This document shows positions 1 through 64,000 of a stretch of DNA of 64,000 bases, one piece after another. The notes beneath the pieces were generated by a model. The model was not told the origin of the DNA, did not search any database, and was given only the letters and a program-made list of their open reading frames with translations. The DNA comes from Myxococcota bacterium (GTDB lineage: Bacteria; Myxococcota_A; UBA9160; UBA6930). How positions within the stretch are numbered: position 1 is the first letter of the stretch; every line of letters begins with the position of its first letter. Both the position numbers and the translations under genes were made by a program. The stretch spans positions 2,720,001 through 2,784,000 of the forward strand of contig OZ245002.1 of assembly GCA_965223415.1 (NCBI GenBank), given 5' to 3'.

Positions 1-726
1 CAGCCCGAGCCCGCTCGAGAGCGGCCAGCCGAGGAGCCAGCTCGTGGTCGCGGGGCCGAGGGCGACGAAACCCCACGCCCAGTGGCGCCCGAGGAAGGTG
101 CGGGGCGCTACCTCCGGCGGAAAGAGCTCCATGGCCTGCACGATGAAGGCGAAGAGGCCGAAGGAAGCGGCGAGCGCCAGCAGGAGGGAGAGGACCGTCT
201 GCCACGGCGTCGCGCCGAAGAAGGTCGCCCACATGAGTCCGTGGGTCACGCCGGCCAGGAACCAGGCCCGGGCATGGCGCGTGCCGCCGCCCCGAAGGAG
301 CACGGCAACCGCCGCGAGGCCGGAGAAGACGATCATCGGCAGCATGCGCCAGGGCGCGGGCACACGATCGATCTCTACGCGGTGCCGCATCGGACCGCCG
401 GGCCCCGCCACCGTCACTTCGAAGCCCAGCTCCTCGTCGACCTGGGACCAGGCCGCGGCGACGAAGCCGATGCGACTGGCCCCGGTCAGGTCCAGCTCGC
501 CCACGCGCAGAAGCTGCGTGCCCGGCGCGAGCGCAGGGTGGCCCTCCGGCGCGCCGGCGAGCCACTCCCGGAAGCGGGGCGGGCCGTCGGGCACGGGTTC
601 GATCAGGAGCGGCATCCAGCCGATCCGGCCGTCGGCCACCCGCGCCGAGTGGAGCAGGACCGCCAGGGTCCAGAGCGGCACCAGGACCACCAGCAGGGCG
701 ATGTCGATGCGGCGGAGCGATCTCAC
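1..726 (-). CDS. Multi-pass membrane protein, N-terminal part (possible sensor); runs off the window start
   Basis: Hand translation MRSLRRIDIALLVVLVPLWTLAVLL...; GTG start overlaps the lnt stop (GTGA); N-terminal TM, a soluble segment, then several hydrophobic helices. Confidence 0.6.
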   Translation of the reverse strand, partial: MRSLRRIDIALLVVLVPLWTLAVLLHSARVADGRIGWMPLLIEPVPDGPPRFREWLAGAPEGHPALAPGTQLLRVGELDLTGASRIGFVAAAWSQVDEELGFEVTVAGPGGPMRHRVEIDRVPAPWRMLPMIVFSGLAAVAVLLRGGGTRHARAWFLAGVTHGLMWATFFGATPWQTVLSLLLALAASFGLFAFIVQAMELFPPEVAPRTFLGRHWAWGFVALGPATTSWLLGWPLSSGLGL

Positions 727-2258
727 GCCCGGGACCACCCCAGCGAAGCGACCAGGGCGATCAGGGCCAGGCCGACCGACGGCCCGTCCCCGAGAGCGAG
801 GTAGGGCGAGCCGCCGCCGCCGGTGGGCAGCTCGGCGACCAGCACGGCCTCTCCTCCGATCGGGCCGCGCTTCACGACGGCGCCGCGGGGATCGATCAGT
901 GCCGAGAGCCCGGTCGGTGTCGCGCGGACCAGGGACCGTCGCGTCTCGATGGCGCGGAAGCGCGCCGCGACGAGCTGCTGCTCCGATGCGCTGGCCGCGC
1001 CGAACCAGACGTCGTTCGAGGGGTTCACCAGCACGTCGGCGCCGGCGCGCACGACCGCGCGCGCCTGGCTCGGGAGCATCGCCTCGGAGCAGAGCAGGGA
1101 TCCGGCGCGGTGCGCGTCGGAGATGCGGATCAGGCGGAGCTCGCCGGGCGAGAGCCGATCGTTGCCGAGCGGGAGCCAGCCACCGAGCGGCTGCGCCTCG
1201 GAGAAAGGCATCAGCTCCACCTTGTCCGCGGTCCCGGCGATCCGTCCACGACTCAGGGCGAAGAGCGCGTTGTATGCGCGTCCCGCCTCCTCCCGCGGCG
1301 CGCCGACGAGCAGGCCCGCGCCGAGCGCGCGGCTCAGGCGGAGGAGGTCGCGGGCGCGGGTGGTGCGTCCGTCGGGGCGAAAGTCGGCGGCGCCCTCGGG
1401 CCACACCACCCAGTCCGGCGCGTAGCTCCGTACGGCCTCCCGGGTGGCCGCGGCGTAGGTGACCAGGTTGCGCTGCGAGTCGGCCAGTGTCTCGAGGCTC
1501 TGGGGTGCGTGGCCGATCTGCACGACGGCGACGCGCAGCGTCGGCTCGGCGATCGGCACCGTGTGGAGACGCCACGCGCCGTAGCCCCACGCCGCCCCCA
1601 GGGCCGCCGCGACGGCGACGAGCTCCCGCAGCCGCACCCGGCCGAGCAGCGCTCCGGCGAGGGCGGCGTTGACCGCGGCGACCAGCGCACCGAGCCCCCA
1701 CGGCCCGGCCAGGTCGGCGGCTTGGACCAGGGCCCCGTCCATGGGGAGGCCATAGGCCGTCAGCGCCCACGGGTTGGGAACGAGCAGACGGACCCGGGCC
1801 CATTCGCAGAGCATCCACGCTGCCGCGACCGGGAGGACGCCCGCCTGGGGCCCGAAGCGCGAGAGCACGGTGCCGAACACCGCCGTGTAGCCACCCACGA
1901 TCCCCACCGAGGCGACGGCCGCCGTCGCGAGGCGCACCTCCGGGGCCAGCTCGAAGTAGCGTCCGATGAGCTCGGGAAGCCAAGGCGCCGTCCCGGCGGT
2001 GACGCCGAAGCCCCAACACAGGCCCGCCAGGGCCGCCCGGCCGGGTGGGCTCGATGCCGCCACGGCGAAGAAGGGGGCCAGCGCCACCCAGACCACCGGG
2101 CTCCAGCCGAGCGGCGGGAACGCTGTCGCGTAGGCCAGCCCGGACCCGAGCGCGACGACGGGGCCGACCCACCCGGCCGTCCATGACCTCGGGGGAGCCT
2201 CGTCACGCGCACCCGCTGGGCTGGCGAAGGCCTGCATCGACGAGATCATAGGCGGCAC
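723..2258 (-). CDS. lnt: Apolipoprotein N-acyltransferase
   Basis: N-terminal TMs (AFPPLGW), nitrilase-fold triad motifs WPEGA, DKVELMPFSE, LLCSEA, plus NPSNDVWFG and RFRAIETRR. Confidence 0.9.
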   Translation of the reverse strand: MPPMISSMQAFASPAGARDEAPPRSWTAGWVGPVVALGSGLAYATAFPPLGWSPVVWVALAPFFAVAASSPPGRAALAGLCWGFGVTAGTAPWLPELIGRYFELAPEVRLATAAVASVGIVGGYTAVFGTVLSRFGPQAGVLPVAAAWMLCEWARVRLLVPNPWALTAYGLPMDGALVQAADLAGPWGLGALVAAVNAALAGALLGRVRLRELVAVAAALGAAWGYGAWRLHTVPIAEPTLRVAVVQIGHAPQSLETLADSQRNLVTYAAATREAVRSYAPDWVVWPEGAADFRPDGRTTRARDLLRLSRALGAGLLVGAPREEAGRAYNALFALSRGRIAGTADKVELMPFSEAQPLGGWLPLGNDRLSPGELRLIRISDAHRAGSLLCSEAMLPSQARAVVRAGADVLVNPSNDVWFGAASASEQQLVAARFRAIETRRSLVRATPTGLSALIDPRGAVVKRGPIGGEAVLVAELPTGGGGSPYLALGDGPSVGLALIALVASLGWSRA

Positions 2259-2384
2259 CGGGGCGCGCGAGCCCGGAGGGAACCTGCCCGGCTCGGGCGC
2301 CGATCGCTGTGAAGGGATTCACACCCACGGCGCGGTCGATCGACGCTACCATGCGGCGTCGTTCCCCTGGATACGGAGGTCTCG

Positions 2385-3071
2385 ATGCGACGGCTGTACC
2401 GAGCGATCGCGATCCTGATGCTCTTCGGAGTCGCGGCCTGGGCGAGCATCCCCGGCGCCACCCCGGGAAAGAACGCCGAGGGCCTGCTCCATGCCTGCGT
2501 CGACCACGAGCCGGGCCACCCGGAGTACATCGTCTGCGACGACCAGATCGGTGGCCAACGCGACGCGCCCTACACGGGCGCGGAATGCACCGCGGCGGGC
2601 CTGCCGCCGGTGTGCGTGATCGACTTCGTCGATGGCGCCCGGGCGCGCGGCCTGCTGACCCTCGTCTCCGACGAGACGGCCACCGGAGCCCGCGCCACTG
2701 CCACCTTCCGGTTCCGCGCCGGCGGCGTCCGTCACATCCTCGCCGACACCTTTGCCGACGACGTGCTCGGCAACTGGAACGGGATCACCAGCATCCTCGG
2801 CGAGGCGGCGGTGTTCGAGCAGGTCCCCTTCGAGGTGGCGCCGCACGAATACCAGTACATGACAGGCAACCTGGGCCCGATGGCCGACGAGATCACGGCA
2901 ATCGTCGACGCTGCGAGGCCCGCCGTCGACCTGAGCGGAGCGGTCCCCGTGTTCGTCGACATGGTGCCGAACCCGGACTCCTTGGAATCGGACCAGTCGG
3001 GCTTCGACGAGCCGCTGGCCTCCGTCGGCCGCCATCGGATCGAACTACACTTCGCGCGGCTGCGGCCCTGA
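2385..3071 (+). CDS. Secreted Cys-containing hypothetical protein (paralog A)
   Basis: GGAGG RBS, signal peptide, 4 Cys, strong similarity to the next ORF. Confidence 0.75.
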   Translation: MRRLYRAIAILMLFGVAAWASIPGATPGKNAEGLLHACVDHEPGHPEYIVCDDQIGGQRDAPYTGAECTAAGLPPVCVIDFVDGARARGLLTLVSDETATGARATATFRFRAGGVRHILADTFADDVLGNWNGITSILGEAAVFEQVPFEVAPHEYQYMTGNLGPMADEITAIVDAARPAVDLSGAVPVFVDMVPNPDSLESDQSGFDEPLASVGRHRIELHFARLRP

Positions 3072-3091
3072 GCGAAGGGGAGGAGAGCACC

Positions 3092-3787
3092 ATGCGTTTC
3101 CTGAGACACACCGCGGCCGTGGCCGCGCTGGCCGGAGTCGCTGCCTGGGCGAGCATCCCCGGCAACGTGGATCCCCGCTCCTTCGAGGGGCTGCTCCACG
3201 TCTGCGTCGACGAGGAGCCCGGCCATCCCCAGTACATCGTGTGCGACGACCAGGCCGGCGGCTTCCCGGACGCCCCGTACACGGGCGCCGAGTGCACCGC
3301 TGCGGGCTTGCCCGCGGCGTGCGAGATCGACTTCATCCCGGGCGCGAAGGCGAACGGTCTGCTCACCCTCATCGCCGACGACACGCCCTTCCCCGAGAAC
3401 CCGCGCACGACGATCCTGTATCGCTTCCGTGCGGGAGGTGCGCCGCACCTGGTGGCGGACACGTTCGACACAGACTCCCTGGGCAACTGGAATGCGCTCA
3501 ACATCGACGGCGGCGAGATCGCGGTGTTCGGGAACATCAGCACCCAGGACACCTCGGTCACCGAGTTCCAGTTCATGGACGGCAACCTCTCCGATCTCGG
3601 GGACGAGATCACGGCGATCGTCGACGCGGCCGAGCCGGGCATCGACCTCTCGGGAGCGGTCCCGGTCTTCATCGAGGCGACCCACCGGCCGGACAAGCTC
3701 GAGTCCGACCAGTCGGCCTTCGACCAGCCGCTGGCCTCGCTCGCCCGGCATCGGATGAAGGTCCGCTTCGCGAGACTGCGCCCCTAG
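3092..3787 (+). CDS. Secreted Cys-containing hypothetical protein (paralog B)
   Basis: AGGAG RBS, MRFLRHTAAVAALAGVAAWA signal; shares EGLLHxCVDxEPGHPxYIVCDDQ and the FARLRP C-terminus with paralog A. Confidence 0.75.
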   Translation: MRFLRHTAAVAALAGVAAWASIPGNVDPRSFEGLLHVCVDEEPGHPQYIVCDDQAGGFPDAPYTGAECTAAGLPAACEIDFIPGAKANGLLTLIADDTPFPENPRTTILYRFRAGGAPHLVADTFDTDSLGNWNALNIDGGEIAVFGNISTQDTSVTEFQFMDGNLSDLGDEITAIVDAAEPGIDLSGAVPVFIEATHRPDKLESDQSAFDQPLASLARHRMKVRFARLRP

Positions 3788-3829
3788 TCCTCGACGCTCA
3801 CGGCCGAGGAGCTAGCGTCGCGGGTTCCC

Positions 3830-4549
3830 ATGAAACCGACGACGATCTTCATCCCTGCCTACCAGGCCGAGCAGACCATCGAGGCGGTGATCGAGCGCGT
3901 TCCCGAGGCGTTCTGGCCCTCGGTGTGCGAGGTGATCGTCATCAACGACGGCAGCCGGGACGACACCAGTGGCGCCGTCCGCCGCGCCGCCGAGCGCTTC
4001 CCGAAGGTACGGCTGGTCGAGGAGCCCGAGAACCACGGCTACGGCGCGGCCGTGCGCAAGGGCTTGCGGCTCTCCCTCGATACGCCGGCCGAGTACGTCG
4101 TGTGCCTGCACGCCGACGGCCAGTACCCGCCGGAGAAGATGCCCGCGTTCGTGCCCTACATGGCAGAGCACGGCATCGACGTGCTGCAGGGCTCGCGCCA
4201 CAAGGAGGGCACAGCGAGCCAGGGCGGCATGCCCTTCTACAAGGTGGTGGCCGGCCAGGTCCTCACGTGGATGGAGAACCGCACCTTCGACCTGGAGATG
4301 ACCGACTATCACTCCGGGTTCATGCTCTACAGCCGGAAGGCGGTGGAGAGCGTCCCCTTCGAGGAGCTCTCCTACTATTTCGACTTCGATCTCGAGGTGA
4401 TCGCCACCGCCCGGGCTCGGGGCCTGGTCGTGGGCGAGCTCGGCATCCCCACCCGCTATGCGGACGAAGAGAGCCACCTGAACCCGATCTGGTACGGCCT
4501 GCGCTGCCTCCGGGTGATGCTGCGCTACCGACTCGGCCGCTACGCCTAG
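3830..4549 (+). CDS. Glycosyltransferase family 2 (DPM1-like)
   Basis: IPAYQAE, INDGSRDDT, NHGYGAA, HADGQY motifs. Confidence 0.9.
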   Translation: MKPTTIFIPAYQAEQTIEAVIERVPEAFWPSVCEVIVINDGSRDDTSGAVRRAAERFPKVRLVEEPENHGYGAAVRKGLRLSLDTPAEYVVCLHADGQYPPEKMPAFVPYMAEHGIDVLQGSRHKEGTASQGGMPFYKVVAGQVLTWMENRTFDLEMTDYHSGFMLYSRKAVESVPFEELSYYFDFDLEVIATARARGLVVGELGIPTRYADEESHLNPIWYGLRCLRVMLRYRLGRYA

Positions 4550-4589
4550 CCGGCTCAAGCCCGGGCACCGCGCGGACGATCCGCTCCCC

Positions 4590-4919
4590 ATGCGGGGCGA
4601 GCCGATCGCGATGAGCAATACCGAGGAGATCCCCGGGCGCCGGATCCGGGAGCTCCACGGCGTGGTGTCCGGCAGCACGGTGCGCGCCAAGCACCTGGGC
4701 AGGGACATCATGGCGGGCCTCAAGAACCTGGTCGGCGGCGAGCTGAAGGGCTACACGGAGCTCCTCCAGGAGGCGCGCCACGAGGCCACCGAGCGCATGC
4801 TCGAGCAGGCCCGCGCCGCCGGCGCGAACGCGGTGGTGAACGTGCGCTTCCAGACCAGCTCGGTGGCCCAGGGCGCGGCGGAGCTGTTCGCCTACGGCAC
4901 CGCGGTCACGGTGGAGTAG
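4590..4919 (+). CDS. YbjQ/UPF0145 family protein
   Basis: DIMAGLKNLVGGELKGYTELL...GANAVVNVRF...AYGTAV. Confidence 0.9.
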   Translation: MRGEPIAMSNTEEIPGRRIRELHGVVSGSTVRAKHLGRDIMAGLKNLVGGELKGYTELLQEARHEATERMLEQARAAGANAVVNVRFQTSSVAQGAAELFAYGTAVTVE

Positions 4920-4922
4920 GGG

Positions 4923-5414
4923 GTGGACGGCGCGCCGGATCCGGTGGGCCCGGGCTTCTGGCTGCGCCTGCTCATGCCCTTCCTGCTGCTGGCCCTGGGC
5001 TTCCTCGTGGGCAAGGCCGTCGAGAGCACGCACCTGCGGCGTCTGCGCCTGCGGGAGATCCGCTGGCGCCGGATCCCGGCATCGACCCTGGACGCCCCGC
5101 CCGACGGCTGGAAGGTCGCCCGCACCGGCCTGGTGGACGGCTCGGTGGTGATCTCGATCGACTACTGGAAGCGCTTCCTCGCGGTGCTGCGCGCGATCGT
5201 CGGCGGCCGCCTCCGCGCCTACGAGTCCCTCCTCGAGCGCGCCCGTCGCGAGGCGCTGCTCCGCATGAAGGAGCGCGCCCACGAGCAGGGCTTCCACGGC
5301 GTCGTGGGCGTGCGTCTCGAGACCGCCCGGCTCGCCAGCGCCAGCCGGGACGGCGAGGGCACGGCGGGGGTCGAGGTGTTGGCGTTCGGGACCGGCCTCG
5401 AGCGCGTCTCCTAG
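4923..5414 (+). CDS. Membrane-anchored YbjQ/UPF0145 family protein
   Basis: N-terminal TM; IVGGRLRAYESLLERARREA...GVRLET...EVLAFGT. Confidence 0.85.
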   Translation: MDGAPDPVGPGFWLRLLMPFLLLALGFLVGKAVESTHLRRLRLREIRWRRIPASTLDAPPDGWKVARTGLVDGSVVISIDYWKRFLAVLRAIVGGRLRAYESLLERARREALLRMKERAHEQGFHGVVGVRLETARLASASRDGEGTAGVEVLAFGTGLERVS

Positions 5415-5422
5415 GCCTCAGC

Positions 5423-5623
5423 TCAGCCCGGCCGCACGGCGCAGTCGCCTCTGTCACACTGAACGGTGTAGGATTGGCCTTCGCAGCCGAACCGGAAGCC
5501 GTCGCCCGCCTCGGTCAGGCGGGCCTCCGGGCAGACCTCGTGGGCCGCAACGTGGGCAGCGCGCTGGTCGCCGAAGACCAGGTGCAGGACGACGATGACG
5601 ATGGCGACGGGGACGGCGAGCAT
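5423..5623 (-). CDS. Small membrane-anchored Cys-containing hypothetical protein
   Basis: MLAVPVAIVIVVLHLVFG hydrophobic stretch followed by 4 Cys; start uncertain. Confidence 0.45.
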   Translation of the reverse strand: MLAVPVAIVIVVLHLVFGDQRAAHVAAHEVCPEARLTEAGDGFRFGCEGQSYTVQCDRGDCAVRPG

Positions 5624-5703
5624 GGGGATGGCCTTTCTCGGTTTCGCATGGGATGGATCGGGCGCGGCACTCCATGGACGCGCGAGTCGCGAGGAGGTTC
5701 CCC

Positions 5704-5730
5704 GAAACCTTTTCCGTCCTGCGCCGTCTA
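5704..5730 (+). promoter_or_regulatory. ECF-sigma-type promoter GAAAC-N16-CGTCTA upstream of the ECF sigma gene
   Basis: Fits the general ECF -35 AAC / -10 CGTC pattern; 25 nt before the ATG at 5756. Confidence 0.65.
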
Positions 5731-5755
5731 TCAGGAGACGCCCGTTGGAGATGCC

Positions 5756-6433
5756 ATGACCCTCCCGCAGCCCCATCCGGTCGCCGCCCATCCGGCGAGC
5801 GACGAGGAGATCGTTGCGCGCGTCCTCGAGGGCGACGCCGCCCTCTACGAGATCCTGATGCGCCGCCACAACCAGCGGATGTACCGGGCCGTCCGCTCGA
5901 TCCTGAAGAGCGAGAGCGAGGTGGAGGACATCCTGCAGGAGGCCTACCTGGCGGCCTTCGAGCACCTCCGGAGCTTCGACGGCCGGGCGCGGGTCTCCAC
6001 CTGGCTGGTACGGATCGCGGTCAACAAGGCCCTCGATCGGCTGCGACGCTCGTCTCGGCTCGTGGCCCTGGATGGCTGGCCCGAGGAGGACATTCCGGCC
6101 CCCGACCCGCCGGGAGCCGTCGCACCGAGCCCCGAGAGCCAGAGCGTTTCCCACGAGCTCACACGGCTGTTGGCGCGCGCCATCGACGCCCTGCCCGCCA
6201 TCTACCGCAGCGTCTACGTGATGCGCGAGGTGGAAGGGCTCAGCACCGACGACACGGCGGCCTGCCTCGATCTCGAGCCCGCCACGGTGAAGACCCGGCT
6301 CCATCGGGCGCGGGCCCGGCTTCGTGCAGACCTCGTGCGCGAGGTCGGCGCGTCCGCACGGGAGACCTTCTGCTTCGGCTCGACGCGCTGCGACGAGCTG
6401 GTCGCCCGCGTCCTCGGGAGCCTCCCCGCCTGA
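5756..6433 (+). CDS. ECF RNA polymerase sigma-70 factor
   Basis: Region 2 EDILQEAYLAAF...STWLVRIAVN; region 4 EGLSTDDTAACL...TVKTRLHRAR. Confidence 0.92.
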   Translation: MTLPQPHPVAAHPASDEEIVARVLEGDAALYEILMRRHNQRMYRAVRSILKSESEVEDILQEAYLAAFEHLRSFDGRARVSTWLVRIAVNKALDRLRRSSRLVALDGWPEEDIPAPDPPGAVAPSPESQSVSHELTRLLARAIDALPAIYRSVYVMREVEGLSTDDTAACLDLEPATVKTRLHRARARLRADLVREVGASARETFCFGSTRCDELVARVLGSLPA

Positions 6434-6442
6434 GCGAGGCCT

Positions 6443-7540
6443 CTACCGCGGCTGCGCCGGGTGCAGCCCCTTCTCGCGACCGTACTGCTCGAAGTAGTGG
6501 GTCATCGTGATGCGAAGGGTCTCGCGCAGGCTCGTCTTCGGCTTCCAGCCGAGGCGGGCCTCGGCCTTGCGGATGTCCGGGACGCGGCGGTCGCAATCCT
6601 CGTAGCCCTCGCCGTAGAACTTCTTGCCCGGGATCTCCTCGACCGGGTGCGTGAGGAACGATTCCCTGCCGGTGATCTCGGCGGCGAGCTCGCGCATCAT
6701 GTGCGCGAGCTCCTTCATCGTCACCTCGCCGCCCCGGTTGCCGACGTTGAAGACCTGGTTCTGGGAGCCCCTCGGGTTGTCGAGCATGAGCGTGAGGGCG
6801 TCGACGGCGTCGTCGATGTAGGTGATGGTGCGGTAGGCACCGCCGCCGTCGACGAGCTGGAGCGGCTGGCCGTCGAGAAGGGCTGTCATGAAGCAGGCGA
6901 GCACCCGCGGCACGCCCTCGCCGTCGCGGCCGGGAATGAAGTCCATGCGCGCGCCGAACCAGTTGTAGGGCCGGATGATCGTGAACGGCATCCCGTTCTC
7001 GACGCTGTGGGCGAAGATGTAGCGCTCGAAGAGCTGCTTCGCGGTGGCATAGCTCCAGCGGTGGTTCTTGCTGGGACCCATGATGAGCGGCGTCTCGTCC
7101 TCGCGCTGCTCGTAGAGATCCGGGTCGTCGTAGTCGTCCGCGGGCACGTAGCTGGAGAGCGTGCGGCCGTAGACCTCGCAGGTGGAGGTGTGGATCAGCC
7201 AGCTGCGGTGCTTCGAGCACAGGTCGATCAGCGCGTAGGCGTCGATGAAGTTCGACTGGATCGTCTTCACCGGGCTCGACACGTACTGGGCCGGCGTGCA
7301 GACGGCGGCCAGGGAGAAGACCGCGTCGGCCTCGGCGACGTGGGGCTCGATCTCCTCGAAGGTCGTGTCGGCGTCGATGTAGCGCTGGTGGAAGCTCAGG
7401 TTCGCGTTGTCGAGGTGCTGGGAGATCTTGTCGAAGGACACATCCCAGCCCTCGATGCGGACGTCGCCGGCAGCCAGCAGCCGATCGGTGAGGTGGCTGC
7501 CCACGAAGCCACCGCAGCCGAGGATGATCACCTTCTTCAC
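6443..7540 (-). CDS. NAD-dependent UDP-glucuronate decarboxylase, UDP-apiose/UDP-xylose synthase-like
   Basis: GxxGxxG; LAAVCTP, STCEVYG, RWSYATAK, RMDFIPG, GVPRVLACF, FYGEGYED match plant AXS-type motifs as recalled. Confidence 0.8.
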   Translation of the reverse strand: MKKVIILGCGGFVGSHLTDRLLAAGDVRIEGWDVSFDKISQHLDNANLSFHQRYIDADTTFEEIEPHVAEADAVFSLAAVCTPAQYVSSPVKTIQSNFIDAYALIDLCSKHRSWLIHTSTCEVYGRTLSSYVPADDYDDPDLYEQREDETPLIMGPSKNHRWSYATAKQLFERYIFAHSVENGMPFTIIRPYNWFGARMDFIPGRDGEGVPRVLACFMTALLDGQPLQLVDGGGAYRTITYIDDAVDALTLMLDNPRGSQNQVFNVGNRGGEVTMKELAHMMRELAAEITGRESFLTHPVEEIPGKKFYGEGYEDCDRRVPDIRKAEARLGWKPKTSLRETLRITMTHYFEQYGREKGLHPAQPR

Positions 7541-7702
7541 GGCCTTCCCCTCCCACCCGATCGCCGAGCACGACGGCGTGGAATGCTGCGGCGCTCGCAC
7601 AGCTGGACCACATGCCCCCCCGCCTCGGGCGCCCTGGAATTAGCATTCGATGAAGCGGGGCGCGACCTCCCCGCGGGGGAGGCCCACCTCGACCTCCGGG
7701 AC

Positions 7703-7731
7703 TTGAAAACCCCCCTGGCAGGCCGTAGAGT
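7703..7731 (+). promoter_or_regulatory. Sigma70-like promoter TTGAAA-N17-TAGAGT
   Basis: Near-consensus hexamers with 17-nt spacing, upstream of the operon. Confidence 0.6.
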
Positions 7732-7741
7732 GCGCCGATCG

Positions 7742-7764
7742 AAATTGAAAGCCAATTTCAATTT
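7742..7764 (+). promoter_or_regulatory. Palindromic operator AAATTGAAA-N5-TTTCAATTT (Fur-box-like)
   Basis: Perfect 9-bp AT-rich inverted repeat just downstream of the -10 in GC-rich DNA. Confidence 0.65.
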
Positions 7765-7787
7765 GGCGCCCCCATCAGCGAGCCCCT

Positions 7788-7985
7788 GTGAGCCCGATGC
7801 CCGCCTCCTCCACCCGCACCCGCGATTGCCGTTGCGCCTGCGGGAGCCTGCTCGCACGGCAGGTCGGAGGCGGCGTCGAGCTCAAGTGCCGCCGCTGCAA
7901 GCGGACGACCTGGATCCCGCTGGAGAAGCCCAACCCGGAGGCCCGAGGCCGAGCGTCCAGAGCCCAGACGACTGGAGGCGCCTGA
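7788..7985 (+). CDS. Small Com-like zinc-finger protein
   Basis: CRCACGSLLAR...VELKCRRCKR resembles the phage Mu Com family. Confidence 0.65.
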   Translation: MSPMPASSTRTRDCRCACGSLLARQVGGGVELKCRRCKRTTWIPLEKPNPEARGRASRAQTTGGA

Positions 7986-7986
7986 C

Positions 7987-9288
7987 ATGGCCCGCCCGCT
8001 CGCTCTCGCTCTGCTCGCCCTCCTCCTGATGCCCGCTGCGGCCTCGTCCGAGGAAGGGGCCGACGCGATCCGCGCCCGGGACGACAAAATCGAAGACCTC
8101 GAACGCAAGGTGGACCTGCTCGTCGACGAGCTCTCCCGCCTGCGCACCCAGGTGGCGGTGCCGGACGAGCCGGAGCTGACCAGCCTCTACGGCCTCGGCC
8201 CAGCGGCCTCCAAGGTCTACGGCCTGGACCGCGGCCTCTCGATCGGCGGCTACGGCGAGGGCTTCTACACGAACTTCGTCGGCGACGAGTCCGACAGCGA
8301 CCGCGACACCGCCGACTTCCTCCGGCTCGTCATGTACATGGGGTACAAGTTCTCGGAGAACATCGTCTTCAACTCCGAGATCGAGTTCGAGCACGCCTCG
8401 ACCGACCGGGCCGGATCGGCCTCCGTCGAGCTGGCCACCCTCGACTTCTTCTGGAAGCCCGAGATGAACTTCCGCGTCGGCATGCTGCTGCTGCCGATGG
8501 GCTTCCTCAACGAGATCCACGAGCCGCCGTTCTTCTACGGCGTCCAGCGCCCCGAAGTCGAGCGTCGCATCCTCCCGAGCACCTGGCGCGAGAACGGCGT
8601 CGGCATCTTCGGACGGATCGGCGAGGGCTTCGAGTACCGCAGCTACGTCACGACGGGCTTCGACGGCTCGCGCTTCTCGGACGCGGGGATCCGCGGCGGT
8701 CGCCAGAAGGGCAGCCAGGCCCTGGCCGAGGACCTCGCCTGGGTCACCCGCGTCGACTACACGCCGGAGCTCGTGCCGGGCCTGCAGGTCGGAGGTTCCT
8801 TCTACGTCGGCGACTCGGGGCAGGACCTCGAGACCGCCGTCGGGGACGTCCCGGACGCGCAGCTGTGGCTCGGCGAGGCGCACCTCCAGTACCGGAACGG
8901 TCCGTTCCACACCCGGGCGCTCTTCGCCATGTCCCGGCTCTCGGACGCCGGCGACCTGAACGCGGCCCTGGGGCGGCCCACGGAAGCGCCGATCGCCGAC
9001 ACCATGCTCGGGGGCTACGCGGAGGTGGCCTACGACGTGTGGCCTGCGCTCTTCGGCAACGAGGAAAAGGCCCTCGAGCCCTTCCTGCGGGTCGAATACG
9101 TGGACACCCAGCATCAGGTGCCGAACGGCTACTCGGCGAACCGCAGCCGCGCGTACTGGCTGTACACGCCGGGCGTCAACTTCTACCCGCACCCGAACGT
9201 GGTGCTCAAGCTCGAGTACCGGAACTTCAACACGCGGGGCGGCACGCGGGCCGACGAGCTGTCCGTGGGGATGGGCTTTGCGTTCTAG
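7987..9288 (+). CDS. Outer-membrane beta-barrel porin-like protein
   Basis: Signal peptide, coiled coil, SIGGYGE, FNSEIEFEH, NEIHEPPFF, ILPSTWRE, C-terminal Phe. Confidence 0.8.
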   Translation: MARPLALALLALLLMPAAASSEEGADAIRARDDKIEDLERKVDLLVDELSRLRTQVAVPDEPELTSLYGLGPAASKVYGLDRGLSIGGYGEGFYTNFVGDESDSDRDTADFLRLVMYMGYKFSENIVFNSEIEFEHASTDRAGSASVELATLDFFWKPEMNFRVGMLLLPMGFLNEIHEPPFFYGVQRPEVERRILPSTWRENGVGIFGRIGEGFEYRSYVTTGFDGSRFSDAGIRGGRQKGSQALAEDLAWVTRVDYTPELVPGLQVGGSFYVGDSGQDLETAVGDVPDAQLWLGEAHLQYRNGPFHTRALFAMSRLSDAGDLNAALGRPTEAPIADTMLGGYAEVAYDVWPALFGNEEKALEPFLRVEYVDTQHQVPNGYSANRSRAYWLYTPGVNFYPHPNVVLKLEYRNFNTRGGTRADELSVGMGFAF

Positions 9289-9304
9289 GCCTCATCCGAC
9301 GTTG

Positions 9305-9856
9305 ATGGCGCTCGTCCTCTCGCTGGCGTGGGCCTGGCCGGCGGCCGGCGAAGTGTTCGCCTCGAAGCAGGAGGCGCTCGCCTCCGCCTTCCCCGATGCG
9401 GACCGGATCGAGCATCGCTCGGCGGCCCTCGACGACGCCGAGGCCGAACGCGTGCAGAGTGCGGCCCGGGCGCCCCTCGAGAGCCGCCTCGTCACGCTCT
9501 ACACGGCGTGGAAGGACGACCAGCCCGTGGGCTACGCGTTCATCGACGTCCACACGGTACGAACCCTCCCCGAGGCATTCCTCGTCGTCCTGACGCCGGA
9601 GGGTCGGGTTCGCTCGGTTCGCATGCTGGCCTTCTACGAGCCGCCCGAATACCTGCCCTCCGAGCGCTGGCTCGCCCAGTTCGCGTCGGGCGACGCGGAC
9701 GAGATCCACGGCATCGCGGGATCTACCCTCTCCTCCCGGGCGGTTCGCGGCGGCGTGCGCCGATCCCTGGCCCTCTTCGAGCTCCTGGTCGGCCGCGAGC
9801 TGGCCACGGTGGCCGCGGGCAGCGGGGCGACAGCCCCGCCCAGCGGCGGTCGTTAG
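9305..9856 (+). CDS. Exported FMN-binding (flavinylation target) protein
   Basis: Signal peptide; FYEPPEY; GIAGSTLSSRAV resembles the [S/T]GA[S/T] flavinylation motif. Confidence 0.75.
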   Translation: MALVLSLAWAWPAAGEVFASKQEALASAFPDADRIEHRSAALDDAEAERVQSAARAPLESRLVTLYTAWKDDQPVGYAFIDVHTVRTLPEAFLVVLTPEGRVRSVRMLAFYEPPEYLPSERWLAQFASGDADEIHGIAGSTLSSRAVRGGVRRSLALFELLVGRELATVAAGSGATAPPSGGR

Positions 9857-9861
9857 GCGCC

Positions 9862-10365
9862 TTGCGCTTCGTCGTCACCGGCGAATGGAGCCGCAACCGG
9901 CTGCTCCAGACGATCGTCGTGCTCTACGTCGTCTACGTGTTCGGCCTGTGGCTCACGAACTTCGGGCTCTACTTCAACAAGATGGGGCTCACGTACGCCT
10001 CGGTGGTCGAGTACTACCTGGGCTCCGAGGAGCGCTTCCTCCAGCCCCGCAGCTACCAGGGCCTGCTCGAAGTGTCCCACTTCCACTTCTTCGCGATGGG
10101 CATGCTGCTGCTGGTGCTCACCCACTTGATGCTCTTCGTTCCCATCCGGAACAGGACGAAGGCCTGGCTGATCGTGCTGCCCTTCGCCTCGGCCTTCCTC
10201 GAGGAGGGCGCGGGCTGGCTGATCCGCTTCGTCCACCCGGGCTTCGCCTGCCTGAAGATCGGGAGCTTCCTGCTGCTCCAGGGAAGCCTGTTCGCGCTCA
10301 TGGCGATCTCCCTCTGGTCGGTCTTCGCGGCCAGCTCGGCGAGCTATCGCAGCGGCGAGGGCTGA
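9862..10365 (+). CDS. Integral membrane protein with His motifs (possible b-type cytochrome)
   Basis: About 4 TMs; LEVSHFHFFAM...VLTHL; TTG start inferred. Confidence 0.65.
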   Translation: MRFVVTGEWSRNRLLQTIVVLYVVYVFGLWLTNFGLYFNKMGLTYASVVEYYLGSEERFLQPRSYQGLLEVSHFHFFAMGMLLLVLTHLMLFVPIRNRTKAWLIVLPFASAFLEEGAGWLIRFVHPGFACLKIGSFLLLQGSLFALMAISLWSVFAASSASYRSGEG

Positions 10366-10505
10366 CTCCCACGGAGAGCTTCGAGGGGAGATGCCCTAGG
10401 CCCTGGACTCGGCCACCTGGCCAAGGGACGCGCGCACCCGACCTCCGTTCACGGTTCGACGCCAGCCCGAACCCGGCCACCACCCTCAGCGGGTAAGCTG
10501 GCGCC

Positions 10506-11525
10506 ATGTCGATCGGCTCCCGCGCGTCGGTCCTGGGCGTGACGATCGCCCTCGGCCTGGGGTGCGCGCACGCAGCGCCGCGCGCTCCCGTCCGCGTCGC
10601 GGACGGACGCCCGGCGATGGGGACGGTGCTCGAGATCCGTCTCGACGCGCCGGATGCCGCGGCCGGTCGCGCCCTGCTAGATCGGCTGTTCGGTGAAGTG
10701 GCGGCGATCGAAGCCGAGCTCTCGACCTGGGAGCCGGCGAGCGCCGCCAGCCGCCTGAACGACGCGGCCGGGAGCGGCCCGGTCTCCGTGCCGCCGCGGC
10801 TGCACGCGATCCTCGACCTCTCGTTGCGGGCGGCCCGGGAGACCGACGGCGTGTTCGACGTGACCGTCGGCCCGTTGATCGGGCTCTGGCGCCGGGCCGC
10901 GACGCGCGGGGCCCTGCCGGAGCCGGAGGCCATCGCCACCGCGCGCGACCGCGTCGGTGCGGGCGCCGTGGCCCTCACGCCCGGGCAGGCCTCGCTTCCG
11001 GCGGGCGCCGTCGTGTCCTTCGACGGCGTGGTCAAGGGCTGGGCCCTCGACCGACTGGGCGAGCTGCTGGAGGACGCGGCGGTCACGAACGCACTGCTCG
11101 ATTTCGGTGGCAGCAGCTGGCTTGCCCGCGGCGCGCCCGAAGGACGAGAGGGATGGCGGGTGCTGGTCGCGGGCCGGGCCGGGCGCCGGCTCCTGACGGA
11201 GCTGCGCGACGAGAGCCTCTCCGTCTCCGAGAGCCTCGGCCAGGAGACGCAGATCGGCGAGCGCCGTTTCGGCCACGTGATCGACCCCCGCAGCGGGTGG
11301 CCCGTCGAGGTGCGGCGCCTGGCCGCGGTCCGTGCCGAGGGCGGCGCGGAGGCCGAGGTGTGGAGCACCGCGCTACTCGTCCTCGGCCGGGAGGAAGGAC
11401 GCGCGAAGATCGAAGCCCGGCCGGAGCTCGACGCGCTCTGGCTCGAGGCCGACGGGCGCGCCCACCACACCGCGGGCTTCCCGGTCGAGCGCGTCGTGGG
11501 CCTGCACGACGGCGCTGCACCTTGA
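10506..11525 (+). CDS. apbE: FAD:protein FMN transferase
   Basis: AMGT, FDVTVGPL..LW, DGVVKGWALD, GHVIDPRSG, WSTALLV. Confidence 0.88.
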   Translation: MSIGSRASVLGVTIALGLGCAHAAPRAPVRVADGRPAMGTVLEIRLDAPDAAAGRALLDRLFGEVAAIEAELSTWEPASAASRLNDAAGSGPVSVPPRLHAILDLSLRAARETDGVFDVTVGPLIGLWRRAATRGALPEPEAIATARDRVGAGAVALTPGQASLPAGAVVSFDGVVKGWALDRLGELLEDAAVTNALLDFGGSSWLARGAPEGREGWRVLVAGRAGRRLLTELRDESLSVSESLGQETQIGERRFGHVIDPRSGWPVEVRRLAAVRAEGGAEAEVWSTALLVLGREEGRAKIEARPELDALWLEADGRAHHTAGFPVERVVGLHDGAAP

Positions 11526-11554
11526 GCCCGGCCGTCGGCCCCTGGACGCGCGCC

Positions 11555-12049
11555 ATGGACGGGCTGCATCGGGCGGGCCTGCGGATCGCGTGGCTGGGCC
11601 TGCGGGTCCTCTTCGTCGTCGCGCGGCCGACGGTCCGCGCTTCCGTCGTGCTGGTGCGTGTCGAAGGCCGGGTGCTGCTGCTCGACAATTCCTACCGGGC
11701 CGAGCCGAGCTTCCCAGGCGGCCTGCTGCGCTGGCGCGAGGATCCACGGGAAGGCGCCCGTCGGGAGCTGGAAGAGGAGGTCGGGCTCCGGGTGGCCGCG
11801 GGGGAGCTGCGCTTCCTCGAGGTGCTCCCCCAGGAGAAGTGGCGCGCGGTGATCCGGCTGCACGTCTACGACCTCGAGCTCGAACGCGAGCCGGAGGTGC
11901 GCATCGACCGGCGCGAGGTGGTTCACGCCGCCTTTCGCACGCCGGAGGAGATCGCGGCGGCGCTCCCAGAGTTTACCGAGCTGATGGCACGGGTCGCTGA
12001 CGCTGCCTCGGATCGCGTGGTAGGGTTCGCCGCGGAGGACCCCTCATGA
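11555..12049 (+). CDS. NUDIX hydrolase
   Basis: Nudix box PGG...EDPREGARRELEEEVGL. Confidence 0.85.
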   Translation: MDGLHRAGLRIAWLGLRVLFVVARPTVRASVVLVRVEGRVLLLDNSYRAEPSFPGGLLRWREDPREGARRELEEEVGLRVAAGELRFLEVLPQEKWRAVIRLHVYDLELEREPEVRIDRREVVHAAFRTPEEIAAALPEFTELMARVADAASDRVVGFAAEDPS

Positions 12050-12136
12050 CTTCCGTCTCCGGGTTCGCCGCGGAGGACCCCTCATGACTTCCGTCTCCGG
12101 GTTCGCCGCGGAGGACCCCTCATGACTTCCGTCTCC
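12023..12136 (+). repeat. Three perfect tandem copies of a 38-bp unit GGGTTCGCCGCGGAGGACCCCTCATGACTTCCGTCTCC
   Basis: Copies at 12023, 12061 and 12099. Confidence 0.97.
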
Positions 12137-12571
12137 GACGCCGATCGCGCTGCCTTCTTCGCGGACGTGGACGCCGCCTGCCGCAAGGCCGTGTGGAGCG
12201 CCGTCGCCACCGTCGCCGGGGACGGGCCGCGGGTGCGGCTCGTCCATCCCACGTGGGAGGGCGACACGCTCTGGTTCGCCACCTCGCCCACGTCGCCGAA
12301 GGCGGCGCAGATCCGCGCCAACCCGAACGTCGACGTGCAGTACCAGGTGGCGCCGCCGGACTTCGTTCACGTGCTGGTACGCGGCCGCGCCGAGATCCTG
12401 GACGACGAGGCGACGAAGAAGCATGTGTGGGAGGTGCTCGACTACGACCTCTCCGACTTCTGGCCCGAGGGCCCCAGCGATCCGGGCTACTGCGCGGTGC
12501 GCATCGCGCCCAGCCGCGTCGAGCTGTCGAAGATGTTCGGCAGCCAGGACAAGCGCGTCTGGCGGGCGTAG
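12122..12571 (+). CDS. Pyridoxamine 5'-phosphate oxidase-like FMN-binding protein
   Basis: PRVRLV, LWFATSPTSPKAAQIRANPNV. Confidence 0.85.
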   Translation: MTSVSDADRAAFFADVDAACRKAVWSAVATVAGDGPRVRLVHPTWEGDTLWFATSPTSPKAAQIRANPNVDVQYQVAPPDFVHVLVRGRAEILDDEATKKHVWEVLDYDLSDFWPEGPSDPGYCAVRIAPSRVELSKMFGSQDKRVWRA

Positions 12572-12591
12572 CCGCCCGGCCAAGAGCTCCC

Positions 12592-13605
12592 GTGCGTGGC
12601 AATCGGGACGAGGTCGCGGCCTCCGTGATGGCGGAGCGCGTGGCCGGCACGCCGCTCTCGGGAACGCTGCTCAGCGCCCTCGACGAGACCGGACGGGTAG
12701 AGGAGGCGGCCCGGGAAGCCGGGCTCGGCTGCGTCTCGTGGTGCCGCAGCCGTGGGCCCTGGCCGGAGGCGAACGGCGCGGACGCCGTCTCCCTGCGCTT
12801 GCCCAAGGGACGCGAGGCGCTGGTGATGTGTCTGCACGCCGTGCTGGCCCGCGCCGCCCCGGGCGCGCCGGTGTTCGTGTTCGGCGCCAACGACGAGGGC
12901 ATCCGGTCCGTTGACAAGCTGCTCGCGCCCTGGCTCGACGATCTTCGGGCGGTGGAGGCCAAGCGACACTGTCGCGTGTGGGGCGGGAGGCTGGCCGGCT
13001 CCGCCGGGCCGTTCCGCGGGGCGCTCGCAGACTGGGAGGAGCCGCTGGAGCTGGAGGCGCCGGGGGGGCCGCTGCGGCTGGTCTCGCTTCCTGGCCTGTT
13101 CGCCCACGGGCGGCTGGACCCGGGAACCGGGCTCCTGCTCGAGGTGCTCGAGGCGCTACCCCGGCCGAAGGCGGCTGCCCGGATCCTCGACTTCGGCTGC
13201 GGCGCCGGCACGATCGGGCTGGCGCTCCTCCGCAGGAGCCCGGGCGCGGAGGTCCACGGCGTGGATCGCGATGCGCTCGCCATCCATGCAGCCCGCCGGA
13301 ACCTGCCGAACGCCCACCTCCACCTGGGCGACGGCTGGGGCGCCGTCCCGGCGGAGCTGCGCTTCGACCTCGTCGCCAGCAACCCGCCCCTCCACACCGG
13401 CAAGGACCAGGACCTGGGCGGCCTCGCCGCGCTGGTCGACGGATGCCGCCGGCGCCTGACCCGCCGCGGTCGCCTCCTGCTGGTGACCCAACGCCCTCTC
13501 CCGATGGGCCCCCTCCTCGCCGAGCACTTCTCCCGCGTCGACATCTCCCGGGAGACCCGCAGCTTTCGGGTCTGGACCGCCACGCAGCAGAGGGGACGTT
13601 CCTGA
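12592..13605 (+). CDS. RsmC-like class I SAM methyltransferase
   Basis: PGLFAHGRLDPGT, ILDFGCGAG, SNPPLH; start uncertain. Confidence 0.8.
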   Translation: MRGNRDEVAASVMAERVAGTPLSGTLLSALDETGRVEEAAREAGLGCVSWCRSRGPWPEANGADAVSLRLPKGREALVMCLHAVLARAAPGAPVFVFGANDEGIRSVDKLLAPWLDDLRAVEAKRHCRVWGGRLAGSAGPFRGALADWEEPLELEAPGGPLRLVSLPGLFAHGRLDPGTGLLLEVLEALPRPKAAARILDFGCGAGTIGLALLRRSPGAEVHGVDRDALAIHAARRNLPNAHLHLGDGWGAVPAELRFDLVASNPPLHTGKDQDLGGLAALVDGCRRRLTRRGRLLLVTQRPLPMGPLLAEHFSRVDISRETRSFRVWTATQQRGRS

Positions 13606-13647
13606 ACGCGACCCCGTGTTGCGTCGGGGACGTCCCCGGTGTTGCGT

Positions 13648-15132
13648 TCAGCGGACGGGGACGAAGCGGTCGCTGGCGAGCTGGCGTAGGCGGGTCAGGT
13701 CTTCGCGGCGGGAGCGGGAGAGGGGGACCGTCTCGGCGAGTTCCTGGAGGATCATGGCGTCCTCGAGGGGGCGCTGCTCGTGGAGGGAGCGGTAGAGGGC
13801 GGAGATCACGGCCTGCTCGATCTCGGCGCCGGAGAAGCCGTCGCTCGCCGCCACCTGAGCGGCGAGGTCGAAGCAGGCGGGCTCCTGCTTGCGGTGGCGC
13901 AGGTGGATCGAGAAGATCGTCTCGCGCTCGTCGGGCGCGGGCAGGTCGACGAAGAAGATCTCGTCGAAGCGGCCCTTGCGCAGGAGCTCCGGCGGAAGGC
14001 GGAAGACGTCGTTGGCGGTGGCGATCAGGAAGACCGGCTTCGTCTTCTCCTGGAGCCAGGTGAGCAGGCTCGCGAAGATGCGTTGGCTGACGCCACCGTC
14101 GTTGTCGCCCGCCTGGGCGAAGCCCTTCTCGATCTCGTCGATCCACAGCACGCAGGGCGACATGGACTCGGCCATGTCGATGGCCCGCCGCAGGTTCTTC
14201 TCGCTCTCGCCGATGTATTTGTCGTAGAGCCGGCCGGCATCGAGCTTGAGCAGCGGCATCGACCACTCCCGCGCGATGCACTTCGCGGCCAGTGACTTGC
14301 CGCAGCCCTGCACGCCGACCAGCAGGATGCCGCTCGGCGGGTCGAGGTTCAGCGCCTTGGCCTGCTCGCTGAAGCCGAGCTGGGCGCGATGGAGCCAGCT
14401 GCGCAGACGTCCGAAGCCGCCGAGCTCGTAGGGATTGTCCTCGGCGGGGAAATACTCGAGCAGGCCGTCCCGGCCGATCTCCTCGGCCTTGCGCTCCTGG
14501 AGCGAGGCGACGTCGGCGGCGCTGAGCCGGCCATCCTGGAGCACGACGCCGGCGACCGCCTGCCGCGCCTGGTTGGCGGTCATGCCGGTGAGGGCATCGA
14601 GCAGGCGCTCGAAGTCCCGGGGAGTGAGGTCGACCTGGGGACGCGTGCGCGAGCGCAGGGAAGAGAGCACGGAAGAGACGACGCTCCGCAGCTCGTCCTT
14701 GCTAGGTAGTGCTACCTCGTAGTGAACGACGTGGTGATCGGCGTCCTTCGGGAACTCGTGGCCGGCGCCGGTGAGCACCAGCGTCGAGTGCGTGTGGGCG
14801 AATTGGCGGGCGAGATCGCGGAAGGCCCGGCACACGGTCGGGTCTTCGAGGTGCCGCGCGAAGTCCTTCAGCAGGAAGATCGCCTCGAGGCGCAGTGTGC
14901 GGATGTGGCCCAGCACCTCGAGGGCGCCGCAGGTCGCGCGGTTTGCCTGGCCGTCGGGCTTGCGCACGAGCCCTCGCGTGACCGTCCACTCGAAGACCGG
15001 CAGCCCCACTTCGCCGGCTACTGCGTCGATCAGGGCCTCCGCCCGCTCCTCCTCCACCGTGTCGATGGCGATCGCCGGATGGAAGGAGAGAACCAGGGTC
15101 TTGACGTCGTGAATCGAGGTCTGGAGCGCCAC
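13648..15132 (-). CDS. Ycf46-like AAA+ ATPase
   Basis: Walker A GVQGCGKS, Walker B VLWIDEIEK, LPPELLRKGRFDEIFFVDLP. Confidence 0.88.
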   Translation of the reverse strand: MALQTSIHDVKTLVLSFHPAIAIDTVEEERAEALIDAVAGEVGLPVFEWTVTRGLVRKPDGQANRATCGALEVLGHIRTLRLEAIFLLKDFARHLEDPTVCRAFRDLARQFAHTHSTLVLTGAGHEFPKDADHHVVHYEVALPSKDELRSVVSSVLSSLRSRTRPQVDLTPRDFERLLDALTGMTANQARQAVAGVVLQDGRLSAADVASLQERKAEEIGRDGLLEYFPAEDNPYELGGFGRLRSWLHRAQLGFSEQAKALNLDPPSGILLVGVQGCGKSLAAKCIAREWSMPLLKLDAGRLYDKYIGESEKNLRRAIDMAESMSPCVLWIDEIEKGFAQAGDNDGGVSQRIFASLLTWLQEKTKPVFLIATANDVFRLPPELLRKGRFDEIFFVDLPAPDERETIFSIHLRHRKQEPACFDLAAQVAASDGFSGAEIEQAVISALYRSLHEQRPLEDAMILQELAETVPLSRSRREDLTRLRQLASDRFVPVR

Positions 15133-15172
15133 GCCCGACTCATCGAACACCCGTCCGCGGGCCTTGAACGGA

Positions 15173-15249
15173 AGAAACGGGGCCAGAGTTGAGAATTCAG
15201 TTACCCCCCTCCAGGGGGTAACTGAATTCTCAACTCTGGCCCCGTTTCT
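15173..15249. repeat. Long inverted repeat (36-bp arms, 5-nt loop), REP-like, copy 1
   Basis: AGAAACGGGGCCAGAGTTGAGAATTCAGTTACCCCC-ctcca-reverse complement. Confidence 0.9.
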
Positions 15250-16763
15250 CAATCTTCGATTCGGGCTTGGGTGATGCGTTGGAGGCGGGTTTCGTCTCGG
15301 CGGAGCTGGATGGTGCGGCCGCGGTGGACGTAGACGAGGCCGGGCTTGGCGCCTTTCGGCTTCGAGATGTCCTTGCACTCGGCGACGTGAACGGGCGCGC
15401 GGGTGGCGTTCTTCTGCTTGGAGAACTGGACGGCGAGCTCGGCGGCCTCGAGGAGGGCCTCCTGGGGCGGCTCGCCCTTCTCGACGCGCAGGATGACGTG
15501 GCTTCCCGGCGAGCCTTCGAGGTGGAAGAAGAGGTCCCGGCCGCGGGCCAGGCGGGTGGTGAGGACGTCGTTGCCCTCGTCGTTCTTGCCGACCCAGATC
15601 TCGAGGCCGCCGGTCGCCCGGTAGCGCTTGGGGACGAGACGCGTCGGCAGCTCGCGCTTGCCGATCTTCCAGACCTTCCGGGGCTTCGCCGGCTCGGCGC
15701 CCGGCGTGCGGGCCTTCGGCAGGTAGCGGTCGAGCAGCCGCGCCACGTCCGGGCCCTCGGCCAGGGCCCGGAGGGCCTCCTCGTCGTCGTCGGCCAAGGC
15801 GTCGAGCTCGGCCTGGAGCGCCTCCAGGTCGCGGCGACGGGCGTCGAGCGCCTCCAGGTCCTGGGCCGCGCGCACGCCCTTCTTCATGGCCTTGCGGGCG
15901 CGGCGGAAGAGCTGCTCCATGTTGCCGGCGCCGTCGAGCTTCGGGTCGAGGGGGATCGTCACGTTTTCCCCGGTCTCGAAGTCCCGCACCTCCACCTCGC
16001 TGGCCCGCTTGCCGACCTGCCTCAGGTTGCCCTTCAGGAGCTCGCCCCAACGCTCGAGGTGCGGCGCCTCCTCCCCGGCCGCCGCGTCCCGCTGGAGCCC
16101 GCGGGCCTTGCGGTCGAGGGCGGCGCGCTGCTTCTTGAGCGCCTGGGCGAGCTGGTGACGGAGGCGGTCCTCCCGCTCGCGATCCTCCTGGGCCGCGTAC
16201 TCAGCCTCGATCGCCGCGAGCAGCTGCGCGTCGTCGGCGGCAGCGAAGCGGTCCTCGCGTTGGCTCGCGGGTGCCCCTTCGGGATCGCGCCACGGCTCGC
16301 CGAGCGCGAGATCCCGCCGGGTCTCGGCCAGCGGGCGCGCGGCCCGGGCCAGCACCTCGCCACGCTCCAGCACGTAGAGGTTGCTGCGCGGCCCCATCAA
16401 CGAGAGGAGCAGCTCGGTCCGCGTGCCGTCCCGCGCCTCGAAGCGCAGGGCGAGCTGGCGATCGGCGCCGCGCAGCGCCGCCTCCCGCAGCCGCGCGCCC
16501 TCGAGCCGCGGCTTCGCGTACTGGGCGAGAGCGGGCGGCTTTTTCGGGGCGGGCCGGGGCTTCGCCAGCGCGGCCACGCGACCGAACTTCGGCCGCCAAG
16601 AGAGCAGCAGGTGGAGCTTCTCCTTCGGCTCACGGGTCTCGCCGCCGGAGAGGTGCAGCACCAGCTCGAAGGGCCCGGACTCCACCACCCGATCGAGGCG
16701 CGCACCGCGCCACTCCGCGTCCAGTACGCGCCCCGCGCGCGAAAGCTCTGCCAAGCTCAGCAT
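15249..16763 (-). CDS. NFACT/RqcH (Rqc2) family protein
   Basis: LMGPRSNLY, TIPLDP, IWVGKNDEGND, FFHLEGSPGSHVIL, KPKGAKPGLV. Confidence 0.88.
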   Translation of the reverse strand: MLSLAELSRAGRVLDAEWRGARLDRVVESGPFELVLHLSGGETREPKEKLHLLLSWRPKFGRVAALAKPRPAPKKPPALAQYAKPRLEGARLREAALRGADRQLALRFEARDGTRTELLLSLMGPRSNLYVLERGEVLARAARPLAETRRDLALGEPWRDPEGAPASQREDRFAAADDAQLLAAIEAEYAAQEDREREDRLRHQLAQALKKQRAALDRKARGLQRDAAAGEEAPHLERWGELLKGNLRQVGKRASEVEVRDFETGENVTIPLDPKLDGAGNMEQLFRRARKAMKKGVRAAQDLEALDARRRDLEALQAELDALADDDEEALRALAEGPDVARLLDRYLPKARTPGAEPAKPRKVWKIGKRELPTRLVPKRYRATGGLEIWVGKNDEGNDVLTTRLARGRDLFFHLEGSPGSHVILRVEKGEPPQEALLEAAELAVQFSKQKNATRAPVHVAECKDISKPKGAKPGLVYVHRGRTIQLRRDETRLQRITQARIED

Positions 16764-16802
16764 TCCCTCACCCCGGACGCTTCTTCGGCGGGCTCAATTC
16801 CC

Positions 16803-17678
16803 TCATCTCTGACAGCGGGAACAGTAGTGGGAGCTGCGCTGGCCGAGCACCTTGCGACGGATCGGGGCGCCGCAGACCGGGCACGGCTCGCCACTCCGGC
16901 CGTAGACCCGGCGCTCGTCCTGATAGCCGCCGTCGCTCCCGTCCGGCGCGACGTAGTCGCTGATGCTCGAGCCCCCGGTCTCGATCGAGCGACGCATCAC
17001 CTGCCGCAGGCCGGCGGCCAGGCCGTCGCACTCGGCGCGGGTCACCCGGCCCGCTCGCCGCCCGGGCCGCACGCCGGCCAGGAACAGGGCCTCGTCGGTG
17101 TAGATGTTCCCGCTCCCGGCGATCACCCCCTGGTCGAGCAGCAGGCTCTTGATCGCCACCTTGCGCTTGCGACTGGCCCGGAAGATCTCCTCGCCGGTGA
17201 TCTCGAGCGCGTCGGTGCCGAGCTTGTCGAGCCGCTCGGAAGGCTCCCCGGCGCCGAGCAGCTGCACCTTGCCGAACTTGCGCACGTCCCGGAAGAGCAC
17301 GTCCGGCCCGCCGTCGTCGAAGCGCAGCTGGAGATGGGTGTGCTGGTCGGGCTCGAAGGCCGGCTGCTGCTCCGGAGCCAGGGAGGCCCGGGCCGTGGCC
17401 GAGAGCAGGCGGAGGCTCTTCGCCCCGGCGGCGAAGAGCTGGCCGGTCATGCCGAGATGCAGCAGCAGGCGCCGCCCGTCGCCCACCTCGGCGACCAGGT
17501 ACTTGCCCCTCCGGGTGAGACCGGCGACCCGCTGCCCGCGCAGGCGGCGGCGCAGGGTCGCCGGCGGCGTCAGGAAGAAGTAGCTGTCGCCGGTCGTGCG
17601 AACCTCTCGAAGGGTACGGCCGACCATCACCGGTGCGATCCGCCGCCGCGTCACCTCGACCTCGGGAAGCTCGGGCAT
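16803..17678 (-). CDS. mutM: Formamidopyrimidine-DNA glycosylase
   Basis: MPELPEVE, RRGKYL, HLGMTG, GNIYTDE, C-terminal C4 zinc finger. Confidence 0.95.
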   Translation of the reverse strand: MPELPEVEVTRRRIAPVMVGRTLREVRTTGDSYFFLTPPATLRRRLRGQRVAGLTRRGKYLVAEVGDGRRLLLHLGMTGQLFAAGAKSLRLLSATARASLAPEQQPAFEPDQHTHLQLRFDDGGPDVLFRDVRKFGKVQLLGAGEPSERLDKLGTDALEITGEEIFRASRKRKVAIKSLLLDQGVIAGSGNIYTDEALFLAGVRPGRRAGRVTRAECDGLAAGLRQVMRRSIETGGSSISDYVAPDGSDGGYQDERRVYGRSGEPCPVCGAPIRRKVLGQRSSHYCSRCQR

Positions 17679-17680
17679 GG

Positions 17681-18118
17681 CTAGGGGTCGAAGCGGGCTC
17701 GCAGCTCCGGCGCGACCACCGGGCAGGCGTCCTGGGGCGGGGCCCACAGCCGTCGGCGGACGACCGCGACGCCGTCGTAGAGCAGATCCCGCAGCGGCCG
17801 GGGCAATGCGCGAAGCAGCCGAGCCCGGCGCGTGTGGCGCCCGCCCAGCGCGTCGAGCAGCCGGATCACCGCGTCGGAGCGGGTGGCGAGCCGGCCGTCG
17901 GGCTCGAGCACGGCCACGCTGTCCGGGAGGCCGCGCCGGGTCGCCTCGTCGATGCGGGAGAGGAAGGTCTCGCCGCCAATCGGGGCGAAGCGGAACAATC
18001 GCCCCTCCGGATCCTCGTCGATCAGGAAGCGGACGGTGCGGTGGCACATCCCGCAGGAGCCGTCGTAGAACACGACGGGCAGAGCGCCCTGCGCGGGCAC
18101 GGCGCTCGCGGCGCTCAC
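17681..18118 (-). CDS. DCC1-like thiol-disulfide oxidoreductase (DUF393)
   Basis: VVFYDGSCGMC. Confidence 0.85.
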   Translation of the reverse strand: MSAASAVPAQGALPVVFYDGSCGMCHRTVRFLIDEDPEGRLFRFAPIGGETFLSRIDEATRRGLPDSVAVLEPDGRLATRSDAVIRLLDALGGRHTRRARLLRALPRPLRDLLYDGVAVVRRRLWAPPQDACPVVAPELRARFDP

Positions 18119-19152
18119 AGCCCGCCGCTCCGCCATGGCTCGACCAGGATCTTGGCGTGGGCGTCGGGCTCGCCGAGGACCTCGAAGGCCCCCGCCACGC
18201 CGTCGACACCGACCCGGCCGCTGATCAGCGGCCCGCCGTCGATGCTTCCGTCCGTGAGGGCGCCCAGGGTCTCCGCGAACTCCTCCGGCGAGTAGCCGAG
18301 CACGAACTGGAAGGCGAGCTCCTTCGCGATGGCGTGGAGCGGCTGGATCCGATCCTCCTCCATGCACACGCCCACCACCACGACCCGCGTGTCCCGGGGT
18401 GCCTGGGCGATCACGTCCTGGAGCATGCCCGGAACGCCGACGCACTCGAAGACGAGGGGCGTCTTCAGCCCGGCCTCCTTGGCGAAGCGCTCCATGGCCG
18501 GCTCTTCCGCCGGGTCCAGGACGACGTGGGCGCCGAGGGCGCGCGCCAGATCCCGGCGGGTCTTGCTGAAGTCGCTGGCCACGATCGGCTCCGCGCCCTG
18601 CAGGCGCAGGGCCGCGATCACCGCCAGGCCCACCGGGCCGCAGCCGAGCACGAGCGGCGCCTCGCTCGGCTGGAGCTGGCCCTTGCGCACAGCGTGGAGC
18701 CCGACGGCCATGGGCTCGGTGAGGGCCGCCGCCCCGGTCGGCAGATCGTCGGAGACGCGCAGCAGCATGGGCTCGGACAGCAGCATCAGCTCGGCGTAGC
18801 CACCCGGGAAGTCGGGCGAGTAGCCGACGCCGGCGATCCCGCCGGCGTGGATCAGCATGGGCATCGAGCAGACCCGGTCGCCGACCCGGAGCTTGCGCTC
18901 GGTGCCCGGGCCGAAGTCCACGACCTCGGCACAGAACTCGTGACCCATCACCAGGTCCGCGTCCGGGGCATAGCTGCCCTGGCCGAGGGCGGCGCTGAGG
19001 TCGGCCATCTGACCGGCGTTCTTGAGATAGTGGAGGTCCGATCCGCAGATGCCGCAGGCCAGGGTCTTGACGAGCACCTGACCCTCAGCGGGTGTGGGAT
19101 CGGGCAGCTCGTCGGTGACCAGCTGCCGGTCTCGAAGAACGGCTGCGCGCAT
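18115..19152 (-). CDS. Zinc-binding dehydrogenase (MDR family)
   Basis: CGICGSDLH, MGHEF, LGCGPVG. Confidence 0.9.
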   Translation of the reverse strand: MRAAVLRDRQLVTDELPDPTPAEGQVLVKTLACGICGSDLHYLKNAGQMADLSAALGQGSYAPDADLVMGHEFCAEVVDFGPGTERKLRVGDRVCSMPMLIHAGGIAGVGYSPDFPGGYAELMLLSEPMLLRVSDDLPTGAAALTEPMAVGLHAVRKGQLQPSEAPLVLGCGPVGLAVIAALRLQGAEPIVASDFSKTRRDLARALGAHVVLDPAEEPAMERFAKEAGLKTPLVFECVGVPGMLQDVIAQAPRDTRVVVVGVCMEEDRIQPLHAIAKELAFQFVLGYSPEEFAETLGALTDGSIDGGPLISGRVGVDGVAGAFEVLGEPDAHAKILVEPWRSGGL

Positions 19153-19244
19153 CGGGGACTCCTCGGCCAAGAGGGTAGCAGTGCGGGGTTTGCGGACGGG
19201 TCCAGGGATGGGATGCTCCCGGGATCCCCATCCAGGAGTGCCGC

Positions 19245-19673
19245 ATGACCGCCCGCCTCGTTCTCGCCCTGGCTCTCGGCCTGGCTGCCGCCCCCGCCTA
19301 CGCCCAGGCCCTGCTCCCGGTGGAGCCGGCGCCGGAAGAGGCGCGCGTCTACTTCATCACCCCGTCGGACGGCGCCACGCTGAAAGGCCCGATCACGGTG
19401 CGCTTCGGGCTGGAGGGGATGGGCGTCGCGCCGGCGGGCGTCGAGAAGGCCGGAACCGGCCACCACCACCTGATCGTCGACGCGGAGCTTCCGCCCGCCG
19501 GCCTGCCGATCCCGGCGGACGAGAACCACGTCCACTTCGGCGGCGGACAGACCGAGACGAGCCTCGAGCTGGCTCCGGGGCAGCACACGCTCCAGCTCCT
19601 GGTCGGCGACGCCCGGCACGTGCCCCACGAGCCACCGATCGCCTCGAAGCGGATCACGATCACGGTGGAGTAG
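19245..19673 (+). CDS. Exported DUF4399-type protein
   Basis: Signal peptide; TGHHHLIVD, HFGGGQTE, GQHTLQL. Confidence 0.85.
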   Translation: MTARLVLALALGLAAAPAYAQALLPVEPAPEEARVYFITPSDGATLKGPITVRFGLEGMGVAPAGVEKAGTGHHHLIVDAELPPAGLPIPADENHVHFGGGQTETSLELAPGQHTLQLLVGDARHVPHEPPIASKRITITVE

Positions 19674-19705
19674 GGCCTGGCGAGACCGCTACCCTCCGGC
19701 CCTCC

Positions 19706-22700
19706 ATGAGCCAGAAGCCCTACCCGGACGTCCCCGCCCAGCCCCGCTTCCCGGAGATCGAGGAGCGGGTCCAGGCGCGTTGGCGCAAGGACGGCACCTT
19801 CGAGCGCTCGGTCGAGCAGCGGCCCGCCGGTGAGAAGGGCGCGAACGAGTACATCTTCTACGACGGCCCGCCCTTCGCGAACGGCATGCCCCATTTCGGC
19901 CACCTGCTCACGAGCTACGTGAAGGACATCGTGCCGCGCTACCAGACGCTGCGCGGTCGCCGGGTCGAGCGGCGCTTCGGCTGGGACTGCCACGGTCTGC
20001 CCGCCGAGATGGAGGCCCAGAAGGAGCTCGGAGTGTCGAGTCGCGCCGAGATCGAGGCCCACGGTGTCGACCGCTTCAACGACTACTGCCGCAGCTCCGT
20101 GCTCCGCTACACCGAGCAGTGGCAGGAGGTGATCCACCGCGCCGGGCGTTGGGTCGACTTCGGGAACGGCTACAAGACGATGGACCTCTCCTACATGGAG
20201 AGCGTCATCTGGGCCTTCAAGCGGCTCTACCAGAAGGACCTGCTCTACGAGGGCTTCAACGTCCTGCCCTACTCCTGGGCCGCCGAGACGCCGCTCTCGA
20301 ACTTCGAGACGCGCCTCGATGACGCCACCCGCGAACGCACGGATCCGGCCATCACCGTGCGCTTCGAGCTCCTGCCCGAGGGCGACGGCCGCCCGACGGA
20401 CCTGCTTGCGTGGACGACGACGCCCTGGACCCTGCCCTCGAACCTCGCACTCGCCGTGGGCCCCGAGATCGACTACGCGGTGCTGGAGCAGGAGGGGCAA
20501 CGAACCGTCCTCGCCGAGGCCCTGGTCGGGAAGTTCGAGGCGGAGCTGGGCTCCGCCGAGCGGATCGGCTCGGTGCGCGGCGCCGAGCTGGTCGGTCGTC
20601 GCTACCGCCCCCTCTTCCCGTTCTTCGCGGACACGCAGAACGCCTTCCGCGTGATCGGCGCGGACTTCGTGGAGGTCGAGGAAGGCACCGGTGTCGTGCA
20701 CCTGGCACCGGGCTTCGGCGAGGACGACCTCCAGACCTGCAAGGAGCACGACATCCCGGTCGTGGTACCGGTGGACGACCGGGGACGCTTCACCTCCGAG
20801 GTTCCGGACTACGAGGGCGTACAGGTCTTCGACGCGAACGGGCGGATCATCCGCGATCTGAAGGAGCGCGGGGTCGTCGTCCGCCACGAGAGCTACGCCC
20901 ACAACTACCCCCACTGCTGGCGGACCGACGAGCCGCTCATCTACCGGGCCATGAGCTCCTGGTTCGTGCGCGTCTCGGCGATCCGCGACCGGATGCTCGC
21001 CAACAACCAGGAGATCAACTGGATCCCCGGACACATCCGCGACGGGCTGTTCGGCAACATGCTGGCCAGCGCGCCGGATTGGGCGCTCTCTCGCAACCGC
21101 TACTGGGGCTCGCCGATCCCGGTCTGGAAGAGCGACGATCCGCGCTTCCCGCGCGTGGACGTCTACGGGAGCCTCGACGAGATCGAGGAGGACTTCGGCG
21201 TCCGCCCGGACGACCTGCACCGCCCGGGCATCGACGGCTTTGTGCGCCCGAACCCGGATGATCCGTCGGGGCGGACGATGATGCGGCGCGTGCCGGACGT
21301 GCTCGACGTGTGGTTCGACTCGGGCTCCATGCCCTTCGCGCAGGTGCACTACCCCTTCGAGAACAAGGAGTGGTTCGAGAACCACTTCCCAGCGGACTTC
21401 ATCTGCGAGTACGTCGCCCAGACCCGCGGCTGGTTCAACACCCTGATGGTGCTGGGCACGGCGCTCTTCGACCGGCCGCCCTTCAAGAACTGCATCTGCC
21501 ACGGCGTCACCCTCGATCCCGACGGCGTCAAGCAGTCGAAGCGGCTGCGCAACTACCCCGAGCCGACCATCGTCTACGACACCCACGGATCCGACGCCAT
21601 GCGCTGGTACCTCGTCGCCTCGCCGCTGCTCAAGGGGCTGGACCTCAAGGTCGAGATCGACGGCAAGCCGATCGGCGACGTGGTGCGCAACGTGCTGAAC
21701 CCGCTCTGGAGCACTTGGCACTTCTTCAGCCTGTACGCGAACGCCGACGGGCTGCGCGGGAACGCGATCACCGAGGCGGAGAACGTGCTCGACCGCTACG
21801 TGCTCGCGAAGACCCGTGATTTCGTCCTCGACGTCCAGCACGGGATGGACGCCTACGATATCCAGGGCGCCTGCCAGTCCTTCGTCGCCTTCCTCGACGC
21901 GCTCAACAACTGGTACGTGCGCCGCAGCCGGCCGCGCTTCTGGAAGGCCGAGCGCGACGCGGACAAGCAGGCGGCCTACGACACCCTGGCGACCGTGCTG
22001 TCCACGCTCTGCCGCGCGGTGAGCCCGCTCCTCCCCATGACCACCGACGAGATCTTCGCCGGCCTGGTCGGCGGCGATAGCGTCCACCTCGCGGACTGGC
22101 CCGACCCGGAGGCCCTGCCGGCCGACCCGGAGCTGGTCGCGGCCATGGATCGGGTGCGCGACGTCTGCTCGACCGCCTTCGCCATGCGCCGGAGCGAGCA
22201 GGTGCGCATCCGTCAGCCACTCCAGAGCCTGACCCTCGCCGGGCCGGACGTGGCGATGCTCGAGCCCTTCACGGAGCTGATCGCCGACGAGGTGAACGTG
22301 AAGGAGGTGAAGCTGCGGCCGGAGATCGACGCCTTCGCGACCTTCCGGCTCCAGGTGAACGCCCGCGCGGTGGGCCCGCGGCTGGGCGGCGAGACCAAGA
22401 AGGTGATCGCCGCCTCGAAGAAGGGCGAGTGGGCCGCCACCGAGGGCGGCGGTGTCGAGGTCGCGGGCCAGCGGCTGGAGGAGGGCGAGTTCACCCTGCT
22501 CCTCCAGCCCAAGGAGGACGTCGCCTGCCGGGCCCTCCAGGCGAACGACATGATCGCCGTGCTCGACTTCGAGCTGACGGACGCGCTGGTGAGTGAAGGT
22601 CATGCCCGCGACCTGGTGCGCGTGGTGCAGCAGGCGCGCCGGGAGGCCGGGCTCGAGGTGTCCGATCGAATCCGCCTCTCCCTCGCCCTCCCGGAGGTCT

Positions 22701-22864
22701 ACCGGAACGCGGCCCTGGGCTTCCGGGACTACGTGACCGAGAGCACCCTCGCCGTCGACCTGGACGTCGACGGCGCGGGCATCGGCGACGGCGCCTTCCG
22801 CCACGAGGCGAGCCTCGGCGGGGAGACCGTGCAGGTGCTCCTCACCCGGGCGGAGGCCGCGTGA
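19706..22864 (+). CDS. ileS: Isoleucine--tRNA ligase, type 2
   Basis: YDGPPFANGMPHFGH, GWDCHGLP, WTTTPWT, SRNRYWG, QTRGWF, KQSKR. Confidence 0.96.
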   Translation: MSQKPYPDVPAQPRFPEIEERVQARWRKDGTFERSVEQRPAGEKGANEYIFYDGPPFANGMPHFGHLLTSYVKDIVPRYQTLRGRRVERRFGWDCHGLPAEMEAQKELGVSSRAEIEAHGVDRFNDYCRSSVLRYTEQWQEVIHRAGRWVDFGNGYKTMDLSYMESVIWAFKRLYQKDLLYEGFNVLPYSWAAETPLSNFETRLDDATRERTDPAITVRFELLPEGDGRPTDLLAWTTTPWTLPSNLALAVGPEIDYAVLEQEGQRTVLAEALVGKFEAELGSAERIGSVRGAELVGRRYRPLFPFFADTQNAFRVIGADFVEVEEGTGVVHLAPGFGEDDLQTCKEHDIPVVVPVDDRGRFTSEVPDYEGVQVFDANGRIIRDLKERGVVVRHESYAHNYPHCWRTDEPLIYRAMSSWFVRVSAIRDRMLANNQEINWIPGHIRDGLFGNMLASAPDWALSRNRYWGSPIPVWKSDDPRFPRVDVYGSLDEIEEDFGVRPDDLHRPGIDGFVRPNPDDPSGRTMMRRVPDVLDVWFDSGSMPFAQVHYPFENKEWFENHFPADFICEYVAQTRGWFNTLMVLGTALFDRPPFKNCICHGVTLDPDGVKQSKRLRNYPEPTIVYDTHGSDAMRWYLVASPLLKGLDLKVEIDGKPIGDVVRNVLNPLWSTWHFFSLYANADGLRGNAITEAENVLDRYVLAKTRDFVLDVQHGMDAYDIQGACQSFVAFLDALNNWYVRRSRPRFWKAERDADKQAAYDTLATVLSTLCRAVSPLLPMTTDEIFAGLVGGDSVHLADWPDPEALPADPELVAAMDRVRDVCSTAFAMRRSEQVRIRQPLQSLTLAGPDVAMLEPFTELIADEVNVKEVKLRPEIDAFATFRLQVNARAVGPRLGGETKKVIAASKKGEWAATEGGGVEVAGQRLEEGEFTLLLQPKEDVACRALQANDMIAVLDFELTDALVSEGHARDLVRVVQQARREAGLEVSDRIRLSLALPEVYRNAALGFRDYVTESTLAVDLDVDGAGIGDGAFRHEASLGGETVQVLLTRAEAA

Positions 22865-23754
22865 AGGTCCGGGTCCTGGGCTCGTCCGCCGGGGGAGGCC
22901 TTCCCCAGTGGAACTGCGGCGGCAGTCACTCGGTGCGGGCGCGGGCGGGCGATCCGGACGTCCCGCCGCGCAGCCAACCCTCGATCGCCATCTCGAGCGG
23001 CGACGGCCGTTGGACGATCGTGAACGCCAGCCCGGACGTCCGCACCCAGCTCGCCGAGTTCCCGGGCCTGCACCCCCGTCCCGGCACCCGCGACATCCCC
23101 CTCGACGGCGTGGTGGTGACGAACGCCGACCTCGACCACACGATCGGCTTGCTGGTGCTCCGCGAGGCGCTCCCCCACCGCATCCTCACCGCGCCGTGGA
23201 TCCGCGACGTGCTCGTCCGGCACAACGCGGCCTTCCGCCTGCTCGAGCCCGCCTTCCACACCGTGAAGCTCGACCAGCCCTTCCCCCTCGACCGGGAGGG
23301 CCTGCTCGAAGCGAAGCTCTTCCCGGTGCCCGGCAAGGTGCCGACCTGGCTGATGGAGCTGGCGAGCAACGCGGCCGAGGCCACCCTCGGGCTCCGCGTC
23401 ACCGACAAGCGCAGCGGCAAGCGGCTCGTCTACGCGCCGGGGCTCCAGACGCTCGATTCCGGCACCCTCGCCGAGCTGGCCCAGGCGGACGTCCGCTTCG
23501 TCGACGGCACCTTCTTCACCGCCGACGAGCTGCTGGCGATGCGGCCCGGCGCACCGGACGCCTTCGCCATGGGGCACGTGCCGATCAGCGGCCCGGACGG
23601 GAGCCTGGTGCGCTACGAGGGGCTGCCGGGCCGAACCCTCTACATCCACATCAACAACACGAACCCGATCCTCGACGCCAAGTCTCCGGAGCGCGCCCAG
23701 GTGGAGGCGGCTGGCGTCGAAGTGGCCGCCGACGGCATGGAGCTCGAGCTGTGA
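22861..23754 (+). CDS. pqqB: PQQ biosynthesis protein B
   Basis: LGSSAGGGLPQWNC, NASPD, DHTIGL, MGHVPI, YIHINNTNP, DGMEL. Confidence 0.92.
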   Translation: MKVRVLGSSAGGGLPQWNCGGSHSVRARAGDPDVPPRSQPSIAISSGDGRWTIVNASPDVRTQLAEFPGLHPRPGTRDIPLDGVVVTNADLDHTIGLLVLREALPHRILTAPWIRDVLVRHNAAFRLLEPAFHTVKLDQPFPLDREGLLEAKLFPVPGKVPTWLMELASNAAEATLGLRVTDKRSGKRLVYAPGLQTLDSGTLAELAQADVRFVDGTFFTADELLAMRPGAPDAFAMGHVPISGPDGSLVRYEGLPGRTLYIHINNTNPILDAKSPERAQVEAAGVEVAADGMELEL

Positions 23755-24698
23755 GCGAAGTCGACCTGGGGACCCGCCTGCGCGGCATCCTCCACGAGCG
23801 CTACCACGATCGGCATCCCTTCAACCTGCGCATGATGGAGGGGCGGCTCTCCGAGGAGGAGCTCCAGCGCTGGGTGCGCAACCGGTACTACTACCAGACG
23901 CGCATCCCGATCAAGGACGGCCTGATCCTGACCAAGGCCGAGGATCGGGACTTCCGGCGGGGCTGGATCCGCCGCATCCACGACCACGACGGCGACGAGG
24001 CGCGGGAAGGCGGGCTCGAGCTGTGGCTGCGGTTGGCGGACGCCGTCGGCCTCGACCGCGAGGAGGTCGCCTCCCTGCGCTGTGTGCTGCCCGGCGTGCG
24101 GCGCGCCTGCGACGCCTACGTGGAGTTCGTCGCGAGCCACGATCTCCTCGAGAGCGTCGCGTCGTCGCTGACCGAGTTCGCGGCGGGGCCCTACCTCGGC
24201 CGGCGGGCCGAGGCCTTTCGCGAGCACTACCCGTGGATCGCCGAGGAGGGCCTGGCCTACTTCCTGAGCCGGACGACCCAGGCGCCGCGGGACGCCAAGG
24301 AGGGCTTCGCGTTCGTCGAGGCCCAGGCGGAGGGCGAGACCGACCGCGATCGCTGCGCCGCCGCCCTCGAACGGAAGTGCGAGATCCTCTGGGCCCTGCT
24401 CGACGGCGTGGAGTGGGGCGGGCGGGGCCCCCGACTCGCGGACCAGGGCCTCCTGCGCCCCGATCCCCAGGATCCGGAGCACAGCCTCGTGGTGCTGCCG
24501 GAGCGGGCGGTCCGGCTGGGCGGAAGCGGGCGCGCCATCCTCGACGCCTGCGACGGCACCCGTCACGTCGAGGCGGTGGCCGCCGAGCTGCGCCGTCGAC
24601 ATCCCGAAGTGGACGAGCTCGAGAGCGACGTCTTCGACTTCATCGAGGAGATGGAGAAGCTCGGCGTGCTCGAGCTCCTGCCCGTGGACGCTGCGTGA
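23751..24698 (+). CDS. pqqC: PqqC-PqqD fusion protein
   Basis: YHDRHPF, NRYYYQTRIPIKD, RIHDHDG, KCEILWALLD followed by LPERAVRL...ILDACDG (PqqD). Confidence 0.9.
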   Translation: MSEVDLGTRLRGILHERYHDRHPFNLRMMEGRLSEEELQRWVRNRYYYQTRIPIKDGLILTKAEDRDFRRGWIRRIHDHDGDEAREGGLELWLRLADAVGLDREEVASLRCVLPGVRRACDAYVEFVASHDLLESVASSLTEFAAGPYLGRRAEAFREHYPWIAEEGLAYFLSRTTQAPRDAKEGFAFVEAQAEGETDRDRCAAALERKCEILWALLDGVEWGGRGPRLADQGLLRPDPQDPEHSLVVLPERAVRLGGSGRAILDACDGTRHVEAVAAELRRRHPEVDELESDVFDFIEEMEKLGVLELLPVDAA

Positions 24699-25750
24699 GT
24701 GGGCCGCTCAACCTGGTCGCGGAGCTGACCTACCGCTGCCCCCTCCAGTGCCCCTACTGCTCGAACCCGGTCGCCCTTCGCGACTTCCCCGACGGGTTGT
24801 CCGCCGACGACTGGGGGCGGGTCTTCCGCGAGGCGGCGGCCCTCGGCTGCGTGCACGTGGGGCTCACGGGCGGCGAGCCTTCGGCGCGCGCGGACCTGCC
24901 GGAGATCGTCGGCGCCGCCGCGGCGGCGGGGCTCTACTCGCACCTGGTCACCGCAGCGCGGCCCCTCACGTCGAAGGGTCTCGAGGGGCTGGTCGCGCGC
25001 GGCCTGCGGAGCCTGCAGGTCTCGGTGCAAGATGCCGAGGCGACGCGCTCGGATCGCATCGCCGGCACGTCCTGCTTCGAGGCCAAGCTCGCCCTGTGCC
25101 GGGCCGGCCGGGAGCTCGGCCTGCCGCTCACCCTAAACGTGGTGTTGCACCGGGCGAACCTCGACCACACCCCGGCGATCATCGAGCTGGCGCGAGCACT
25201 CGACGCCGACCGTCTCGAGCTGGCGAACGCCCAGTACCAGGGCTTCGGGCTGGCGAACCGCGCCGCCCTGATGCCGGACGCGGAGCAGCTGCGCGCCGCG
25301 GCGCGGGCCGTCGCCGAGGCGCGGGAGGCGTCGCCCCGCCCGGAAATCCTCTTCGTCCTGCCCGACTACTTCCGCGAGCGCCCCAAGCCGTGCATGGGGG
25401 GCTGGGCCCGCGCCCACGTCGTGGTGACCCCGGACGGCCGGGCCCTGCCCTGCCATGGCGCCGCCGAGCTTCCCCTCGAGTTCTGGAGCGTGAGGGAGCA
25501 CCCGCTCGCCGATTGCTGGCACGACGCCCCGGGCATGAACGCCTACCGGGGAGAGGACTGGATGCGCGAGCCCTGCCGGAGCTGCGCCGACCGCGCGAAG
25601 GACTTCGGCGGCTGCCGCTGCCAGGCCTTCGCCCTGCTCGGCGACCCCGCCGCCACCGACCCGGTCTGCGCCCGCTCCCCCGACCACCACCTCATCCTGA
25701 ACGCCCACGCCGAACGCAGCATCGCAGTGAAGAAGCGGGGCCAGAGTTGA
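24695..25750 (+). CDS. pqqE: PqqA peptide cyclase (radical SAM/SPASM)
   Basis: AELTYRCPLQCPYCSNP, PKPCMGGW, DFGGCRCQA. Confidence 0.95.
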   Translation: MSGPLNLVAELTYRCPLQCPYCSNPVALRDFPDGLSADDWGRVFREAAALGCVHVGLTGGEPSARADLPEIVGAAAAAGLYSHLVTAARPLTSKGLEGLVARGLRSLQVSVQDAEATRSDRIAGTSCFEAKLALCRAGRELGLPLTLNVVLHRANLDHTPAIIELARALDADRLELANAQYQGFGLANRAALMPDAEQLRAAARAVAEAREASPRPEILFVLPDYFRERPKPCMGGWARAHVVVTPDGRALPCHGAAELPLEFWSVREHPLADCWHDAPGMNAYRGEDWMREPCRSCADRAKDFGGCRCQAFALLGDPAATDPVCARSPDHHLILNAHAERSIAVKKRGQS

Positions 25751-25803
25751 GAATTCAGTTCCCCATGGGGAACTGAATTCTCAACTCTGGCCCCGCTTCT
25801 TCA
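25728..25803. repeat. Perfect 76-bp palindrome, REP-like, copy 2
   Basis: TGAAGAAGCGGGGCCAGAGTTGAGAATTCAGTTCCCCA plus its exact reverse complement; core shared with copy 1. Confidence 0.92.
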
Positions 25804-26427
25804 TTCGCGGTCGAAGAAGGTGCGGGAGACCTCCTTGCCGTGGTCGAACTCGGCGATCTTCTTCTTGCTGCCGTTCTCCCACCATCCGATCCACTCGCCG
25901 TGGTATCGGCCGCGGTCGAACTGGCCACGGGTCTGCTGGGTGCCATCCTCGTACCAGGTCTCGGCCTTGCCGTGGCGCTGGCCGTTCTCGAAGGCCGAGC
26001 GCGCGTACAGCTGTCCGTTCTTGTGCCAGAGGGTCTGGGTGCCGTGTCGCTTGCCGGCCACGTAGTTGTCCTCGGAGGCCTTCGTCCCGTCCCGGTACCA
26101 GATGGTGTAGAGGCCGACCTTCTCGCCCTTCTCGTAGCGCCCTTCTTCCTTCGGGTTCCCGTTCGCGTGCCAGGCCTTGTACTCACCGTGGAGGATTCCC
26201 TCGGAGAACTCCGCCCGGGCACGGGGCCGGCCGTCCTCGTACCAGGAGAAGCTCGGGCCGTGCTGGGTGCCATCCGGGCGAGCGCACCAGACGGAACGCC
26301 GCGCCTGGTCGCGCTCGACCGCGGCGCCCTGCGGGCAACGCAGCGCCTGCCCCGGCTCCTCGGCGGCGGAGGGCGACCCGAGGGCGAGCCCGGCCGCGCA
26401 CGCCACGACACGCATCCCCCGCAACAT
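25801..26427 (-). CDS. Exported MORN-variant repeat (YwqK-like) protein
   Basis: Signal peptide; repeated HG...W[YH]xxG units. Confidence 0.8.
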   Translation of the reverse strand: MLRGMRVVACAAGLALGSPSAAEEPGQALRCPQGAAVERDQARRSVWCARPDGTQHGPSFSWYEDGRPRARAEFSEGILHGEYKAWHANGNPKEEGRYEKGEKVGLYTIWYRDGTKASEDNYVAGKRHGTQTLWHKNGQLYARSAFENGQRHGKAETWYEDGTQQTRGQFDRGRYHGEWIGWWENGSKKKIAEFDHGKEVSRTFFDRE

Positions 26428-26450
26428 GCCGCCAGGGTAGCAGCGCTGCC

Positions 26451-27161
26451 TCACAGGCCGGAGTAGAGCAGCAGACAGGCCTCGGCGAAGACCGGGTAGA
26501 AGATCCGGCGGATCAACAGCCACGCGACCAGCAGGCCGCCGAAAGCCAGCCCGGGCTGCGCCATCCACTCCATCAGCCGCTGGGCCCGATCTTCGCGCAC
26601 GAAGAGGTTCAGGATGCCGGCACCGTCGAGAGGCGGCACCGGAAGCAGGTTGAAGACGAAGAGCAGCAGGTTCAGGGAGAACAGCAGGGAGCAGAGCGTC
26701 GCCAGGGTCTCCCAGACGCCGGGGGCGGTGGAGACCGCGACGCTCTCGAAGGCGATCTGACCCGGTGCGAAGACACCCTGGGCGACGCCGACGCGGATGG
26801 CCACGGCGGCGAGCAGCGAGAGCAGGAGGTTCGCCGCGGGCCCGGCCAGGGCCATCCAGCCGGCCCGACGCGGATGGCCGAAGGCCCAGGTCGGGTCGTA
26901 GGGCGTGCTCGCCCACCCGATCATCCAGGGTGGGGCACCCCGCGCCACCGAGAGCCCGAAGAAGAGGATCGGCACCAGGACCGTGCCGAAGGGCTCGCGG
27001 CGGATGTGGGGCAGGGGGTCGAGGGAGACCTGCCCGCCCTGGTAGGCGGTGGGATCGCCTCCGCGGAGCGCCGCCCACGCGTGGGCCGCCTCGTGCACCG
27101 TGAGCGAGAGCAGCAGCACGAAGTACCAGATCAGTCCGAGTGCCAGCAGGTCCGGTGTCAT
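26451..27161 (-). CDS. Site-2 protease (M50)
   Basis: HEAAH, GDPT, AGPAAN, NLLPVPPLDG. Confidence 0.92.
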   Translation of the reverse strand: MTPDLLALGLIWYFVLLLSLTVHEAAHAWAALRGGDPTAYQGGQVSLDPLPHIRREPFGTVLVPILFFGLSVARGAPPWMIGWASTPYDPTWAFGHPRRAGWMALAGPAANLLLSLLAAVAIRVGVAQGVFAPGQIAFESVAVSTAPGVWETLATLCSLLFSLNLLLFVFNLLPVPPLDGAGILNLFVREDRAQRLMEWMAQPGLAFGGLLVAWLLIRRIFYPVFAEACLLLYSGL

Positions 27162-27200
27162 CCCCCACCCTCGCTCGCGCGAGCCGCTAACTTCCCGCGC

Positions 27201-29438
27201 GTGGCGGCGCGGCGCAAGAGCGGAAACAGCAGCGGGAGATCGACCAGCCTGCGAGGCGACGCACCGATCGTCGTCGTGAGCAACCGGCTGCCCTTCACCT
27301 ACACGCGCGCGGCCGGCGGGCTCAAGCGCCAGCCTTCGCCGGGCGGCCTGGTCTCGGCGCTCGAGCCGGTGCTCCGACGGCGCGGCGGAACCTGGATCGG
27401 CTGGCCCGGCGTCGAGCTCAAGAAGGGCGAGCGCGTCTCGACGCGGGGAGACGCCTACCGGGTGGCCCCGGTCGCCCTGAGCGAGAACGACGTCGCCCGC
27501 TACTACCACGGCTTCTCGAACCGGACGCTCTGGCCCCTCTTCCACTCCCTTCCGGGCCACACCCAGTACGAGCGCAAGGACTGGAACGTCTACGCCGACG
27601 TGAACGCCCGCTTCGCCGATGTGACGCGCCGTCACACGCGGGACGCCGGTACCGTCTGGATCCACGACTACCACCTCATGCTCGCGCCGGAGTTCCTGCG
27701 CGGTGCGCAGCCGGAAGCTCGACTCGCCTTCTTCCTCCACATCCCGTTCCCGCCCTTCGACATCTTCCGCCTGTGCCCGTGGGACGAGGAGCTGCTTCGC
27801 GGCCTGCTCGCCTGCGACCTGATCGGGTTCCACATCGAGCACTACGCGCGCAACTTCATGGATTGCGCCGAGCAGATCCTGGGGGCCCGGGTCGACCGGG
27901 AGGCCATGGTGATCGAGGACGGCGACCGCGTAGCGAAGGTCGGCGTCTTCCCGATCGGGATCGAGTTCGATCACTACCAGGAGCTGGCGATGAAGGCCCG
28001 GCGCGAGTCCCAGCGGGAGCGCGTGGTGCTCGGCGTCGACCGGCTCGACTACACGAAGGGCATCCCCGAGCGGATCCGCGCCTTCGAGCGGCTGCTGGAG
28101 CTCCACCCCCGCTACAAGGGCAACGTCGTGCTGCTCCAGCTCGCCGTCCCCAGCCGCTCCCAGGTGACGGAGTACCGGGAGCTGAAATCGGAGATCGACG
28201 AGCTGGTGGGGCGCGTGAACGGCCGCTTCGCCACCTCGACCTGGTCGCCGATCCGCTACCTCTACCGCTCGGTTCCGCAGGAGCGGCTCTGCGGCCTCTA
28301 CCGGGACGCCGACGTGGCGCTGGTGACGCCGCTGCGCGACGGCATGAACCTGGTGGCGAAGGAGTACGTCGCCTGCCAGGTCGACGATCCGGGCGTGCTG
28401 ATTCTCTCGCGGATGGCCGGCGCCGCCGAGACCATGCGCGAGACCCTGCAGGTGAACCCCTTCGACCTGGACGAGACGGCAGAGGCCATCCATCAGGCCC
28501 TCTCCATGGATGAAGAGGTGCGGGCGACCCGCATCGCGTCCCTGCGCAAGCGCGAGCGCCGCGACAACGTCGAGGCCTGGGTGGAGAGCTTCCTGGACGC
28601 CGCCCGGGAGGAGCCGGAGCATCTGGAGCCGATCTCCGAGCAGGAGATCCAGCGCTGGCTGCGCGGCTACGTGAAGAGCTACATGCTCTGCCTGTTCCTC
28701 GACTACGACGGAACGCTCACGCCTCTCGTCTCCCACCCCTCGAAAGCGAAGCTCACGCCGCGGATGCGCGAGGTCCTGATGGGCTGCGCGCGCCGCGACG
28801 ACACCGACGTGTCGATCGTGAGCGGGCGCGCCCTGGCCGACATCAGCAAGGTCGTGGGCGAGCCCAGCCTGATCTACGCGGGCAACCACGGCCTGGAGGT
28901 GAGGGGCCCGGAGATCGAGTTCCGCCACGAGGACCTGGTCCACTACGAAGAGCGCTGCCAGCAGCTCCTGGCCGAGCTGGAGAGCATCGCCGGCGAGGGC
29001 GCCTGGACCGAGGAGAAGGGGCCCACGCTCACCTTCCACGTACGCAAGGTCGCGGAGAGCCGGCGCGCGCACTACCTGGAGAAGGCGCGGGCGCTGATGG
29101 CCGAGCACGGCTACCAGGCCCTCGACGCCCACGCCGCGGTGGAGGCGCGGCCGCCCATCGGGTGGGACAAGGGACGAGCGGTGCTGCACATCCTCCGCGA
29201 GCGCTACGGCCCCGCCTGGTCGGAGCGGGTGCGGGTGATCTACGTCGGGGACGACCAGACCGACGAAGACGCCTTCCGGTTCCTCTCCGGTCTGGCGATG
29301 ACGTTCCGGGTGGGCAGTGCGGACACGCCCACCGGCGCCCTGCGTCGCCTGCCGGACGTGGAGGCCGTGGGGCGCCTGCTCGAGTGGGTGAGCACCCGAC
29401 CGGCGACGGACCCGACGCCCTCTCACGCCTCCCGATAG
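27201..29438 (+). CDS. Bifunctional trehalose-6-phosphate synthase/phosphatase
   Basis: VVSNRLP, WIHDYHL, DRLDYTKG, DGMNLVAKEY, then FLDYDGTL and GDDQTDEDAF. Confidence 0.93.
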   Translation: MAARRKSGNSSGRSTSLRGDAPIVVVSNRLPFTYTRAAGGLKRQPSPGGLVSALEPVLRRRGGTWIGWPGVELKKGERVSTRGDAYRVAPVALSENDVARYYHGFSNRTLWPLFHSLPGHTQYERKDWNVYADVNARFADVTRRHTRDAGTVWIHDYHLMLAPEFLRGAQPEARLAFFLHIPFPPFDIFRLCPWDEELLRGLLACDLIGFHIEHYARNFMDCAEQILGARVDREAMVIEDGDRVAKVGVFPIGIEFDHYQELAMKARRESQRERVVLGVDRLDYTKGIPERIRAFERLLELHPRYKGNVVLLQLAVPSRSQVTEYRELKSEIDELVGRVNGRFATSTWSPIRYLYRSVPQERLCGLYRDADVALVTPLRDGMNLVAKEYVACQVDDPGVLILSRMAGAAETMRETLQVNPFDLDETAEAIHQALSMDEEVRATRIASLRKRERRDNVEAWVESFLDAAREEPEHLEPISEQEIQRWLRGYVKSYMLCLFLDYDGTLTPLVSHPSKAKLTPRMREVLMGCARRDDTDVSIVSGRALADISKVVGEPSLIYAGNHGLEVRGPEIEFRHEDLVHYEERCQQLLAELESIAGEGAWTEEKGPTLTFHVRKVAESRRAHYLEKARALMAEHGYQALDAHAAVEARPPIGWDKGRAVLHILRERYGPAWSERVRVIYVGDDQTDEDAFRFLSGLAMTFRVGSADTPTGALRRLPDVEAVGRLLEWVSTRPATDPTPSHASR

Positions 29439-30643
29439 CGGGCCCGCGGACGGAGCAGCTGCCCGCTCTCGTACTGCTCGAGGGTGTGGGCCACCCAGCC
29501 CGCGCAGCGAGAAACGAAGATGATGCCGGCGGCGCTGCCCTGGGGAAGGCGAAGGGACGCGCGCAGGGCGACGAGCCCGACGTCGACGTTGGGCGGCGGT
29601 CGCCGGGCCCGCTCCATCGCCCCGACGAGCGCGTCGAGGGTGCGCAGCTCCACGCCGCGCTCGCCGACCTCCCAGGCGGCCTCGAACATCAGGCGGGCAC
29701 GGGGATCGCCCTCGGCGTAGAAGGGGTGACCAAAGCCCGGCAGCCGCTCGCCGCGGCGGGTGCGCTCCTGCACGGCGCGTTCGGCGCGCTCCGGCGTGCC
29801 GGCCTCGGCCAGGAGCGCCTCCACCCGATCGCTGGCGGCGCCGTGGCGCGGCCCCGAGATGGCGGCGAGGCCGGCCTGCACGCAGGCGTAGACGTCCGCA
29901 TGGGTGCCGGCAACGACCCTCGCCGCGAAGGTCGAGGCGTTCAGCTCGTGGTCGGCCATCAGCAGGAGCGCCTGGTTCAGGCTCGCCGCGCCGTCCGTGC
30001 GCCCGCCCAGGGCGCGCAGGATCGCCCCCGCCGTCGACGTTGCGTTCCAGGCGCGCAGGGCGCGGGAGGGAGAGCCCGGTAGGGCCAGGCCCGCCGCGAG
30101 CAGGCGGAGCAGGCGGCGGGCGCGGGGAAGCACGATGTCGGGGGAGACCCCGAACCGGCCCGGGTCGCGCACCCCTTCGCTCGCCACGAGCAGGGAGGCC
30201 ACGGCGGAGGGCGGCGCCTCGGCGGGAAGGAGCCGGGCGAGCTCGACGAAGTCCGGCGGCTCCCCGAGCGCGTCGCTCCACGAGACCTCTTGCGGCGGCA
30301 GCGTGCTGGTCCAGAGCAGCTCCGCACAGCGCTCGAAGGACACGCCCCTTTCGACCAGCTCCTGGACCGGGACGCCGCGGTAGGCGGGGCCTTCCGGCGT
30401 CATGTCGGTGATCGCGCTCTCGAGGATGGGCTCGCCCCAGCGCAGCGCCCCGGCCGCTCCGCCGCCGCGGCCCCGCTCCCGGAGGCCCTCGAGATCCGCC
30501 CGGCGGTACTCGCGCTCCCGACCGGGCCCGGCCGGACGGCTCGCGACCCAGCCCCGGCTCACGTAGGCGTAGAGGGTGGCGCGCTTCACACCGAGCAGGT
30601 CCGCCGCCTCCTCCGCCGATAGCCAGCCACGAGCTTGATTCAT
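29423..30643 (-). CDS. HTH-citrate synthase fusion (likely regulator)
   Basis: WLSAEEAADLLGVKRATLYAYVSRG HTH; DHELNAST, GPRHG, GFGHPFY, NVD. Confidence 0.88.
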   Translation of the reverse strand: MNQARGWLSAEEAADLLGVKRATLYAYVSRGWVASRPAGPGREREYRRADLEGLRERGRGGGAAGALRWGEPILESAITDMTPEGPAYRGVPVQELVERGVSFERCAELLWTSTLPPQEVSWSDALGEPPDFVELARLLPAEAPPSAVASLLVASEGVRDPGRFGVSPDIVLPRARRLLRLLAAGLALPGSPSRALRAWNATSTAGAILRALGGRTDGAASLNQALLLMADHELNASTFAARVVAGTHADVYACVQAGLAAISGPRHGAASDRVEALLAEAGTPERAERAVQERTRRGERLPGFGHPFYAEGDPRARLMFEAAWEVGERGVELRTLDALVGAMERARRPPPNVDVGLVALRASLRLPQGSAAGIIFVSRCAGWVAHTLEQYESGQLLRPRARYREA

Positions 30644-30672
30644 GATCAAGATTGATAAACGATGATCATCAA
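30634..30672. promoter_or_regulatory. TTGAT/ATCAA inverted-repeat boxes in the divergent intergenic region
   Basis: CTTGAT-N5-ATCAAG at 30634-30650; further TTGAT at 30652 and ATCAA at 30668. Confidence 0.55.
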
Positions 30673-30701
30673 GTACGCTACCCCCTCGAAGGAGAAAAGC
30701 G

Positions 30702-31805
30702 ATGACGAACGACGCGACGGGACTGGACGGTGTGGTGGTGGCGGAGACCGGAATCTCGGAGATCGACGGCGAGCAGGGCCGGCTTCGGGTGAGGGGGAGG
30801 GACGTGGAGGAGCTGGCCCGGAGCTGCTGCTTCGAGGACGTCCTGGCCCTCCTGTGGGAGGGCGAGCTGCCCGGCACCGAGGGGCGGGCCCGCTGGCGGA
30901 GCCGCCTGGGCGCCGCCCGGGGCCGGGCCTTCGAGGGCCTGTGGCGGCTGGGTGCCGCCCTCGACGCGGCGGACCCGATGGACGCCCTACGGGCGGCGGC
31001 GGCCTGCCTGGAGGCGGACCGGGCCCCGGCGGAGCTCGGCCTGGCCGGCGCCCTGCCGGTGTTCGCCGCCGCCTGGAGCCAGCGACGAAGCGGCCGGAGC
31101 CCGCTGCCGCCGGACCCGACCCGGGGGCACGCCGAGGACTTCCTGCACATGCTGGGCGGGGAAGCGCCCCACCCGGAGCGGGTCCGGGCCCTGGACCGCT
31201 ACTGGGTCACGGTCGCCGAGCACGGCATGAACGCTTCGACCTTCACGGCCCGGGTGGTCGCCTCGACCCATGCGGACCCGGTCTCGGTGGTGACGGCGGC
31301 TCTCGGCGCGTTGAAGGGGCCTCTTCACGGCGGCGCCCCCGGGCCGGTGCTCGACATGCTCGATGCGGTCGCCGCCGAGGACGGCGGTGCCGAGGCGTGG
31401 CTCCGCGCAGAGCTCGAAGCCGGCCGCCGCATCATGGGATTGGGGCATCGGGTCTACCGGGTGCGCGACCCGCGGGCCGCGGTGCTGGAAGGCGCCGTCC
31501 AGGAGCTCGAGGCCGCGGGGCTCGGCAGCCCCTACCTGGCCCGGGCAAGGGAGGTCGAGAAGGCGGCGGTCGCCATTCTCGCGGAGCGCCATCCGGACCG
31601 GCCCCTCGCCGCGAACGTCGAGTTCTACACCGCGGTGCTGCTGGACGTGTTAAGCCTGCCGCGCTCGCTCTTCACGGCGACCTTCGCGGTCGCGCGGGTC
31701 GCGGGCTGGCTGGCCCACGCGACGGAGCAGCGCCAGGGCGGGCGCATCCTGCGTCCGCGCCAGCGCTACGTACAGGCCCGCCCCACCGCCCTCGTGACGG
31801 CCTGA
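30702..31805 (+). CDS. Citrate synthase family protein
   Basis: GLDGVVVAET, EHGMNASTF, KGPLHGGA, GLGHRVYRVRDPR, ANVEFY. Confidence 0.9.
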   Translation: MTNDATGLDGVVVAETGISEIDGEQGRLRVRGRDVEELARSCCFEDVLALLWEGELPGTEGRARWRSRLGAARGRAFEGLWRLGAALDAADPMDALRAAAACLEADRAPAELGLAGALPVFAAAWSQRRSGRSPLPPDPTRGHAEDFLHMLGGEAPHPERVRALDRYWVTVAEHGMNASTFTARVVASTHADPVSVVTAALGALKGPLHGGAPGPVLDMLDAVAAEDGGAEAWLRAELEAGRRIMGLGHRVYRVRDPRAAVLEGAVQELEAAGLGSPYLARAREVEKAAVAILAERHPDRPLAANVEFYTAVLLDVLSLPRSLFTATFAVARVAGWLAHATEQRQGGRILRPRQRYVQARPTALVTA

Positions 31806-31806
31806 G

Positions 31807-32556
31807 GTGGGCGGGGAGGAGCTGCTGCTGCTCTGGATGGCGGCCTTCGCGACCGCCGTCCTCTCGGCCATCGTCGGCATGGCGGGGGGCATCACGCTGC
31901 TGGCCGCCATGCTGCTCTTCCTCCCGCCCCTGGTCGCGATCCCGGTCCACGGGGTGATCCAGCTCGCCTCGAACGGCTCACGGGCGTGGATCCAGCGTCG
32001 TCACGTCGACCGCTCCATCCTGCTCCGCTTCGGCCTGCTGCTGCTGCCGATGGGCGCACTCGGCATCCTGGTCGCGCGGGAGCTGCCGGAGGCGGTGGTC
32101 CGAGCGGCGATCGGCGTGTTCGTCCTCGTCGCCACCTGGGCGCCGGGCGCGCTCCTCCTCGGCACCCACCCGGAGGAGATCGATCGAAACCGGCGCTTCA
32201 TCGGCCTCGGTGGAGTCTCGGGCTTCCTGAACGTGACGATCGGAGCGACCGGCCCGTTGATCGCCCCGTTCTTCCTCAACCTGGGGCTCCACCGCCAGGC
32301 CCTGGTCGGGACGAAGGCCGGCTGCCAGCTGCTCGGACACGCTGCCAAGATCCTGCTCTTCGGCGCGGCGGGCTTCGCCTTCGCGGACCACCTCCCACTG
32401 TTGTTAGGCGCGACGGCCGCAGTGGTGGCCGGGACCTGGATCGGGAGTCACATTCTCGATCGGGTGAGCGAGCGGTTCTTCACCTTCCTCTACCGGACGG
32501 TGCTCACCCTGATCGCCCTGCGCCTCTTGACGATGGAGCTCCTCGCCTTGACCTGA
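31807..32556 (+). CDS. TauE/SafE family membrane exporter
   Basis: GMAGG...HGVIQLASN; about 8 TMs. Confidence 0.82.
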   Translation: MGGEELLLLWMAAFATAVLSAIVGMAGGITLLAAMLLFLPPLVAIPVHGVIQLASNGSRAWIQRRHVDRSILLRFGLLLLPMGALGILVARELPEAVVRAAIGVFVLVATWAPGALLLGTHPEEIDRNRRFIGLGGVSGFLNVTIGATGPLIAPFFLNLGLHRQALVGTKAGCQLLGHAAKILLFGAAGFAFADHLPLLLGATAAVVAGTWIGSHILDRVSERFFTFLYRTVLTLIALRLLTMELLALT

Positions 32557-32720
32557 GGGGGCGCCCGCCGGATCCCCGAGGCAGATCCCGGGAAAATGCC
32601 CGGGAACCGGAATGCGGAGCCCGCCCCACCGCCGCACTTGCGCTTTTTGCGCTCCATCGGGGCGCGCATCATCCGATACGGGAGGCGTCTGTCGTGATGC
32701 GACAGGGAGGGGTGCATTCG

Positions 32721-33344
32721 ATGATCAAGGCGGGAAGCGACGTTCACTTCCGGGATCCGAGGGTGACGAACGAACGCGTGCTGTATCACGCGGTCGTCGA
32801 CGCGGCGGACGAGGACGACCGCTGGGTGGCGACGTTCTCGGCCGGCTGCCCGGCGATCGAGGCCGAGCAGGACGTGCTGATCTACTTCGAGATCAAGCGC
32901 GAGTTCATGCAGCAGCCGGCCCGGGTCCATGATCTGGAAGAGGAGGACGGCAGCAAGCGCGTCACCTTCGAGGCCGTCGGCGACCCGGTCTCCGCCGAGA
33001 GCCGGCAGCACTACCGGGTCTCGACGATCACCTCGGACGTCTCCGCCCGCATCGGCGGCGAAGACGGATGCAAGGTCGTGGACATCAGCTCGACCGGCTT
33101 TGCCGCCGTCTCGGCCCACGCCTACGACATCGGAGCGAAGGTCGACGTGGTGATCGAGTATGGCGGCCAGCGCTGCGAGGGCGAGGCATCGGTCCAGTCC
33201 GTGCGGGAGAAGCCCGGCGGAAGGTTCCGCTACGGGCTGCTCTCGATCGCCGACGCCGACGGACCCGACTTCCAGGAGCGCCTGAACGAGATCAGCCTCG
33301 AGATCCAACGCTCCCAGCTCCGCCGCTTGTCCGGAGCCGGGTGA
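32721..33344 (+). CDS. PilZ-domain protein
   Basis: RQHYR and DISSTG motifs; start uncertain. Confidence 0.75.
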   Translation: MIKAGSDVHFRDPRVTNERVLYHAVVDAADEDDRWVATFSAGCPAIEAEQDVLIYFEIKREFMQQPARVHDLEEEDGSKRVTFEAVGDPVSAESRQHYRVSTITSDVSARIGGEDGCKVVDISSTGFAAVSAHAYDIGAKVDVVIEYGGQRCEGEASVQSVREKPGGRFRYGLLSIADADGPDFQERLNEISLEIQRSQLRRLSGAG

Positions 33345-33356
33345 GCCGGAGCGCGG

Positions 33357-34130
33357 CTACGACGTGGTCGAGACGCCGCCGTCCACCGGGATGACGGCAC
33401 CGGTGACGTAGGCTCCCGCGCGGGAGGCCAGGAAGAGGGCGGCACCGGCCATGTCCTCCGGCGTTCCGATGCGGCCGCGCGGGTTCGAAGCGCGGATGTG
33501 GTCGCCGAAGTGTTCGAGGGTCTCGGCCATCATCTTGCTCTCGAAGGGCCCGGGGGCGATGGCATTCACGGTGACGTCCTCCCCGGCCAGGCGCTTCGCC
33601 ATCACCCGCGTCAGATGGTGCACCCCGGCCTTGCAGGCGGAGTAGGCGTAGGTCTCGAGGTCCGGCGGCTTGATGCCGTCGATGGAACCGACGTTGATCA
33701 CCCGCGCCGGGTCCTCTGCGCTGGCGGTCTTGCGAAGCATCGGCAGCAGCTTCACCGTCAGGTGGAAGACGCCCTTCAGGTTGAGGGCAAAGACCTTGTC
33801 CCAGCCTGCGTCCGGGTATTCCTCGAGGGGCGCTCCCCAGTTGGCGCCGGCGTTGTTCACGAGGACGTGCACGCCAGGCTCGCGGGCGGCCACGGCCTCG
33901 ACGAAGGCCACCGCGCCGGCCTCGCTGGAGAGATCCGCCGGGATGCCGACGCAGTGGCCGAGCTTGCCCAGCTCCGCCTCCGTCTCGGCGCAGGCAAGGG
34001 CCTTGCGGGAGGCCACGACCACGCGGGCGCCGGCCTCGACGTAGCCCTGGGCGATCATCCGCCCGATGCCGCGGGTGCCGCCGGTGACCACCGCCACCCG
34101 ATCCCGAACCGAGAAGAGCTCTTCGATCAT
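33357..34130 (-). CDS. Short-chain dehydrogenase/reductase
   Basis: TGGTRGIG, NNAG, YSACK. Confidence 0.93.
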   Translation of the reverse strand: MIEELFSVRDRVAVVTGGTRGIGRMIAQGYVEAGARVVVASRKALACAETEAELGKLGHCVGIPADLSSEAGAVAFVEAVAAREPGVHVLVNNAGANWGAPLEEYPDAGWDKVFALNLKGVFHLTVKLLPMLRKTASAEDPARVINVGSIDGIKPPDLETYAYSACKAGVHHLTRVMAKRLAGEDVTVNAIAPGPFESKMMAETLEHFGDHIRASNPRGRIGTPEDMAGAALFLASRAGAYVTGAVIPVDGGVSTTS

Positions 34131-34279
34131 GGCGAGGCAGCATAGCCGGCTCCCGTTTCAGCCAGCGGCTTCGCTCGCCGATCCTCTCCCCGTGGCGGGG
34201 CTCGGACTGCGATCCGGGGCGGAACCGGCTCGCCGGCGAGGAGCCGGACGTCCGTCCGCACCCGGGGAGCCCGGGAGGA

Positions 34280-34834
34280 TCAGTTCACACCCTGGGTCGC
34301 CACCAGGGTGGCGGGCTCGATGCCGAGGCTGCGAACTGCGGCCTCCCAGAGGCCTTCCTTCGGCGTGTCGAAGACGAGGGCGTCGCTCATCGGCACCACC
34401 AGCCAGGCGCCGGCCGCGATCTCTCCCTCGAGCTGGCCCGGCGCCCAGCCGGACGAGCCGAGGAACAGCCGGGACGGGATCTCCGGGCTCTCGGCCACGT
34501 AGCGCAGGGCTTCCCGGGAGCCGCTCCAGCGCACGCCCGCGGCCACGATCTCGGCGTCGGGGACGTCCTCCAGCGATTCGCGGAAGACGATCCAGCCCTG
34601 GTCCTGCTGGACCGGGCCGCCCCAATCCACCGTCGCGTCCTCGGCGCCGCGCCACGGGATCTCGAGGCTTCCGCACAGCTCCGTCGCCGGGAAGTTGGTG
34701 CCGCGGTTCAGCACCAGCCCGAAGGCTCCCTGCTGCTCGTCGTGATGGATCATCAGCACGACACTGCGGCGGAAGTTCGGGTCCACCAGGGTGTCGAGAG
34801 CGACGAGGAAGCCCGGTGCGAGGGGAGTGGCCAC
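34280..34834 (-). CDS. YqgE/AlgH family protein
   Basis: DPNFRRSVV, GLVLNR, WGGPV, GWAPGQLEGEI. Confidence 0.92.
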   Translation of the reverse strand: MATPLAPGFLVALDTLVDPNFRRSVVLMIHHDEQQGAFGLVLNRGTNFPATELCGSLEIPWRGAEDATVDWGGPVQQDQGWIVFRESLEDVPDAEIVAAGVRWSGSREALRYVAESPEIPSRLFLGSSGWAPGQLEGEIAAGAWLVVPMSDALVFDTPKEGLWEAAVRSLGIEPATLVATQGVN

Positions 34835-34901
34835 GGGGCGAGGGTAGCCGAAGGCTCGTGCCGGGAGATCGACCGCCCGGGATCGGGGCTAGCCTGCGCC
34901 A

Positions 34902-35624
34902 ATGGACCCGAGGCTCCAGACCGCGCTGCTCAGTCAGCTCCTGTGGCTGACCGCGGCCGTCCTGGGTGCGGCGATGGCGGGCGGCTCGCTGCGGGAGCGC
35001 CTGGGGGTCGTCCCGGGGCGGCTCCCCTGGCGGGCGACCCTGCTCGCGGTGGGCGGTTTCGTCGCGCTCTCCGTCGCCGCCGACGCCGTCCTGCGCATCC
35101 TCGCGCTGCGGGAAGGCGGCAGCCTGCAGCGGCTGGACGAGCTGGCGAGCGCCCAGGCCCGCGGCGGCGCCGTGGCCGCACTGCTGATCCTGGGCGTCCT
35201 CCCGGCGATCTGCGAGGAGCTCCTGTTTCGCGGCTTCGCCCAGCGGATCCTGGTGGCGCGGCTCGGGGCGGCGGCCGGCGTCACCGCCTCGGCGGCGCTC
35301 TTCGGGCTCGCCCACGGCGATCCGGTGCACGGCGCCGCGGCCTTCGCCCTGGGGCTCTTCCTGGGCGCGGTGGCCCACCTGACGGGGGGCGTGGGGGCGG
35401 CGGTCCTCTGCCACGGCGCGAACAACCTGCTGGGGGTGGCCGGCGCCATGGCCCCCTGGCGGCCCCCCGGACCCTCCGGCCCCGGGATCGCCCTCCTGGT
35501 GGGCCTCGCGGCCCTGGCCCTGTGGAGGGTCGCCAGGTCCGCCCGGTCCGAGCCGGCCACGCCGGCGCCGGAAGCCCCGGGGGGAGAGCTACAGCGGCCG
35601 GCCGGGAATGCCGAACCTCCGTAG
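34902..35624 (+). CDS. CPBP (Abi/CAAX) family intramembrane protease
   Basis: EELLFRG, FGLAH, HGANN. Confidence 0.88.
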   Translation: MDPRLQTALLSQLLWLTAAVLGAAMAGGSLRERLGVVPGRLPWRATLLAVGGFVALSVAADAVLRILALREGGSLQRLDELASAQARGGAVAALLILGVLPAICEELLFRGFAQRILVARLGAAAGVTASAALFGLAHGDPVHGAAAFALGLFLGAVAHLTGGVGAAVLCHGANNLLGVAGAMAPWRPPGPSGPGIALLVGLAALALWRVARSARSEPATPAPEAPGGELQRPAGNAEPP

Positions 35625-35629
35625 GCACC

Positions 35630-36784
35630 ATGGCATCACCCTCGGTTCTGCTGATCGACGACGGAGAGCTGGACGACGTCCGCGTGCTGCTGGCGCAGCT
35701 GGGCGTGGAGTTCCAGCATCTCCGCGGCGGCCAGGTTCCGGAGCGGGTCGAGCCGCCGCGGGACCTGCTCGTCTGCACCTCGCGCCGCGCACTCCTCACG
35801 GAACGCTGGCCGGCGACCGGCGGCCCCGCGAAGATCGCCATCGTCACCGAGGACTCGAACACCCTGCGGAACCTGCTGCGCCGGTGCGGCTTCGACCTGC
35901 TGGTGCGGCGCCCGGTGCATCCCTACGCGCTCCGGCTGGTGGTGCTGCGCGCCCTCTATTCGGGCAACGAGCGCCGCGACGGACGGCGGGTTCCGATCGG
36001 CCACCCGGTCCACTACCGCACCGGCCTGCGCAGCAAGAAGGCGTGGATGGCCGATCTCTCGCTGCGCGGCTGCCGCCTGTTGATGGACGAATCGCCGCAG
36101 CCGGGCTCGCGGCTCTCGCTGCAGATCCCGAGCACGTTCGCCGACGGCCGCGGCCTCAGCTTGCGCGGCAAGGTGCTGCGGGTTCTCCCGGCCGGCGACC
36201 AGGGAGCTGGAGCGAGCTTCGCCGCCGCGATCCACTTCGAGAAGCTCTCGATGCCGGTCAAGCGCCGCGTCTTCCAGATCCTGAACGACCGGTCGCACGG
36301 CCCGTCGGTGCTGCGGGAGCCGCTGCCCGCGGGCGACGTCGAGGCGACCGATGTCTGTGCCGACGCCGTCCAGGCCGCGCCGATCGCCGCACCCGCTTCA
36401 CCGGAGAATCGCCGCAAGCACGACCGGGTGGTGTACGAGCAGGAGATCCGCGTCCAGGGCGACGAGGCCCAGAGCGTTCTCATGGGCCGCAACCTCTCCA
36501 TGGGCGGCATGCAGATCGACCCCCATCCGGACCTCAAGGTGGGAAACACCCTGGAGATCGCGCTCTACGGCGACGCCGAGGACGACCCTTTCCTCGTGAA
36601 GGCCAAGGTGATCCGCCGCCAGTCCTGCGCAGCCCTCGGCCTCGAGTTCGTCGACATCGCGCCGGCTGTCGCCGCCCGCCTCGACCGCCTCGTCTCCCAC
36701 CTCCCGGCCGTCGAGCCTCTCCAGGAGGGAGAGAGCGACGCCATGGGCAGCATCGTCTCCCGCATCCTCCGCCGCGAACCCTAG
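35630..36784 (+). CDS. Degenerate receiver-like domain plus two PilZ domains
   Basis: VLLIDD; RRDGRR/DLSLRG and RRKHDR/NLSMGG. Confidence 0.8.
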   Translation: MASPSVLLIDDGELDDVRVLLAQLGVEFQHLRGGQVPERVEPPRDLLVCTSRRALLTERWPATGGPAKIAIVTEDSNTLRNLLRRCGFDLLVRRPVHPYALRLVVLRALYSGNERRDGRRVPIGHPVHYRTGLRSKKAWMADLSLRGCRLLMDESPQPGSRLSLQIPSTFADGRGLSLRGKVLRVLPAGDQGAGASFAAAIHFEKLSMPVKRRVFQILNDRSHGPSVLREPLPAGDVEATDVCADAVQAAPIAAPASPENRRKHDRVVYEQEIRVQGDEAQSVLMGRNLSMGGMQIDPHPDLKVGNTLEIALYGDAEDDPFLVKAKVIRRQSCAALGLEFVDIAPAVAARLDRLVSHLPAVEPLQEGESDAMGSIVSRILRREP

Positions 36785-36824
36785 CCCCGCCTTGTGGCGT
36801 TAGGCGCCGGCTCCGTTCGTTGCG

Positions 36825-38324
36825 TCATCCGCCGACGCGGTGGGCGGTGACGCTGCGAACTTGGAGAGGCTCGGGGTTGCAGACCCCCTTCGGGCAGAAG
36901 GCGACCTTCAGCACCTCGGCGGCGAGCTGGCTGGCGCTCATCCAGTAGAGCGGGCCCTGGACGGCGACGGTGGCGACGGCCAGCTTGGGCTCGTCGGCGG
37001 GCGCGACGCCGATGAACCACTCGTAGCGACCGGTCGGATCCCTGCCGTTCAGGCTGCCGGTCTTTCCTGCCACGTCGATACCTTTCAGCAGCGGGTGGCC
37101 GCGGCGGGTGCGAAACGCCTTGCGAGCGGTGCCGCGGCGAGTGGTGTCGACGAGCATCTCGCGCAGGTCCTTGGCGAGGCCCGGCGTGAGCACGCGCACG
37201 GGCTCGGGCGTCGGGGCCAGGGGCATCTCCAGACCGCCGTCCCCCTCGACCCTCGCCACCCAACGGGGGGCGACGCGCTTGCCGTGGGCGAGGACGGCGG
37301 CCAGCTGCACCGCGTGGAGCGGCGTGATCCGCAGCCCGTCCAGCCCGGAGCCGAGCTTGCCAAGCGCCAGCCGGTCCTCCTCCTCGCCGGTGAGGCGACC
37401 GGGCCGGTGGGTGCGCGCCGGCGGCGTGAGGAAGCCGAACCGGTCGATCGCGCGCACCAGGCTGTCCCGCCCGATGTGATGCACCGCGTACTGGGCGAAG
37501 CACTTGTTGTTCGACGTGGCGAGGGCCTTGCGCAGGTTCGCCCGGTTCCCTCCTCGGGACGGCGGGTCGATGTGCCGGGCGCGCAGGCGATAGGGATCCC
37601 CGGCGAAGCGGCAGGTCTCCCCGGCGGCCCCGGGCCGCTTGTCGAGCAGCGCGGCCGCCGTGACCACCTTCACGAGAGACGCCGCGGGGTAGGCCTGGGC
37701 CGGCGGGAACCGCTCCGGATCCGTCGACACGTAGGCCAGCAGCTCGCCGGTCCGGGGGTCCATCAGCAGCACGTGACCGAGCGAGACCCGGCCGCGGTCG
37801 AGGACCTTCCAGATCTGGCGGGTGAGCTCGCTGTCGAGGGTGTACTCGACCCGAAGACCGTCGGCGGTGCGCGGTACCTCGAGGTTCCCCCGACCCACTG
37901 GCGGCGCCCACAGCTCGTCGGGCAGCGGGGCGAGCGGCGGCGCCGAGGCGACCGGCGGCGGCGCAGCCGTCGAGGGCGCGGAAGCGACGGAGGGAGGCGC
38001 GGCGACGGGAGACGCCGCTGCCGGCTTCGTCGCGGCGGGCACCGGCTCGTCGTCAGCGGAGAAGCCGAGGCTCGCGAGGGCGCCGAGCACCAACAGCACT
38101 CCGGCAGCGATCGTCAGCCGGCCGCGCAGCGTCATGCGGCGGCGGCCATTTCGCGCTCGGGGCTCCCCTTCGCGCGCGCGGACCCGCGCCAGCCCACCTT
38201 CCGCGAGGGCCCGCGCAGCGGCCCACCCGCGGGCCAGCGGCGCCCACGGCCGCGGCCTGCGCGTTCGCCTCCGCGTCCTGGTGAAGAACGGGCGACGCCC
38301 CGACGGCTCGAATCCCCCCGACAT
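36825..38324 (-). CDS. Penicillin-binding transpeptidase-domain protein
   Basis: TM, Pro/Ala linker, SxxK (SLVK), SxN (SNN), KTG. Confidence 0.88.
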   Translation of the reverse strand: MSGGFEPSGRRPFFTRTRRRTRRPRPWAPLARGWAAARALAEGGLARVRAREGEPRARNGRRRMTLRGRLTIAAGVLLVLGALASLGFSADDEPVPAATKPAAASPVAAPPSVASAPSTAAPPPVASAPPLAPLPDELWAPPVGRGNLEVPRTADGLRVEYTLDSELTRQIWKVLDRGRVSLGHVLLMDPRTGELLAYVSTDPERFPPAQAYPAASLVKVVTAAALLDKRPGAAGETCRFAGDPYRLRARHIDPPSRGGNRANLRKALATSNNKCFAQYAVHHIGRDSLVRAIDRFGFLTPPARTHRPGRLTGEEEDRLALGKLGSGLDGLRITPLHAVQLAAVLAHGKRVAPRWVARVEGDGGLEMPLAPTPEPVRVLTPGLAKDLREMLVDTTRRGTARKAFRTRRGHPLLKGIDVAGKTGSLNGRDPTGRYEWFIGVAPADEPKLAVATVAVQGPLYWMSASQLAAEVLKVAFCPKGVCNPEPLQVRSVTAHRVGG

Positions 38325-38436
38325 GGCCCAAAGGCCTCCTCTCGGCTCCGGATCCCGACATGCGGGCATCCGGTCCTGCATCGGCCCGCGCGTCGGGGGG
38401 ACGGGTGCGCGGGCTCACGCTTCTACTGTGACGACC

Positions 38437-39012
38437 TCACACCTGGATGACCCGCTCGACCTCCGGGACGACCTCCTTGAGGCGCCCCTCGATGCCGAAG
38501 CGCAGGGTGGCCGTGGAGCTGGGACAGCCCACGCAGGAGCCCTGCAGCATGACCTCGACGGTTCCGTCGGCGAACGAGACGAACACGACGTCGCCGCCGT
38601 CCATCGCCACCGCCGGCCGGATCTCGTTCTCGAGCACGGCCTTGATCCGCTCCTCCACCTCGCCGCCCCCGGCGGCGGCCGGCTGGGCCTCGAAGGCCGG
38701 GCCGAGGGCCGCCTCGCCGGACGCGGCGAAGGCCTTGATCGCGTCGACGACCGGCTGGGCGAGGTCTGTCCACTCGGGCTCCTCCTCCTTCGTCACGGTG
38801 ACGAAGTTCTGCCCGATGAACACACCGACGACCCCCTTCACGGCGAAGAGCGCCGCAGCGAGGGGAGAGATGTCTTCGCCCACCGGCTCGCGGAAGTTCG
38901 CGGTCGCGCCGGCCGGCGCGAGCTCCGCCGAGAGCATCCACTTGATGCTCTGCGGGTTCGGCGTGCGCTCGGCGTGCATCCGGAAGCCGAGTCCGGGGCT
39001 GGCGGCGGGCAT
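38437..39012 (-). CDS. NifU/Nfu Fe-S carrier protein
   Basis: TPNPQSIK, IRPAVAMDGGD, GSCVGCPSS. Confidence 0.92.
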   Translation of the reverse strand: MPAASPGLGFRMHAERTPNPQSIKWMLSAELAPAGATANFREPVGEDISPLAAALFAVKGVVGVFIGQNFVTVTKEEEPEWTDLAQPVVDAIKAFAASGEAALGPAFEAQPAAAGGGEVEERIKAVLENEIRPAVAMDGGDVVFVSFADGTVEVMLQGSCVGCPSSTATLRFGIEGRLKEVVPEVERVIQV

Positions 39013-39063
39013 GGAGGAGGTCCTTCCGGGGGGCTCCGCAAGGGTAGGGAGCCGGGAGGGATT

Positions 39064-39828
39064 TCACACGTCGCCGAAGAGCTCGCGCTCGAGGCCCTCC
39101 AGGGTGAGCACCAGGTGCCCCGCCGCCCGCGCCTCCCGGACTTCGCGCTCGCCGTTGTAGCCCCAGCTCGCCAGGGCGCAACGCACACCCAGTGGCGCCA
39201 CCGAAGCCAGGTGGTTGAGCTTGTCGTCGACGAAGGTGATCTCGGGCAGGGCGGTGCCGGTGCGGGCGGCCAGCGCCTCCAGGTGGGCGCGCTTGCTGCG
39301 TCCGGCCTCCTTGTCGAGCACGCGCTCGGCCGGAAAGAGATCCGCCACGCCGTAGCGCTCCAGCAGCTGCTCCACCGAGGCACGATCCTTGGCCGTGGCG
39401 ATCGCCAGCGTGACGTCGGCGGCACGCCGGCGAAGCACGGGCAGCACTTCGGGATAGGCGTCCATCTCCACCAGCCAGCCCTCGCGATCGCGGGCCGCCC
39501 AGGCCGCGCGCACCTCGTAGAAGCGGGCGTGGAAGGCGGCCAGCTCCTCGGGGCTCTGCTCGGCGAAGAAGGCGTCGTAGGCGGCCTGGTCCGGCAGCGG
39601 GACGTCGGCCTCCAGGGCCAGGAGCGCGACCAGGTAGTCCTCGGCCCGGTTGCCGAGCGGCATCAGCGCGACGAAGGAGGCGAAGAGCCCGGGCGCCTCG
39701 GCTGCGCGGAGTGCGCGGGGGTGGCGCCCTCCCTGGCGCAGCTCGTGATAGGTCTCGAGGGCGACGACGAAGGCCTCCCGCGCCGAGTCGGAGACCACAC
39801 CGTCGAAATCGAGGGCGAGCACCTTCAC
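39064..39828 (-). CDS. HAD-family hydrolase
   Basis: ALDFDGVVSDS, FVDDK, WGYN. Confidence 0.85.
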   Translation of the reverse strand: MKVLALDFDGVVSDSAREAFVVALETYHELRQGGRHPRALRAAEAPGLFASFVALMPLGNRAEDYLVALLALEADVPLPDQAAYDAFFAEQSPEELAAFHARFYEVRAAWAARDREGWLVEMDAYPEVLPVLRRRAADVTLAIATAKDRASVEQLLERYGVADLFPAERVLDKEAGRSKRAHLEALAARTGTALPEITFVDDKLNHLASVAPLGVRCALASWGYNGEREVREARAAGHLVLTLEGLERELFGDV

Positions 39829-40835
39829 GCACCCACCTCGAGCACGGCGGCGCCGCGGATGCGGTCCTCCTTCAAGTCGAGCAGGGCCTCGTTCGCACGC
39901 TCCAGGGGATAGGGCACGGTGTGGGTCGCGATCGGGATCTCGCGGGCGAGGCGCAGCAGGGTGCGGGCGTCCGCCCGGGTGTTGGCGGTGACGCTCACCA
40001 GCTGCCGCTCCTGGAAGAGGTGGCGCGGGTAGTCGAGGGGCGGGATCTCGCTCAGGTGGATGCCGGCGAGGGCGAGGGTGGCGCCCCGGTCGAGCGCCTC
40101 GAGAGCGGGGGGAACGAGGCTCCCGGCGGGTGCGAACAGGATGGCGCCGTCGAGAGGCTCCGGCATCGCCTCGCTCGCCTCGCCCACCCAGTGGGCGCCC
40201 ATCTCCCGGGCCAGGGCCTGGTGCCGCTCGCCGCGACTGGCGACGTACACCCGGCAGCCGTGGTGGAGCGCGATCTGCAGGACGATGTGGGCCGAGCCCC
40301 CGAAGCCGTAGAGGCCGATCCGCCCGCCGGGCGGGACCTGGGAGCGCACCCAGGCCCGGTAGCCGATGATGCCGGCACACAACAGCGGCGCCATGCCGTG
40401 GGGATCGGCGTCGTCCGGAAGCGGATGGACGAAGGCCGCGGGGGCAACGACGGCCTCGGCATAGCCTCCGTCCCGATCCCAGCCGGTGAAGACGGGCTCG
40501 AGACACAGGTTCTCGTCGCCCCGACGGCAGAAGCGGCAGCGGCCGCAGCTCTCGTGGAGCCACGCCACGCCGACCCGCTCGCCCACGGCCGGGCGCTCGA
40601 CGCCGGGGCCCCGGGCCTCCACGCGCCCCACCACCTCGTGGCCGGGGACGACGTGGTCGCGACGGACGGCGAGGTCTCCCTCCGCCACGTGGAGATCGGT
40701 GCGGCACACGCCGCACACTTCGACCCGCACCCGCACCTCGCCGGGGCCCGGCTCGGGAAGGGGCAGGTCGGCCAGGCGGAGGGGCCGCTCGGCGGCAGGG
40801 CGGGGTGTATCGACCTGCATGGCGCGCATGGGCAT
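39825..40835 (-). CDS. Zinc-dependent alcohol dehydrogenase family protein
   Basis: CGVCRTDLH, GHE, CxxCxxC(7)C, GFGGSA. Confidence 0.92.
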   Translation of the reverse strand: MPMRAMQVDTPRPAAERPLRLADLPLPEPGPGEVRVRVEVCGVCRTDLHVAEGDLAVRRDHVVPGHEVVGRVEARGPGVERPAVGERVGVAWLHESCGRCRFCRRGDENLCLEPVFTGWDRDGGYAEAVVAPAAFVHPLPDDADPHGMAPLLCAGIIGYRAWVRSQVPPGGRIGLYGFGGSAHIVLQIALHHGCRVYVASRGERHQALAREMGAHWVGEASEAMPEPLDGAILFAPAGSLVPPALEALDRGATLALAGIHLSEIPPLDYPRHLFQERQLVSVTANTRADARTLLRLAREIPIATHTVPYPLERANEALLDLKEDRIRGAAVLEVGA

Positions 40836-40893
40836 CCGGTAGCACGCGACGAAGCGGGGACCCAGCGGCAGCAGGGGCTACCCTCCGCCCGCC

Positions 40894-41880
40894 GTGGCCC
40901 AAACGAGTGGACGCACCAAGCTCTGGCAGCGCCTCCTGCCGTGGGTCGTCTCGGCCTCCGCGCTCGTCTACGTGTTCGGCTTCGCGACGGACTGGGGCCG
41001 GCTCGTCGAGGCGACCCGTCAGGCGAACCTGCCACTCTTCGTGCTGGTCGTGTCCATCGACAAGCTGGTCTTCTTCCTCGTGTGGGCGTGGCTGCAGGCC
41101 GAGGCCCTGCGGCGGCTGGTCACGCCAGTGCCGCGGCGGGAGGTGCTCTCGGTGCGGGCGGGCTCGGAGCTCTTCCGCGCGATCAGCAACCCGCTGGCCG
41201 ACGCCGCCTTCCTGGTGGGGGTCTCCCGGCTCACCGGCGGACGGCTCGACGCGGTCGTGACCGTCGCGCTGGTCCCCTTCGTCACCCACCTGATCGTGCT
41301 CCTGATCCAGCTCTCGGTGGCGCTGCCGTTCATGCCCGGCGGCCCGGAGCGCAACGAGCTCGTGATCTCGGCGGCAGCCCTGGGCTGGCTGGGCATCGCG
41401 CTCGTCGCCCTGAGCCTGCGCTTCGCGCCCGCCGGCCGGCTGCCCGGCGTGGCGCGTGCCCTGCGCTGGCTCGAGCGCATCCCGATGCGGCAGCTCGCGC
41501 CCTTCATCGGCTGGTTCCTGGTGCTGGCGATCTTCGACGTGGCCATCCAGGGCGTGGCCACTCGCGCCTTCGGCACGCCGATCCCGTGGATCGTCCTCGC
41601 CGGCCGGATTCCGATCCTCTATCTGGCCCTCGCCATGCCCTCGGTCGGCAACTTCGGCGTGCGCGAGTTCACCTGGGCCGAGCTCTACGCGGACTTCGGG
41701 GACCGGGACGCGCTGATCGCCTACGCCTTCGCCACCAACGCGATCTTCCTCGTATGGAACGTGGTCATCGGCGTCTTCTTCCTGCGCCGCGCCATCACGC
41801 TCGTCAGCGAGGTCCGCCGCACCCGCAAGAGCGGGGAGCGCGTCCCCGAGCCCATCCTCCATGACGCCCTGGACGGGTGA
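40894..41880 (+). CDS. Lysylphosphatidylglycerol-synthase-TM/flippase-like membrane protein
   Basis: Multiple TMs; PSVGNFGVRE. Confidence 0.7.
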   Translation: MAQTSGRTKLWQRLLPWVVSASALVYVFGFATDWGRLVEATRQANLPLFVLVVSIDKLVFFLVWAWLQAEALRRLVTPVPRREVLSVRAGSELFRAISNPLADAAFLVGVSRLTGGRLDAVVTVALVPFVTHLIVLLIQLSVALPFMPGGPERNELVISAAALGWLGIALVALSLRFAPAGRLPGVARALRWLERIPMRQLAPFIGWFLVLAIFDVAIQGVATRAFGTPIPWIVLAGRIPILYLALAMPSVGNFGVREFTWAELYADFGDRDALIAYAFATNAIFLVWNVVIGVFFLRRAITLVSEVRRTRKSGERVPEPILHDALDG

Positions 41881-41898
41881 ACCCGACCGTGGGAACGT

Positions 41899-42462
41899 TC
41901 AGCCGCCTTCGCGCTGGCGCTGACGATCGCCGCTCAGGTTCAGGATCTCGCGCGGGAAGGCGTCGACCAGGAACTGGACGACGTCCCGAACGGAGACCAC
42001 GAACACGGGGCGGCCCCGATCGTCGACCACCGGGATGTGACGGAAGCCGCCGACGCTCATGTGGTTCAGGGCCTCGGCGATGGTCTGGTCCTCGTAGAGG
42101 AACTCGGGATCCGGCGTCATCACGTCGTTCAGCGCCAGGATCGCCGGATTGCGGCCACCGTCGACGATCCGGTAGAGCACGTCGCGCTCGGTGAAGATGC
42201 CGATCACCGGTGTGCCCGGCGTGCCGTCCTCGGTGACGATGACGACACCCCGGCTCTCGCCCTTCATCGCTCGGATCGCATCGGTGACCGAGCTGGCGGG
42301 CCCGAGGACCACTGGCTTGCGGGCCGGAAGGATGGTCGCCGGCTCGTGGAGGAGCCGGGTGTCGAAGCCGCGATCGATCGGGCCTCGACTCGACAGGGAC
42401 TCGAAGTAGGCCTCGTCCTGGTCTTCGATGCCGTCGGAGAAGCCGGTGCGGTCCTGCGGCAT
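41899..42462 (-). CDS. CBS-domain protein
   Basis: GIFTERD, MTPDP, FRHIPVVD. Confidence 0.9.
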   Translation of the reverse strand: MPQDRTGFSDGIEDQDEAYFESLSSRGPIDRGFDTRLLHEPATILPARKPVVLGPASSVTDAIRAMKGESRGVVIVTEDGTPGTPVIGIFTERDVLYRIVDGGRNPAILALNDVMTPDPEFLYEDQTIAEALNHMSVGGFRHIPVVDDRGRPVFVVSVRDVVQFLVDAFPREILNLSGDRQRQREGG

Positions 42463-42516
42463 GATGCGCCCTCCCAGAGTTTCGAGCGTCCGAGAAGATA
42501 CCACGCCGAACGCAGT

Positions 42517-43134
42517 TCAGCGGGTGGGGCGGATCGCCACCTCGGGGGCCCCTAGGGAAAACCCCAGTCCCTCGCCCAGGCGTGCCAGAAGTCGCACAAC
42601 CTCCGGATGGAGCTCCTCGGGTCGGGTCGCCCGCGCGATCCGTCCTGGGGGAAGGCGGCGTCCGAGCTCGCGGGCGAGCGGCCCCTTCGGACCGAGCAGG
42701 CGCTTCGCGTCGAGGCGATCGAGAGCCACCTCGTCGGCCAGCCCTGGGGCATGGCTGCGCAGCAGGCGCTCGAGCTGGGCGGTTTGTGCGGCATCCAGCC
42801 GCAGGGCCCGGCGAATCGCGCCCGGAGCGAGCAGATAGCTCTCGATGTGCCGTCGGCTCCAGCAGAAGGCCTCGAGACCGTCGGTCTCGTCGACGCTCAC
42901 GGCCCGAGCGTCGCGATCGAGCACGCACAGGCCCCGTGCTTCCGGGTGGGCCTCGCGCAGGTCGTCGAGGTGACGTCGTGCCCGCTCGGGCCGGCGCCCC
43001 CCGAGGATGACCATGGCACCGCCCAAGGCCCGGGAGAGAGGCGGCGACATGCCCCGCGCCCAGCCTCGAAGGATCTCCCCGTCCCGCGCTCCCTCGACGT
43101 ACACGACGAAGGGGCTGCCGCCGCGCTTGGACAC
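42517..43134 (-). CDS. Stand-alone OLD-type TOPRIM-like protein
   Basis: VYVEGARD, VLDRD, RHIESYLL; start uncertain. Confidence 0.55.
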   Translation of the reverse strand: MSKRGGSPFVVYVEGARDGEILRGWARGMSPPLSRALGGAMVILGGRRPERARRHLDDLREAHPEARGLCVLDRDARAVSVDETDGLEAFCWSRRHIESYLLAPGAIRRALRLDAAQTAQLERLLRSHAPGLADEVALDRLDAKRLLGPKGPLARELGRRLPPGRIARATRPEELHPEVVRLLARLGEGLGFSLGAPEVAIRPTR

Positions 43135-43223
43135 AACGCGAACAGGGTACACGCCAGATGTGGGGATTGTCACCAACCCGCCTAGCGGTTTACTCTCCCG
43201 GGGGAAACGCGAAGGGGTCGCAT

Positions 43224-43865
43224 TTGATCGGTGCCGTGATTGCGGACGACCATGCCATCGTCCGAGAGGGATTGCGCCGCTTGCTCGAGGCAGAGGACGA
43301 CATCGAGGTCTTCTCCGAAGCATCGGACGGACGCGAGGTCCTCGAAGCGGTCGCGAAGCACCAGCCCCAGGTGGTGATCCTCGACATCTCGATGCCGAAG
43401 CTCGGCGGTCTCGAGACCCTGGAACGACTTCGGAGCGCCCACCCGGACGTGAAGGTGATCCTCCTGTCCGTGCACGGCGATCCGCCGTACATCCAGAGCG
43501 CCGTCAGCCTGGGTGCGGACGGCTATGTGCTGAAGAATGGTCGCGTGAGCGAGGTCATCTCGGCTGTGCGCGCCGTCACCAAGGGCGGCAGCTATTTCAG
43601 TCCGCCGGTCGCGAAGGAGATCGTCGAGCAGCTCCGCACGCCCGAGCGCGGAGCCGCCGAGCCCTTCTCGGTGCTCTCGTCTCGCGAGCGCGAGGTGCTG
43701 CAGCTCATCGCCGAGGGCCTCTCCGCCAAGGAGATCGCCAGCGAGCTCGGCATCAGCACCAAGACCGTCGAGGCCCACCGCACCAGCGTCATGCGCAAGC
43801 TCGGCGCCCGCAAAGCGACCGAGCTCGTCCGCTACGCCCTCCGCCACGGCCTCATCGAGCCCTGA
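43224..43865 (+). CDS. NarL/LuxR-family response regulator
   Basis: ADDHAIVREG, ILDISMP, LSSREREVL...KTVEAHR. Confidence 0.93.
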   Translation: MIGAVIADDHAIVREGLRRLLEAEDDIEVFSEASDGREVLEAVAKHQPQVVILDISMPKLGGLETLERLRSAHPDVKVILLSVHGDPPYIQSAVSLGADGYVLKNGRVSEVISAVRAVTKGGSYFSPPVAKEIVEQLRTPERGAAEPFSVLSSREREVLQLIAEGLSAKEIASELGISTKTVEAHRTSVMRKLGARKATELVRYALRHGLIEP

Positions 43866-43886
43866 GCGCGCCGCGGGGAACGCTCC

Positions 43887-45065
43887 CTATCCCAGCAGCG
43901 CGACGGCCTCGACGTGCGGGGTCTGGGGGAAGAGGTCGAAGGCTTCCAGGCCCTCGAGGCGGTAGCCCCGCGCGACCAGCACGCGCAGGTCCCGGGCCAG
44001 CGTCGCCGGATCGCAGGAGACGTAGACGATGCGATCGGCCCCTAGGGCCGCCAGGGCCTCGGCACCGCCCTTCGGGAGACCGGTGCGCGGCGGGTCGAGG
44101 AGCACCAGATCGGGACGCGGATCCCGCGGATCGGCCAGGTAGGCCTCCACCGCCAGGGGACGCACGCCCACCCGAGCCGGGACCGCGGCGCCCGTCAGGT
44201 TGTGCTCGAGGTCCCGCACGGCTCGGGCATCGGACTCGATGGCGGTGACGTGCGCGAAGGCCCGCGCCAGCGCCAGGGTGAAGAAGCCCGCGCCGGCGTA
44301 GAGCTCGAGGGCGCGCTCGCCGCCGCCGCAGGCCGCGGCCACGGCGGCGGCCAGCCGGAGACGCAGGGCGGCGTTCGCCTGGAAGAAGACGCCGGGCCCG
44401 ACGCGGAGGCGATCCGCACCGAGCTCGAGCACGATCGGCGCCGCCCGGGCCCCGGGCCCGCGTGCGCGCACGGACACCTCGCCGCCGTCTCCCCGGGCCA
44501 CGAGCCACTCCACTTCGGCTTCCGGCGGCTCCTTCGCCAGCTCGCCCAGGACCGCATCGAGCTCCGGCACGAGCACCGGGCAGCCCCGGATCCCGCACAC
44601 CTCATGAGAGCGCGCGCGCCGGAAACCCACCCGGCCCGCCTGCCCGAGGATCCGCGCCCGGCTCCGGTAGGCGAGCTCGGGACCGGCGTGGATCGGCGTC
44701 TCCCCCGGCGGCGCGAGGCCCGCGATGCGCTCCACCGCGTCCCGGAGGATGCGGCGCTTGGCGGCGAGCTGGGCCTCGTGGGTCAGGTGCTGCCAGGCGC
44801 AGCCGCCGCACTTGCCCGCCACGGGGCAAGCGGGCGCACGGCGGCCAGGCCCGGGGCGCAGCACCTCCACCGGCTCGCCGCGGGCGAAGCGCTTCCGCGT
44901 CTCCCGCAGGCGCACGAGCACCTGGTCTCCCGGTGCGGTCCAGGGCACGAACACCACCCGGCCGTCCGCGAGCCGGCCCACGCCGTCGCCGCCGGCGGCG
45001 AGGCTCTCGATCTCCACGACGACCGGCGCGTCTCCGGTGCCCAGAGCGGTGGCCTCACCCGCCAT
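43887..45065 (-). CDS. 23S rRNA (uracil-5-)-methyltransferase, RlmD-like
   Basis: TRAM domain, CGGC, FFQAN, LDPPR, YVSCDP, DLFPQTPHVE. Confidence 0.9.
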   Translation of the reverse strand: MAGEATALGTGDAPVVVEIESLAAGGDGVGRLADGRVVFVPWTAPGDQVLVRLRETRKRFARGEPVEVLRPGPGRRAPACPVAGKCGGCAWQHLTHEAQLAAKRRILRDAVERIAGLAPPGETPIHAGPELAYRSRARILGQAGRVGFRRARSHEVCGIRGCPVLVPELDAVLGELAKEPPEAEVEWLVARGDGGEVSVRARGPGARAAPIVLELGADRLRVGPGVFFQANAALRLRLAAAVAAACGGGERALELYAGAGFFTLALARAFAHVTAIESDARAVRDLEHNLTGAAVPARVGVRPLAVEAYLADPRDPRPDLVLLDPPRTGLPKGGAEALAALGADRIVYVSCDPATLARDLRVLVARGYRLEGLEAFDLFPQTPHVEAVALLG

Positions 45066-46953
45066 CGGGAGCACCGAAGCCCAGCTCGGAGAGGCGGGCC
45101 CGCACGGCACTGCCGGGCTCGAGCAGCCGGCGCAGCGCCGCCACGGCGGGCCGGCCCGCACGCTCCCGCGGCACCACGAAGTCGTAGTGCTCCGCCCGCA
45201 GCGGCTGGAAGCGCAGCCCCGCCTGGTCGGCCACCGGCCCGATGGTGACGCCCCAGTCCGCCCGCTTCTGGGCCACCGCCGCCGCCACCGCGTAGTGGGA
45301 GCGGGGCTCGTAGGCATGGCCCGCCGGGCGCCGCTCTCCGAGCAGAGCGTCGATCAACACCCGCGTGCCGGCGCCGCGGTTGCGATTGACCATGCGAAGG
45401 GCCGGGGCGTCGAGCAGCGCCTCGACGTCCCGCGCCTCGTCGGGACGGGTCACCACTCCCTGCATGCGGGTGTAGCCGCGCACCAGCTCGAGCCCCTCGC
45501 CGAGGAACGGCCGGTTGTACTCGCCGCTCTCGGGATCGAGCAGGTGCACTGGGGCCACGTCGCACTCGCCCCGGCGCGCGGCCTCGAGCCCGCCCTGGCT
45601 GCCCACCGCCATCACCTTCACGCGAAAGCCTTCGGCGGAGAGCGCCGACGCCAGCACGTCGAGCCCCGCGCAGTGGCTGCCGACCACGACCAGGTCCGCC
45701 ACGGGCAGCTCCCGGCCAATCAGCGTCACCTGGACCTCGCTGTCCGCCTCGACGATCTCCGTGTTGCGACCGACCCGCACGAAGCCGTCGGCCCGGCTGA
45801 AGGCCGTGACCGAGCCGCTGCCCTTGCCCATCGGATAGGCGGCCAGGGCACCGTCCGCTCCCCGGACGAGGCCGACGAGCAGGTACTCGAGGCGCCCGCG
45901 CTCGGATTGCACGCGCAGGGCGAGCTGCGCAGCGACCTCTTCGCGGCGGTCACGGGAGAGGCCGGCCATCTCGCGCAGCACCGGCGCGACGAACTCGTGG
46001 AAGGTGAAGACAGCGGAGGTCGGGAAGCCCGGCAGGATCACGACGGGCTTCTCTCCCGCCGCCGCCAGGCAGATCGGCTTGCCGGGCTTGAGGGCGACGC
46101 CGTGCACGACGATGCCGGGTTCGAGATCCGCGACGACCCGCGCGTTCAGGTCCCCCTCGCCCTTCGACGTACCGCCGGAGAGGAGCACCAGGTCCGCCGA
46201 CGCCACCGCCTCGTCGAGGGCGGCGCGCAGCGCCGTCTCCTCGTCACGGAAGGCGCCCAGGAACCAGGGCTCGCCGCCGAGCTCGCGCACCGCATCGGCC
46301 AGGATGCGTCCATTGCTGTCGAACACGAGCCCGGGCCGCATCGCCTCACCGGGCTGCACGATCTCGTCGCCGGTGGAGACGATCGCCACCCTCGGGCGCG
46401 GACGGACGGCGACGCGGTCGCAGCCGATCGCGGCCAGCACGCCGGTCTCCCGGGAGGTGAGCGACACGCCGGCGAAGAGCACCGTCTCCCCCATTCCCAT
46501 GTCGGTGCCGGCGAAGGACACGGCGCCCCCGGGCACCCGCGCCCGGCGCACGATCAGAACGTCACCTTCGACGTCGGTGTGCTCGACGGGCACGACCGCG
46601 TCGGCTCCGCGCGGCAGCATGCCGCCGGTGGCGATGGGCGTGGCCGTGCCTTCGGTCACCTCGAGCCGGGGCGCGACGCCGGTGGGAATCGTCTCCGGGT
46701 TCAGGCGCAGTCGAGCCGGCTCCTCCTCGGACGCGCCAAAGGTATCCCGCGCGCGCACCGCGAAGCCATCCATGTTCGAGCGGTCGAAGCCCGGCACGTC
46801 GACGCCCGCGTGCACGTCCCGGGCCAGCACCCGGCCCAGCGCCTCTTCGAGCGGAACCTCCTCCTCCGCGGGTGCGACCGGGCGGATCACCTTCCGCCAG
46901 CGACGCTCCGCCTCGTCCCGGTCGAGCACCTCGAGGAACTGCTGCTGCTTCAC
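45055..46953 (-). CDS. moeA: MoeA fused to a periplasmic-binding-fold domain
   Basis: FDRSNMDG, SGGTSKG, LPGFP; C-terminal GSHC, NRNRGAGTR. Confidence 0.9.
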   Translation of the reverse strand: MKQQQFLEVLDRDEAERRWRKVIRPVAPAEEEVPLEEALGRVLARDVHAGVDVPGFDRSNMDGFAVRARDTFGASEEEPARLRLNPETIPTGVAPRLEVTEGTATPIATGGMLPRGADAVVPVEHTDVEGDVLIVRRARVPGGAVSFAGTDMGMGETVLFAGVSLTSRETGVLAAIGCDRVAVRPRPRVAIVSTGDEIVQPGEAMRPGLVFDSNGRILADAVRELGGEPWFLGAFRDEETALRAALDEAVASADLVLLSGGTSKGEGDLNARVVADLEPGIVVHGVALKPGKPICLAAAGEKPVVILPGFPTSAVFTFHEFVAPVLREMAGLSRDRREEVAAQLALRVQSERGRLEYLLVGLVRGADGALAAYPMGKGSGSVTAFSRADGFVRVGRNTEIVEADSEVQVTLIGRELPVADLVVVGSHCAGLDVLASALSAEGFRVKVMAVGSQGGLEAARRGECDVAPVHLLDPESGEYNRPFLGEGLELVRGYTRMQGVVTRPDEARDVEALLDAPALRMVNRNRGAGTRVLIDALLGERRPAGHAYEPRSHYAVAAAVAQKRADWGVTIGPVADQAGLRFQPLRAEHYDFVVPRERAGRPAVAALRRLLEPGSAVRARLSELGFGAPDGG

Positions 46954-48209
46954 GAGGCCTCCTCCTCGTCGTACAGCAGCACCTCCACCTCGGTGCCCTC
47001 GGGCATCCCTTCGAGCTCCCGGGGCACGATCACCGCCCCGGCGGCGCGCACGGTCGAGGAGAGGATGGAGGCGCCGGAGGTGGCGATCGGAACGACGGCA
47101 CTGTCCTCGATGGCGACGCGCACGTAGTCCGTGCGGCCGACTGCCGAGGCGATCTTGCGGGCCAGGGGCCGGCGCACGCGCCGGTGGGGCCAGGCGCCGG
47201 AGCGCCCGCCGAGCCTCCGCAGGGTCGGCCCCGCGAAGAACTCATAGGCGCACAGGCAGCTCACCGGATTGCCCGGCAGCAGGAAGGCGAAGCGCTCGCC
47301 GGTGCCCCCGGTGGCGGGAAGGCGGCCGACGCCCGCCGGGCTCGAGGGCCGCATCGAGACGCCGTGGAAATCGAGGCGACCGAGCTCCGCCACCAGGCGC
47401 GGCGCGTGGTCCTCCTTGCCGACGGAGCTCCCGCCGGAGACCAGCAGCACCTCGGCGGGGGCGGTGGCGAGGAGATCGGCGATCACCTCGGCCCGGTCCG
47501 GGAGCAGGGCAAAGGGCAGGAGCTCACCGCCGTCCCGGGCCACCAGGGCGCCGAGCACCACCGAGTTGCTGTCGGCGATGCGTGCACCCTCGGGGCGGCT
47601 GCCGGCGGGCAGCAGCTCGTCGCCGGTGATCACGAGCTGCACGCGCGGGCGGCGCACGCAGGCCACCTCGGCAATGCCGATCGAGGAGAGCAGGCCCGCG
47701 TCCTGGGGGCGAAGCCGGCGGCCCGACCCGAGCACCGCCGTGCCGGCGCGGATGTCCTCGCCCGGCGCGCCGACGTTCTTGCGCGGCGCCACGGCGTCGT
47801 CCACGCGCAAGAGGTCCCCCTCTTCCTGGCACACCTCCGCCATCACCACGGCGTCGGCGCCCTTCGGCACCGGCGCACCGGTCATGATGCGCACCGCCTG
47901 CCCGGCCCCCACACTTCCCTCGAAGGGCCGGCCGGGCATCGACTCGCCCACCAGCGCGAGGCGCAGCGGGTCGTACGTGGAGGCGCCGAAAGTGTCCTCG
48001 CCGCGGACCGCATAGCCGTCCATCGCCGAGCGCGCGAAGCCCGGCACGTCCACCTCGGCGCGCACCTCCTCGGCCAGCACCCGGCCTGCGCAGGCACCCA
48101 GTGCGACGAGCTCGGCGGGCAGAGAGCGCGCGCGGGCCGCGAGGAAGCCCTCGACTTCCTCCACGTCCGCCCGCTCGGCGAATCCCCGCATGCGAACGTC
48201 GCGCGTCAT
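46950..48209 (-). CDS. moeA: Molybdopterin molybdo/tungstotransferase
   Basis: RSAMDGYA, IMTGAPVP, SGGSSVG, LPGNP. Confidence 0.92.
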   Translation of the reverse strand: MTRDVRMRGFAERADVEEVEGFLAARARSLPAELVALGACAGRVLAEEVRAEVDVPGFARSAMDGYAVRGEDTFGASTYDPLRLALVGESMPGRPFEGSVGAGQAVRIMTGAPVPKGADAVVMAEVCQEEGDLLRVDDAVAPRKNVGAPGEDIRAGTAVLGSGRRLRPQDAGLLSSIGIAEVACVRRPRVQLVITGDELLPAGSRPEGARIADSNSVVLGALVARDGGELLPFALLPDRAEVIADLLATAPAEVLLVSGGSSVGKEDHAPRLVAELGRLDFHGVSMRPSSPAGVGRLPATGGTGERFAFLLPGNPVSCLCAYEFFAGPTLRRLGGRSGAWPHRRVRRPLARKIASAVGRTDYVRVAIEDSAVVPIATSGASILSSTVRAAGAVIVPRELEGMPEGTEVEVLLYDEEEAS

Positions 48210-48225
48210 GGTCGTCCCAAACATC

Positions 48226-48256
48226 GAACGGGCAGGGGAGAGCCCCCTGCCCGTTC
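48226..48256. terminator. 13-bp-stem hairpin between aor and moeA (terminator or RNA stabiliser)
   Basis: GAACGGGCAGGGG-agagc-CCCCTGCCCGTTC. Confidence 0.5.
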
Positions 48257-48279
48257 CCGGAATCCGGATCCGTGTGGGC

Positions 48280-50013
48280 TCAGCCGGAGGCCTTCGCGGT
48301 GAACAGATCCTCCTGGGCCGGCATCCGCTTGTAGACGGCCTGGATGATGTCGGCGGGCACGTCGAACACCACCTGGGCGCCCTCGGGACCGACCGCATCC
48401 TGCCCCAGGCAATCCGCCAGCTTGTCGTCGGCGGCGGTGAAGCCGGCCTGCCGGTTGAACTCCCACTCGTCCTCGAGCACCTGCCAGCCCTGGTCGTGGA
48501 TCGCCTCGCGGCTGACATCCTCGCCATAGAGGGCCGTGTAGAAAGCGCGGATGTCGTCGAGGCTCGGCTGCAGGAACTGGCAGAAGCCCGACGAGTCGCA
48601 GACCGTGTTCACGATCTGCACCTTCTGGCTCTCCCACGCGAACTGGTCGGGCGCGAGGCCCGGGTTGACGATCAGGCCGGCCGTGTGGTCCGCCCCCATC
48701 GGGCTCGTGCAGTAGGAGACGCCGGTGGCCTTGAGCGGCCGCGGATCCCAGGCCGGAATCGACTGGCCCTTGGCCTCGGGCACCCGGTGGTGGCCGGTGA
48801 ACTTGCCCGTGGCCACGGCGCCGTTGCCGATGGCCTTGCCCCGGTCGGTCCCTTCCGGGATCTCGGCGATCAGCGTCCGCATGGCGTCGGCGTCGCCCCA
48901 CTCCATCTGGCCCGCGTCCATCAGGATGGCAATGGCCGCGCCGGTCTCGATGGTGTCGAGGCCCACCTCGTCGCACAGCCGGTCCATGTCCGCCACGTCC
49001 TCCCAGCTCGCCACCGCGCAGTTGGCGCCGAGCAGGGTGAGGGTCTCGAACTCGAGGGCGGAGGTCTTGTACTCGCCCTGGGCGTCGTGGACGATGTTCG
49101 AGCACTTCACGATGCAGCCAGTCATGCAGTTGTGCATCTCGCCGCCGCGCTCTTCGAAGCTCTCGACGATGCGCGCGCCGTCCAGCGTGGCCGCGTCGGG
49201 GCTCTGGCCCTCGACCCGGTTCTTGTAGGGGAAGGTGTGCAGCATGTTCGCGACGGGCACGACCGAGCTGGTGCCGGTCTTGAACATCTGCGGACCTTCG
49301 AGGTAGCCCTTCGTGTAGTCCTTGCAGAGGGCGCCGAAGGCCTTGCGATCCGCCGGCTGGCGAACCGCGGTCTTGCCCGGATCCACCGCGACGTACTTCA
49401 GGCCCTTCGAGCCCATCACGGCGCCGAGCCCACCGCGGGCCGCGTGGCGCGCCGGGTAGCGGTTGTCCTGGTCGGTGGTGGCGACCGACGCGCCCGAGAG
49501 GCGCATCTCGCCGGCGGGCCCGCAGGTGATGAAGGACGTGGTCGCCGGGTACTGGCCGTGCAGGTCCTGGCAGAGCGCGTAGTTCCACTTGCCCTTGTGG
49601 TCGTCGGCAGCAACGACCTTCACGCCGTCGGCGTTCACCTCGATCGCGTAGCGCGCCTCGGCGTCCGCGGGCTGGCCCTTCACCACGATGCCGCGGTAGC
49701 CGAGCTTCATCAGGTGCTGGCCGGGCTGGCCGCCGGTGTTCGCCTCCTTGATGCCGCCGGTCAACGGGCTCTTGCCGCCGATCGAGATACGGCCGGAGGT
49801 CGGCGCCGCCGTGCCGCTGAGCACACCGGGCGCCATCACGAGCACGTTACCCGGACCGAGCGGGTCGCAGGCCGGGTCGCAGTCCTGGAGCAGGATCTTC
49901 GCCGAGAGACCGCGGCCGCCGAGCAGCTTCCACTCCTCGGGGAAGTCGCGGATGTCCACGGACTGGTCGGTCATGTCGACGTAGATCAGCTTGTCGCCGC
50001 TGGGGCCACTCAT
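48280..50013 (-). CDS. Aldehyde:ferredoxin oxidoreductase (tungstopterin family)
   Basis: LGGRGL, KSPLTGGIKEAN, RGGLGAVMGSKGLK, CMTGCIVKC, CDEVGLDTI, SPMGADH. Confidence 0.92.
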   Translation of the reverse strand: MSGPSGDKLIYVDMTDQSVDIRDFPEEWKLLGGRGLSAKILLQDCDPACDPLGPGNVLVMAPGVLSGTAAPTSGRISIGGKSPLTGGIKEANTGGQPGQHLMKLGYRGIVVKGQPADAEARYAIEVNADGVKVVAADDHKGKWNYALCQDLHGQYPATTSFITCGPAGEMRLSGASVATTDQDNRYPARHAARGGLGAVMGSKGLKYVAVDPGKTAVRQPADRKAFGALCKDYTKGYLEGPQMFKTGTSSVVPVANMLHTFPYKNRVEGQSPDAATLDGARIVESFEERGGEMHNCMTGCIVKCSNIVHDAQGEYKTSALEFETLTLLGANCAVASWEDVADMDRLCDEVGLDTIETGAAIAILMDAGQMEWGDADAMRTLIAEIPEGTDRGKAIGNGAVATGKFTGHHRVPEAKGQSIPAWDPRPLKATGVSYCTSPMGADHTAGLIVNPGLAPDQFAWESQKVQIVNTVCDSSGFCQFLQPSLDDIRAFYTALYGEDVSREAIHDQGWQVLEDEWEFNRQAGFTAADDKLADCLGQDAVGPEGAQVVFDVPADIIQAVYKRMPAQEDLFTAKASG

Positions 50014-50097
50014 GGGAATCTCCTGCGTGGAAAACTTGGAAAGAAGGGAATGAAGAAGAAGAGAAAGGAAGGGTGGATGGCTCGCGGCGCGCCCCGC

Positions 50098-50370
50098 TCA
50101 GCCGCCGGCGATGGCCGCCAGCACCTCGACCTCGTCCTCCGGCGAGACCGGAGTGCGCAAGGCCTCGGCGGCGTCGAGCTGATCGCCGTTCACGAACAGC
50201 TTGACGAAGCGCTGGACGCCGCCGTCGTCGTCGATCACCTGGGCGAGGAAGCCCGGGAACTTCTGCTCGACCGCCTCGAGGCACTCGAGAACGCTTCCGC
50301 CATCCACGTCGATCTCGCCGGTCCCCTGGGTGGGGCCGCGGTACGGCGGGGGGATGACGACCTTGGGCAT
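50098..50370 (-). CDS. MoaD/ThiS sulfur carrier
   Basis: C-terminal AIAGG. Confidence 0.9.
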   Translation of the reverse strand: MPKVVIPPPYRGPTQGTGEIDVDGGSVLECLEAVEQKFPGFLAQVIDDDGGVQRFVKLFVNGDQLDAAEALRTPVSPEDEVEVLAAIAGG

Positions 50371-50484
50371 CGGGCTCCTCGGGATGACCGGCGGGCATGA
50401 TAGCGTCCCCCCGGGCCGGCGGGACCGCCCCGGGGCAGGCTTCCCCAGCGTCTCCCGGCCCCCCGCGGCCGGTAGACTGGCGCG

Positions 50485-51444
50485 ATGCCCGGCCCCCGTC
50501 GCCTGCTCCCGCCGCTCCTGCTGGCCTGGACCCTCTCCGCCGCCAGCCTGGCCCAGGGCGGCCACCCGGTGGCTCCCTCGCCGATCCGTCCCCTCCAGGA
50601 GCGGGTGGGCGCCGCCGACGTGGTGCTGATCGGCGAAGTGGTCGCCCTCTCCGAGGGCCGGATCGACGTGGAGGCGCGGAACGTCCTCCGCGGCGCGCCC
50701 CCCGACCGCTTCCTCGTGAAGCGCGGACGCTCCGCTCCGCCGCCTCTCGCCGCGGGCGACCGGGCGGTGCTTCTCCTCCGCGGCGCCCGCCCCCCCTACG
50801 TGCTCGTCGACGAGCCGGCCGAGACCGTGCGCCTCGTCGATGCCCCGGGGGAGGAGGCCTGGCGGAGCGCGGTGGAGGCCGCCCTCTCCCTCCGTGACGA
50901 CCCCACGGCGCTCGCCGACCGCATGACCCGTTGGATCGACGCGGGCCCCGCCTCTCTGCGCGACGTCGCAGGCCTCTCACTCCGCCCCCTCCTCGCCGCC
51001 GACGAGGTCCTGAGCGGACGCATCGCGCTCGAACGCGCCGAGGCCGCCGCCCGCTCCGACCTCCCCGCTGAAGCTCGCGCCCTCTCCGCCCAGCTCGCCG
51101 CCGCGAGCCCCGAAGGACAGGACCGGTTGGTCGCAACCCTCACCCGCGCCGAGCACCTCGATCCGAGCGCCCTGGCCCTCGCCCTGCGAACCGGAAGCAT
51201 CCGCGGACACGCCGACCTCGCGGCCCTGTACGAGCGCGCGCTCGACTCCAGGGATCCGGAGCTGCGGAGGATCGCGGCGCGGGATCCGGCCCCGGTGCTG
51301 CGGCTGGGCGCCGACGCCGAGGCGCGCCTGCAGGGGTTGGTGAACGGGGATCCGGAAGAGACGGTGAAACGCGCGGCCGAGGAGACGCTGGGGCGGGTTC
51401 GGCGGGCACGGGAGGCGGGGCGGCTCGGGGCTACGGCGGAGTAG
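50485..51444 (+). CDS. Exported HEAT-like repeat hypothetical protein
   Basis: Signal peptide; helical DPELRRIAA and DPEETVKRAA repeats. Confidence 0.6.
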   Translation: MPGPRRLLPPLLLAWTLSAASLAQGGHPVAPSPIRPLQERVGAADVVLIGEVVALSEGRIDVEARNVLRGAPPDRFLVKRGRSAPPPLAAGDRAVLLLRGARPPYVLVDEPAETVRLVDAPGEEAWRSAVEAALSLRDDPTALADRMTRWIDAGPASLRDVAGLSLRPLLAADEVLSGRIALERAEAAARSDLPAEARALSAQLAAASPEGQDRLVATLTRAEHLDPSALALALRTGSIRGHADLAALYERALDSRDPELRRIAARDPAPVLRLGADAEARLQGLVNGDPEETVKRAAEETLGRVRRAREAGRLGATAE

Positions 51445-51609
51445 AGCCGCGGCGGCCGGATCCCGGCGAACGTGCCGCGGCCGAAACAATTTCGGCCGAC
51501 AGGAGACGGATATCCCCCGGCCCGAATCCCCGCACGCGGGCAATCCCCAATGGAATCAATGGTCCCCGAGAGATCCCCTCGTCTGCGTATTGGGTTTCGG
51601 CCGGCGCGG

Positions 51610-51642
51610 GTTACTCTGGATTGGAGATCTACTATCTAGTTA
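51610..51642 (+). other. Putative integron attI site, interrupted by an IS at its core
   Basis: Removing the IS restores ...ctatcTAGTTAGGC (GTTRRRY) before cassette 1; no upstream RYYYAAC partner seen, so not an attC. Confidence 0.5.
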
Positions 51643-53301
51643 CTTCCCGTCCAAGAACTCGTAAGTCACTGAGAAGAAAAGGAATTGGCGCAAACGCGCC
51701 TCCCGATCGAGTTGCGATTGGTGTATGTTAGGTGGTGCCAACCTACCGAACATACACAGCAATTCGCCAACCGGGGGGTGAAGCGATGCGCCAATTCCGA
51801 GAAACTCAGCTCTCACTCACGCCCACATGGGGTCCGCATCAACATACCCGAGAGCTGCAGATGATCGCCAGGATCCTCGGGGCGGATCCGCGCTTGGGTG
51901 CTGTTGTGCACGGAGATCTGATCGGGGAACGTCGCGCCGATACCGGCCGTCGGGGCCTCAGCGGCGATCAGGTCCTTCGAATCGCCCTACTCAAGCAGAT
52001 CCACGGGCTGAGCTACCGGGAGTTGGAGTTTCACCTCCAGGACTCGGCCGCCTTCCGCAGCTTCGTAGGACTCGGGCTTGGTGACTGGCCCCGCTTCCAG
52101 ACCCTTCAGGACAACGTCAAACGGATCCGGCCCGAGACGTGGGAAGCCATCCACCGTGCGTTGATCGGCCTGGCTCGCCGGGAAGGAATCGAACGAGGCG
52201 AGACGATTCGGGCGGATACGACGGTCGTCGAGGCGAACATCCACGAGCCCGCCGACTCGGCCCTGCTCTGGGACAGCGTTCGGGTGATGACGCGGATTTT
52301 GCGAAGGATGGCGAAGCAACGCCCTTCGCTGCGCAAGATGTTCCCGGATCGTCGTCGTTGCGTGAAGCGACGCGCCTACGCGATCAAGTTCCACCGGCGG
52401 TCGATCAACCTGGTCGCGAGCTATCGGTGCATGATCCGGGCCACGGAAGAGGTCTGCCAAGCGGCCCGTAGCGTCGCGGAGAGGGTCGCCCGAGTCGAAG
52501 ACACGACGCCGCTTCGCGAAGAGCTCCTCGCGGTGCTTCCCCTCGTCGAGCGCGTCATCGATCAGAGCCGTCGCCGTGTCCTCGAAGGCGAGCGCGTCCC
52601 TGCAGCCGAGAAGATCGTGTCGATCTTCGAGCCGCACTCGGACATCCTCGTGAAGGACAATCGAGGCACCTACTACGGTCACAAGGTCTGTCTGACTGGC
52701 GGCAGGTCGTCACTCGTCCTCGACTGTGTCATCGAGGAAGGAAACCCTACGGACTCGACGCTGGTCGAACGTACGCTCGAGCGCCATGCAGATCTCTTCG
52801 GCAAGGCACCCCGCCAAGTGGCGATGGACGGAGGCTTCGCGTCCATGGACAACGTTGCCAAGGCCAAGGCGCTCGGCGTGGAAGACATGGCCTTCAACAA
52901 GAAGAGCGGACTCGAGGTCCACGAGATGGTGCGCAGCGCCTGGGTCTTCCGGCGCCTTCGTGACTTCCGCTCGGGGATCGAGGGCGTGATCTCGACGCTC
53001 AAGCGAGCGTTCCAGATGGACCGATGCACCTGGCGGGGCCTGGCGTCCTTCAAGGCCTATGTCTGGGCCAGTGTGACGAGCTTCAACCTCGTCGCCTTGG
53101 CCCGCCACCTGCTGACTCGCGAGTTCGCCTGAACCCCTGAGAGTGGTTCGGTCGGTGGACACGTGCGCCCGCGCATCGGAACACGGTCGCTCACTCACCC
53201 CGACGGCTCCGGGACTGCTGTGACATCGCTACTCTCAACGCCCGCGAAGACCGCCAACGATCCACTAAGAGGCCGACGAACGGCTCTTCTCGGACGGGAA
53301 G
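51643..53301 (+). mobile_element. ISNCY/IS5-like insertion sequence
   Basis: 15-bp IRs CTTCCCGTCC(A/G)AGAA (14/15); 6-bp TAGTTA duplication at 51637-51642 and 53302-53307. Confidence 0.9.
51786..53132 (+). CDS. DDE transposase (ISNCY-like)
   Basis: RADTTVVEANIHEPADSALL, KIVSIFEPH, AMDGGF, FRSGIEGVIS. Confidence 0.9.
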   Translation: MRQFRETQLSLTPTWGPHQHTRELQMIARILGADPRLGAVVHGDLIGERRADTGRRGLSGDQVLRIALLKQIHGLSYRELEFHLQDSAAFRSFVGLGLGDWPRFQTLQDNVKRIRPETWEAIHRALIGLARREGIERGETIRADTTVVEANIHEPADSALLWDSVRVMTRILRRMAKQRPSLRKMFPDRRRCVKRRAYAIKFHRRSINLVASYRCMIRATEEVCQAARSVAERVARVEDTTPLREELLAVLPLVERVIDQSRRRVLEGERVPAAEKIVSIFEPHSDILVKDNRGTYYGHKVCLTGGRSSLVLDCVIEEGNPTDSTLVERTLERHADLFGKAPRQVAMDGGFASMDNVAKAKALGVEDMAFNKKSGLEVHEMVRSAWVFRRLRDFRSGIEGVISTLKRAFQMDRCTWRGLASFKAYVWASVTSFNLVALARHLLTREFA

Positions 53302-53318
53302 TAGTTAGGCGTCGCGAC

Positions 53319-53672
53319 ATGGAAACTAAGCCCAGGCGGTCTCTGGCGTCGCAGCTTCGCTCATCTGTCGAGCGGCTCGCGGCGCGTGGCGTCGAGCAAG
53401 TCGCCTGGGTCGAGCGCCAGGGCGTCCACGCTGATGAGCTGGCTCTAGACTTCTCGGACGCAGTGCTCCCCGCGGTAGTCAATCTCTCCAACGAGTTCAC
53501 GCCGGAGTTGCTCCTGCGACTAGAGCTCCTCGACGATCAGCTCTCGTCAATGTCGGGCACAGCCAAGGCTAGATTATGGACCAGCGCTTCAATCCTCAAC
53601 GACCCAGCCTGGGGGCGGGTGCGCACCCTGGCACAAGTTGCGCTCGATGCGCCCGGCTGGCCGCCGCTGTAG
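53319..53672 (+). CDS. Gene cassette 1: hypothetical protein
   Basis: ORF between GTTAGGC (53304) and GCCTAAC (53683). Confidence 0.75.
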   Translation: METKPRRSLASQLRSSVERLAARGVEQVAWVERQGVHADELALDFSDAVLPAVVNLSNEFTPELLLRLELLDDQLSSMSGTAKARLWTSASILNDPAWGRVRTLAQVALDAPGWPPL

Positions 53673-53682
53673 TGTGCGCGGC

Positions 53683-53811
53683 GCCTAACAAGCGGCTGCA
53701 GCTGACGGCTCCAAGCACCCTTCAAACGGCCATGGTAGCCTGGGGTTGTTCCTTGGCCGGTTCAGCGGGCGTCGGGGCCGTCGCCGCAGCTGAGCCGCCG
53801 GTCCGTTAGGC
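53683..53811 (+). other. Integron attC site 1 (129 bp, intact)
   Basis: R'' GCCTAAC ... R' GTTAGGC; inner arms GCGGCTGCAGCTG / CAGCTGAGCCGC. Confidence 0.9.
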
Positions 53812-53818
53812 GGCTGGA

Positions 53819-54298
53819 ATGCGACCGCTCGGCAGACTTCTGGCGCTTGTTCTCCTCTCTGCCTGCAGCGAGTCGCCGGCCGAGAAGGTGCTTTCGCGAG
53901 TGGAAGAGAGCGGCCCGCAAGCAGTGATCGCTCAGCTCTTTCAGTCGGACACCGAGTGGACGGAGCTGAGTCGAAACATCGAGTCTGGCGACGACGCGTG
54001 GCTTCGCGTTGCGGCAAGCTTGCGCCCGGGTAGCGATGCGGGTTCAGCACTCAGTCTGATCTACTCGGTCGCACGTGCGATCCCGGCAAATCCCCACGGA
54101 GTTCTCTCGCTCGCGAAGGAAGGCCACTTCTCGATCGAGCTGATCTGCACGTCTCCGTTCATTGAGCCGGAGCCGGGAATCGCCGAGAGGTTCGCGGAGA
54201 AGGCATCGGAAGCCCTCTCGACCGTGCAGGACCCCCACCTCCTTCAGGTACGCGACGAATGCGTCACAAGAGTTCAACTGCCCCAGCCAGCCGCCTAA
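53819..54298 (+). CDS. Gene cassette 2: lipoprotein
   Basis: Lipobox LSAC; stop codon TAA lies inside the R'' GCCTAAC. Confidence 0.82.
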   Translation: MRPLGRLLALVLLSACSESPAEKVLSRVEESGPQAVIAQLFQSDTEWTELSRNIESGDDAWLRVAASLRPGSDAGSALSLIYSVARAIPANPHGVLSLAKEGHFSIELICTSPFIEPEPGIAERFAEKASEALSTVQDPHLLQVRDECVTRVQLPQPAA

Positions 54299-54317
54299 CC
54301 AGCGGCTGCAGCTGACC
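54293..54317 (+). other. attC site 2, left part (split by the IS1111-type element)
   Basis: GCCTAACCAGCGGCTGCAGCTGACC, nearly identical to the attC1 start. Confidence 0.88.
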
Positions 54318-54563
54318 CGTTTAGGGAGTGTCAACTCCAATGATCGCGAAGCACGTGTGGGTCTTGGTGGTGTCCTCCAACGGAATCGGCTTGCGTCCCT
54401 GCGGGTTCGGGTTCAGTCCAAACGCGTTGTCGGCCTCGTGGGCTCAATGAGGGGTTCGGGGCGACGGTGGTGAATCGGGGCCAAGGGCTCATGGGCCGCA
54501 GTCAGCTGCCCGCCTACCGTCTTCGTTGGAACACAAGCGAGAAGGGGTCCTGGGGGAGCGGGG

Positions 54564-55164
54564 CTACGCCATGCCAAGGCACCTCCGGAGATCGAAGGCC
54601 TCGCCGCGGGTGAGCGTGACCCAGACGCTGACGAGGAGTCTGCGAGCCAAGGCCATGCGGACCTTGTTCTTGTGGACGCGGGTCCGCATCGTCTTCGCCC
54701 AGGCACGAACCAACGGGTCGTCCTTCATCAGGCGAACCGCCCATTGGCTGACGATCCAGCGGAGCTCGGCCTGGCCTTGGCGGGTCATGCGGCCGTGGTG
54801 GGCGTGGTCGGCTGACTGGTTCACCTTGGGGGTGAAGCCGGCGAAGGCCGAGACCGCACGGGGGCCTCGGAATCGGTGCGGGTCGCCGATCTCGGCGAGC
54901 AGCGTGGCAGCCGATTGCGTCCCGATGCTCGGGAGCTCCTGCTCGAGGGCCTGGACGTCGGGATCCTCTCGCCCGATCCGTCGGATCTCCCGATCGAGAG
55001 CCAGCACCTGGCCCTGCAGGCTATCGAGCACCTGGAGCAGGGCCTTGAAGGCGGTCTGCATCTCCAGGGTCGGCAGGGTGACGGTGCGGAGCTTCTCCCG
55101 GCTCGGCTTGGTATAGAGCGCGCTCGTGGGAGCGGGAATCCGGTAGGCGTTCAGGAAGCCCCGG
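54564..55164 (-). pseudogene. IS110-family transposase, C-terminal fragment
   Basis: LPSIG..SAATLLAEIGD..RF, AFAGFTP..NQSA; joins in frame to the N-terminal fragment (NQLRG|FLNAY). Confidence 0.88.
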
Positions 55165-55299
55165 TGTCGAGGGACGTCATCTCTTGCGCGCTAAGAGGAC
55201 GGCTAGTTTTGCGCACCCCCCTGGGTTGATGTTCGGTTCTTCCTTCTTCTCTTCCGCTCTCCGAAGGAGAGCACGGCCGTCAGGCCGCCCTCTGGGGCC

Positions 55300-56100
55300 T
55301 CAACGCTGGGCGCTTTGCCCCGCGGCCTGCTCGAGCTCGCGGAGCCGGTAGCTCCGCCCCGAGATGTTGAGCACCTGGCTGTGGTGGAGGAGGCGATCGA
55401 GGATGGCGGTGGCCAGCACCTCGTCGCCCGCCAGCACCTCGGGCCAGTCGGCGATGCCCTTGTTCGTGGTGATCAGGATCGAGCCCCTCCCATAGCGGTA
55501 GGAGACGAGCCGGAAGAAGAGGCTCGCCTCCTGGCGCGTCATGGGCTCGAAGCCGACCTCGTCGATGACGAGGAGCGCCACGTTCATGTGCTTGCGCCGC
55601 CGCAGCCGTTGCGGGCTGATCTCGGCGTCGCGCTTGAGGGCCGCCAGCAGGTCCTCGAGGCGATGGAAGGCCACGGAGAAGCCGTTCTCCACGGCCCGCA
55701 CCCCCAGGGCCACCGCCAGGTGGGTCTTGCCCACTCCCGGCGGACCCTGGATCAGCAGACTCTCCTTGGCCCGGATCCACGCGCAGGTGCCCAGCGTCTC
55801 GATCCGGCTCCGCTCCACACTCGGCTGGAAGGCGAAGTCGAAGTTGCCGAGGGTCTGCCCCGTGGGAAGGCCCGAGAGACGGAGCGAGGTCTTCATCCTC
55901 CGCTCCTCGCGGTGCTGCAGCTCGGCCTCGAGCAGCAGGTCGAGGAAGCGGTGGGGCACGAGGTCGTCCTTGGTCGCTCGGGCCAGCTCCTCGCCGATGT
56001 GCTCGGCCGCGTGATGGAGGCCGAGGCGCACGAGCCGCTCGCGGGTCGGGTCGAGATCCACCTTGCCGCCCTTCTTGGGCACCGGGTTTCCCGCCGTCAT
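55300..56100 (-). CDS. istB: IS21 helper ATPase
   Basis: FDFAFQP, GPPGVGKTHL, LVIDEVG, AILDRLLHH. Confidence 0.94.
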   Translation of the reverse strand: MTAGNPVPKKGGKVDLDPTRERLVRLGLHHAAEHIGEELARATKDDLVPHRFLDLLLEAELQHREERRMKTSLRLSGLPTGQTLGNFDFAFQPSVERSRIETLGTCAWIRAKESLLIQGPPGVGKTHLAVALGVRAVENGFSVAFHRLEDLLAALKRDAEISPQRLRRRKHMNVALLVIDEVGFEPMTRQEASLFFRLVSYRYGRGSILITTNKGIADWPEVLAGDEVLATAILDRLLHHSQVLNISGRSYRLRELEQAAGQSAQR

Positions 56101-57383
56101 CGCGCCACCTCCGCCAGATCGGCATAGAGGTCGATCGGCCGCTGCTCCGGCTCCATCGCCCACAGCTCCTGGAGGCGTCGACCCATGCGCCCGAGCGGTA
56201 CGGGCGCCTCCACCCCCTCCGTGCTCGGCCCCTCGTAGTGGCTCGGGTCCAGCAGCAGGCGGCTTCGCGTGTGGCGCGGGTGCGCGGCCACCACCGAGCC
56301 CTCGGCCCAGACCTGCACCTGCCGGGCGCAGCCGCGCACCTCGACGCTCTGCTCGACGAAGCGGAAGGGGACGCTGTAGGTACGCCCCTCGAAGCGCACC
56401 GTGGCGTCGCGCCCGACACGTCGCATCACGGCCAGGTCGAAGGGCTCGGGAAGCCGCTCGGGCAGGGCCCCGAGATGGGGCTTCTCCGCCTCCCACGCCT
56501 GGAAGACCGTCGTGCCCGTCGCCGGGCACTGCCGCCGGTGGCTCGAGCGCGCCACCTGGCCGTCCGTCCACGCTTGCAGCGACTCCAGGCTCTCGTGCTC
56601 CCGCCGACGCGGATCGAAGCCCCGCCGGTGCCCCAGGATCCGACGCTCCACCTTCCCCTTCTCCTGCGGCTGGCGGGGACGGGTGGCGTCCACGTGGAAG
56701 CGAAGGGCCCCGGCATAGCTCGCGTAAGCCGGGTTCACCGTCCCCCATGGCCCCGCCCCCTTCGCCACCGCTGTCTTCACGTTGTCGACCCGCAGCACCG
56801 CCGGCACCCCGCCCAGCCGCTCGAAGGCCCGGTTGTGCACGTCCAGCCACGCCAGCGTGTCCGCCCGCTCCGACCACACCACCGCTTCTCGCCGCGAGTG
56901 CGAGAGCACCAGGTGGAAGGCATGCAGGTCCACCTCCTGGCCCCCGATCCGCACGCCCGGAAACTCGCCCCAGTCCACCTGACCCTGCGCCCCGGGCGGT
57001 GTCTCCACCCGACGCCGGCTCCGCACCTTCGGTCTCGGGAACCGGGCCCGCACGTACCGCTGCACGCTCTTGGAGCTCCCCGTGTACCCGTGCTCCTCCA
57101 CCAGGAACTCGTGAAGCTCCTGCAGGTTCACGCCACGGCCTCCCGAGCTCGCCTCCAGCCACTCCGCGATCACCTCGTGGACCGCCTCGGCCAGGAAGGG
57201 CTTCCCGCTCCGGCCGTCTCGCGCCCCCTCCGCCAGCCGCTTCAGCCGGTAGCGCACCGCGCTCTCCCGGATCCCCAGCTGGCGGGCGATCTCCCGGTTC
57301 GAGCACCCCCGCTCGTGCAGCACTTCGATCGTCATCACTTCCTCCTGCCTCAGTCGCCGCTGCCCCACGCCCCCCTCCCTCAC
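56097..57383 (-). CDS. istA: IS21 transposase
   Basis: HTH, ETPPGAQGQVDWG, VDNVKTAV, EKGKVER, YSVP. Confidence 0.94.
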   Translation of the reverse strand: MREGGVGQRRLRQEEVMTIEVLHERGCSNREIARQLGIRESAVRYRLKRLAEGARDGRSGKPFLAEAVHEVIAEWLEASSGGRGVNLQELHEFLVEEHGYTGSSKSVQRYVRARFPRPKVRSRRRVETPPGAQGQVDWGEFPGVRIGGQEVDLHAFHLVLSHSRREAVVWSERADTLAWLDVHNRAFERLGGVPAVLRVDNVKTAVAKGAGPWGTVNPAYASYAGALRFHVDATRPRQPQEKGKVERRILGHRRGFDPRRREHESLESLQAWTDGQVARSSHRRQCPATGTTVFQAWEAEKPHLGALPERLPEPFDLAVMRRVGRDATVRFEGRTYSVPFRFVEQSVEVRGCARQVQVWAEGSVVAAHPRHTRSRLLLDPSHYEGPSTEGVEAPVPLGRMGRRLQELWAMEPEQRPIDLYADLAEVAR

Positions 57384-57466
57384 GGGGAACGTGCCGCGCA
57401 GCGGCTCAACAGGAGGTGCGCAAATCTACGTGTCCTCTTAGCCCTCGAATATCACGTCCTGCGACA

Positions 57467-57921
57467 CCCCGGAGCTGGTTCACGGCCTGTTGGCGCATCT
57501 GGACGAGGCGGTGGCGGACCCGAAGGAGCTTCCTCCTCCCGTACTCCTCGTCGCTCGGGTAGTAGGTCGTTGCCACCCGATCCAGATCACCGAGCCAGAG
57601 CCGGCGTGCAATCTCGGCTGCATCTCGCCGGTCCGTCTTCTTGCCGAGCTTCTTCAGGTCGAGCTTGCGCGGATCACAGACCAGAACGTCGAGCTGCGCC
57701 TCTCGGCAGGCGTTGACGAACCACCGGTTGAGGCCCAACGCCTCGACGGCTACGCGGCAATGGGGTCCGAAGAACTTCAGCCGCTCCACGACCCCGAGGC
57801 CCTGTTCAAGGCTCTCGGAGCGGATCCTCTCCTCGGCGATCTTCTCACCCCGCGCATCCAGCACGCAGATCTGGATCACGGTGCGATGCAAGTCGATCCC
57901 AGCGAAGTACTCTGTCGTCAT
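57467..57921 (-). pseudogene. IS110-family transposase, N-terminal DEDD fragment
   Basis: AGIDLH, VAVEA, KTDRRDA. Confidence 0.88.
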
Positions 57922-57999
57922 GGTCAGTCTCCTTGGGGAGTGTTTGTTGGAACACAGCCAAGGTGGCTGTTCTCCAAGGAGCTGACCTCCCTATACCCT

Positions 58000-58103
58000 C
58001 CGGGCCCCGCTCGTCCCAATCGAGGCATGATACCCTGGGGTTCCACTCAGGTGGCTCGGCGAGCCTCGGGGCCGGCCCGGCAGCTGAGCCGCCAGTCCGT
58101 TAG
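58000..58103 (+). other. attC site 2, right part (R' hit by the IS110 element)
   Basis: ...CAGCTGAGCCGCCAGTCCGTTAG; removing both IS110 elements gives 129 bp, the same length as attC1. Confidence 0.88.
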
Positions 58104-58118
58104 ATACTCCCTTCGTCG

Positions 58119-59114
58119 TCAACCCTTCGTGGCGAAGAATTTCTCGCCAAGGAAGTCCTGGTCGTGGCGGAGCATGCCGTAGATGGCGTGGAGCAGCTTC
58201 CGCATGACGGCGACGAGTGCTTGCATCTTGGTTTTGCCCTTGGAGAGCAGCTTCTCGTAGAAGGCCTTCACGTTCGGTTCCCAGCGTGCAGCGACCATCG
58301 CAGGAAGAAAGAGTGCGCGGCGAAGGTGGGCGTTGCCGGTCTTGCTGATGCGAGCTGGCTTGTGCACAGAGGTGCCCGATTGAAACTGTCGGGGGTCGAG
58401 GCCCGCATGCGCGACCCATTGCCGGGTCGTCATGTCCTTGGGCAAGGTGCCTAGCTCGGCGAGCAACTGGATGCCGGCTGCGTCGGCGATACCCTTGATC
58501 GATGTGATGTGGCCGAAGTCTCTGGCGAGCTCGGGGCTCTGCTCGATCACCTTCAACGCTTGCTTGCGCAGCCGATCGATTCGCCCCTCCAGGAGCTCGA
58601 TCAGTTCGCGGATGTCTTGCTTCACGAACTCACTGAGCTCCTCGCTCTGGTCGTTGGCATGGAGCCGGTTCTTCTCCTGCGTCACGGTCTTGCTCAGAGC
58701 CTCCACGCGGCGGGAGAGGGCCCGTACCTCCAGAATTCGGGGGTCCGGCGGAGTCCAGGCGGAAAACTCCATGCGCATTCCGAACTCGAGAATCGTTTCC
58801 GCATCGAGCGCATCCGTCTTGGAGCGTTGAAGCGATGCCTTGGCGAACGCGGCAATGGCCCGCGGGTTCGCCACCATCACCTGGGACGCCTTCGCACGGT
58901 GAAGCGCGAACGCGAGGTCGAGGCCGTACACCCCGGTCGATTCCAGGACGACGCGCGCCGTCGCATTCCCCTTCGTGGCCCACCGAATCAGCCTCTGGTG
59001 GCCCTTGGGATCGTTCGCAAAGACCAGCCCGCCCTCGCGAGTTCCGTTCCGGTCGATGGCGACGACGAGCTCCTTCGCCCCGACGTCCACGCCCACGTAA
59101 TGACACTTCTTCAA
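58119..59114 (-). CDS. IS110-family bridge recombinase
   Basis: GVDVG, VLESTG, KTDALDA (DEDD), AHAGLDP..FQSGTS, ISKTGN..LR; GGAGG RBS and TTG start. Confidence 0.93.
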   Translation of the reverse strand: MKKCHYVGVDVGAKELVVAIDRNGTREGGLVFANDPKGHQRLIRWATKGNATARVVLESTGVYGLDLAFALHRAKASQVMVANPRAIAAFAKASLQRSKTDALDAETILEFGMRMEFSAWTPPDPRILEVRALSRRVEALSKTVTQEKNRLHANDQSEELSEFVKQDIRELIELLEGRIDRLRKQALKVIEQSPELARDFGHITSIKGIADAAGIQLLAELGTLPKDMTTRQWVAHAGLDPRQFQSGTSVHKPARISKTGNAHLRRALFLPAMVAARWEPNVKAFYEKLLSKGKTKMQALVAVMRKLLHAIYGMLRHDQDFLGEKFFATKG

Positions 59115-59149
59115 GGTCTCTCCTCCCCGTGATAAGCTGGGACCCGGGT

Positions 59150-59340
59150 CTCCCGACCCTGCACATTCACCTACGGACCTTGTAGACGCAGGCTCTCGGG
59201 CCTCGGATACTCCACGGCATGGGTGACGAGGGCGGGAGGCCCATCTAACGGACAAGCTCTCTGGCTTCAGGCAGCGACGGCCTTTCCCGGGAACCCATCT
59301 CGGAGTCTCACTCAGGCCCGAAGAGCCTGCTCAGAGGTAC
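59150..59340 (-). ncRNA. Predicted bridge RNA (ends approximate)
   Basis: Guides matching target and donor flanks at 59269-59277, 59245-59253, 59206-59213 and 59179-59184; each pair separated by a small hairpin. Confidence 0.82.
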
Positions 59341-59343
59341 AAG

Positions 59344-59461
59344 GCGGCGCCCTGCGAACGGCGAGACTCGACCACTTGATCGCGCTTGTCTGTCTTGTCG
59401 CAGTCAGCTTTGGCTGCGTGAACCCAAGCTCCTCATCACGAATTCGCATCTTCGTGAGCGA
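59344..59461 (+). pseudogene. Gene cassette 3 remnant (lipoprotein-like N-terminus) truncated by IS21
   Basis: LIALVCLVAVSFGC lipobox-like stretch; frame runs into the IS end. Confidence 0.5.
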
Positions 59462-59541
59462 CCCTCGGTGGACGTCTGAAAACCGGCCAAAGGTGGACGT
59501 CTCAAAGGCGGCCAAAGGGCCGCGCCCAGGACAGAGGGGTT

Positions 59542-60303
59542 CTACCGCGCCGGAGCCTCCTTCGGCAAGGCCGTGGTCTTCTTGGTGCGCCAGCTGCGGG
59601 GTCCGCACTTGAGCAGGTGGCCGTGGTGGAGGAGGCGGTCGAGCATGGCGGTGACGGCTGCCGTGTCGCCGAGGAGCCGGCCCCAGTCGTCGACGGGTCG
59701 GTTCGAGGTGACGAGGGTGCTGGTGCGCTCGTAGCGGCGCATGATGAGCTCGAGCAGGTCCTCGGCGGCCGTGGTGGGGAGCTTGCGCATGCCGAGGTCG
59801 TCAAGGATGAGCAGCGGCACGCTCGCCATCTCGGCCAGGTACTCCTTGCGGGTGCCGTCGAGGGTCGCATCAGCGAGTTCCTCGAGGAGGACGTGGACCT
59901 CGCGGTAGGCGACGCGATGGCCCTGGTGGATGACGGCGAGGCCGATCGCCTGGGCGAGATGGCTCTTGCCCGTGCCCGGCGGGCCGAGGAAGACAGCGTC
60001 CTCGGCTTGCTCGAGGAAGCGGCCCGTGGCGAGCTCGAAGACCAGGGCGCGATCGATCTTCGTATTGAAGCGGAAGTCGAAGCCGTTGAGGGTCCGGTTG
60101 GCGTCGCGGAAGCGGGCCTGCTTGATGCGCCGGGCCAGCAGTCGGTCCTGCCGGCGCTCGAGCTCGTCCTGGACGAGCGCCGAGAGCAGGTCGATGGCCG
60201 CCCACTCGCCCTTCTGGGCTTCGAGGAGCCGCATCTCCAGATGCTCGGCCATGCCCGAGAGCCGGAGCTTGCGCAGTGCGGGATCGAGTTCAGTCAGATT
60301 CAC
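59542..60303 (-). CDS. istB: IS21 helper ATPase
   Basis: FDFRFN, GPPGTGKSHL, LILDDLG, AMLDRLLHH. Confidence 0.93.
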   Translation of the reverse strand: MNLTELDPALRKLRLSGMAEHLEMRLLEAQKGEWAAIDLLSALVQDELERRQDRLLARRIKQARFRDANRTLNGFDFRFNTKIDRALVFELATGRFLEQAEDAVFLGPPGTGKSHLAQAIGLAVIHQGHRVAYREVHVLLEELADATLDGTRKEYLAEMASVPLLILDDLGMRKLPTTAAEDLLELIMRRYERTSTLVTSNRPVDDWGRLLGDTAAVTAMLDRLLHHGHLLKCGPRSWRTKKTTALPKEAPAR

Positions 60304-61879
60304 GAGAGGTCTCCTCGGTGCGGCGATCGATGAGATCGCGGTAGTGGGTGAGCTGGCGGATGAGCGGGTCCACCTGCTTGAGCGAGAGCGGCAGCTCGGG
60401 CTGACGCTCCAGGTAGCGCTTGACGAACGCGTAGGTGGGCAGCTCGAGGGCCAGGGCGGTGGCGCAGGCATCGTCGACGCGAGGGATGCCGTGGCGCTTG
60501 CACAGGGAGAGCACGCCCAGGATGCGACGCACCCCGGGCTCGCCGTCCAGGCGATGGATCGCCTCACACACCTCGCCCACGTGGACGCCGGCGCGCCGGG
60601 CCCGCGCGAGCAGCTGGAGGGTCGTGGCCGGCGTCCGCTTCGGGCGGTCCTCCTCCCGCATCCTGCGGCGCCCCCGCCTCTGGCGGACGTGCTCGCGCAG
60701 CAGCTCCCCCGTCTGCAGATCGAGCATCCGCACCCGCAGCCCGTCCCATTGGACGGCCACCCGCCGCCCCAGCCAGCCCGGCGGCGCGTGGTAGTAGGCC
60801 CCCTCCACCTCGATGGCCCCGTCGAGGTGCACCGTGCGCTCGCCGTGCTGGTAGTAGCGGAAGGGCTCGATGGGAAGCCCGAGCAGGTGCGGCTTCTCCT
60901 CTTCGTACATCGCCGCCACCTGGCGCTTGGTCGTGCCGTGGATGCGGGTGTCGGCCCATCGGCGCTCCCAGCGGTCGAGGTAGGCCTGGGCCTGCTCGAG
61001 CGACTCGAAGCGCATCCCGCGGACCTTCTGCTGCGCGTGGCGCACCCCGGACTCGACCTTCCCCTTGCGATCGGGGTGGCGCACCCGGCACGGAAGCGCC
61101 GTCACGCCGTAGTGGGCGAGCACATCGCGGTAGAGGGGGTTGAGCGCGGGGTCGTAGACGTCGGGCTTGAGAACGCCCTCCTTGAGGTTGTCGAGGACGA
61201 CGGTGCGCGGTGCACCGCCCAGCCGGCGGAAGGCCTTCTCGTGCAGCTCCGACCAGACCTGGCTGCTCGACTTCCACACGAGCAGCCGAACGCACTTGCG
61301 GCTGTAGCCCAGGGTGAAGACGAACAGCCTCGTGCGCCGGTACTTCCCCGACCCGGGATGCCGCACCATCGGCCCGTCGCCGTAGTCGACCTGGCCCTCT
61401 TCTCCCGGTGCCGTCTCGATCACCGGGTGCGCCTCGCGCGGCGCCGCGGCTCGCTGCTTCGCCACGAAGCGCTTCACACTCGCATAGCTGAAGGCGAAGC
61501 CGTGGTCATCGACTAGGTCCTGCCAGATCGCCATCGCCGTCCGGCCCTGGCGCACGCCCGCCTCGATCCACTCGCGGTAGGGCTCGCAGGCGCTGGCCTG
61601 GGGGCTCCGGCCCGGCATCGGCGGCCAGGCCGGATCGGTGGACGCCTCTTTGGCCGCTTTTGCCGGGGCCTTCGAGTCGGTGGACGCCTCTATGGCCGGG
61701 TTTGGGGCCCCGTGCCCCCAGCGACCAGGAGATCGCACCGCGATCCCCGCGGCCCGGAGGTAACGGCTCGCCGTCTCCCGGCGCACGCCCGTCGCCTCCT
61801 CGATCCGCCGAAGCGACCAGCCGAGGCGGCCAAGTGCCAGAATCTGCTCGCGTTTCTCGTTGCCCAGAAGGTTCGCCAT
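60290..61879 (-). CDS. istA: IS21 transposase
   Basis: ETAPGEEGQVDYG, LDNLKEGV, RKGKVESGV, RIHGTT. Confidence 0.93.
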   Translation of the reverse strand: MANLLGNEKREQILALGRLGWSLRRIEEATGVRRETASRYLRAAGIAVRSPGRWGHGAPNPAIEASTDSKAPAKAAKEASTDPAWPPMPGRSPQASACEPYREWIEAGVRQGRTAMAIWQDLVDDHGFAFSYASVKRFVAKQRAAAPREAHPVIETAPGEEGQVDYGDGPMVRHPGSGKYRRTRLFVFTLGYSRKCVRLLVWKSSSQVWSELHEKAFRRLGGAPRTVVLDNLKEGVLKPDVYDPALNPLYRDVLAHYGVTALPCRVRHPDRKGKVESGVRHAQQKVRGMRFESLEQAQAYLDRWERRWADTRIHGTTKRQVAAMYEEEKPHLLGLPIEPFRYYQHGERTVHLDGAIEVEGAYYHAPPGWLGRRVAVQWDGLRVRMLDLQTGELLREHVRQRRGRRRMREEDRPKRTPATTLQLLARARRAGVHVGEVCEAIHRLDGEPGVRRILGVLSLCKRHGIPRVDDACATALALELPTYAFVKRYLERQPELPLSLKQVDPLIRQLTHYRDLIDRRTEETSRESD

Positions 61880-61988
61880 GGCGGCGGGGGATCGCAGGTC
61901 CCTCGCCGTCGTCAACGTCCTGGGCGTCAGCCCCTATGGCCGCTTTTCAGACGTCCTTCTATGGCCGGTTTTGGGTGTCCACCGAGGG

Positions 61989-62301
61989 CCTCGAAGACCG
62001 GGAGGCCGAGGGCACGGGCCGCCTGCTTGCACATCTCGAACTGGGGCGCGAGATCGTCGGGAACCTCGTCGCCCCGCGAGGCCTTGTAGCCCGGGAAGGC
62101 GTCGTTCCGGAACGACGTCATTGCGAAGTCGAAGCAGCAGGCCATGTGGGTCGGCTCCTGCTCCGAGAGGAGCCGCAGCAGCGTGTTGGTGAAGCCGTAG
62201 GCCGCCTGAGTGGCCGTCTCGCCGTCCGGCCCGAGCATCTCCGGCAGCGAGAAGTACGCCCGGAAGACGTAGACATGCGCATCGATCAGATGAACGAGCA
62301 T
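61989..62301 (-). pseudogene. 5'-3' exonuclease (FEN/Pol I N-terminal-like), truncated by IS21
   Basis: LIDAHVYVFRAYF, AYGFTNTLL, CFD..SFRN..FPGYKASR; frame cut at the IS end. Confidence 0.85.
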
Positions 62302-62333
62302 CGACAACTTAACAAACGAAACCGGCCCCTATC

Positions 62334-64000
62334 TTAACGGCGCTCTTCGAGGACGGCGTTCTGGACGATGTCGGCGGCCTTGTGGACTTCGACGTCGCGT
62401 TTTTCGGCGCCGCGGCGGCGGAAGAGCTCGACCTGGCCGTTGGCCAGGCCCTTGGGGCCGACGGTGAGGCGATAGGGGATGCCGACCAGCTCGGCGTCCT
62501 TGAACTTCACGCCGGGGCGTTCGTCGCGGTCGTCGAGGACGGCGTCGATGCCGTCGCCAACGAGGCTCTCGTAGATGCGTTGGCCGGCCTCGGCGCTCTC
62601 CACGTCCTTCGGGTTGACGACGGTGACCACCACCTCGAAGGGCGCGACGTTGACCGGCCAGATGATGCCGTTCTCGTCGTTCCAGCTCTCGACGATCGCC
62701 GCCAGGGCACGGCCCACGCCGATGCCGTAGGAGCCCATGATGATGGGGACCTTCTTGCCGTTCTCGTCCTGCACCTCGGCGCCGAGGGCCTCGCTGTACC
62801 TCGTGCCGAGCTTGAAGATGTGGCCGACCTCGACCGTCTTGCGCACCTGGAGCGCAGCCTCGCACATGGGGCAGGCCTCGCCCTCGGTCACCTCGCGCAG
62901 GTCCATCCACTCGGTGACGGAGACGTCCCGCGCCACCGATACCCCGCGCAGGTGGAAGTCGTCCTCGTTGGCACCGGTCGTCATGTTCGTGCGGCCCTCG
63001 AGGGCGACGTCCGCGATCACGCGCAGCCCTTCCACGCCCACGGCGCCGAGGCTTCCTGCGGACGCGCCGAGAGCCCGGCGGATCTCGTCGCCCGCAGCCG
63101 GGCGCAGCAAACTCGCCCCGGTACCGTCGGCGAGCTTCTGCTCTACGAGCCCGTGATCTCCGCGCAGCAGCACCAGGGTGGGCGCGTCGTCGACGAGGTA
63201 GACGAGGGTCTTGATCTGGCGGTCCGCCGGGGCACCGCCCTCGAACGACGCCAGGTCCTCGATCGTGCGCACGCCGGGCGTCGCGAACTTCTCGGGCGCG
63301 TCGGGTCCGGCTTCGTCGTTCGCACCTTCGAGCAGCGACGTCGCCTTCTCCACGTTGGCTGCGTAGCCGCAGGCCCCGCAGGAGACCACCCAGTCCTCGC
63401 CCGCCGGCGTCTCGACCATGAACTCGATCGACTCGCTCCCGCCCATCGCGCCGGAGGAGGCCTCGACGGCGAGGGTGTCGAGCCCAAGCCGGTCGTAGAT
63501 CCGCCGGTAGGCCTCGAAGTGCTGCTGGAAGGCGTGGTCGAGCCCTTCGGGCGCGACGTCCATCGAGTACGAGTCCTTCATGGTGAACTCGCGCACCCGC
63601 AGGAGCCCGGACTTCGGCCGCTCCTCGTCGCGGAACTTCGTCTGGAACTGGAACCAGGTCTGGGGCAGCTCCTTGTAGGAGCGCAGCTCCCGCGCCAGCC
63701 AGGCGAAGATCTCCTCGTGGGTGAAGCCGAGGCAGGTGCTCGCGCCGTGGCGATCTTCGAGCTTGAACATCACGTCCACGCCCGCGCGCCCGGACTTCTC
63801 GAGGATGTCCATGGGCAGGAGCGCAGGCAGGCTGAACTCCTGCCCGCCGATCTTGCCCATCTCCTCGCGGATGATGCCCTCGACCTTGTCGTGCACGCGC
63901 TTGCCGAGGGGAAGCAGCGAGTACACCCCTGCCATCAGCTGGCGCATGAAGCCGCCGCGCACGAGCAGGCGGTGGCTCGCGGCCTCGGCGTCCGCCGGGT
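62334..64000 (-). CDS. proS: Proline--tRNA ligase (start lies outside the window)
   Basis: SHRLLVRGG, KFRDEERPKSGLLRVREF, EVGHIFKLGTRYS, MGSYGIG, anticodon-binding domain. Confidence 0.96.
   Translation of the reverse strand, partial: PADAEAASHRLLVRGGFMRQLMAGVYSLLPLGKRVHDKVEGIIREEMGKIGGQEFSLPALLPMDILEKSGRAGVDVMFKLEDRHGASTCLGFTHEEIFAWLARELRSYKELPQTWFQFQTKFRDEERPKSGLLRVREFTMKDSYSMDVAPEGLDHAFQQHFEAYRRIYDRLGLDTLAVEASSGAMGGSESIEFMVETPAGEDWVVSCGACGYAANVEKATSLLEGANDEAGPDAPEKFATPGVRTIEDLASFEGGAPADRQIKTLVYLVDDAPTLVLLRGDHGLVEQKLADGTGASLLRPAAGDEIRRALGASAGSLGAVGVEGLRVIADVALEGRTNMTTGANEDDFHLRGVSVARDVSVTEWMDLREVTEGEACPMCEAALQVRKTVEVGHIFKLGTRYSEALGAEVQDENGKKVPIIMGSYGIGVGRALAAIVESWNDENGIIWPVNVAPFEVVVTVVNPKDVESAEAGQRIYESLVGDGIDAVLDDRDERPGVKFKDAELVGIPYRLTVGPKGLANGQVELFRRRGAEKRDVEVHKAADIVQNAVLEERR

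Follow-up and report, generated by a model that had tools for sequence, protein, structure and literature searches.

The element inserted in the R' box of an integron attC site in the window, the 64,000-nt stretch of DNA analysed here as a whole, is very probably an active bridge recombinase of the IS110 group. It resembles IS621 and ISCro4, and would belong to a broad clade whose target-loop guides appear to be held on the core site of attC, that is, R' (GTTRRRY) and the spacer adjacent to it.

The boundaries of the element are exact, with AG at 58102-58103 and again at 59342-59343, GTCCGTT preceding the one and GCGGC trailing the other. A BLAST search of the host genome returned six 1242-nt copies at 100% identity with differing flanks, which fixes the ends independently and points to recent movement. 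The dinucleotide core flanks the element on both sides with no target duplication beyond it, the left non-coding end extends 229 nt upstream of the gene and the right end measures 17 nt, and inspection of the ends revealed no long sub-terminal inverted repeats. The initial annotation had described an intact IS110 element with a CT core whose excision restores GTCCGTT-AG-GCGGC. These proposals all stand: the boundaries, the identical copies and the presence of all five catalytic residues bear out the first, CT is found at both element ends and is upheld across the clade of relatives, and the restored junction is identical to the empty attC1 end at 53801-53814.

Table 1. Positions in the window of the IS110-group element, its parts and the neighbouring attC sites.
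Feature	Positions	Strand	Remarks
Empty attC1, 129 nt	53683..53811	+	Unoccupied near-perfect target; bottom-strand hairpin, -34.2 kcal/mol as DNA
R'' and L'' of attC2 (left half)	54293..54315	+	Cut off from right half by other IS elements
IS1111-type element beside L'' of attC2	54315..58000 (approximate ends)	-	Interrupted by IS21 (~55165-57466)
L' and R' of attC2	58080..58105	+	R' after insertion GTTAGAT, still GTTRRRY
Whole IS110-group element, both CT cores included	58102..59343	-	1242 nt, 6 identical genome copies
Short right end with -35-like TTGAC hexamer 13 nt before core	58102..58122	-	Candidate half of circle-junction promoter; spacing kept in 90/93 relatives
DEDD recombinase, 331 aa, TTG start	58119..59114	-	PF01548, PF02371; NF033542 above cut-off
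Predicted bridge RNA in long left non-coding end	59115..59343	-	Layout as in IS621 left end
Right donor guide (RDG) TACAAG	59179..59184	-	6/6; then donor-loop handshake position GT, 59177-59178
Donor-loop inner hairpin	59190-59203	-	Motif location
Left donor guide (LDG) GGAGTATC	59206..59213	-	8/8 to element's right end
Target-loop handshake guide AT	59243..59244	-	Same letters as IS621 A81/U82; putative role, by homology
Right target guide (RTG) CCGTTAG, 7 nt	59245..59251	-	Covariation with targets
Target-binding loop inner hairpin	59254..59267	-	Helix 2: compensatory changes in 3/4 pairs
Left target guide (LTG) TCGCTGCCT	59269..59277	-	Core-proximal 7 nt covary with targets

Among the relatives, a TTGAC hexamer lies 13 nt ahead of the core in 90 of 93 right ends, a fixed spacing that is expected for a circle-junction promoter. 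The -10 in the window element is weak, and scanning the linear element for sigma-70 promoters gave no complete one. No circle joint is seen in the assembled contigs, which are silent on circles since assemblies drop rare variants.

The 331-aa recombinase, 36% identical to IS621, aligns with residues matching D11, E60, D102, D105 and S241 of IS621 at every position; the roles of these catalytic residues are described in PMC11208158. By sequence ISCro4 (E 4e-49) and IS621 (E 2e-46) are its sole solved relatives, and the catalytic positions line up with theirs; across 47 relatives D11, E59, D102 and S247 are invariant and D105 is at least 90% conserved.

A motif search located every guide and hairpin motif of the predicted bridge RNA where the initial annotation had placed it, and the order of the parts and the handshake letters agree with the IS621 left end. 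We aligned 27 of 32 non-redundant non-coding ends together with that of the window element, the five excluded having mis-parsed or longer boundaries, and RNAalifold returned two stems, each opening into a large internal loop that a 4-bp hairpin closes, with all four guides unpaired. Compensatory changes occur in 13 of the 29 pairs, a number reached in 0 of 500 shuffles and set against 0-5 pairs in slid controls. Folding of the left end and alignment of its homologs, the check that had been proposed for the RNA, thus recover a conserved structure with two internal loops; folded as a single sequence, the left end is unremarkable (z -1.28).

The match between guide and target is restricted to five bases on either side of the core. 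The initial annotation had assigned a 9-nt RTG, GTCCGTTAG (59245-59253), matching its target at 9/9, of which the motif and its core-proximal match were borne out and the length was not: the leading GT matches targets in 21% and 26% of 87 relatives, as opposed to 78-100% for the next five bases. As this GT does not covary, the RTG measures 7 nt with the core counted, and chance accounts for part of the 9/9 match. The same GT was considered as a handshake guide and rejected, IS621 numbering putting the handshake 3' of the RTG; the target-loop handshake reads AT in 99 of 102 relatives. Positions 1 and 2 of the LTG are weak (26% and 48% target match), and its single proximal mismatch to GCCGC could be a U:G wobble. 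The donor guides match the circle junction and vary little among relatives; in the tally of the donor-loop handshake, the RDG of one sub-clade is parsed one base off.

Matches to the non-coding end occurred in 33 of 225 same-class genomes, counting that of the window, and the relative loci (L001-L139) also take in the best 80 of 515 from a metagenome scan. Leaving out the six own-genome loci and any locus with no transposase match, less than 48% identity or less than 120 nt upstream, we parsed 112 relatives (104 unique rows, the metagenome part again being the best 80 of 515), with the left end of L056 reassigned by hand. The non-core match was 4.95/7 for the LTG compared with 3.67 when permuted (n=86) and 5.14/7 compared with 3.89 for the RTG (n=87); with one row per distinct guide, the values were 4.76 and 3.03 for the LTG (n=37) and 4.81 and 2.85 for the RTG (n=26). 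In each of these four guide-target tests the observed match was reached by 0 of 10,000 permutations, a significance that kinship among the relatives overstates. Covariation between guides and flanks, the lack of which had been named at the outset as evidence against RNA guidance, is therefore present across the 104 unique relatives. Individual guide-target switches are plain, and the initial base of the core tracks the guide, AT standing at the left junction in 8 of the 12 elements with an LTG ending in AT and in 0 of the 74 others. The guides likewise follow attC variants, including GTTATGC-type R' boxes and differing spacers, over 52-87% protein identity.

The flanks of these relatives are rich in attC. 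Among the relatives with long flanks, a whole attC hairpin adjoins 22 of 69 (22 of 50 when only those starting AAC are counted), compared with 8 of 400 random CTAAC sites, two of those eight being real attC; a whole or half attC lies beside 37 of 48 relatives with attC-type guides, against a control for the half-site pattern of 12 in 404. The 84 readable flanks comprise 43 attC, 6 of a different guide class and 35 others, with a further 20 rows unreadable. Of the 48 relatives with attC-type guides 11 are not classed attC, as are the 35 others among the 84 with a readable flank. Matches to the right-end pattern in five other genomes number 11 (five at a whole attC, one at a half, four elsewhere and one cut off), and in genome G447 all three matches lie in whole attC sites. 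In a 15-row sister clade at 53-55% identity the guide often has GTT, yet none of the 14 readable flanks is classed attC. One relative, inserted in a short (64 nt) attC, has an integron integrase fragment about 1 kb away (L009:2791-3195), co-directional with the cassettes.

Within the host genome, the target sites fit integron attC, having the RYYYAAC...GTTRRRY palindrome and paired L boxes; the consensus core GTTRRRY is given in PMC3053210. The same attC type occurs at genome position 2064415, in an array beside the only integrase above the TIGR02249 cut-off, and the cassette array of the window has no adjacent intI. The usual spacer between L' and R' is 6 nt. In the window and in the flanks of many relatives it is about 9 nt, and an attC scan assuming a short L'-R' spacer found nothing, a widened spacer being used instead.

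Three of the six copies lie in attC R' boxes and cover all three attC clusters of the genome. Two of the six directly adjoin a complete L'R' half-site, and the third attC copy (genome 2066076) is parted from its attC by an IS1380 element with a TTAG duplication; we counted it as an attC insertion, with IS110-first and IS1380-first orders giving the same sequence. This IS1380 element (G000:C1:2064546-2066073; L142:3159-4526) sits in R' of the first attC of the intI array, beside the IS110 copy, and is the one with a TTAG target among eight genome copies, the other seven having CTAG. Outside attC, one copy has a 9.5/10 guide match and two match at 7/10 and 4/10 in register; on our reading, both poor matches fit if a 1-nt bulge is allowed. 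The 9.5/10 copy (G000:C1:4166325-4167566) occupies the stop-codon position of a panB-like gene while keeping the TAG stop, and a panC-like gene comes next (both names taken from the translation read by eye).

The three attC clusters contain five intact L'R' halves, three occupied and two empty. At two more left halves of attC the sequence passes into a left-end relic, in one case 13 nt of the window element and in the other a diverged relative with other guides. This diverged relic (G000:C1:2528850-2529290, L141) has a different RTG, a left end at an attC-type junction and most of its transposase deleted. The guide matches lie above chance level: when CT sites were scored on the 5+5 core-proximal guide bases, only five unoccupied sites of 653,117 genome-wide reached at least 9.5/10, two of which are attC R' boxes; with occupied sites counted there are nine (five empty, four occupied), five of them attC, and 167 CT sites in the genome score at least 8.5/10. 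The proposed specialisation for cassette junctions, against which copies in unrelated sites had been said to count, is supported with a qualification. Targeting of attC R' is upheld by half of the copies and exclusivity is not, the other half lying at partial guide matches elsewhere, which makes the element guide-specific rather than attC-exclusive, with imperfect specificity.

An IS1111-type element that was absent from the initial annotation also interrupts attC2, and has in turn been interrupted by an IS21 element. It has sub-terminal inverted repeats and a longer downstream end, and in four of four genome copies it adjoins L'' and splits the site. An IS1111-type and an IS110-group element share one attC twice, in the window and at genome 2534543-2536037. 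More broadly, positions 51732-61915 of the window form a dense pile-up of insertion sequences around the cassette array, with a DDE transposase at 51732-53132 and two IS21-family elements at about 55165-57466 and 59460-61900; Pfam gives no match for either cassette ORF (53163-53672, 53819-54298).

A few of the closer relatives provide a view of guide change on the same scaffold. Those at 83-85% identity carry the RTG GTCGGATAG or close variants, and an IS1595 transposase gene adjoins five of the six changed-guide relatives with a readable right flank. The IS1595-family ends beside the right flanks of L031-L033, L035 and L036 resemble the bottom strand of attC R'-L' in sequence. A quick IQ-TREE phylogeny built from 99 rows, with IS621 as the root on a long root branch, groups the IS1595-targeting relatives with the query in a starred clade of 13 rows, which is nested inside starred clades of 23 and 50 rows where attC elements predominate. 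This nesting suggests that retargeting may have run from attC to IS1595.

It could be argued that the element is a generalist RNA-guided insertion sequence whose motif merely resembles attC ends, its attC occupancy reflecting survival in dispensable cassette arrays. In its favour are the half of the genome copies that lie outside attC, a sister clade with GTT-bearing guides and no attC flanks, and the many genome CT sites scoring at least 8.5/10. We nevertheless consider this unlikely, given insertion at the identical R' base in unrelated hosts, guides that track attC variants across the full range of protein identity, and the share of attC among the best-scoring sites. A further alternative is that targeting operates mainly via the folded attC hairpin or IntI, with the guide matches secondary; IntI recognises attC as a folded bottom strand (PMC3053210), and many IS110-family targets are palindromic. 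Copies at guide-matching sites that lack attC, together with the changed-guide relatives that adjoin IS1595 transposase genes, make this alternative very unlikely.

That the element could simply be a member of the known IS1111-attC group is extremely improbable, even with an attC target and an antisense orientation to the array in common (PMC3001079). Its long non-coding end lies upstream of the gene rather than downstream and its right end is short, its nearest solved relatives are IS621 and ISCro4, it shares 26% identity over 155 aa with the IS1111-type element in the same attC, and its insertion point is at the opposite end of attC.

For the favoured reading, guide-directed insertion into R', a recombination cycle can be proposed by homology to IS621, whose own cycle is described in PMC11208160 and PMC11208158. 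The element would be excised as a circle joined at the CT core, and the circle junction would set the right-end -35 hexamer beside the left end and drive expression of the bridge RNA. The donor loop would then bind the circle junction and the target loop would bind GCYGC-CT-AACGG on the attC bottom strand, with the top strands cut 3' of CT and exchanged. This cut position has independent support from eight rows with AT in both the left junction and the LTG and CT at the right junction where readable. Recognition would proceed via the guide sequence and not the attC hairpin, in which case partial matches elsewhere would also be struck and a few guide changes would redirect the element.

The product of insertion bears on what becomes of the invaded site. 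The array top-strand junction is GTTAGAT in 69 of 69 AAC-flank rows, which results from the donor end being AT-CT and still fits GTTRRRY, and the AAC/GTT triad is still paired in the predicted fold at 16 of 22 whole attC sites and lost at six. As insertion keeps a consensus R', the elements may change how cassettes are expressed and mobilised while the site itself survives. IntI crosses over between G and TT, which makes the element the 5' portion of the cassette that follows. It is possible, and we suggest it tentatively, that the clade is a non-destructive integron hitchhiker: the donor end would rebuild a consensus R', the invaded attC would stay recombinogenic, and IntI could excise and shuffle the element and spread it between hosts. 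In this model the element lands just downstream of the IntI crossover and could insulate the next cassette from an upstream promoter. If true, this would make the clade a third, independent class of attC invader, one that, in contrast to site-splitting elements, has the integron as its vehicle. When we looked for the element at attI beside intI, an intI match was within reach in only one relative locus (L009), where the element is at attC.

The target of IS621 lies in REP elements, and is an 11-mer other than the attC R' box addressed by the window element. In most other respects the two are alike. IS621 and ISCro4/IS622 have a DEDD+Tnp recombinase of ~330 aa, a bridge RNA in the long left end and a CT core (PMC11208160, PMC11208158, bioRxiv 10.1101/2025.05.14.653916), and they share with the window element the loop order (LTG-hairpin-RTG, LDG-hairpin-RDG), a near-identical donor junction and the same handshake letters; its natural RTG match differs from those described for IS621/ISCro4 in running 5 nt beyond the core. 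The IS621-type layout that had been claimed for this element holds across the clade of relatives, along with attC R' targeting.

The IS1111-attC group (ISKpn4, ISPst6, ISPa25, ISPa21) likewise comprises RNA-guided, attC-targeting members of the IS110 superfamily that lie antisense to the array (PMC11187229, PMC3001079). As described there, these are set apart by sub-terminal inverted repeats, a downstream guide RNA and insertion near the attC 5' end, none of which applies to the window element. In every feature that can be decided from sequence it is an IS110-group element, inserting inside R' at the 3' end and leaving R''-L''-L'-R' contiguous. Group IIC-attC introns are also mobile elements that enter the bottom strand of attC and run opposite to cassette transcription (PMC3001079), but are retroelements with an intron RNA and an intron-encoded protein, in place of a DEDD recombinase and a bispecific guide. 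Other IS110-superfamily elements target other mobile elements, as IS4321/IS5075 do with Tn21-family terminal repeats and ISEc21 with IS3-family transposase genes, and ISMch6 and ISEc21 exemplify natural redirection by few guide changes (PMC11187229); the redirected sub-clade described here differs in that its apparent move is away from attC R' and onto the ends of IS1595-family elements, a pairing for which a limited look at the literature gave no precedent.

Bridge-RNA recombination is an already published mechanism and attC targeting by IS1111 elements is likewise known. In the literature found, which includes PMC11187229 and PMC3001079, attC targeting is described only for IS1111-family elements and group IIC introns, in keeping with the expectation, introns apart, that known attC-targeting elements are of IS1111 type. 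A literature search whose scope included PMC11208160, PMC11187229, PMC12444791 and bioRxiv 10.64898/2026.08.14.744561 turned up no IS621-group lineage directed at R', ISfinder and the 2008/2009 IS1111-attC primary papers being outside its scope. The Supplementary Data of Durrant 2024 contain attC-like targets (e.g. target_seq1529, 2459, 3248, 3320) and bridge RNAs of the window element's scaffold, both unlabelled, with 0 matches to 'integron' in the searchable part, and these count against full novelty. What appears undescribed is the lineage and its landing spot, namely a lineage of IS621 type, widespread and directed at the core of attC, whose insertion is possibly non-destructive.

Its members form a natural reprogramming series on one scaffold, with targets that range over attC variants, the ends of IS1595 elements and unrelated sites, and with one target whose core begins with A. 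Such a series can serve to test guide rules and to find bridge recombinases already aimed at cassette junctions. Taken with the IS1111-attC group, the clade indicates that both branches of the IS110 superfamily have converged on integron attC, at opposite ends of the site.

Follow-up and report, generated by a model that had tools for sequence, protein, structure and literature searches.

A sequence-intact IS110-family element of the IS621 branch with a putative bridge RNA matching the R' box of an integron attC site

An insertion sequence lying precisely within the R' box of an attC-like site raises a question, what directs it there, and to which branch of the IS110 family does it belong? The initial annotation of the window, by which we mean the whole 64-kb stretch of DNA analysed, had read positions 58102-59343 as an intact IS110 recombinase of the IS621 type, programmed by a bridge RNA against attC; this interval corresponds to the element that we call IS110-A (58104-59341) together with both copies of its core. 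In our analysis the best explanation, with a probability of roughly 0.85, is that IS110-A is a sequence-intact IS110-group insertion sequence of the IS621/ISCro4 branch, RNA-guided to the R' box of integron attC sites.

IS110-A occupies the minus strand and is 1,238 bp long when the core copies are not counted. Its parts are as follows.

58104..59341, minus strand: IS110-A; its ends, RE ..GGAGTAT and LE TGTACC.., agree with the conserved ends of relatives and of IS621
58102..58103, minus strand: core CT (AG on the plus strand) at the junction of RE and right target, from sequence reading
59342..59343, minus strand: core CT (AG on the plus strand) at the junction of left target and LE, from sequence reading
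58104..58123, minus strand: right end (58104-58118) and an outward -35-like TTGACG (58118-58123) that overlaps the stop codon, from the sequence
58119..59114, minus strand: transposase/recombinase gene, TTG start, 331 aa, by Pfam, NCBIfam, IS621 alignment and PDB sequence matches
59115..59341, minus strand: upstream non-coding end (LE), putative bridge RNA, with a scaffold conserved in relatives

Read directly from the plus strand, the left junction is ..GCCAGTCCGTT-AG(58102-58103)|ATACTCCC.. and the right junction ..GGTACA|AG(59342-59343)-GCGGCGCC, which on the element strand gives the ends GGAGTAT-CT-..-CT-TGTAC. Removal of the element in silico leaves GTCCGTT-AG-GCGGC, a junction identical to that of an empty attC site at 53801-53814, attC1, which reads GTCCGTTAG GCGGC. 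The initial annotation had described this restored junction, the CT core and the GGAGTAT and TGTAC ends in the same way, and direct reading bears it out. As is typical of the IS110 family, the two junctions each carry a copy of the short core, and terminal inverted repeats are absent: the first and last 40 nt of the element share no inverted match of at least 6 nt. Non-coding DNA amounts to about 227-228 nt upstream of the gene and 15 nt downstream, the long non-coding end lying upstream of the transposase gene as in the IS110 group and IS621-type elements. Were the ends joined in a circle, the junction would read TTGACG, 17 nt, TACCTC, in which the -10 (TACCTC) is poor; among relatives, TTGAnn stands at the same fixed position of RE in 29 of 32 distinct RE/LE pairs. 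A sigma-70 scan of 58000-59500 detects no sigma-70-like promoter in the integrated copy, and a single copy of IS110-A is visible within the window.

The encoded protein has the domain composition of the family, an N-terminal RuvC-like DEDD domain (DEDD_Tnp_IS110, PF01548; 3.8e-26, 92 bits) followed by a C-terminal Tnp domain (Transposase_20, PF02371; 1.5e-20, 74 bits), and scores 218 bits against NCBIfam NF033542, 'IS110 family RNA-guided transposase', for which the cut-off is 140; the identification as an IS110 recombinase is thereby confirmed. It is 36% identical to the IS621 transposase over 319 aa. Its residues D10, E58, D101, D104 and S246 align with D11, E60, D102, D105 and S241 of IS621 and are invariant among 26 homologs. 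These four acidic residues and the serine, part of an SG motif, are the catalytic residues of IS621. ISCro4 (4e-49) and IS621 (2e-46), the nearest solved structures by PDB sequence match, are also the nearest characterised proteins.

The upstream non-coding end, read on the minus strand, holds the elements of a two-loop guide RNA.

59313..59329, minus strand: 5' stem-loop CAGGC-tcttcgg-GCCTG, a sequence reading that lies outside alignment A3 (below)
59269..59277, minus strand: LTG TCGCTGCCT, matching the left flank GCGCCGCCT at 7/9, or 8/9 counting the U:G wobble
59254..59267, minus strand: target-loop hairpin AAGC-cagaga-GCTT, helix 2, alignment columns 33-36 / 50-53
59245..59253, minus strand: RTG GTCCGTTAG, complementary at all nine positions (9/9) to the right-flank sequence CT-AACGGAC
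59206..59213, minus strand: LDG GGAGTATC, 8/8, identical to GGAGTAT at the RE end followed by the core C
59190..59203, minus strand: donor-loop hairpin AGGC-ccgaga-GCCT, helix 6, columns 108-111 / 130-133
59179..59184, minus strand: RDG TACAAG, 6/6, complementary to CT-TGTA at LE

All guides and hairpins lie where the initial annotation had placed them, with the same match counts (LTG 7/9, RTG 9/9, LDG 8/8, RDG 6/6), and both donor-loop guides match the joined ends of the element along their whole length. The exact 9-mer GTCCGTTAG occurs only three times in the 64-kb window, in two attC arms and in the RTG itself. The annotation had also pointed to folding of 59114-59343, alone and with homologs, and here the outcome is divided. 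The single-sequence fold is no better than that of shuffled sequences (z = -0.71) and its minimum-energy structure is an unrelated one, so that we set it aside as uninformative; no Rfam family is found at E <= 1 over 57000-60500. By contrast, a covariance model built from homologs (R1) matches 59133-59295 at 172 bits, its sole match in the window; this match covers the whole model (163 positions), and none of the pairs is flagged as broken.

Comparison of relatives supports both the fold and the guides. In an alignment of 46 distinct relatives (A3; six helices, 23 pairs), 98.4% of positions over the 23 pairs are paired and compensatory changes are found in 12 of the 23 pairs (91 cells); none of 500 shuffles reaches this pair covariation, and slid controls collapse. 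Together the helices enclose two internal loops, with a hairpin dividing each of them. Since 10 of 55 distinct RNA regions were dropped before the alignment (because of long insertions in hairpins, damage to the target loop, a neighbouring run of N or near-duplication), the pair counts lean towards structure. In the target-loop hairpin, two of four pairs show double-sided changes (8 sequences for one, 16 for the other), and in the donor-loop hairpin three of four. The ACAAG of the RDG is conserved throughout the family alignment, and by eye the LDG varies together with the RE end (AGAAT, AGTGT and AGTCT variants).

That the guide matches of IS110-A exceed chance is shown on its relatives and not from this copy alone. 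Across 79 related loci, none of 10,000 permutations reached the value of either guide: non-core RTG positions match their own right flank at 5.05 of 7 (2.64 when permuted) and non-core LTG positions their own left flank at 4.48 of 7 (2.71), the first value being counted on 41 unique pairs (63 loci) and the second on 48 (53 loci), with two loci of damaged target loops (L039, L040) excluded. The guides therefore match both target strands and change with the target; lack of such covariation had been named beforehand as grounds for giving up the guide reading, and the opposite is observed. RTGs ending in TCCGTTAG occur together with CGGAT spacers and those ending in TTCGTTAG with CGAAT spacers, and retargeted relatives fit their own flanks, L033 and L048 for example at 9/9.

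Is IS110-A still an element of this kind, or a dead relic whose RNA or enzyme no longer functions and whose guide matches are historical? We regard the latter as unlikely, if well worth bearing in mind. Its single visible copy, the weak -10 at the circle junction, the two LTG mismatches and surroundings full of broken insertion sequences would all suit a relic. Against this stand a full-length reading frame with every catalytic residue, two complete ends, an RNA matching the covariance model from end to end, and an LTG mismatch level that is typical among relatives. The element thus holds as intact at the level of its sequence.

We turn to the target, which the initial annotation had named as the R' box of attC. 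The relevant features of the window are these.

53683..53811, plus strand: attC1, unoccupied, with an identical R' junction; GCCTAAC...GTTAGGC hairpin, 129 nt, -67.3 kcal/mol
57988..58103, plus strand: right-hand portion of attC2, the IS110-A target, with the L' arm and the R' box as far as GTTAG; 84% identity over 51 nt to the attC1 arm (family D5)
54293..54317, plus strand: left part of attC2 (R'' GCCTAAC and L'' arm); matching the beginning of attC1 at 24 of 25 nt (family D18)
53319..54298, plus strand: two small cassette ORFs, each followed by its attC (53319-53672, 117 aa; 53819-54298, 159 aa)

attC1 is the only complete attC-like hairpin in the window, and three shuffles gave none. It folds end to end and, by sequence reading, carries an extra G in its 5' arm and unequal spacers, in keeping with the architecture of attC: an R'' box (RYYYAAC) pairing with an R' box (GTTRRRY), L'' and L' arms, an extra-helical base and an unpaired spacer. 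The two ORF-attC units have the character of an array, in that the beginning of every cassette is the complement of the R'' flank in the attC belonging to it (13/13 and 12/13); the complete match joins 13 nt at 54287-54299 to the cassette start at 53805-53817, and R'' contains the stop codon of the second ORF. Neither ORF belongs to an NCBIfam or Pfam family. The insertion point of IS110-A is 2-4 nt away from G|TT, where the integrase crossover takes place; against the R' side of attC1 the RTG of IS110-A scores 9/9 and its LTG 6/9. The local array comprises only about three attC sites, interrupted by many other insertion sequences. An integron integrase was not found among 45 window ORFs, a set filtered on codon-position G+C and not exhaustive, and the array may be an attC cluster of the kind that has no integrase. 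The neighbourhood is a graveyard of insertion sequences in which the other elements are broken. The N-terminal half of a second IS110-family gene (57406-57921) shows no BLASTP similarity to IS110-A and, used as a query against a plasmid collection, gave no match.

The insertion sites of relatives bear on the same point. Where the RTG ends in GTTAG and the right flank is readable, 30 of 31 relatives lie at CTAAC, whereas none of the 34 loci whose RTG differs does so. A complete hairpin starting at the insertion box is present in 14 of 29 testable CTAAC/CTGAC loci and in 1 of 19 others, counts obtained after an initially strict GTTRRRY requirement in the partner search was relaxed. The remaining 15 of the 29 failed the strict hairpin test; by eye, several of them may be attC with off-consensus R' boxes and some may be non-attC. 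Two hairpin matches we discarded, L044 as apparently spurious and L046 as a short non-attC hairpin. Intact attC-like hairpins belong to attC-target loci in 43 of 45 cases, some in arrays of 3-9, with a spacing of 450-800 nt, and in two loci (L005, L010) an integron integrase (TIGR02249, 433 and 427 bits, cut-off 265) lies 1-3.5 kb from the element. IS110-A falls in a well-supported clade of eight, of which all six with a readable right flank are at CTAAC, the other two having ..GTTAG guides on contigs that end before the flank. Attribution of attC-target relatives extends over MAGs labelled Myxococcota/Deltaproteobacteria, Gemmatimonadota, Spirochaetota, Acidobacteriota and Betaproteobacteria.

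Two other accounts of the target were weighed against this evidence and rejected. It might be that the sites are some other palindromic, REP-like repeat and that 'attC targeting' is a mislabelling, given that REP sequences are frequent targets of the IS110 family (to judge from the reference list of PMC11208160 and, for ISPa11, the accessible text of PMC11187229), that no integrase appears among the scanned ORFs and that the window has one complete hairpin only. We assign this a small probability: the sites combine boxes of the form RYYYAAC/GTTRRRY with a spacer that is unpaired and an arm with one additional base, they come after small ORFs, one with its stop codon inside R'', whose cassette starts are complementary to their own R'' flank, and the sites of relatives form arrays, in two loci with integrases adjoining. 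The assignment to the attC R' box is thus supported by cassette anatomy in the window and by the hairpins, arrays and integrases of relatives. Alternatively, the target could be chosen by the folded single-stranded attC structure, as it is by the integron integrase, the guide matches being secondary. All attC targets are indeed hairpins, the orientation of the element is constant relative to them, and in some other loci the R' and R'' sides score alike. Yet close relatives with changed guides reside in non-hairpin, non-attC sites that fit those guides (L048 at 9/9 + 9/9, and L037, L042 and L045), and the RTG tells R' from R'' by the spacer, at 7-9/9 versus 5-6/9 in betaproteobacterial arrays (L050, L051) and 9/9 versus 6/9 at attC1 in the window, leaving recognition by structure only a very slight chance.

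Analogy with IS621 suggests the following course for IS110-A. The element would excise as a circle in which RE and LE are joined across the CT core (GGAGTAT-CT-TGTAC), placing the outward -35 of RE ahead of LE. Transcription of LE would then yield the two-loop bridge RNA, whose donor loop (LDG GGAGTATC, RDG TACAAG) is predicted to pair with both strands of the circle junction, and whose target loop with attC. There the presumed target comprises the R' box (GTTAGGC) on its bottom strand, the adjoining unpaired spacer and the first bases of the next cassette, and the DEDD/Ser recombinase would exchange strands at the CT core.

Insertions in attC might silence cassette mobility, preserve it or hitch-hike on it. 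Elements with attC targets insert just to the cassette side of G|TT, and their invariant end rebuilds the R' box, GTT-AG-AT conforming to GTTRRRY; moreover, the occupied sites of some relatives were still accepted by the hairpin test. For both reasons attC may stay recombinogenic. The element would then be the first part of the downstream cassette, which the integron integrase could excise and re-insert as cargo, giving an RNA-guided element a second, integrase-driven route of spread between genomes. That a broad IS621-type set is specialised on the attC R' box and possibly also moved in this manner is a speculative idea, which we consider doubtful.

It is established that bridge RNAs direct recombination (2024) and that IS1111 elements target attC (2008-2009, 2024). 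Tetu & Holmes 2008 and Post & Hall 2009 are said to describe the latter for the IS1111-attC elements. What is new is modest: the IS621 branch, too, has members with guides set to the attC R' box, across several phyla, and they provide a natural, many-fold replicated case of guides co-varying with the attC family of their own host. The suggestion that the system was undescribed stands in so far as no paper on attC targeting by an IS110-type (non-IS1111) element was found in the literature searched; it fails in that at least some rows of the supplementary alignment of Durrant et al. 2024 (PMC11208160), in the portion available, are RNAs of the same scaffold with ..CGTTAGAT guides, unremarked there.

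IS110-A resembles IS621 and ISCro4 (PDB 8wt6, 9t56; accessible text of PMC11208160) in its DEDD and Ser transposase of ~330 aa, its upstream non-coding end and its CT core. With IS621 it shares the ends ..AGTAT / TGTA.., the outward -35 in RE and the order of the RNA, a target loop (LTG, hairpin, RTG then AGAU) followed by a donor loop (LDG ..AGUAUC, hairpin, RDG ..CAAG). Unlike IS621, which targets the REP-like ATCAGGC-CT-ACG, it targets the attC R' box, with an RTG match of 9 nt as against about 5 in one IS621 copy, in a bacterium of 71% G+C; its scaffold has diverged such that only the donor loop of IS621 aligns to model R1 (12.2 bits). ISKpn4, ISPst6, ISPa25 and ISPa21, of the IS1111-attC group, likewise have a DEDD transposase and an RNA from their own non-coding region and insert at one end of attC (accessible text of PMC11187229, whose supplements contained none of the motifs searched for). 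Membership of IS110-A in that group (ISPa21, ISKpn4, ISPst6 and the like) has a negligible probability, even though superfamily and target-site class are the same and no attC-targeting elements other than these are named in the portions of the literature consulted, since IS1111 elements have a downstream non-coding region, the reverse order of strand matches and subterminal inverted repeats (PMC11187229, same text), whereas in IS110-A the non-coding region is upstream, the bottom-strand match lies 5' of the top-strand match as in IS110-type guides, no subterminal inverted repeats are found and the nearest characterised proteins are IS621 and ISCro4; layout refutes the label. Upstream layout, two-loop RNA and guide covariation support the original designation of IS110-A as IS621-type, not IS1111-type, and aimed at the attC R' box. 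ISEc21, an IS110-type seekRNA element, has the upstream non-coding region and the same strand-match order, and its RNA is required for circle formation and insertion; it differs in belonging to another IS110 sub-branch (345-385 aa) and in its linear target inside IS3-family transposase genes (all from the accessible text of PMC11187229). Group IIC-attC introns, as far as the available part of PMC3001079 describes them, are RNA-guided mobile elements homing to attC as well, but are retroelements of a wholly different mechanism. With elements such as IS110-A, the RNA-guided invaders of integron cassettes would come to three kinds.

We find that IS110-A, an IS110-family element inserted in the second attC site of an integron cassette array (attC2), is by its anatomy well supported as an attC-targeting element of the bridge-RNA type, with putative activity.

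Features of IS110-A and of the array:
58104-59341, minus strand, IS110-A, 1,238 bp
59114-58119, minus strand, IS110-A transposase ORF, TTG start, 331 aa
53319-53672, plus strand, first cassette ORF, 117 aa, followed by attC1
53683-53811, plus strand, attC1 (empty site), 129-nt imperfect palindrome GCCTAAC...GTTAGGC
53819-54298, plus strand, second cassette ORF, 159 aa

In this window of 71% G+C, the plus-strand junctions of IS110-A (slash, element end) read ..CCAGTCCGTT-AG/ATACTCCC.. and ..GGTACA/AG-GCGGCGCC, and those of the element strand GCGCCGC-CT/TGTACC...GGGAGTAT/CT-AACGGAC. In-silico excision of the element with one core copy yields GTCCGTTAGGCGGC, identical to the unoccupied site at 53801-53814. 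Within the window, the 9-mer GTCCGTTAG has three occurrences: at the occupied site, at the empty site and once within IS110-A. All coordinates and matches of the initial annotation for the element were verified; its 58102-59343 is IS110-A with both core copies counted in. A TTGAnn motif lies at constant distance in the right end (RE) in 29/32 distinct end pairs, and joining RE to the left end (LE) creates a -35 box, 17 nt and TAnnnT in 16 of them. The joined ends of IS110-A give TTGACG, 17 nt and TACCTC, a weak -10; a scan of the integrated copy for sigma-70-like promoters returned no site.

The second cassette ORF has its stop codon within the next GCCTAAC (54293-54299). Each cassette is complementary over its first 13 bases to its own R'' flank (13/13 and 12/13), and the 5' arm of attC has an additional G and the shorter spacer. 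Such an ORF-attC arrangement is textbook integron cassette anatomy. Therefore the plus strand is the top strand, and IS110-A thus occupies attC2 at its R' box, running antisense to the cassettes, 2-4 nt from the G/TT crossover. Given that none of the 45 window ORFs scanned is an integron integrase, the array may be an integrase-less cluster. Neither cassette ORF (53319-53672, 53819-54298) matches a Pfam or NCBIfam family; the start of the second product, MRPLGRLLALVLLSAC, reads as a lipoprotein-type signal with a lipobox.

Other mobile elements surround the array. A second, unrelated IS110-family element (54318-57987 on the minus strand, its gene split into 57406-57921 and 54564-55061) sits in the L'' arm of attC2, bounded by the 8-bp direct repeat AGCTGACC (54310-54317, 57980-57987); a further direct repeat, GT.TT.GTTGGAACACA, flanks its gene (54519-54535, 57940-57956). 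Its upstream non-coding region is short and its downstream one about 245 nt, an IS1111-like layout; BLASTP gave no similarity between it and IS110-A, and a plasmid collection search returned no match to it. Two IS21-family elements (IstA plus IstB) share about 75-80% similarity in places. One (55190-57442) is nested within the second IS110-family element, interrupting its gene; the other (59459-61972), just downstream of IS110-A, adjoins a truncated polA-like gene, which retains only its first ~126 codons at 61927-62307 (minus strand; DNA polymerase I / 5'-3' exonuclease, NCBIfam PRK05755, 93 bits). This frame continues into the IS21 end, and the remaining gene is not seen in the window. An ISNCY-family element (51636-53308; transposase 51732-53132, NF033593, 435 bits; imperfect 22-nt inverted ends) adjoins with its right end the GTTAGGC at the first cassette start (53304-53310). 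On its left side the flank does not resemble attC, pointing to a rearrangement or deletion at the array head.

The IS110-A transposase carries DEDD_Tnp_IS110 and Transposase_20 domains and matches the NCBIfam 'IS110 family RNA-guided transposase' model at 218 bits. It is 36% identical to the IS621 transposase over 319 residues, and its D10, E58, D101, D104 and S246 align to IS621 D11, E60, D102, D105 and S241, the catalytic residues of IS621. By sequence, the closest solved structures are the ISCro4 (4e-49) and IS621 (2e-46) transposases. Public data hold more than 100 proteins 64-88% identical to it, on contigs nearly all of 1-3 kb; alignment of 26 proteins served to retrieve 79 related loci (L001-L079) from species genomes. 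A tree of 56 distinct transposases (68/80 sequences without stop codon or N and of adequate length, minus 12 duplicates) places IS110-A in a clade of eight with support 100/99. Where the right flank can be read, in six clade members, the target is CTAAC; L002 and L013 carry ..GTTAG guides on contigs that stop short of the flank. Elsewhere in the tree, attC-targeting groups are intermixed with retargeted lineages.

IS110-A has 227 non-coding bases upstream of its gene and 15 downstream. An upstream non-coding region marks the IS110-type layout, unlike the IS1111-type, by the criteria of Siddiquee 2024 (PMC11187229). Because the long non-coding end precedes the gene, IS110-A is of IS110-type and not IS1111-type layout. 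Upstream regions of the related loci share a strongly conserved scaffold. We aligned 46 distinct copies, leaving out 10/55 distinct regions that had long insertions in a hairpin, a damaged target loop or a neighbouring run of N, or that nearly duplicated another. The RNAalifold consensus, from which one spurious 2-bp helix was removed before counting, has a first unit in which an outer stem encloses a loop divided by a hairpin, and a second in which a nested stem set encloses another hairpin-divided loop. Its 23 pairs are 98.4% paired, and both partners change in 12 of them (91 cells). None of 500 shuffles matched the observed percentage paired, both-side pairs, both-side cells or covariation score; sliding partners by one column lowers pairing to ~56%, and further pair types were not above shuffles in number (258/500). 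Of the checks proposed in the initial annotation, the single-sequence fold of 59114-59343 was unsupportive, and a covariance model from the alignment of homologs gave a single window match, 59133-59295, at 172 bits. On an IS621 copy this model aligned to the donor loop, scoring 12.2 bits (E = 0.002 in a 2-kb search); an Rfam search found no family matching the region.

The first loop of IS110-A holds a left target guide (LTG), TCGCTGCCT, with 7/9 matches to the left flank and core (8/9 counting a U:G wobble), and a right target guide (RTG), GTCCGTTAG, with 9/9 complementarity to the core and right flank. The second loop holds the left donor guide GGAGTATC, identical to the right end with C added, and the right donor guide TACAAG, complementary to CT-TGTA of the left end. 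Guide-target covariation, one of the points on which the initial annotation had made its proposal depend, is present across the relatives. Scored over seven non-core bases per guide, the RTG reaches 5.05 against its own flank and 2.64 against permuted flanks, the LTG 4.48 and 2.71; 0/10,000 permutations reached either value, also with one pair per distinct guide. The test covered 63 (RTG) and 53 (LTG) of 73 loci with an RTG found by regex; L039 and L040 were left out, and the loop was not recognisable in six loci. Retargeted relatives show the covariation independently: L033 has guide GTCCCGAAG and target CTTCGGGAC, and L048 matches 9/9 at both flanks; in L024 a guide T-to-C change accompanies a target A-to-G change.

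Loci with a ..GTTAG guide and readable flank have a CTAAC site in 30/31 cases, those with other guides in 0/34, and this, with the guide-flank covariation, supports the proposed IS621-type recombinase aimed at cassette junctions. A complete hairpin starts at the insertion box in 14/29 testable CTAAC/CTGAC loci versus 1/19 others; several that failed are, read by eye, attC sites whose R' boxes depart from consensus. A strict scan of the 79 loci gave 45 intact hairpins, in arrays of up to nine; attC-target loci hold 43 of these, and some are counted twice because L050 and L051 share part of a contig. TIGR02249 integron integrases lie 1-3.5 kb from the element in L005 and L010 (433 and 427 bits). 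At attC1 the RTG matches the R' side 9/9 versus 6/9 for R'', and at intact sites of the betaproteobacterial arrays L050 and L051, 7-9/9 versus 5-6/9; some other loci score both sides alike. The remainder of attC lies on the RE side in all cases read. That such an element rides as part of a cassette is conceivable because its invariant end restores GTTAGAT at R' and some occupied sites (L001, L009, L011) pass the hairpin test, yet the ..AGTAT end is common to non-attC relatives and IS621, which argues against an adaptation, and we regard riding as improbable.

Several relatives merit separate description. In the subclade L004, L005, L007 and L013 the left junction core is AT, the right core CT and the last LTG bases are ..CAT; in L007, the occupied attC has GTTATGC as its partner R' box. 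Target and donor cores seem to differ naturally here, each junction retaining a different dinucleotide. One family member is present in at least 10 copies on a single Latescibacterota chromosome (L067-L075, L079), all within runs of CTCCCGTCT-like short repeats, which the LTG CTCGCCTCT matches at 7-9/9. The integrase adjoining the element in L010 (2830-3756, minus strand; MAG labelled Spirochaetales) is inverted, facing the cassette side, an orientation reported for spirochaete integrons. Other, differing IS110-family genes lie a few kb from attC-inserted copies in L009, L022, L052 and L061, whose cassette arrays seem to gather several IS110-family lineages. Examples are:
L009:3521-4768, extra IS110-family gene
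L009:7618-8814, extra IS110-family gene
L022:1529-2737, extra IS110-family gene
L052:7102-8403, extra IS110-family gene
L061:6629-7750, extra IS110-family gene

The mechanism is accounted for by bridge RNAs (Durrant 2024, PMC11208160) and seekRNAs (Siddiquee 2024, PMC11187229). The attC-targeting elements named in the literature accessible to us, including PMC11187229, are all of IS1111 type (ISKpn4, ISPst6, ISPa25). On whether IS110-A is undescribed, as the initial annotation wondered, the answer is mixed: full-text literature searches returned no description of an IS110-type attC-targeting element, and in the main text of Durrant 2024 (PMC11208160) attC appears in the reference list only, but a supplementary alignment of that paper already includes RNAs of the IS110-A scaffold whose guides read ..CGTTAGAT, and targets of the kind ..GCCTAACG... 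IS621, in its copy on an E. coli plasmid, shares the plan of IS110-A, with flanks ATCAGGC-CT/TGTATT and ACAGTAT/CT-ACG and a target loop ATCGGGCCT-hairpin-..GCGTAG-AT laid out as in IS110-A.

Follow-up and report, generated by a model that had tools for sequence, protein, structure and literature searches.

The stretch at 59177-59253, which lies in a window of 64 kb (the whole stretch of DNA that was analysed), very probably belongs to the bridge RNA of an active, IS621-like element of the IS110 family, whose handshake guides would act as they do in IS621. The limits of this span coincide with the first RTG letter (59253) and with the final letter of the DBL handshake (59177). Its main interest is that the wild-type IS621 handshake configuration has been kept letter for letter in a distant, GC-rich relative, in agreement with the regulatory role in the life cycle of IS110 elements that publications attribute to handshake guides. 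This is a known mechanism correctly read, and the element itself is a further IS110 member, which opens no new question. Mildly new are the failure of the second DBL letter to track the target and the mismatched cores of a neighbouring subclade. As a natural element with six copies, a 7-nt RTG and known empty sites, it represents a testable system.

An IS110-family element and its bridge RNA

The recombinase encoded by this element (Table 1) combines, as expected in the IS110 group, a DEDD RuvC-like domain and a Tnp domain with its catalytic serine, and both Pfam matches are above cut-off (PF01548, 3.8e-26; PF02371, 1.5e-20). When compared with the PDB, it is best matched by ISCro4 (9t56, 4.2e-49, residues 3-320), the likeness to this closest solved structure being at the protein level, and then by IS621 (8wt6, 2e-46). 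Residues D10, E58, D101, D104 and S246 align with the catalytic D11, E60, D102, D105 and S241 of IS621, the numbering of the latter including an inferred chain offset of +2. The genome holds six copies of the element, the 1238-bp interiors of which show 0 differences, with CT flanking both ends in 6/6. These six identical copies, with CT on both sides in every case, indicate that the element has been recently active.

Table 1. Features of the element, of its bridge RNA and of the surrounding window (positions are those of the window).
Feature	Position	Strand	Details
IS110-family insertion sequence	58102..59343	minus	left core CT 59343-59342 to right core CT 58103-58102; interior 1238 bp; ~1.24 kb
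Left junction	59342..59350	minus	target left arm GCGCCGC + core CT
Bridge RNA core	59152..59283	minus	target-binding loop stems 59283-59279 with 59241-59237; donor-binding loop; outer stem 59236-59229 with 59160-59152
LTG + core-binding CU	59269..59277	minus	UCGCUGC-CU; 5' side of first loop; matches left flanks GCGCCGC-CT with one U:G position
RTG + core-binding AG	59245..59253	minus	GUCCGUU-AG; 3' side of first loop; complementary to CT-AACGGAC (right junction, empty sites)
TBL handshake guide A-U (A59244, U59243)	59243..59244	minus	after RTG AG; would pair with donor T7/A6 (58104/58105); equivalent to IS621 A81/U82
LDG + core-binding CC	59205..59213	minus	GGAGUAU-CC; 5' side of second loop; identical to right-end top strand GGAGTAT-C, 58110-58103
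RDG + core-binding AG	59179..59184	minus	UACA-AG; 3' side of second loop; complementary to CT-TGTA at left end, 59343-59338
DBL handshake guide G-U (G59178, U59177)	59177..59178	minus	after RDG AG; G would pair with target C7 (59344), U would wobble with G6 (59345); equivalent to IS621 G166/U167
Recombinase gene	58119..59114	minus	331 aa, TTG start; DEDD RuvC-like domain + Tnp domain
-35-like TTGACG in right end	58117..58122	minus	13 nt before core
Right junction	58095..58110	minus	donor left arm GGAGTAT, core CT, target right arm AACGGAC
Second, different IS110-family gene fragment	57406-57921	minus	171 aa; only N-terminal DEDD_Tnp_IS110 domain; starts 180 nt after right junction
Second IstB domain (IS21-type)	within 55300-57306		
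Unoccupied target site in window	53801..53817	minus	CCAGCCGC-CT-AACGGAC; locus L009
IstB (IS21-type)	59542-60309	minus	
IstA-like integrase (IS21-type)	60290-61915	minus	

In the orientation of the element, the left junction reads GCGCCGC-CT-TGTACC and the right junction GGAGTAT-CT-AACGGAC. The 'empty target' to which the preliminary description compared the latter (GTCCGTTAG-GC) proved to exist as real DNA, beyond joined flanks, in the form of two unoccupied paralogous sites (L007, and L009 in the window) that read GCCGC-CT-AACGGAC. These empty sites carry a single CT, and the same core dinucleotide is found at both boundaries of the element. At the six insertion sites in this genome, the left flank is CCGC-CT in four, and target positions 6-7 are GC four times, AC once and CT once (position 7 being C five times and T once). 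Contigs of four sequencing runs contained no circle junction and no empty allele at the locus; they break at the ends of the element, and one of them spans a paralogous empty site. Both unoccupied sites lie where a repeated sequence of ~100 nt starts, and this repeat also borders two of the six copies on their right side. It would seem that the element homes into repeats of the genome, just as IS621 does into REP sequences, the target lying within repeated genomic sequence in both cases.

The structure of the bridge RNA was drawn on an alignment (A2) of 35 homologues, upstream of the recombinase gene. It consists of two internal loops, each closed by two stems, plus an outer stem, and this structured RNA with its two loops is situated, as in the IS110 group, in the left end upstream of the gene. 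In the alignment, 94.5% of the cells are paired and 13 of the 27 pairs show changes on both sides; when the partners were slid by 1-3 columns as a control, pairing dropped to 18-53%. An Rfam scan of 57900-59600 returned no family at E <= 1, and folding the left-end sequence by itself was not informative (z -1.61).

All four guides (LTG, RTG, LDG and RDG) can be read against the junctions and the empty sites, in a two-loop layout that is the published one (PMC11208160). Across 38 distinct sites, RTG and RT form Watson-Crick pairs at 184 of 266 positions, versus a mean of 126 in shuffles (0/5000 shuffles reach this value), and positions 10-13 pair in at least 32 of the 38 sites. The assignment of RTG and RDG made in the preliminary description therefore holds, owing to the six copies, the empty sites, the covariation of the stems and the RTG:RT covariation. 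The same description saw in the handshake an independent support for this assignment, with which it is indeed consistent, but to which it adds little because the assignment already rests on these stronger lines of evidence. In many homologues (e.g. L021, L059-L062, L065-L078), RDG is CACA facing a left end that reads CT-TGTA, which corresponds to a conserved C:A mismatch at donor position 13. IS1111-group seekRNA elements, which belong to the same recombinase superfamily and also rely on RNA-guided recognition of target and donor, have their guide RNA after the gene, in the right end, whereas the guide RNA of the present element is before the gene.

The handshake letters here and in IS621

Read on the minus strand, 59253 to 59243 is GTCCGTTAGAT, and the plus strand at 58095-58105 has the same 11 letters, which bears out the reported extension of RTG into an 11-nt identity with the hybrid junction. 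These two are the only sites in the window that match GTCCGTTAGAT with at most one mismatch, for a chance expectation of 0.32, and two sites or more were found in 4/100 shuffles. As for RDG, minus 59184 to 59177 is TACAAGGT and plus 59338-59345 is TACAAGGC, which are identical at 7/8 letters, the eighth giving a G:U wobble. The extension of RDG by one match plus one wobble is thus as had been described, but the wobble is not borne out as a sign of tuning since it comes without covariation (see below). In other words, AU and donor AT make two Watson-Crick pairs, and GU and target GC make one Watson-Crick pair plus one wobble; in the facing that precedes exchange, AU has no Watson-Crick pair with target GC, and GU has only U:A with donor AT. 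At equal base frequencies, the letters AU would occur by chance with a probability of ~1/16, and G plus a wobble-tolerant U with a probability of ~1/8. The four handshake letters by themselves are weak evidence, and they owe their weight to the fact that they occupy the same positions as in IS621 and to the homologues, in which three of the four are conserved or covarying and the fourth (U59177) is neither.

In IS621, each handshake guide is the dinucleotide that follows, on the 3' side, the core-binding part of RTG (81-82) or of RDG (166-167), and the structure shows both guides paired, after top-strand exchange, with positions 6-7 of the non-cognate DNA (PMC11208158), which agrees with what the first reading of this DNA had stated of them. 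According to the same source, recombination is blocked by handshake pairing before exchange and promoted by pairing after exchange, and among IS110 orthologues covariation is seen between 81 and donor position 7, as well as between 166 and target position 7 (PMC11208158, Hiraizumi 2024). In wild-type IS621, where AU and GU are combined with a target GC and a donor AT, exchange raises the number of Watson-Crick pairs from one to three (PMC13626964). This asymmetry is reported to drive insertion and disfavour excision (PMC13626964, Nature 2026), the pattern is described as conserved among IS110 elements (PMC13626964), and mutations in the handshake alter insertion and excision oppositely (PMC11208158, PMC13626964). 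A preprint likewise calls the handshake a bias toward insertion, and proposes that excision can bypass it via donor-loop-only complexes (bioRxiv 10.64898/2026.08.31.748434).

The likeness between the two elements is extensive. The same eight letters are found in the same places (A81/U82 and G166/U167 in the RNA; G6/C7 in tDNA and A6/T7 in dDNA), the recombinases share the same domain pair with all five catalytic residues aligned, both RNAs are encoded in the left end with two internal loops, and the core is CT in both (PMC11208160, PMC11208158). Even the donor arms are nearly alike, GGAGTAT.CT.TGTAC here and ACAGTAT.CT.TGTAT in IS621 (bioRxiv 10.64898/2026.08.31.748434). By contrast, the two proteins are only distantly related (E 2e-46), the RTG of 7 nt is fully matched here whereas that of native IS621 is 4 nt long (preprint, bioRxiv 10.64898/2026.08.31.748434), the target here is GCCGC-CT-AACGGAC, and the present element resides in a GC-rich host genome and is known from its sequence only. 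At the DNA level, a blastn search of E. coli genomes with the left end as query gave no match, and the positional equivalence with IS621 therefore rests on the numbering in these papers and on the shared architecture.

Homologues and the direction of recombination

Homologues were gathered by scanning 401 genomes of the phylum (26 places), and further ones came from genome contigs (3 loci) and from metagenomes (80 loci). Both handshakes were parsed by means of conserved anchor motifs, and the left and right junctions were located from RDG and LDG. The count covers 60 loci with at least 45% identity and a left junction (5 of which are copies from this genome), and 48 with a right junction containing CT; it leaves aside 14 parsed loci without a left junction 90-130 nt upstream, 3 loci below 45% identity, truncated loci and loci lacking an anchor motif. 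Five of these 14 were inspected by eye: L055, L064 and L087 pair at both positions, L018 at the second only and L120 at the first only.

The two handshakes behave differently. On the TBL side, donor positions 6-7 are AT in 48/48 loci, 81 and donor 7 form a Watson-Crick pair (A:T) in 48/48, and 82 and donor 6 (U:A) in 41/48, which with an invariant donor AT represents conservation and not covariation. On the DBL side, 166 and target 7 form a Watson-Crick pair in 51/60 loci (G:C 42, C:G 6, A:T 2 and U:A 1), a wobble in three, and are unpaired in six (A:C 2, A:G 1, C:C 2 and C:T 1). Position 166 switches with the target, since it is C with G (L023/L024, L080, L098/L101/L106), U with A (L075) and A with T (L062, L097), and in 40 unique elements the pair is found in 34/40, versus a mean of 22.3 in shuffles, with 0/20000 shuffles reaching this value. 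Position 167, on the other hand, pairs with target 6 in 29/40 unique elements versus 27.0 in shuffles (P ~0.18); it is U in 44/60 loci whatever the target letter, and in 36/48 its letter is the Watson-Crick partner of donor A6, which it faces before exchange.

The shuffle statistics for these pairs ignore relatedness. On the recombinase tree, there are only four well-supported independent contrasts for 166, in which the target letter changes concordantly in 2.9 on average, discordantly in 0.0 and not at all in 1.1 (median p 0.25), and the target letter does not follow 167. Covariation across homologues, by which the preliminary description proposed to check its reading, is thus seen for 166 with target 7 but not for 167 with target 6, and the TBL pair is conserved only. 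This small homologue set is consistent with the published pattern, where what counts is the first handshake letter on either side, although it cannot alone prove it. The second TBL letter is G in L084, L090, L094 and L101, all four of which have C at target position 6; G82 may there form what would be a pre-exchange pair with target C6, some three independent lineages being involved and chance being possible.

By analogy with IS621, the guides would face their own DNA before exchange and would hardly pair with it, AU being opposite target GC and GU opposite donor AT, with U:A as sole Watson-Crick pair. The recombinase would then cleave both top strands on the 3' side of the CT core and exchange them. 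AU would now find donor AT as its partner and G would find target C, which makes a total of three Watson-Crick pairs and one wobble, and this gain in pairing would pull insertion forward. In the integrated element, the same pairs would already be formed at both junctions, and excision would be disfavoured because exchange in that direction loses pairs. Only the first DBL letter would read the target, while the TBL pair would read the invariant donor end. The earlier proposal that the element is tuned to favour insertion is hence upheld, by homology to IS621, as regards the register, the letters and the expected bias, but not as regards the wobble letter. The G:U wobble at the second DBL position would add nothing to such tuning, because U167 is kept whatever the target, does not covary with it and can pair with donor A6 before exchange.

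Several alternatives to a handshake that acts as in IS621 have to be weighed. The four letters could be part of a conserved RNA scaffold, be complementary only by coincidence to the donor end, which is conserved, and to the target, which is GC-rich, and have no effect on direction in this element. Such a scaffold would readily account for a U167 that is retained with any target letter, and it would leave no trace in the TBL pair, where A81 and donor AT are both invariant and covariation cannot show; moreover, the tree-based test is underpowered, with its four contrasts for 166. This is nevertheless an unlikely explanation, since 166 changes with the target in several lineages, and IS621 mutants at these very positions shift insertion and excision oppositely (PMC11208158, PMC13626964).

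Less likely still is that the extended complementarity lets the RNA recognise the ends of its own integrated element, and promotes excision instead of insertion. The RNA is indeed complementary at 11/11 positions to the right junction in its present genomic form, and excision substrates of IS621 are reported to be bound likewise (PMC13626964), but in IS621 such pre-formed pairing prevents top-strand exchange, and excision rose once the handshake had been re-programmed away from it (PMC13626964). Pure chance would have to account for two further letters after a 9-nt match, and for one letter plus a wobble after a 6-nt match. It is hardly credible, for while a joint probability of ~1/128 at equal base frequencies is not negligible for a single element, IS621 has the same letters in the same places (PMC13626964), the TBL pairs hold in 41-48 of 48 homologue loci and the 166:target-7 pairing is above every one of 20000 shuffles.

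Element ends, a sister subclade and the neighbourhood

The ends of the element contain a candidate circle-junction promoter. A TTGRCN hexamer lies exactly 13 nt before the core in 46/48 homologue right ends, and the left ends carry CTTG followed by a TAxxTx hexamer, which in this element (59338-59333) is TACCTC, a poor -10. Joined ends would place the two hexamers 17 nt apart. A promoter rebuilt across the circle junction has been described for IS110 elements (Durrant 2024, PMC11208160), and the motifs seen here fit this description, with TTGRCN on the right and TAxxTx on the left; scanning the linear element for promoters gave 0 sites. TTGRCN and TAxxTx across the joined ends may represent a junction promoter, as predicted from sequence.

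A subclade comprising L018 (in genome G273), L053, L087, L089 and L092 has AU at the core position of LTG and a handshake that reads AC. In L018 and its relatives, which were dropped from the count, this AC pairs only partly with the flank. The left junction is AT and the right junction CT in the 2/2 loci of this type that are readable at both ends, and paralogous empty sites in G273 (in L132-L135) read AT three times and CT twice, which suggests that a CT-core donor enters AT-core targets. We would tentatively entertain a joint reading, which is possible rather than probable, in which (i) the handshake of the clade is a three-letter device, made of a fixed AU versus donor AT and of a target-reading 166, (ii) U167 is kept as a pre-exchange brake via donor A6 and (iii) the entry of L018-type CT-core donors into AT-core targets reflects a natural tolerance of core heterology at position 8.

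The element sits among a cluster of insertion sequences, of which the surrounding window is full (Table 1). The nearby fragment of a second IS110-family gene was considered as a 'host' element of the target and rejected, as it is a truncated repeat; its similarity to other copies ends at ~57467, where a sequence present in ~20 copies begins.
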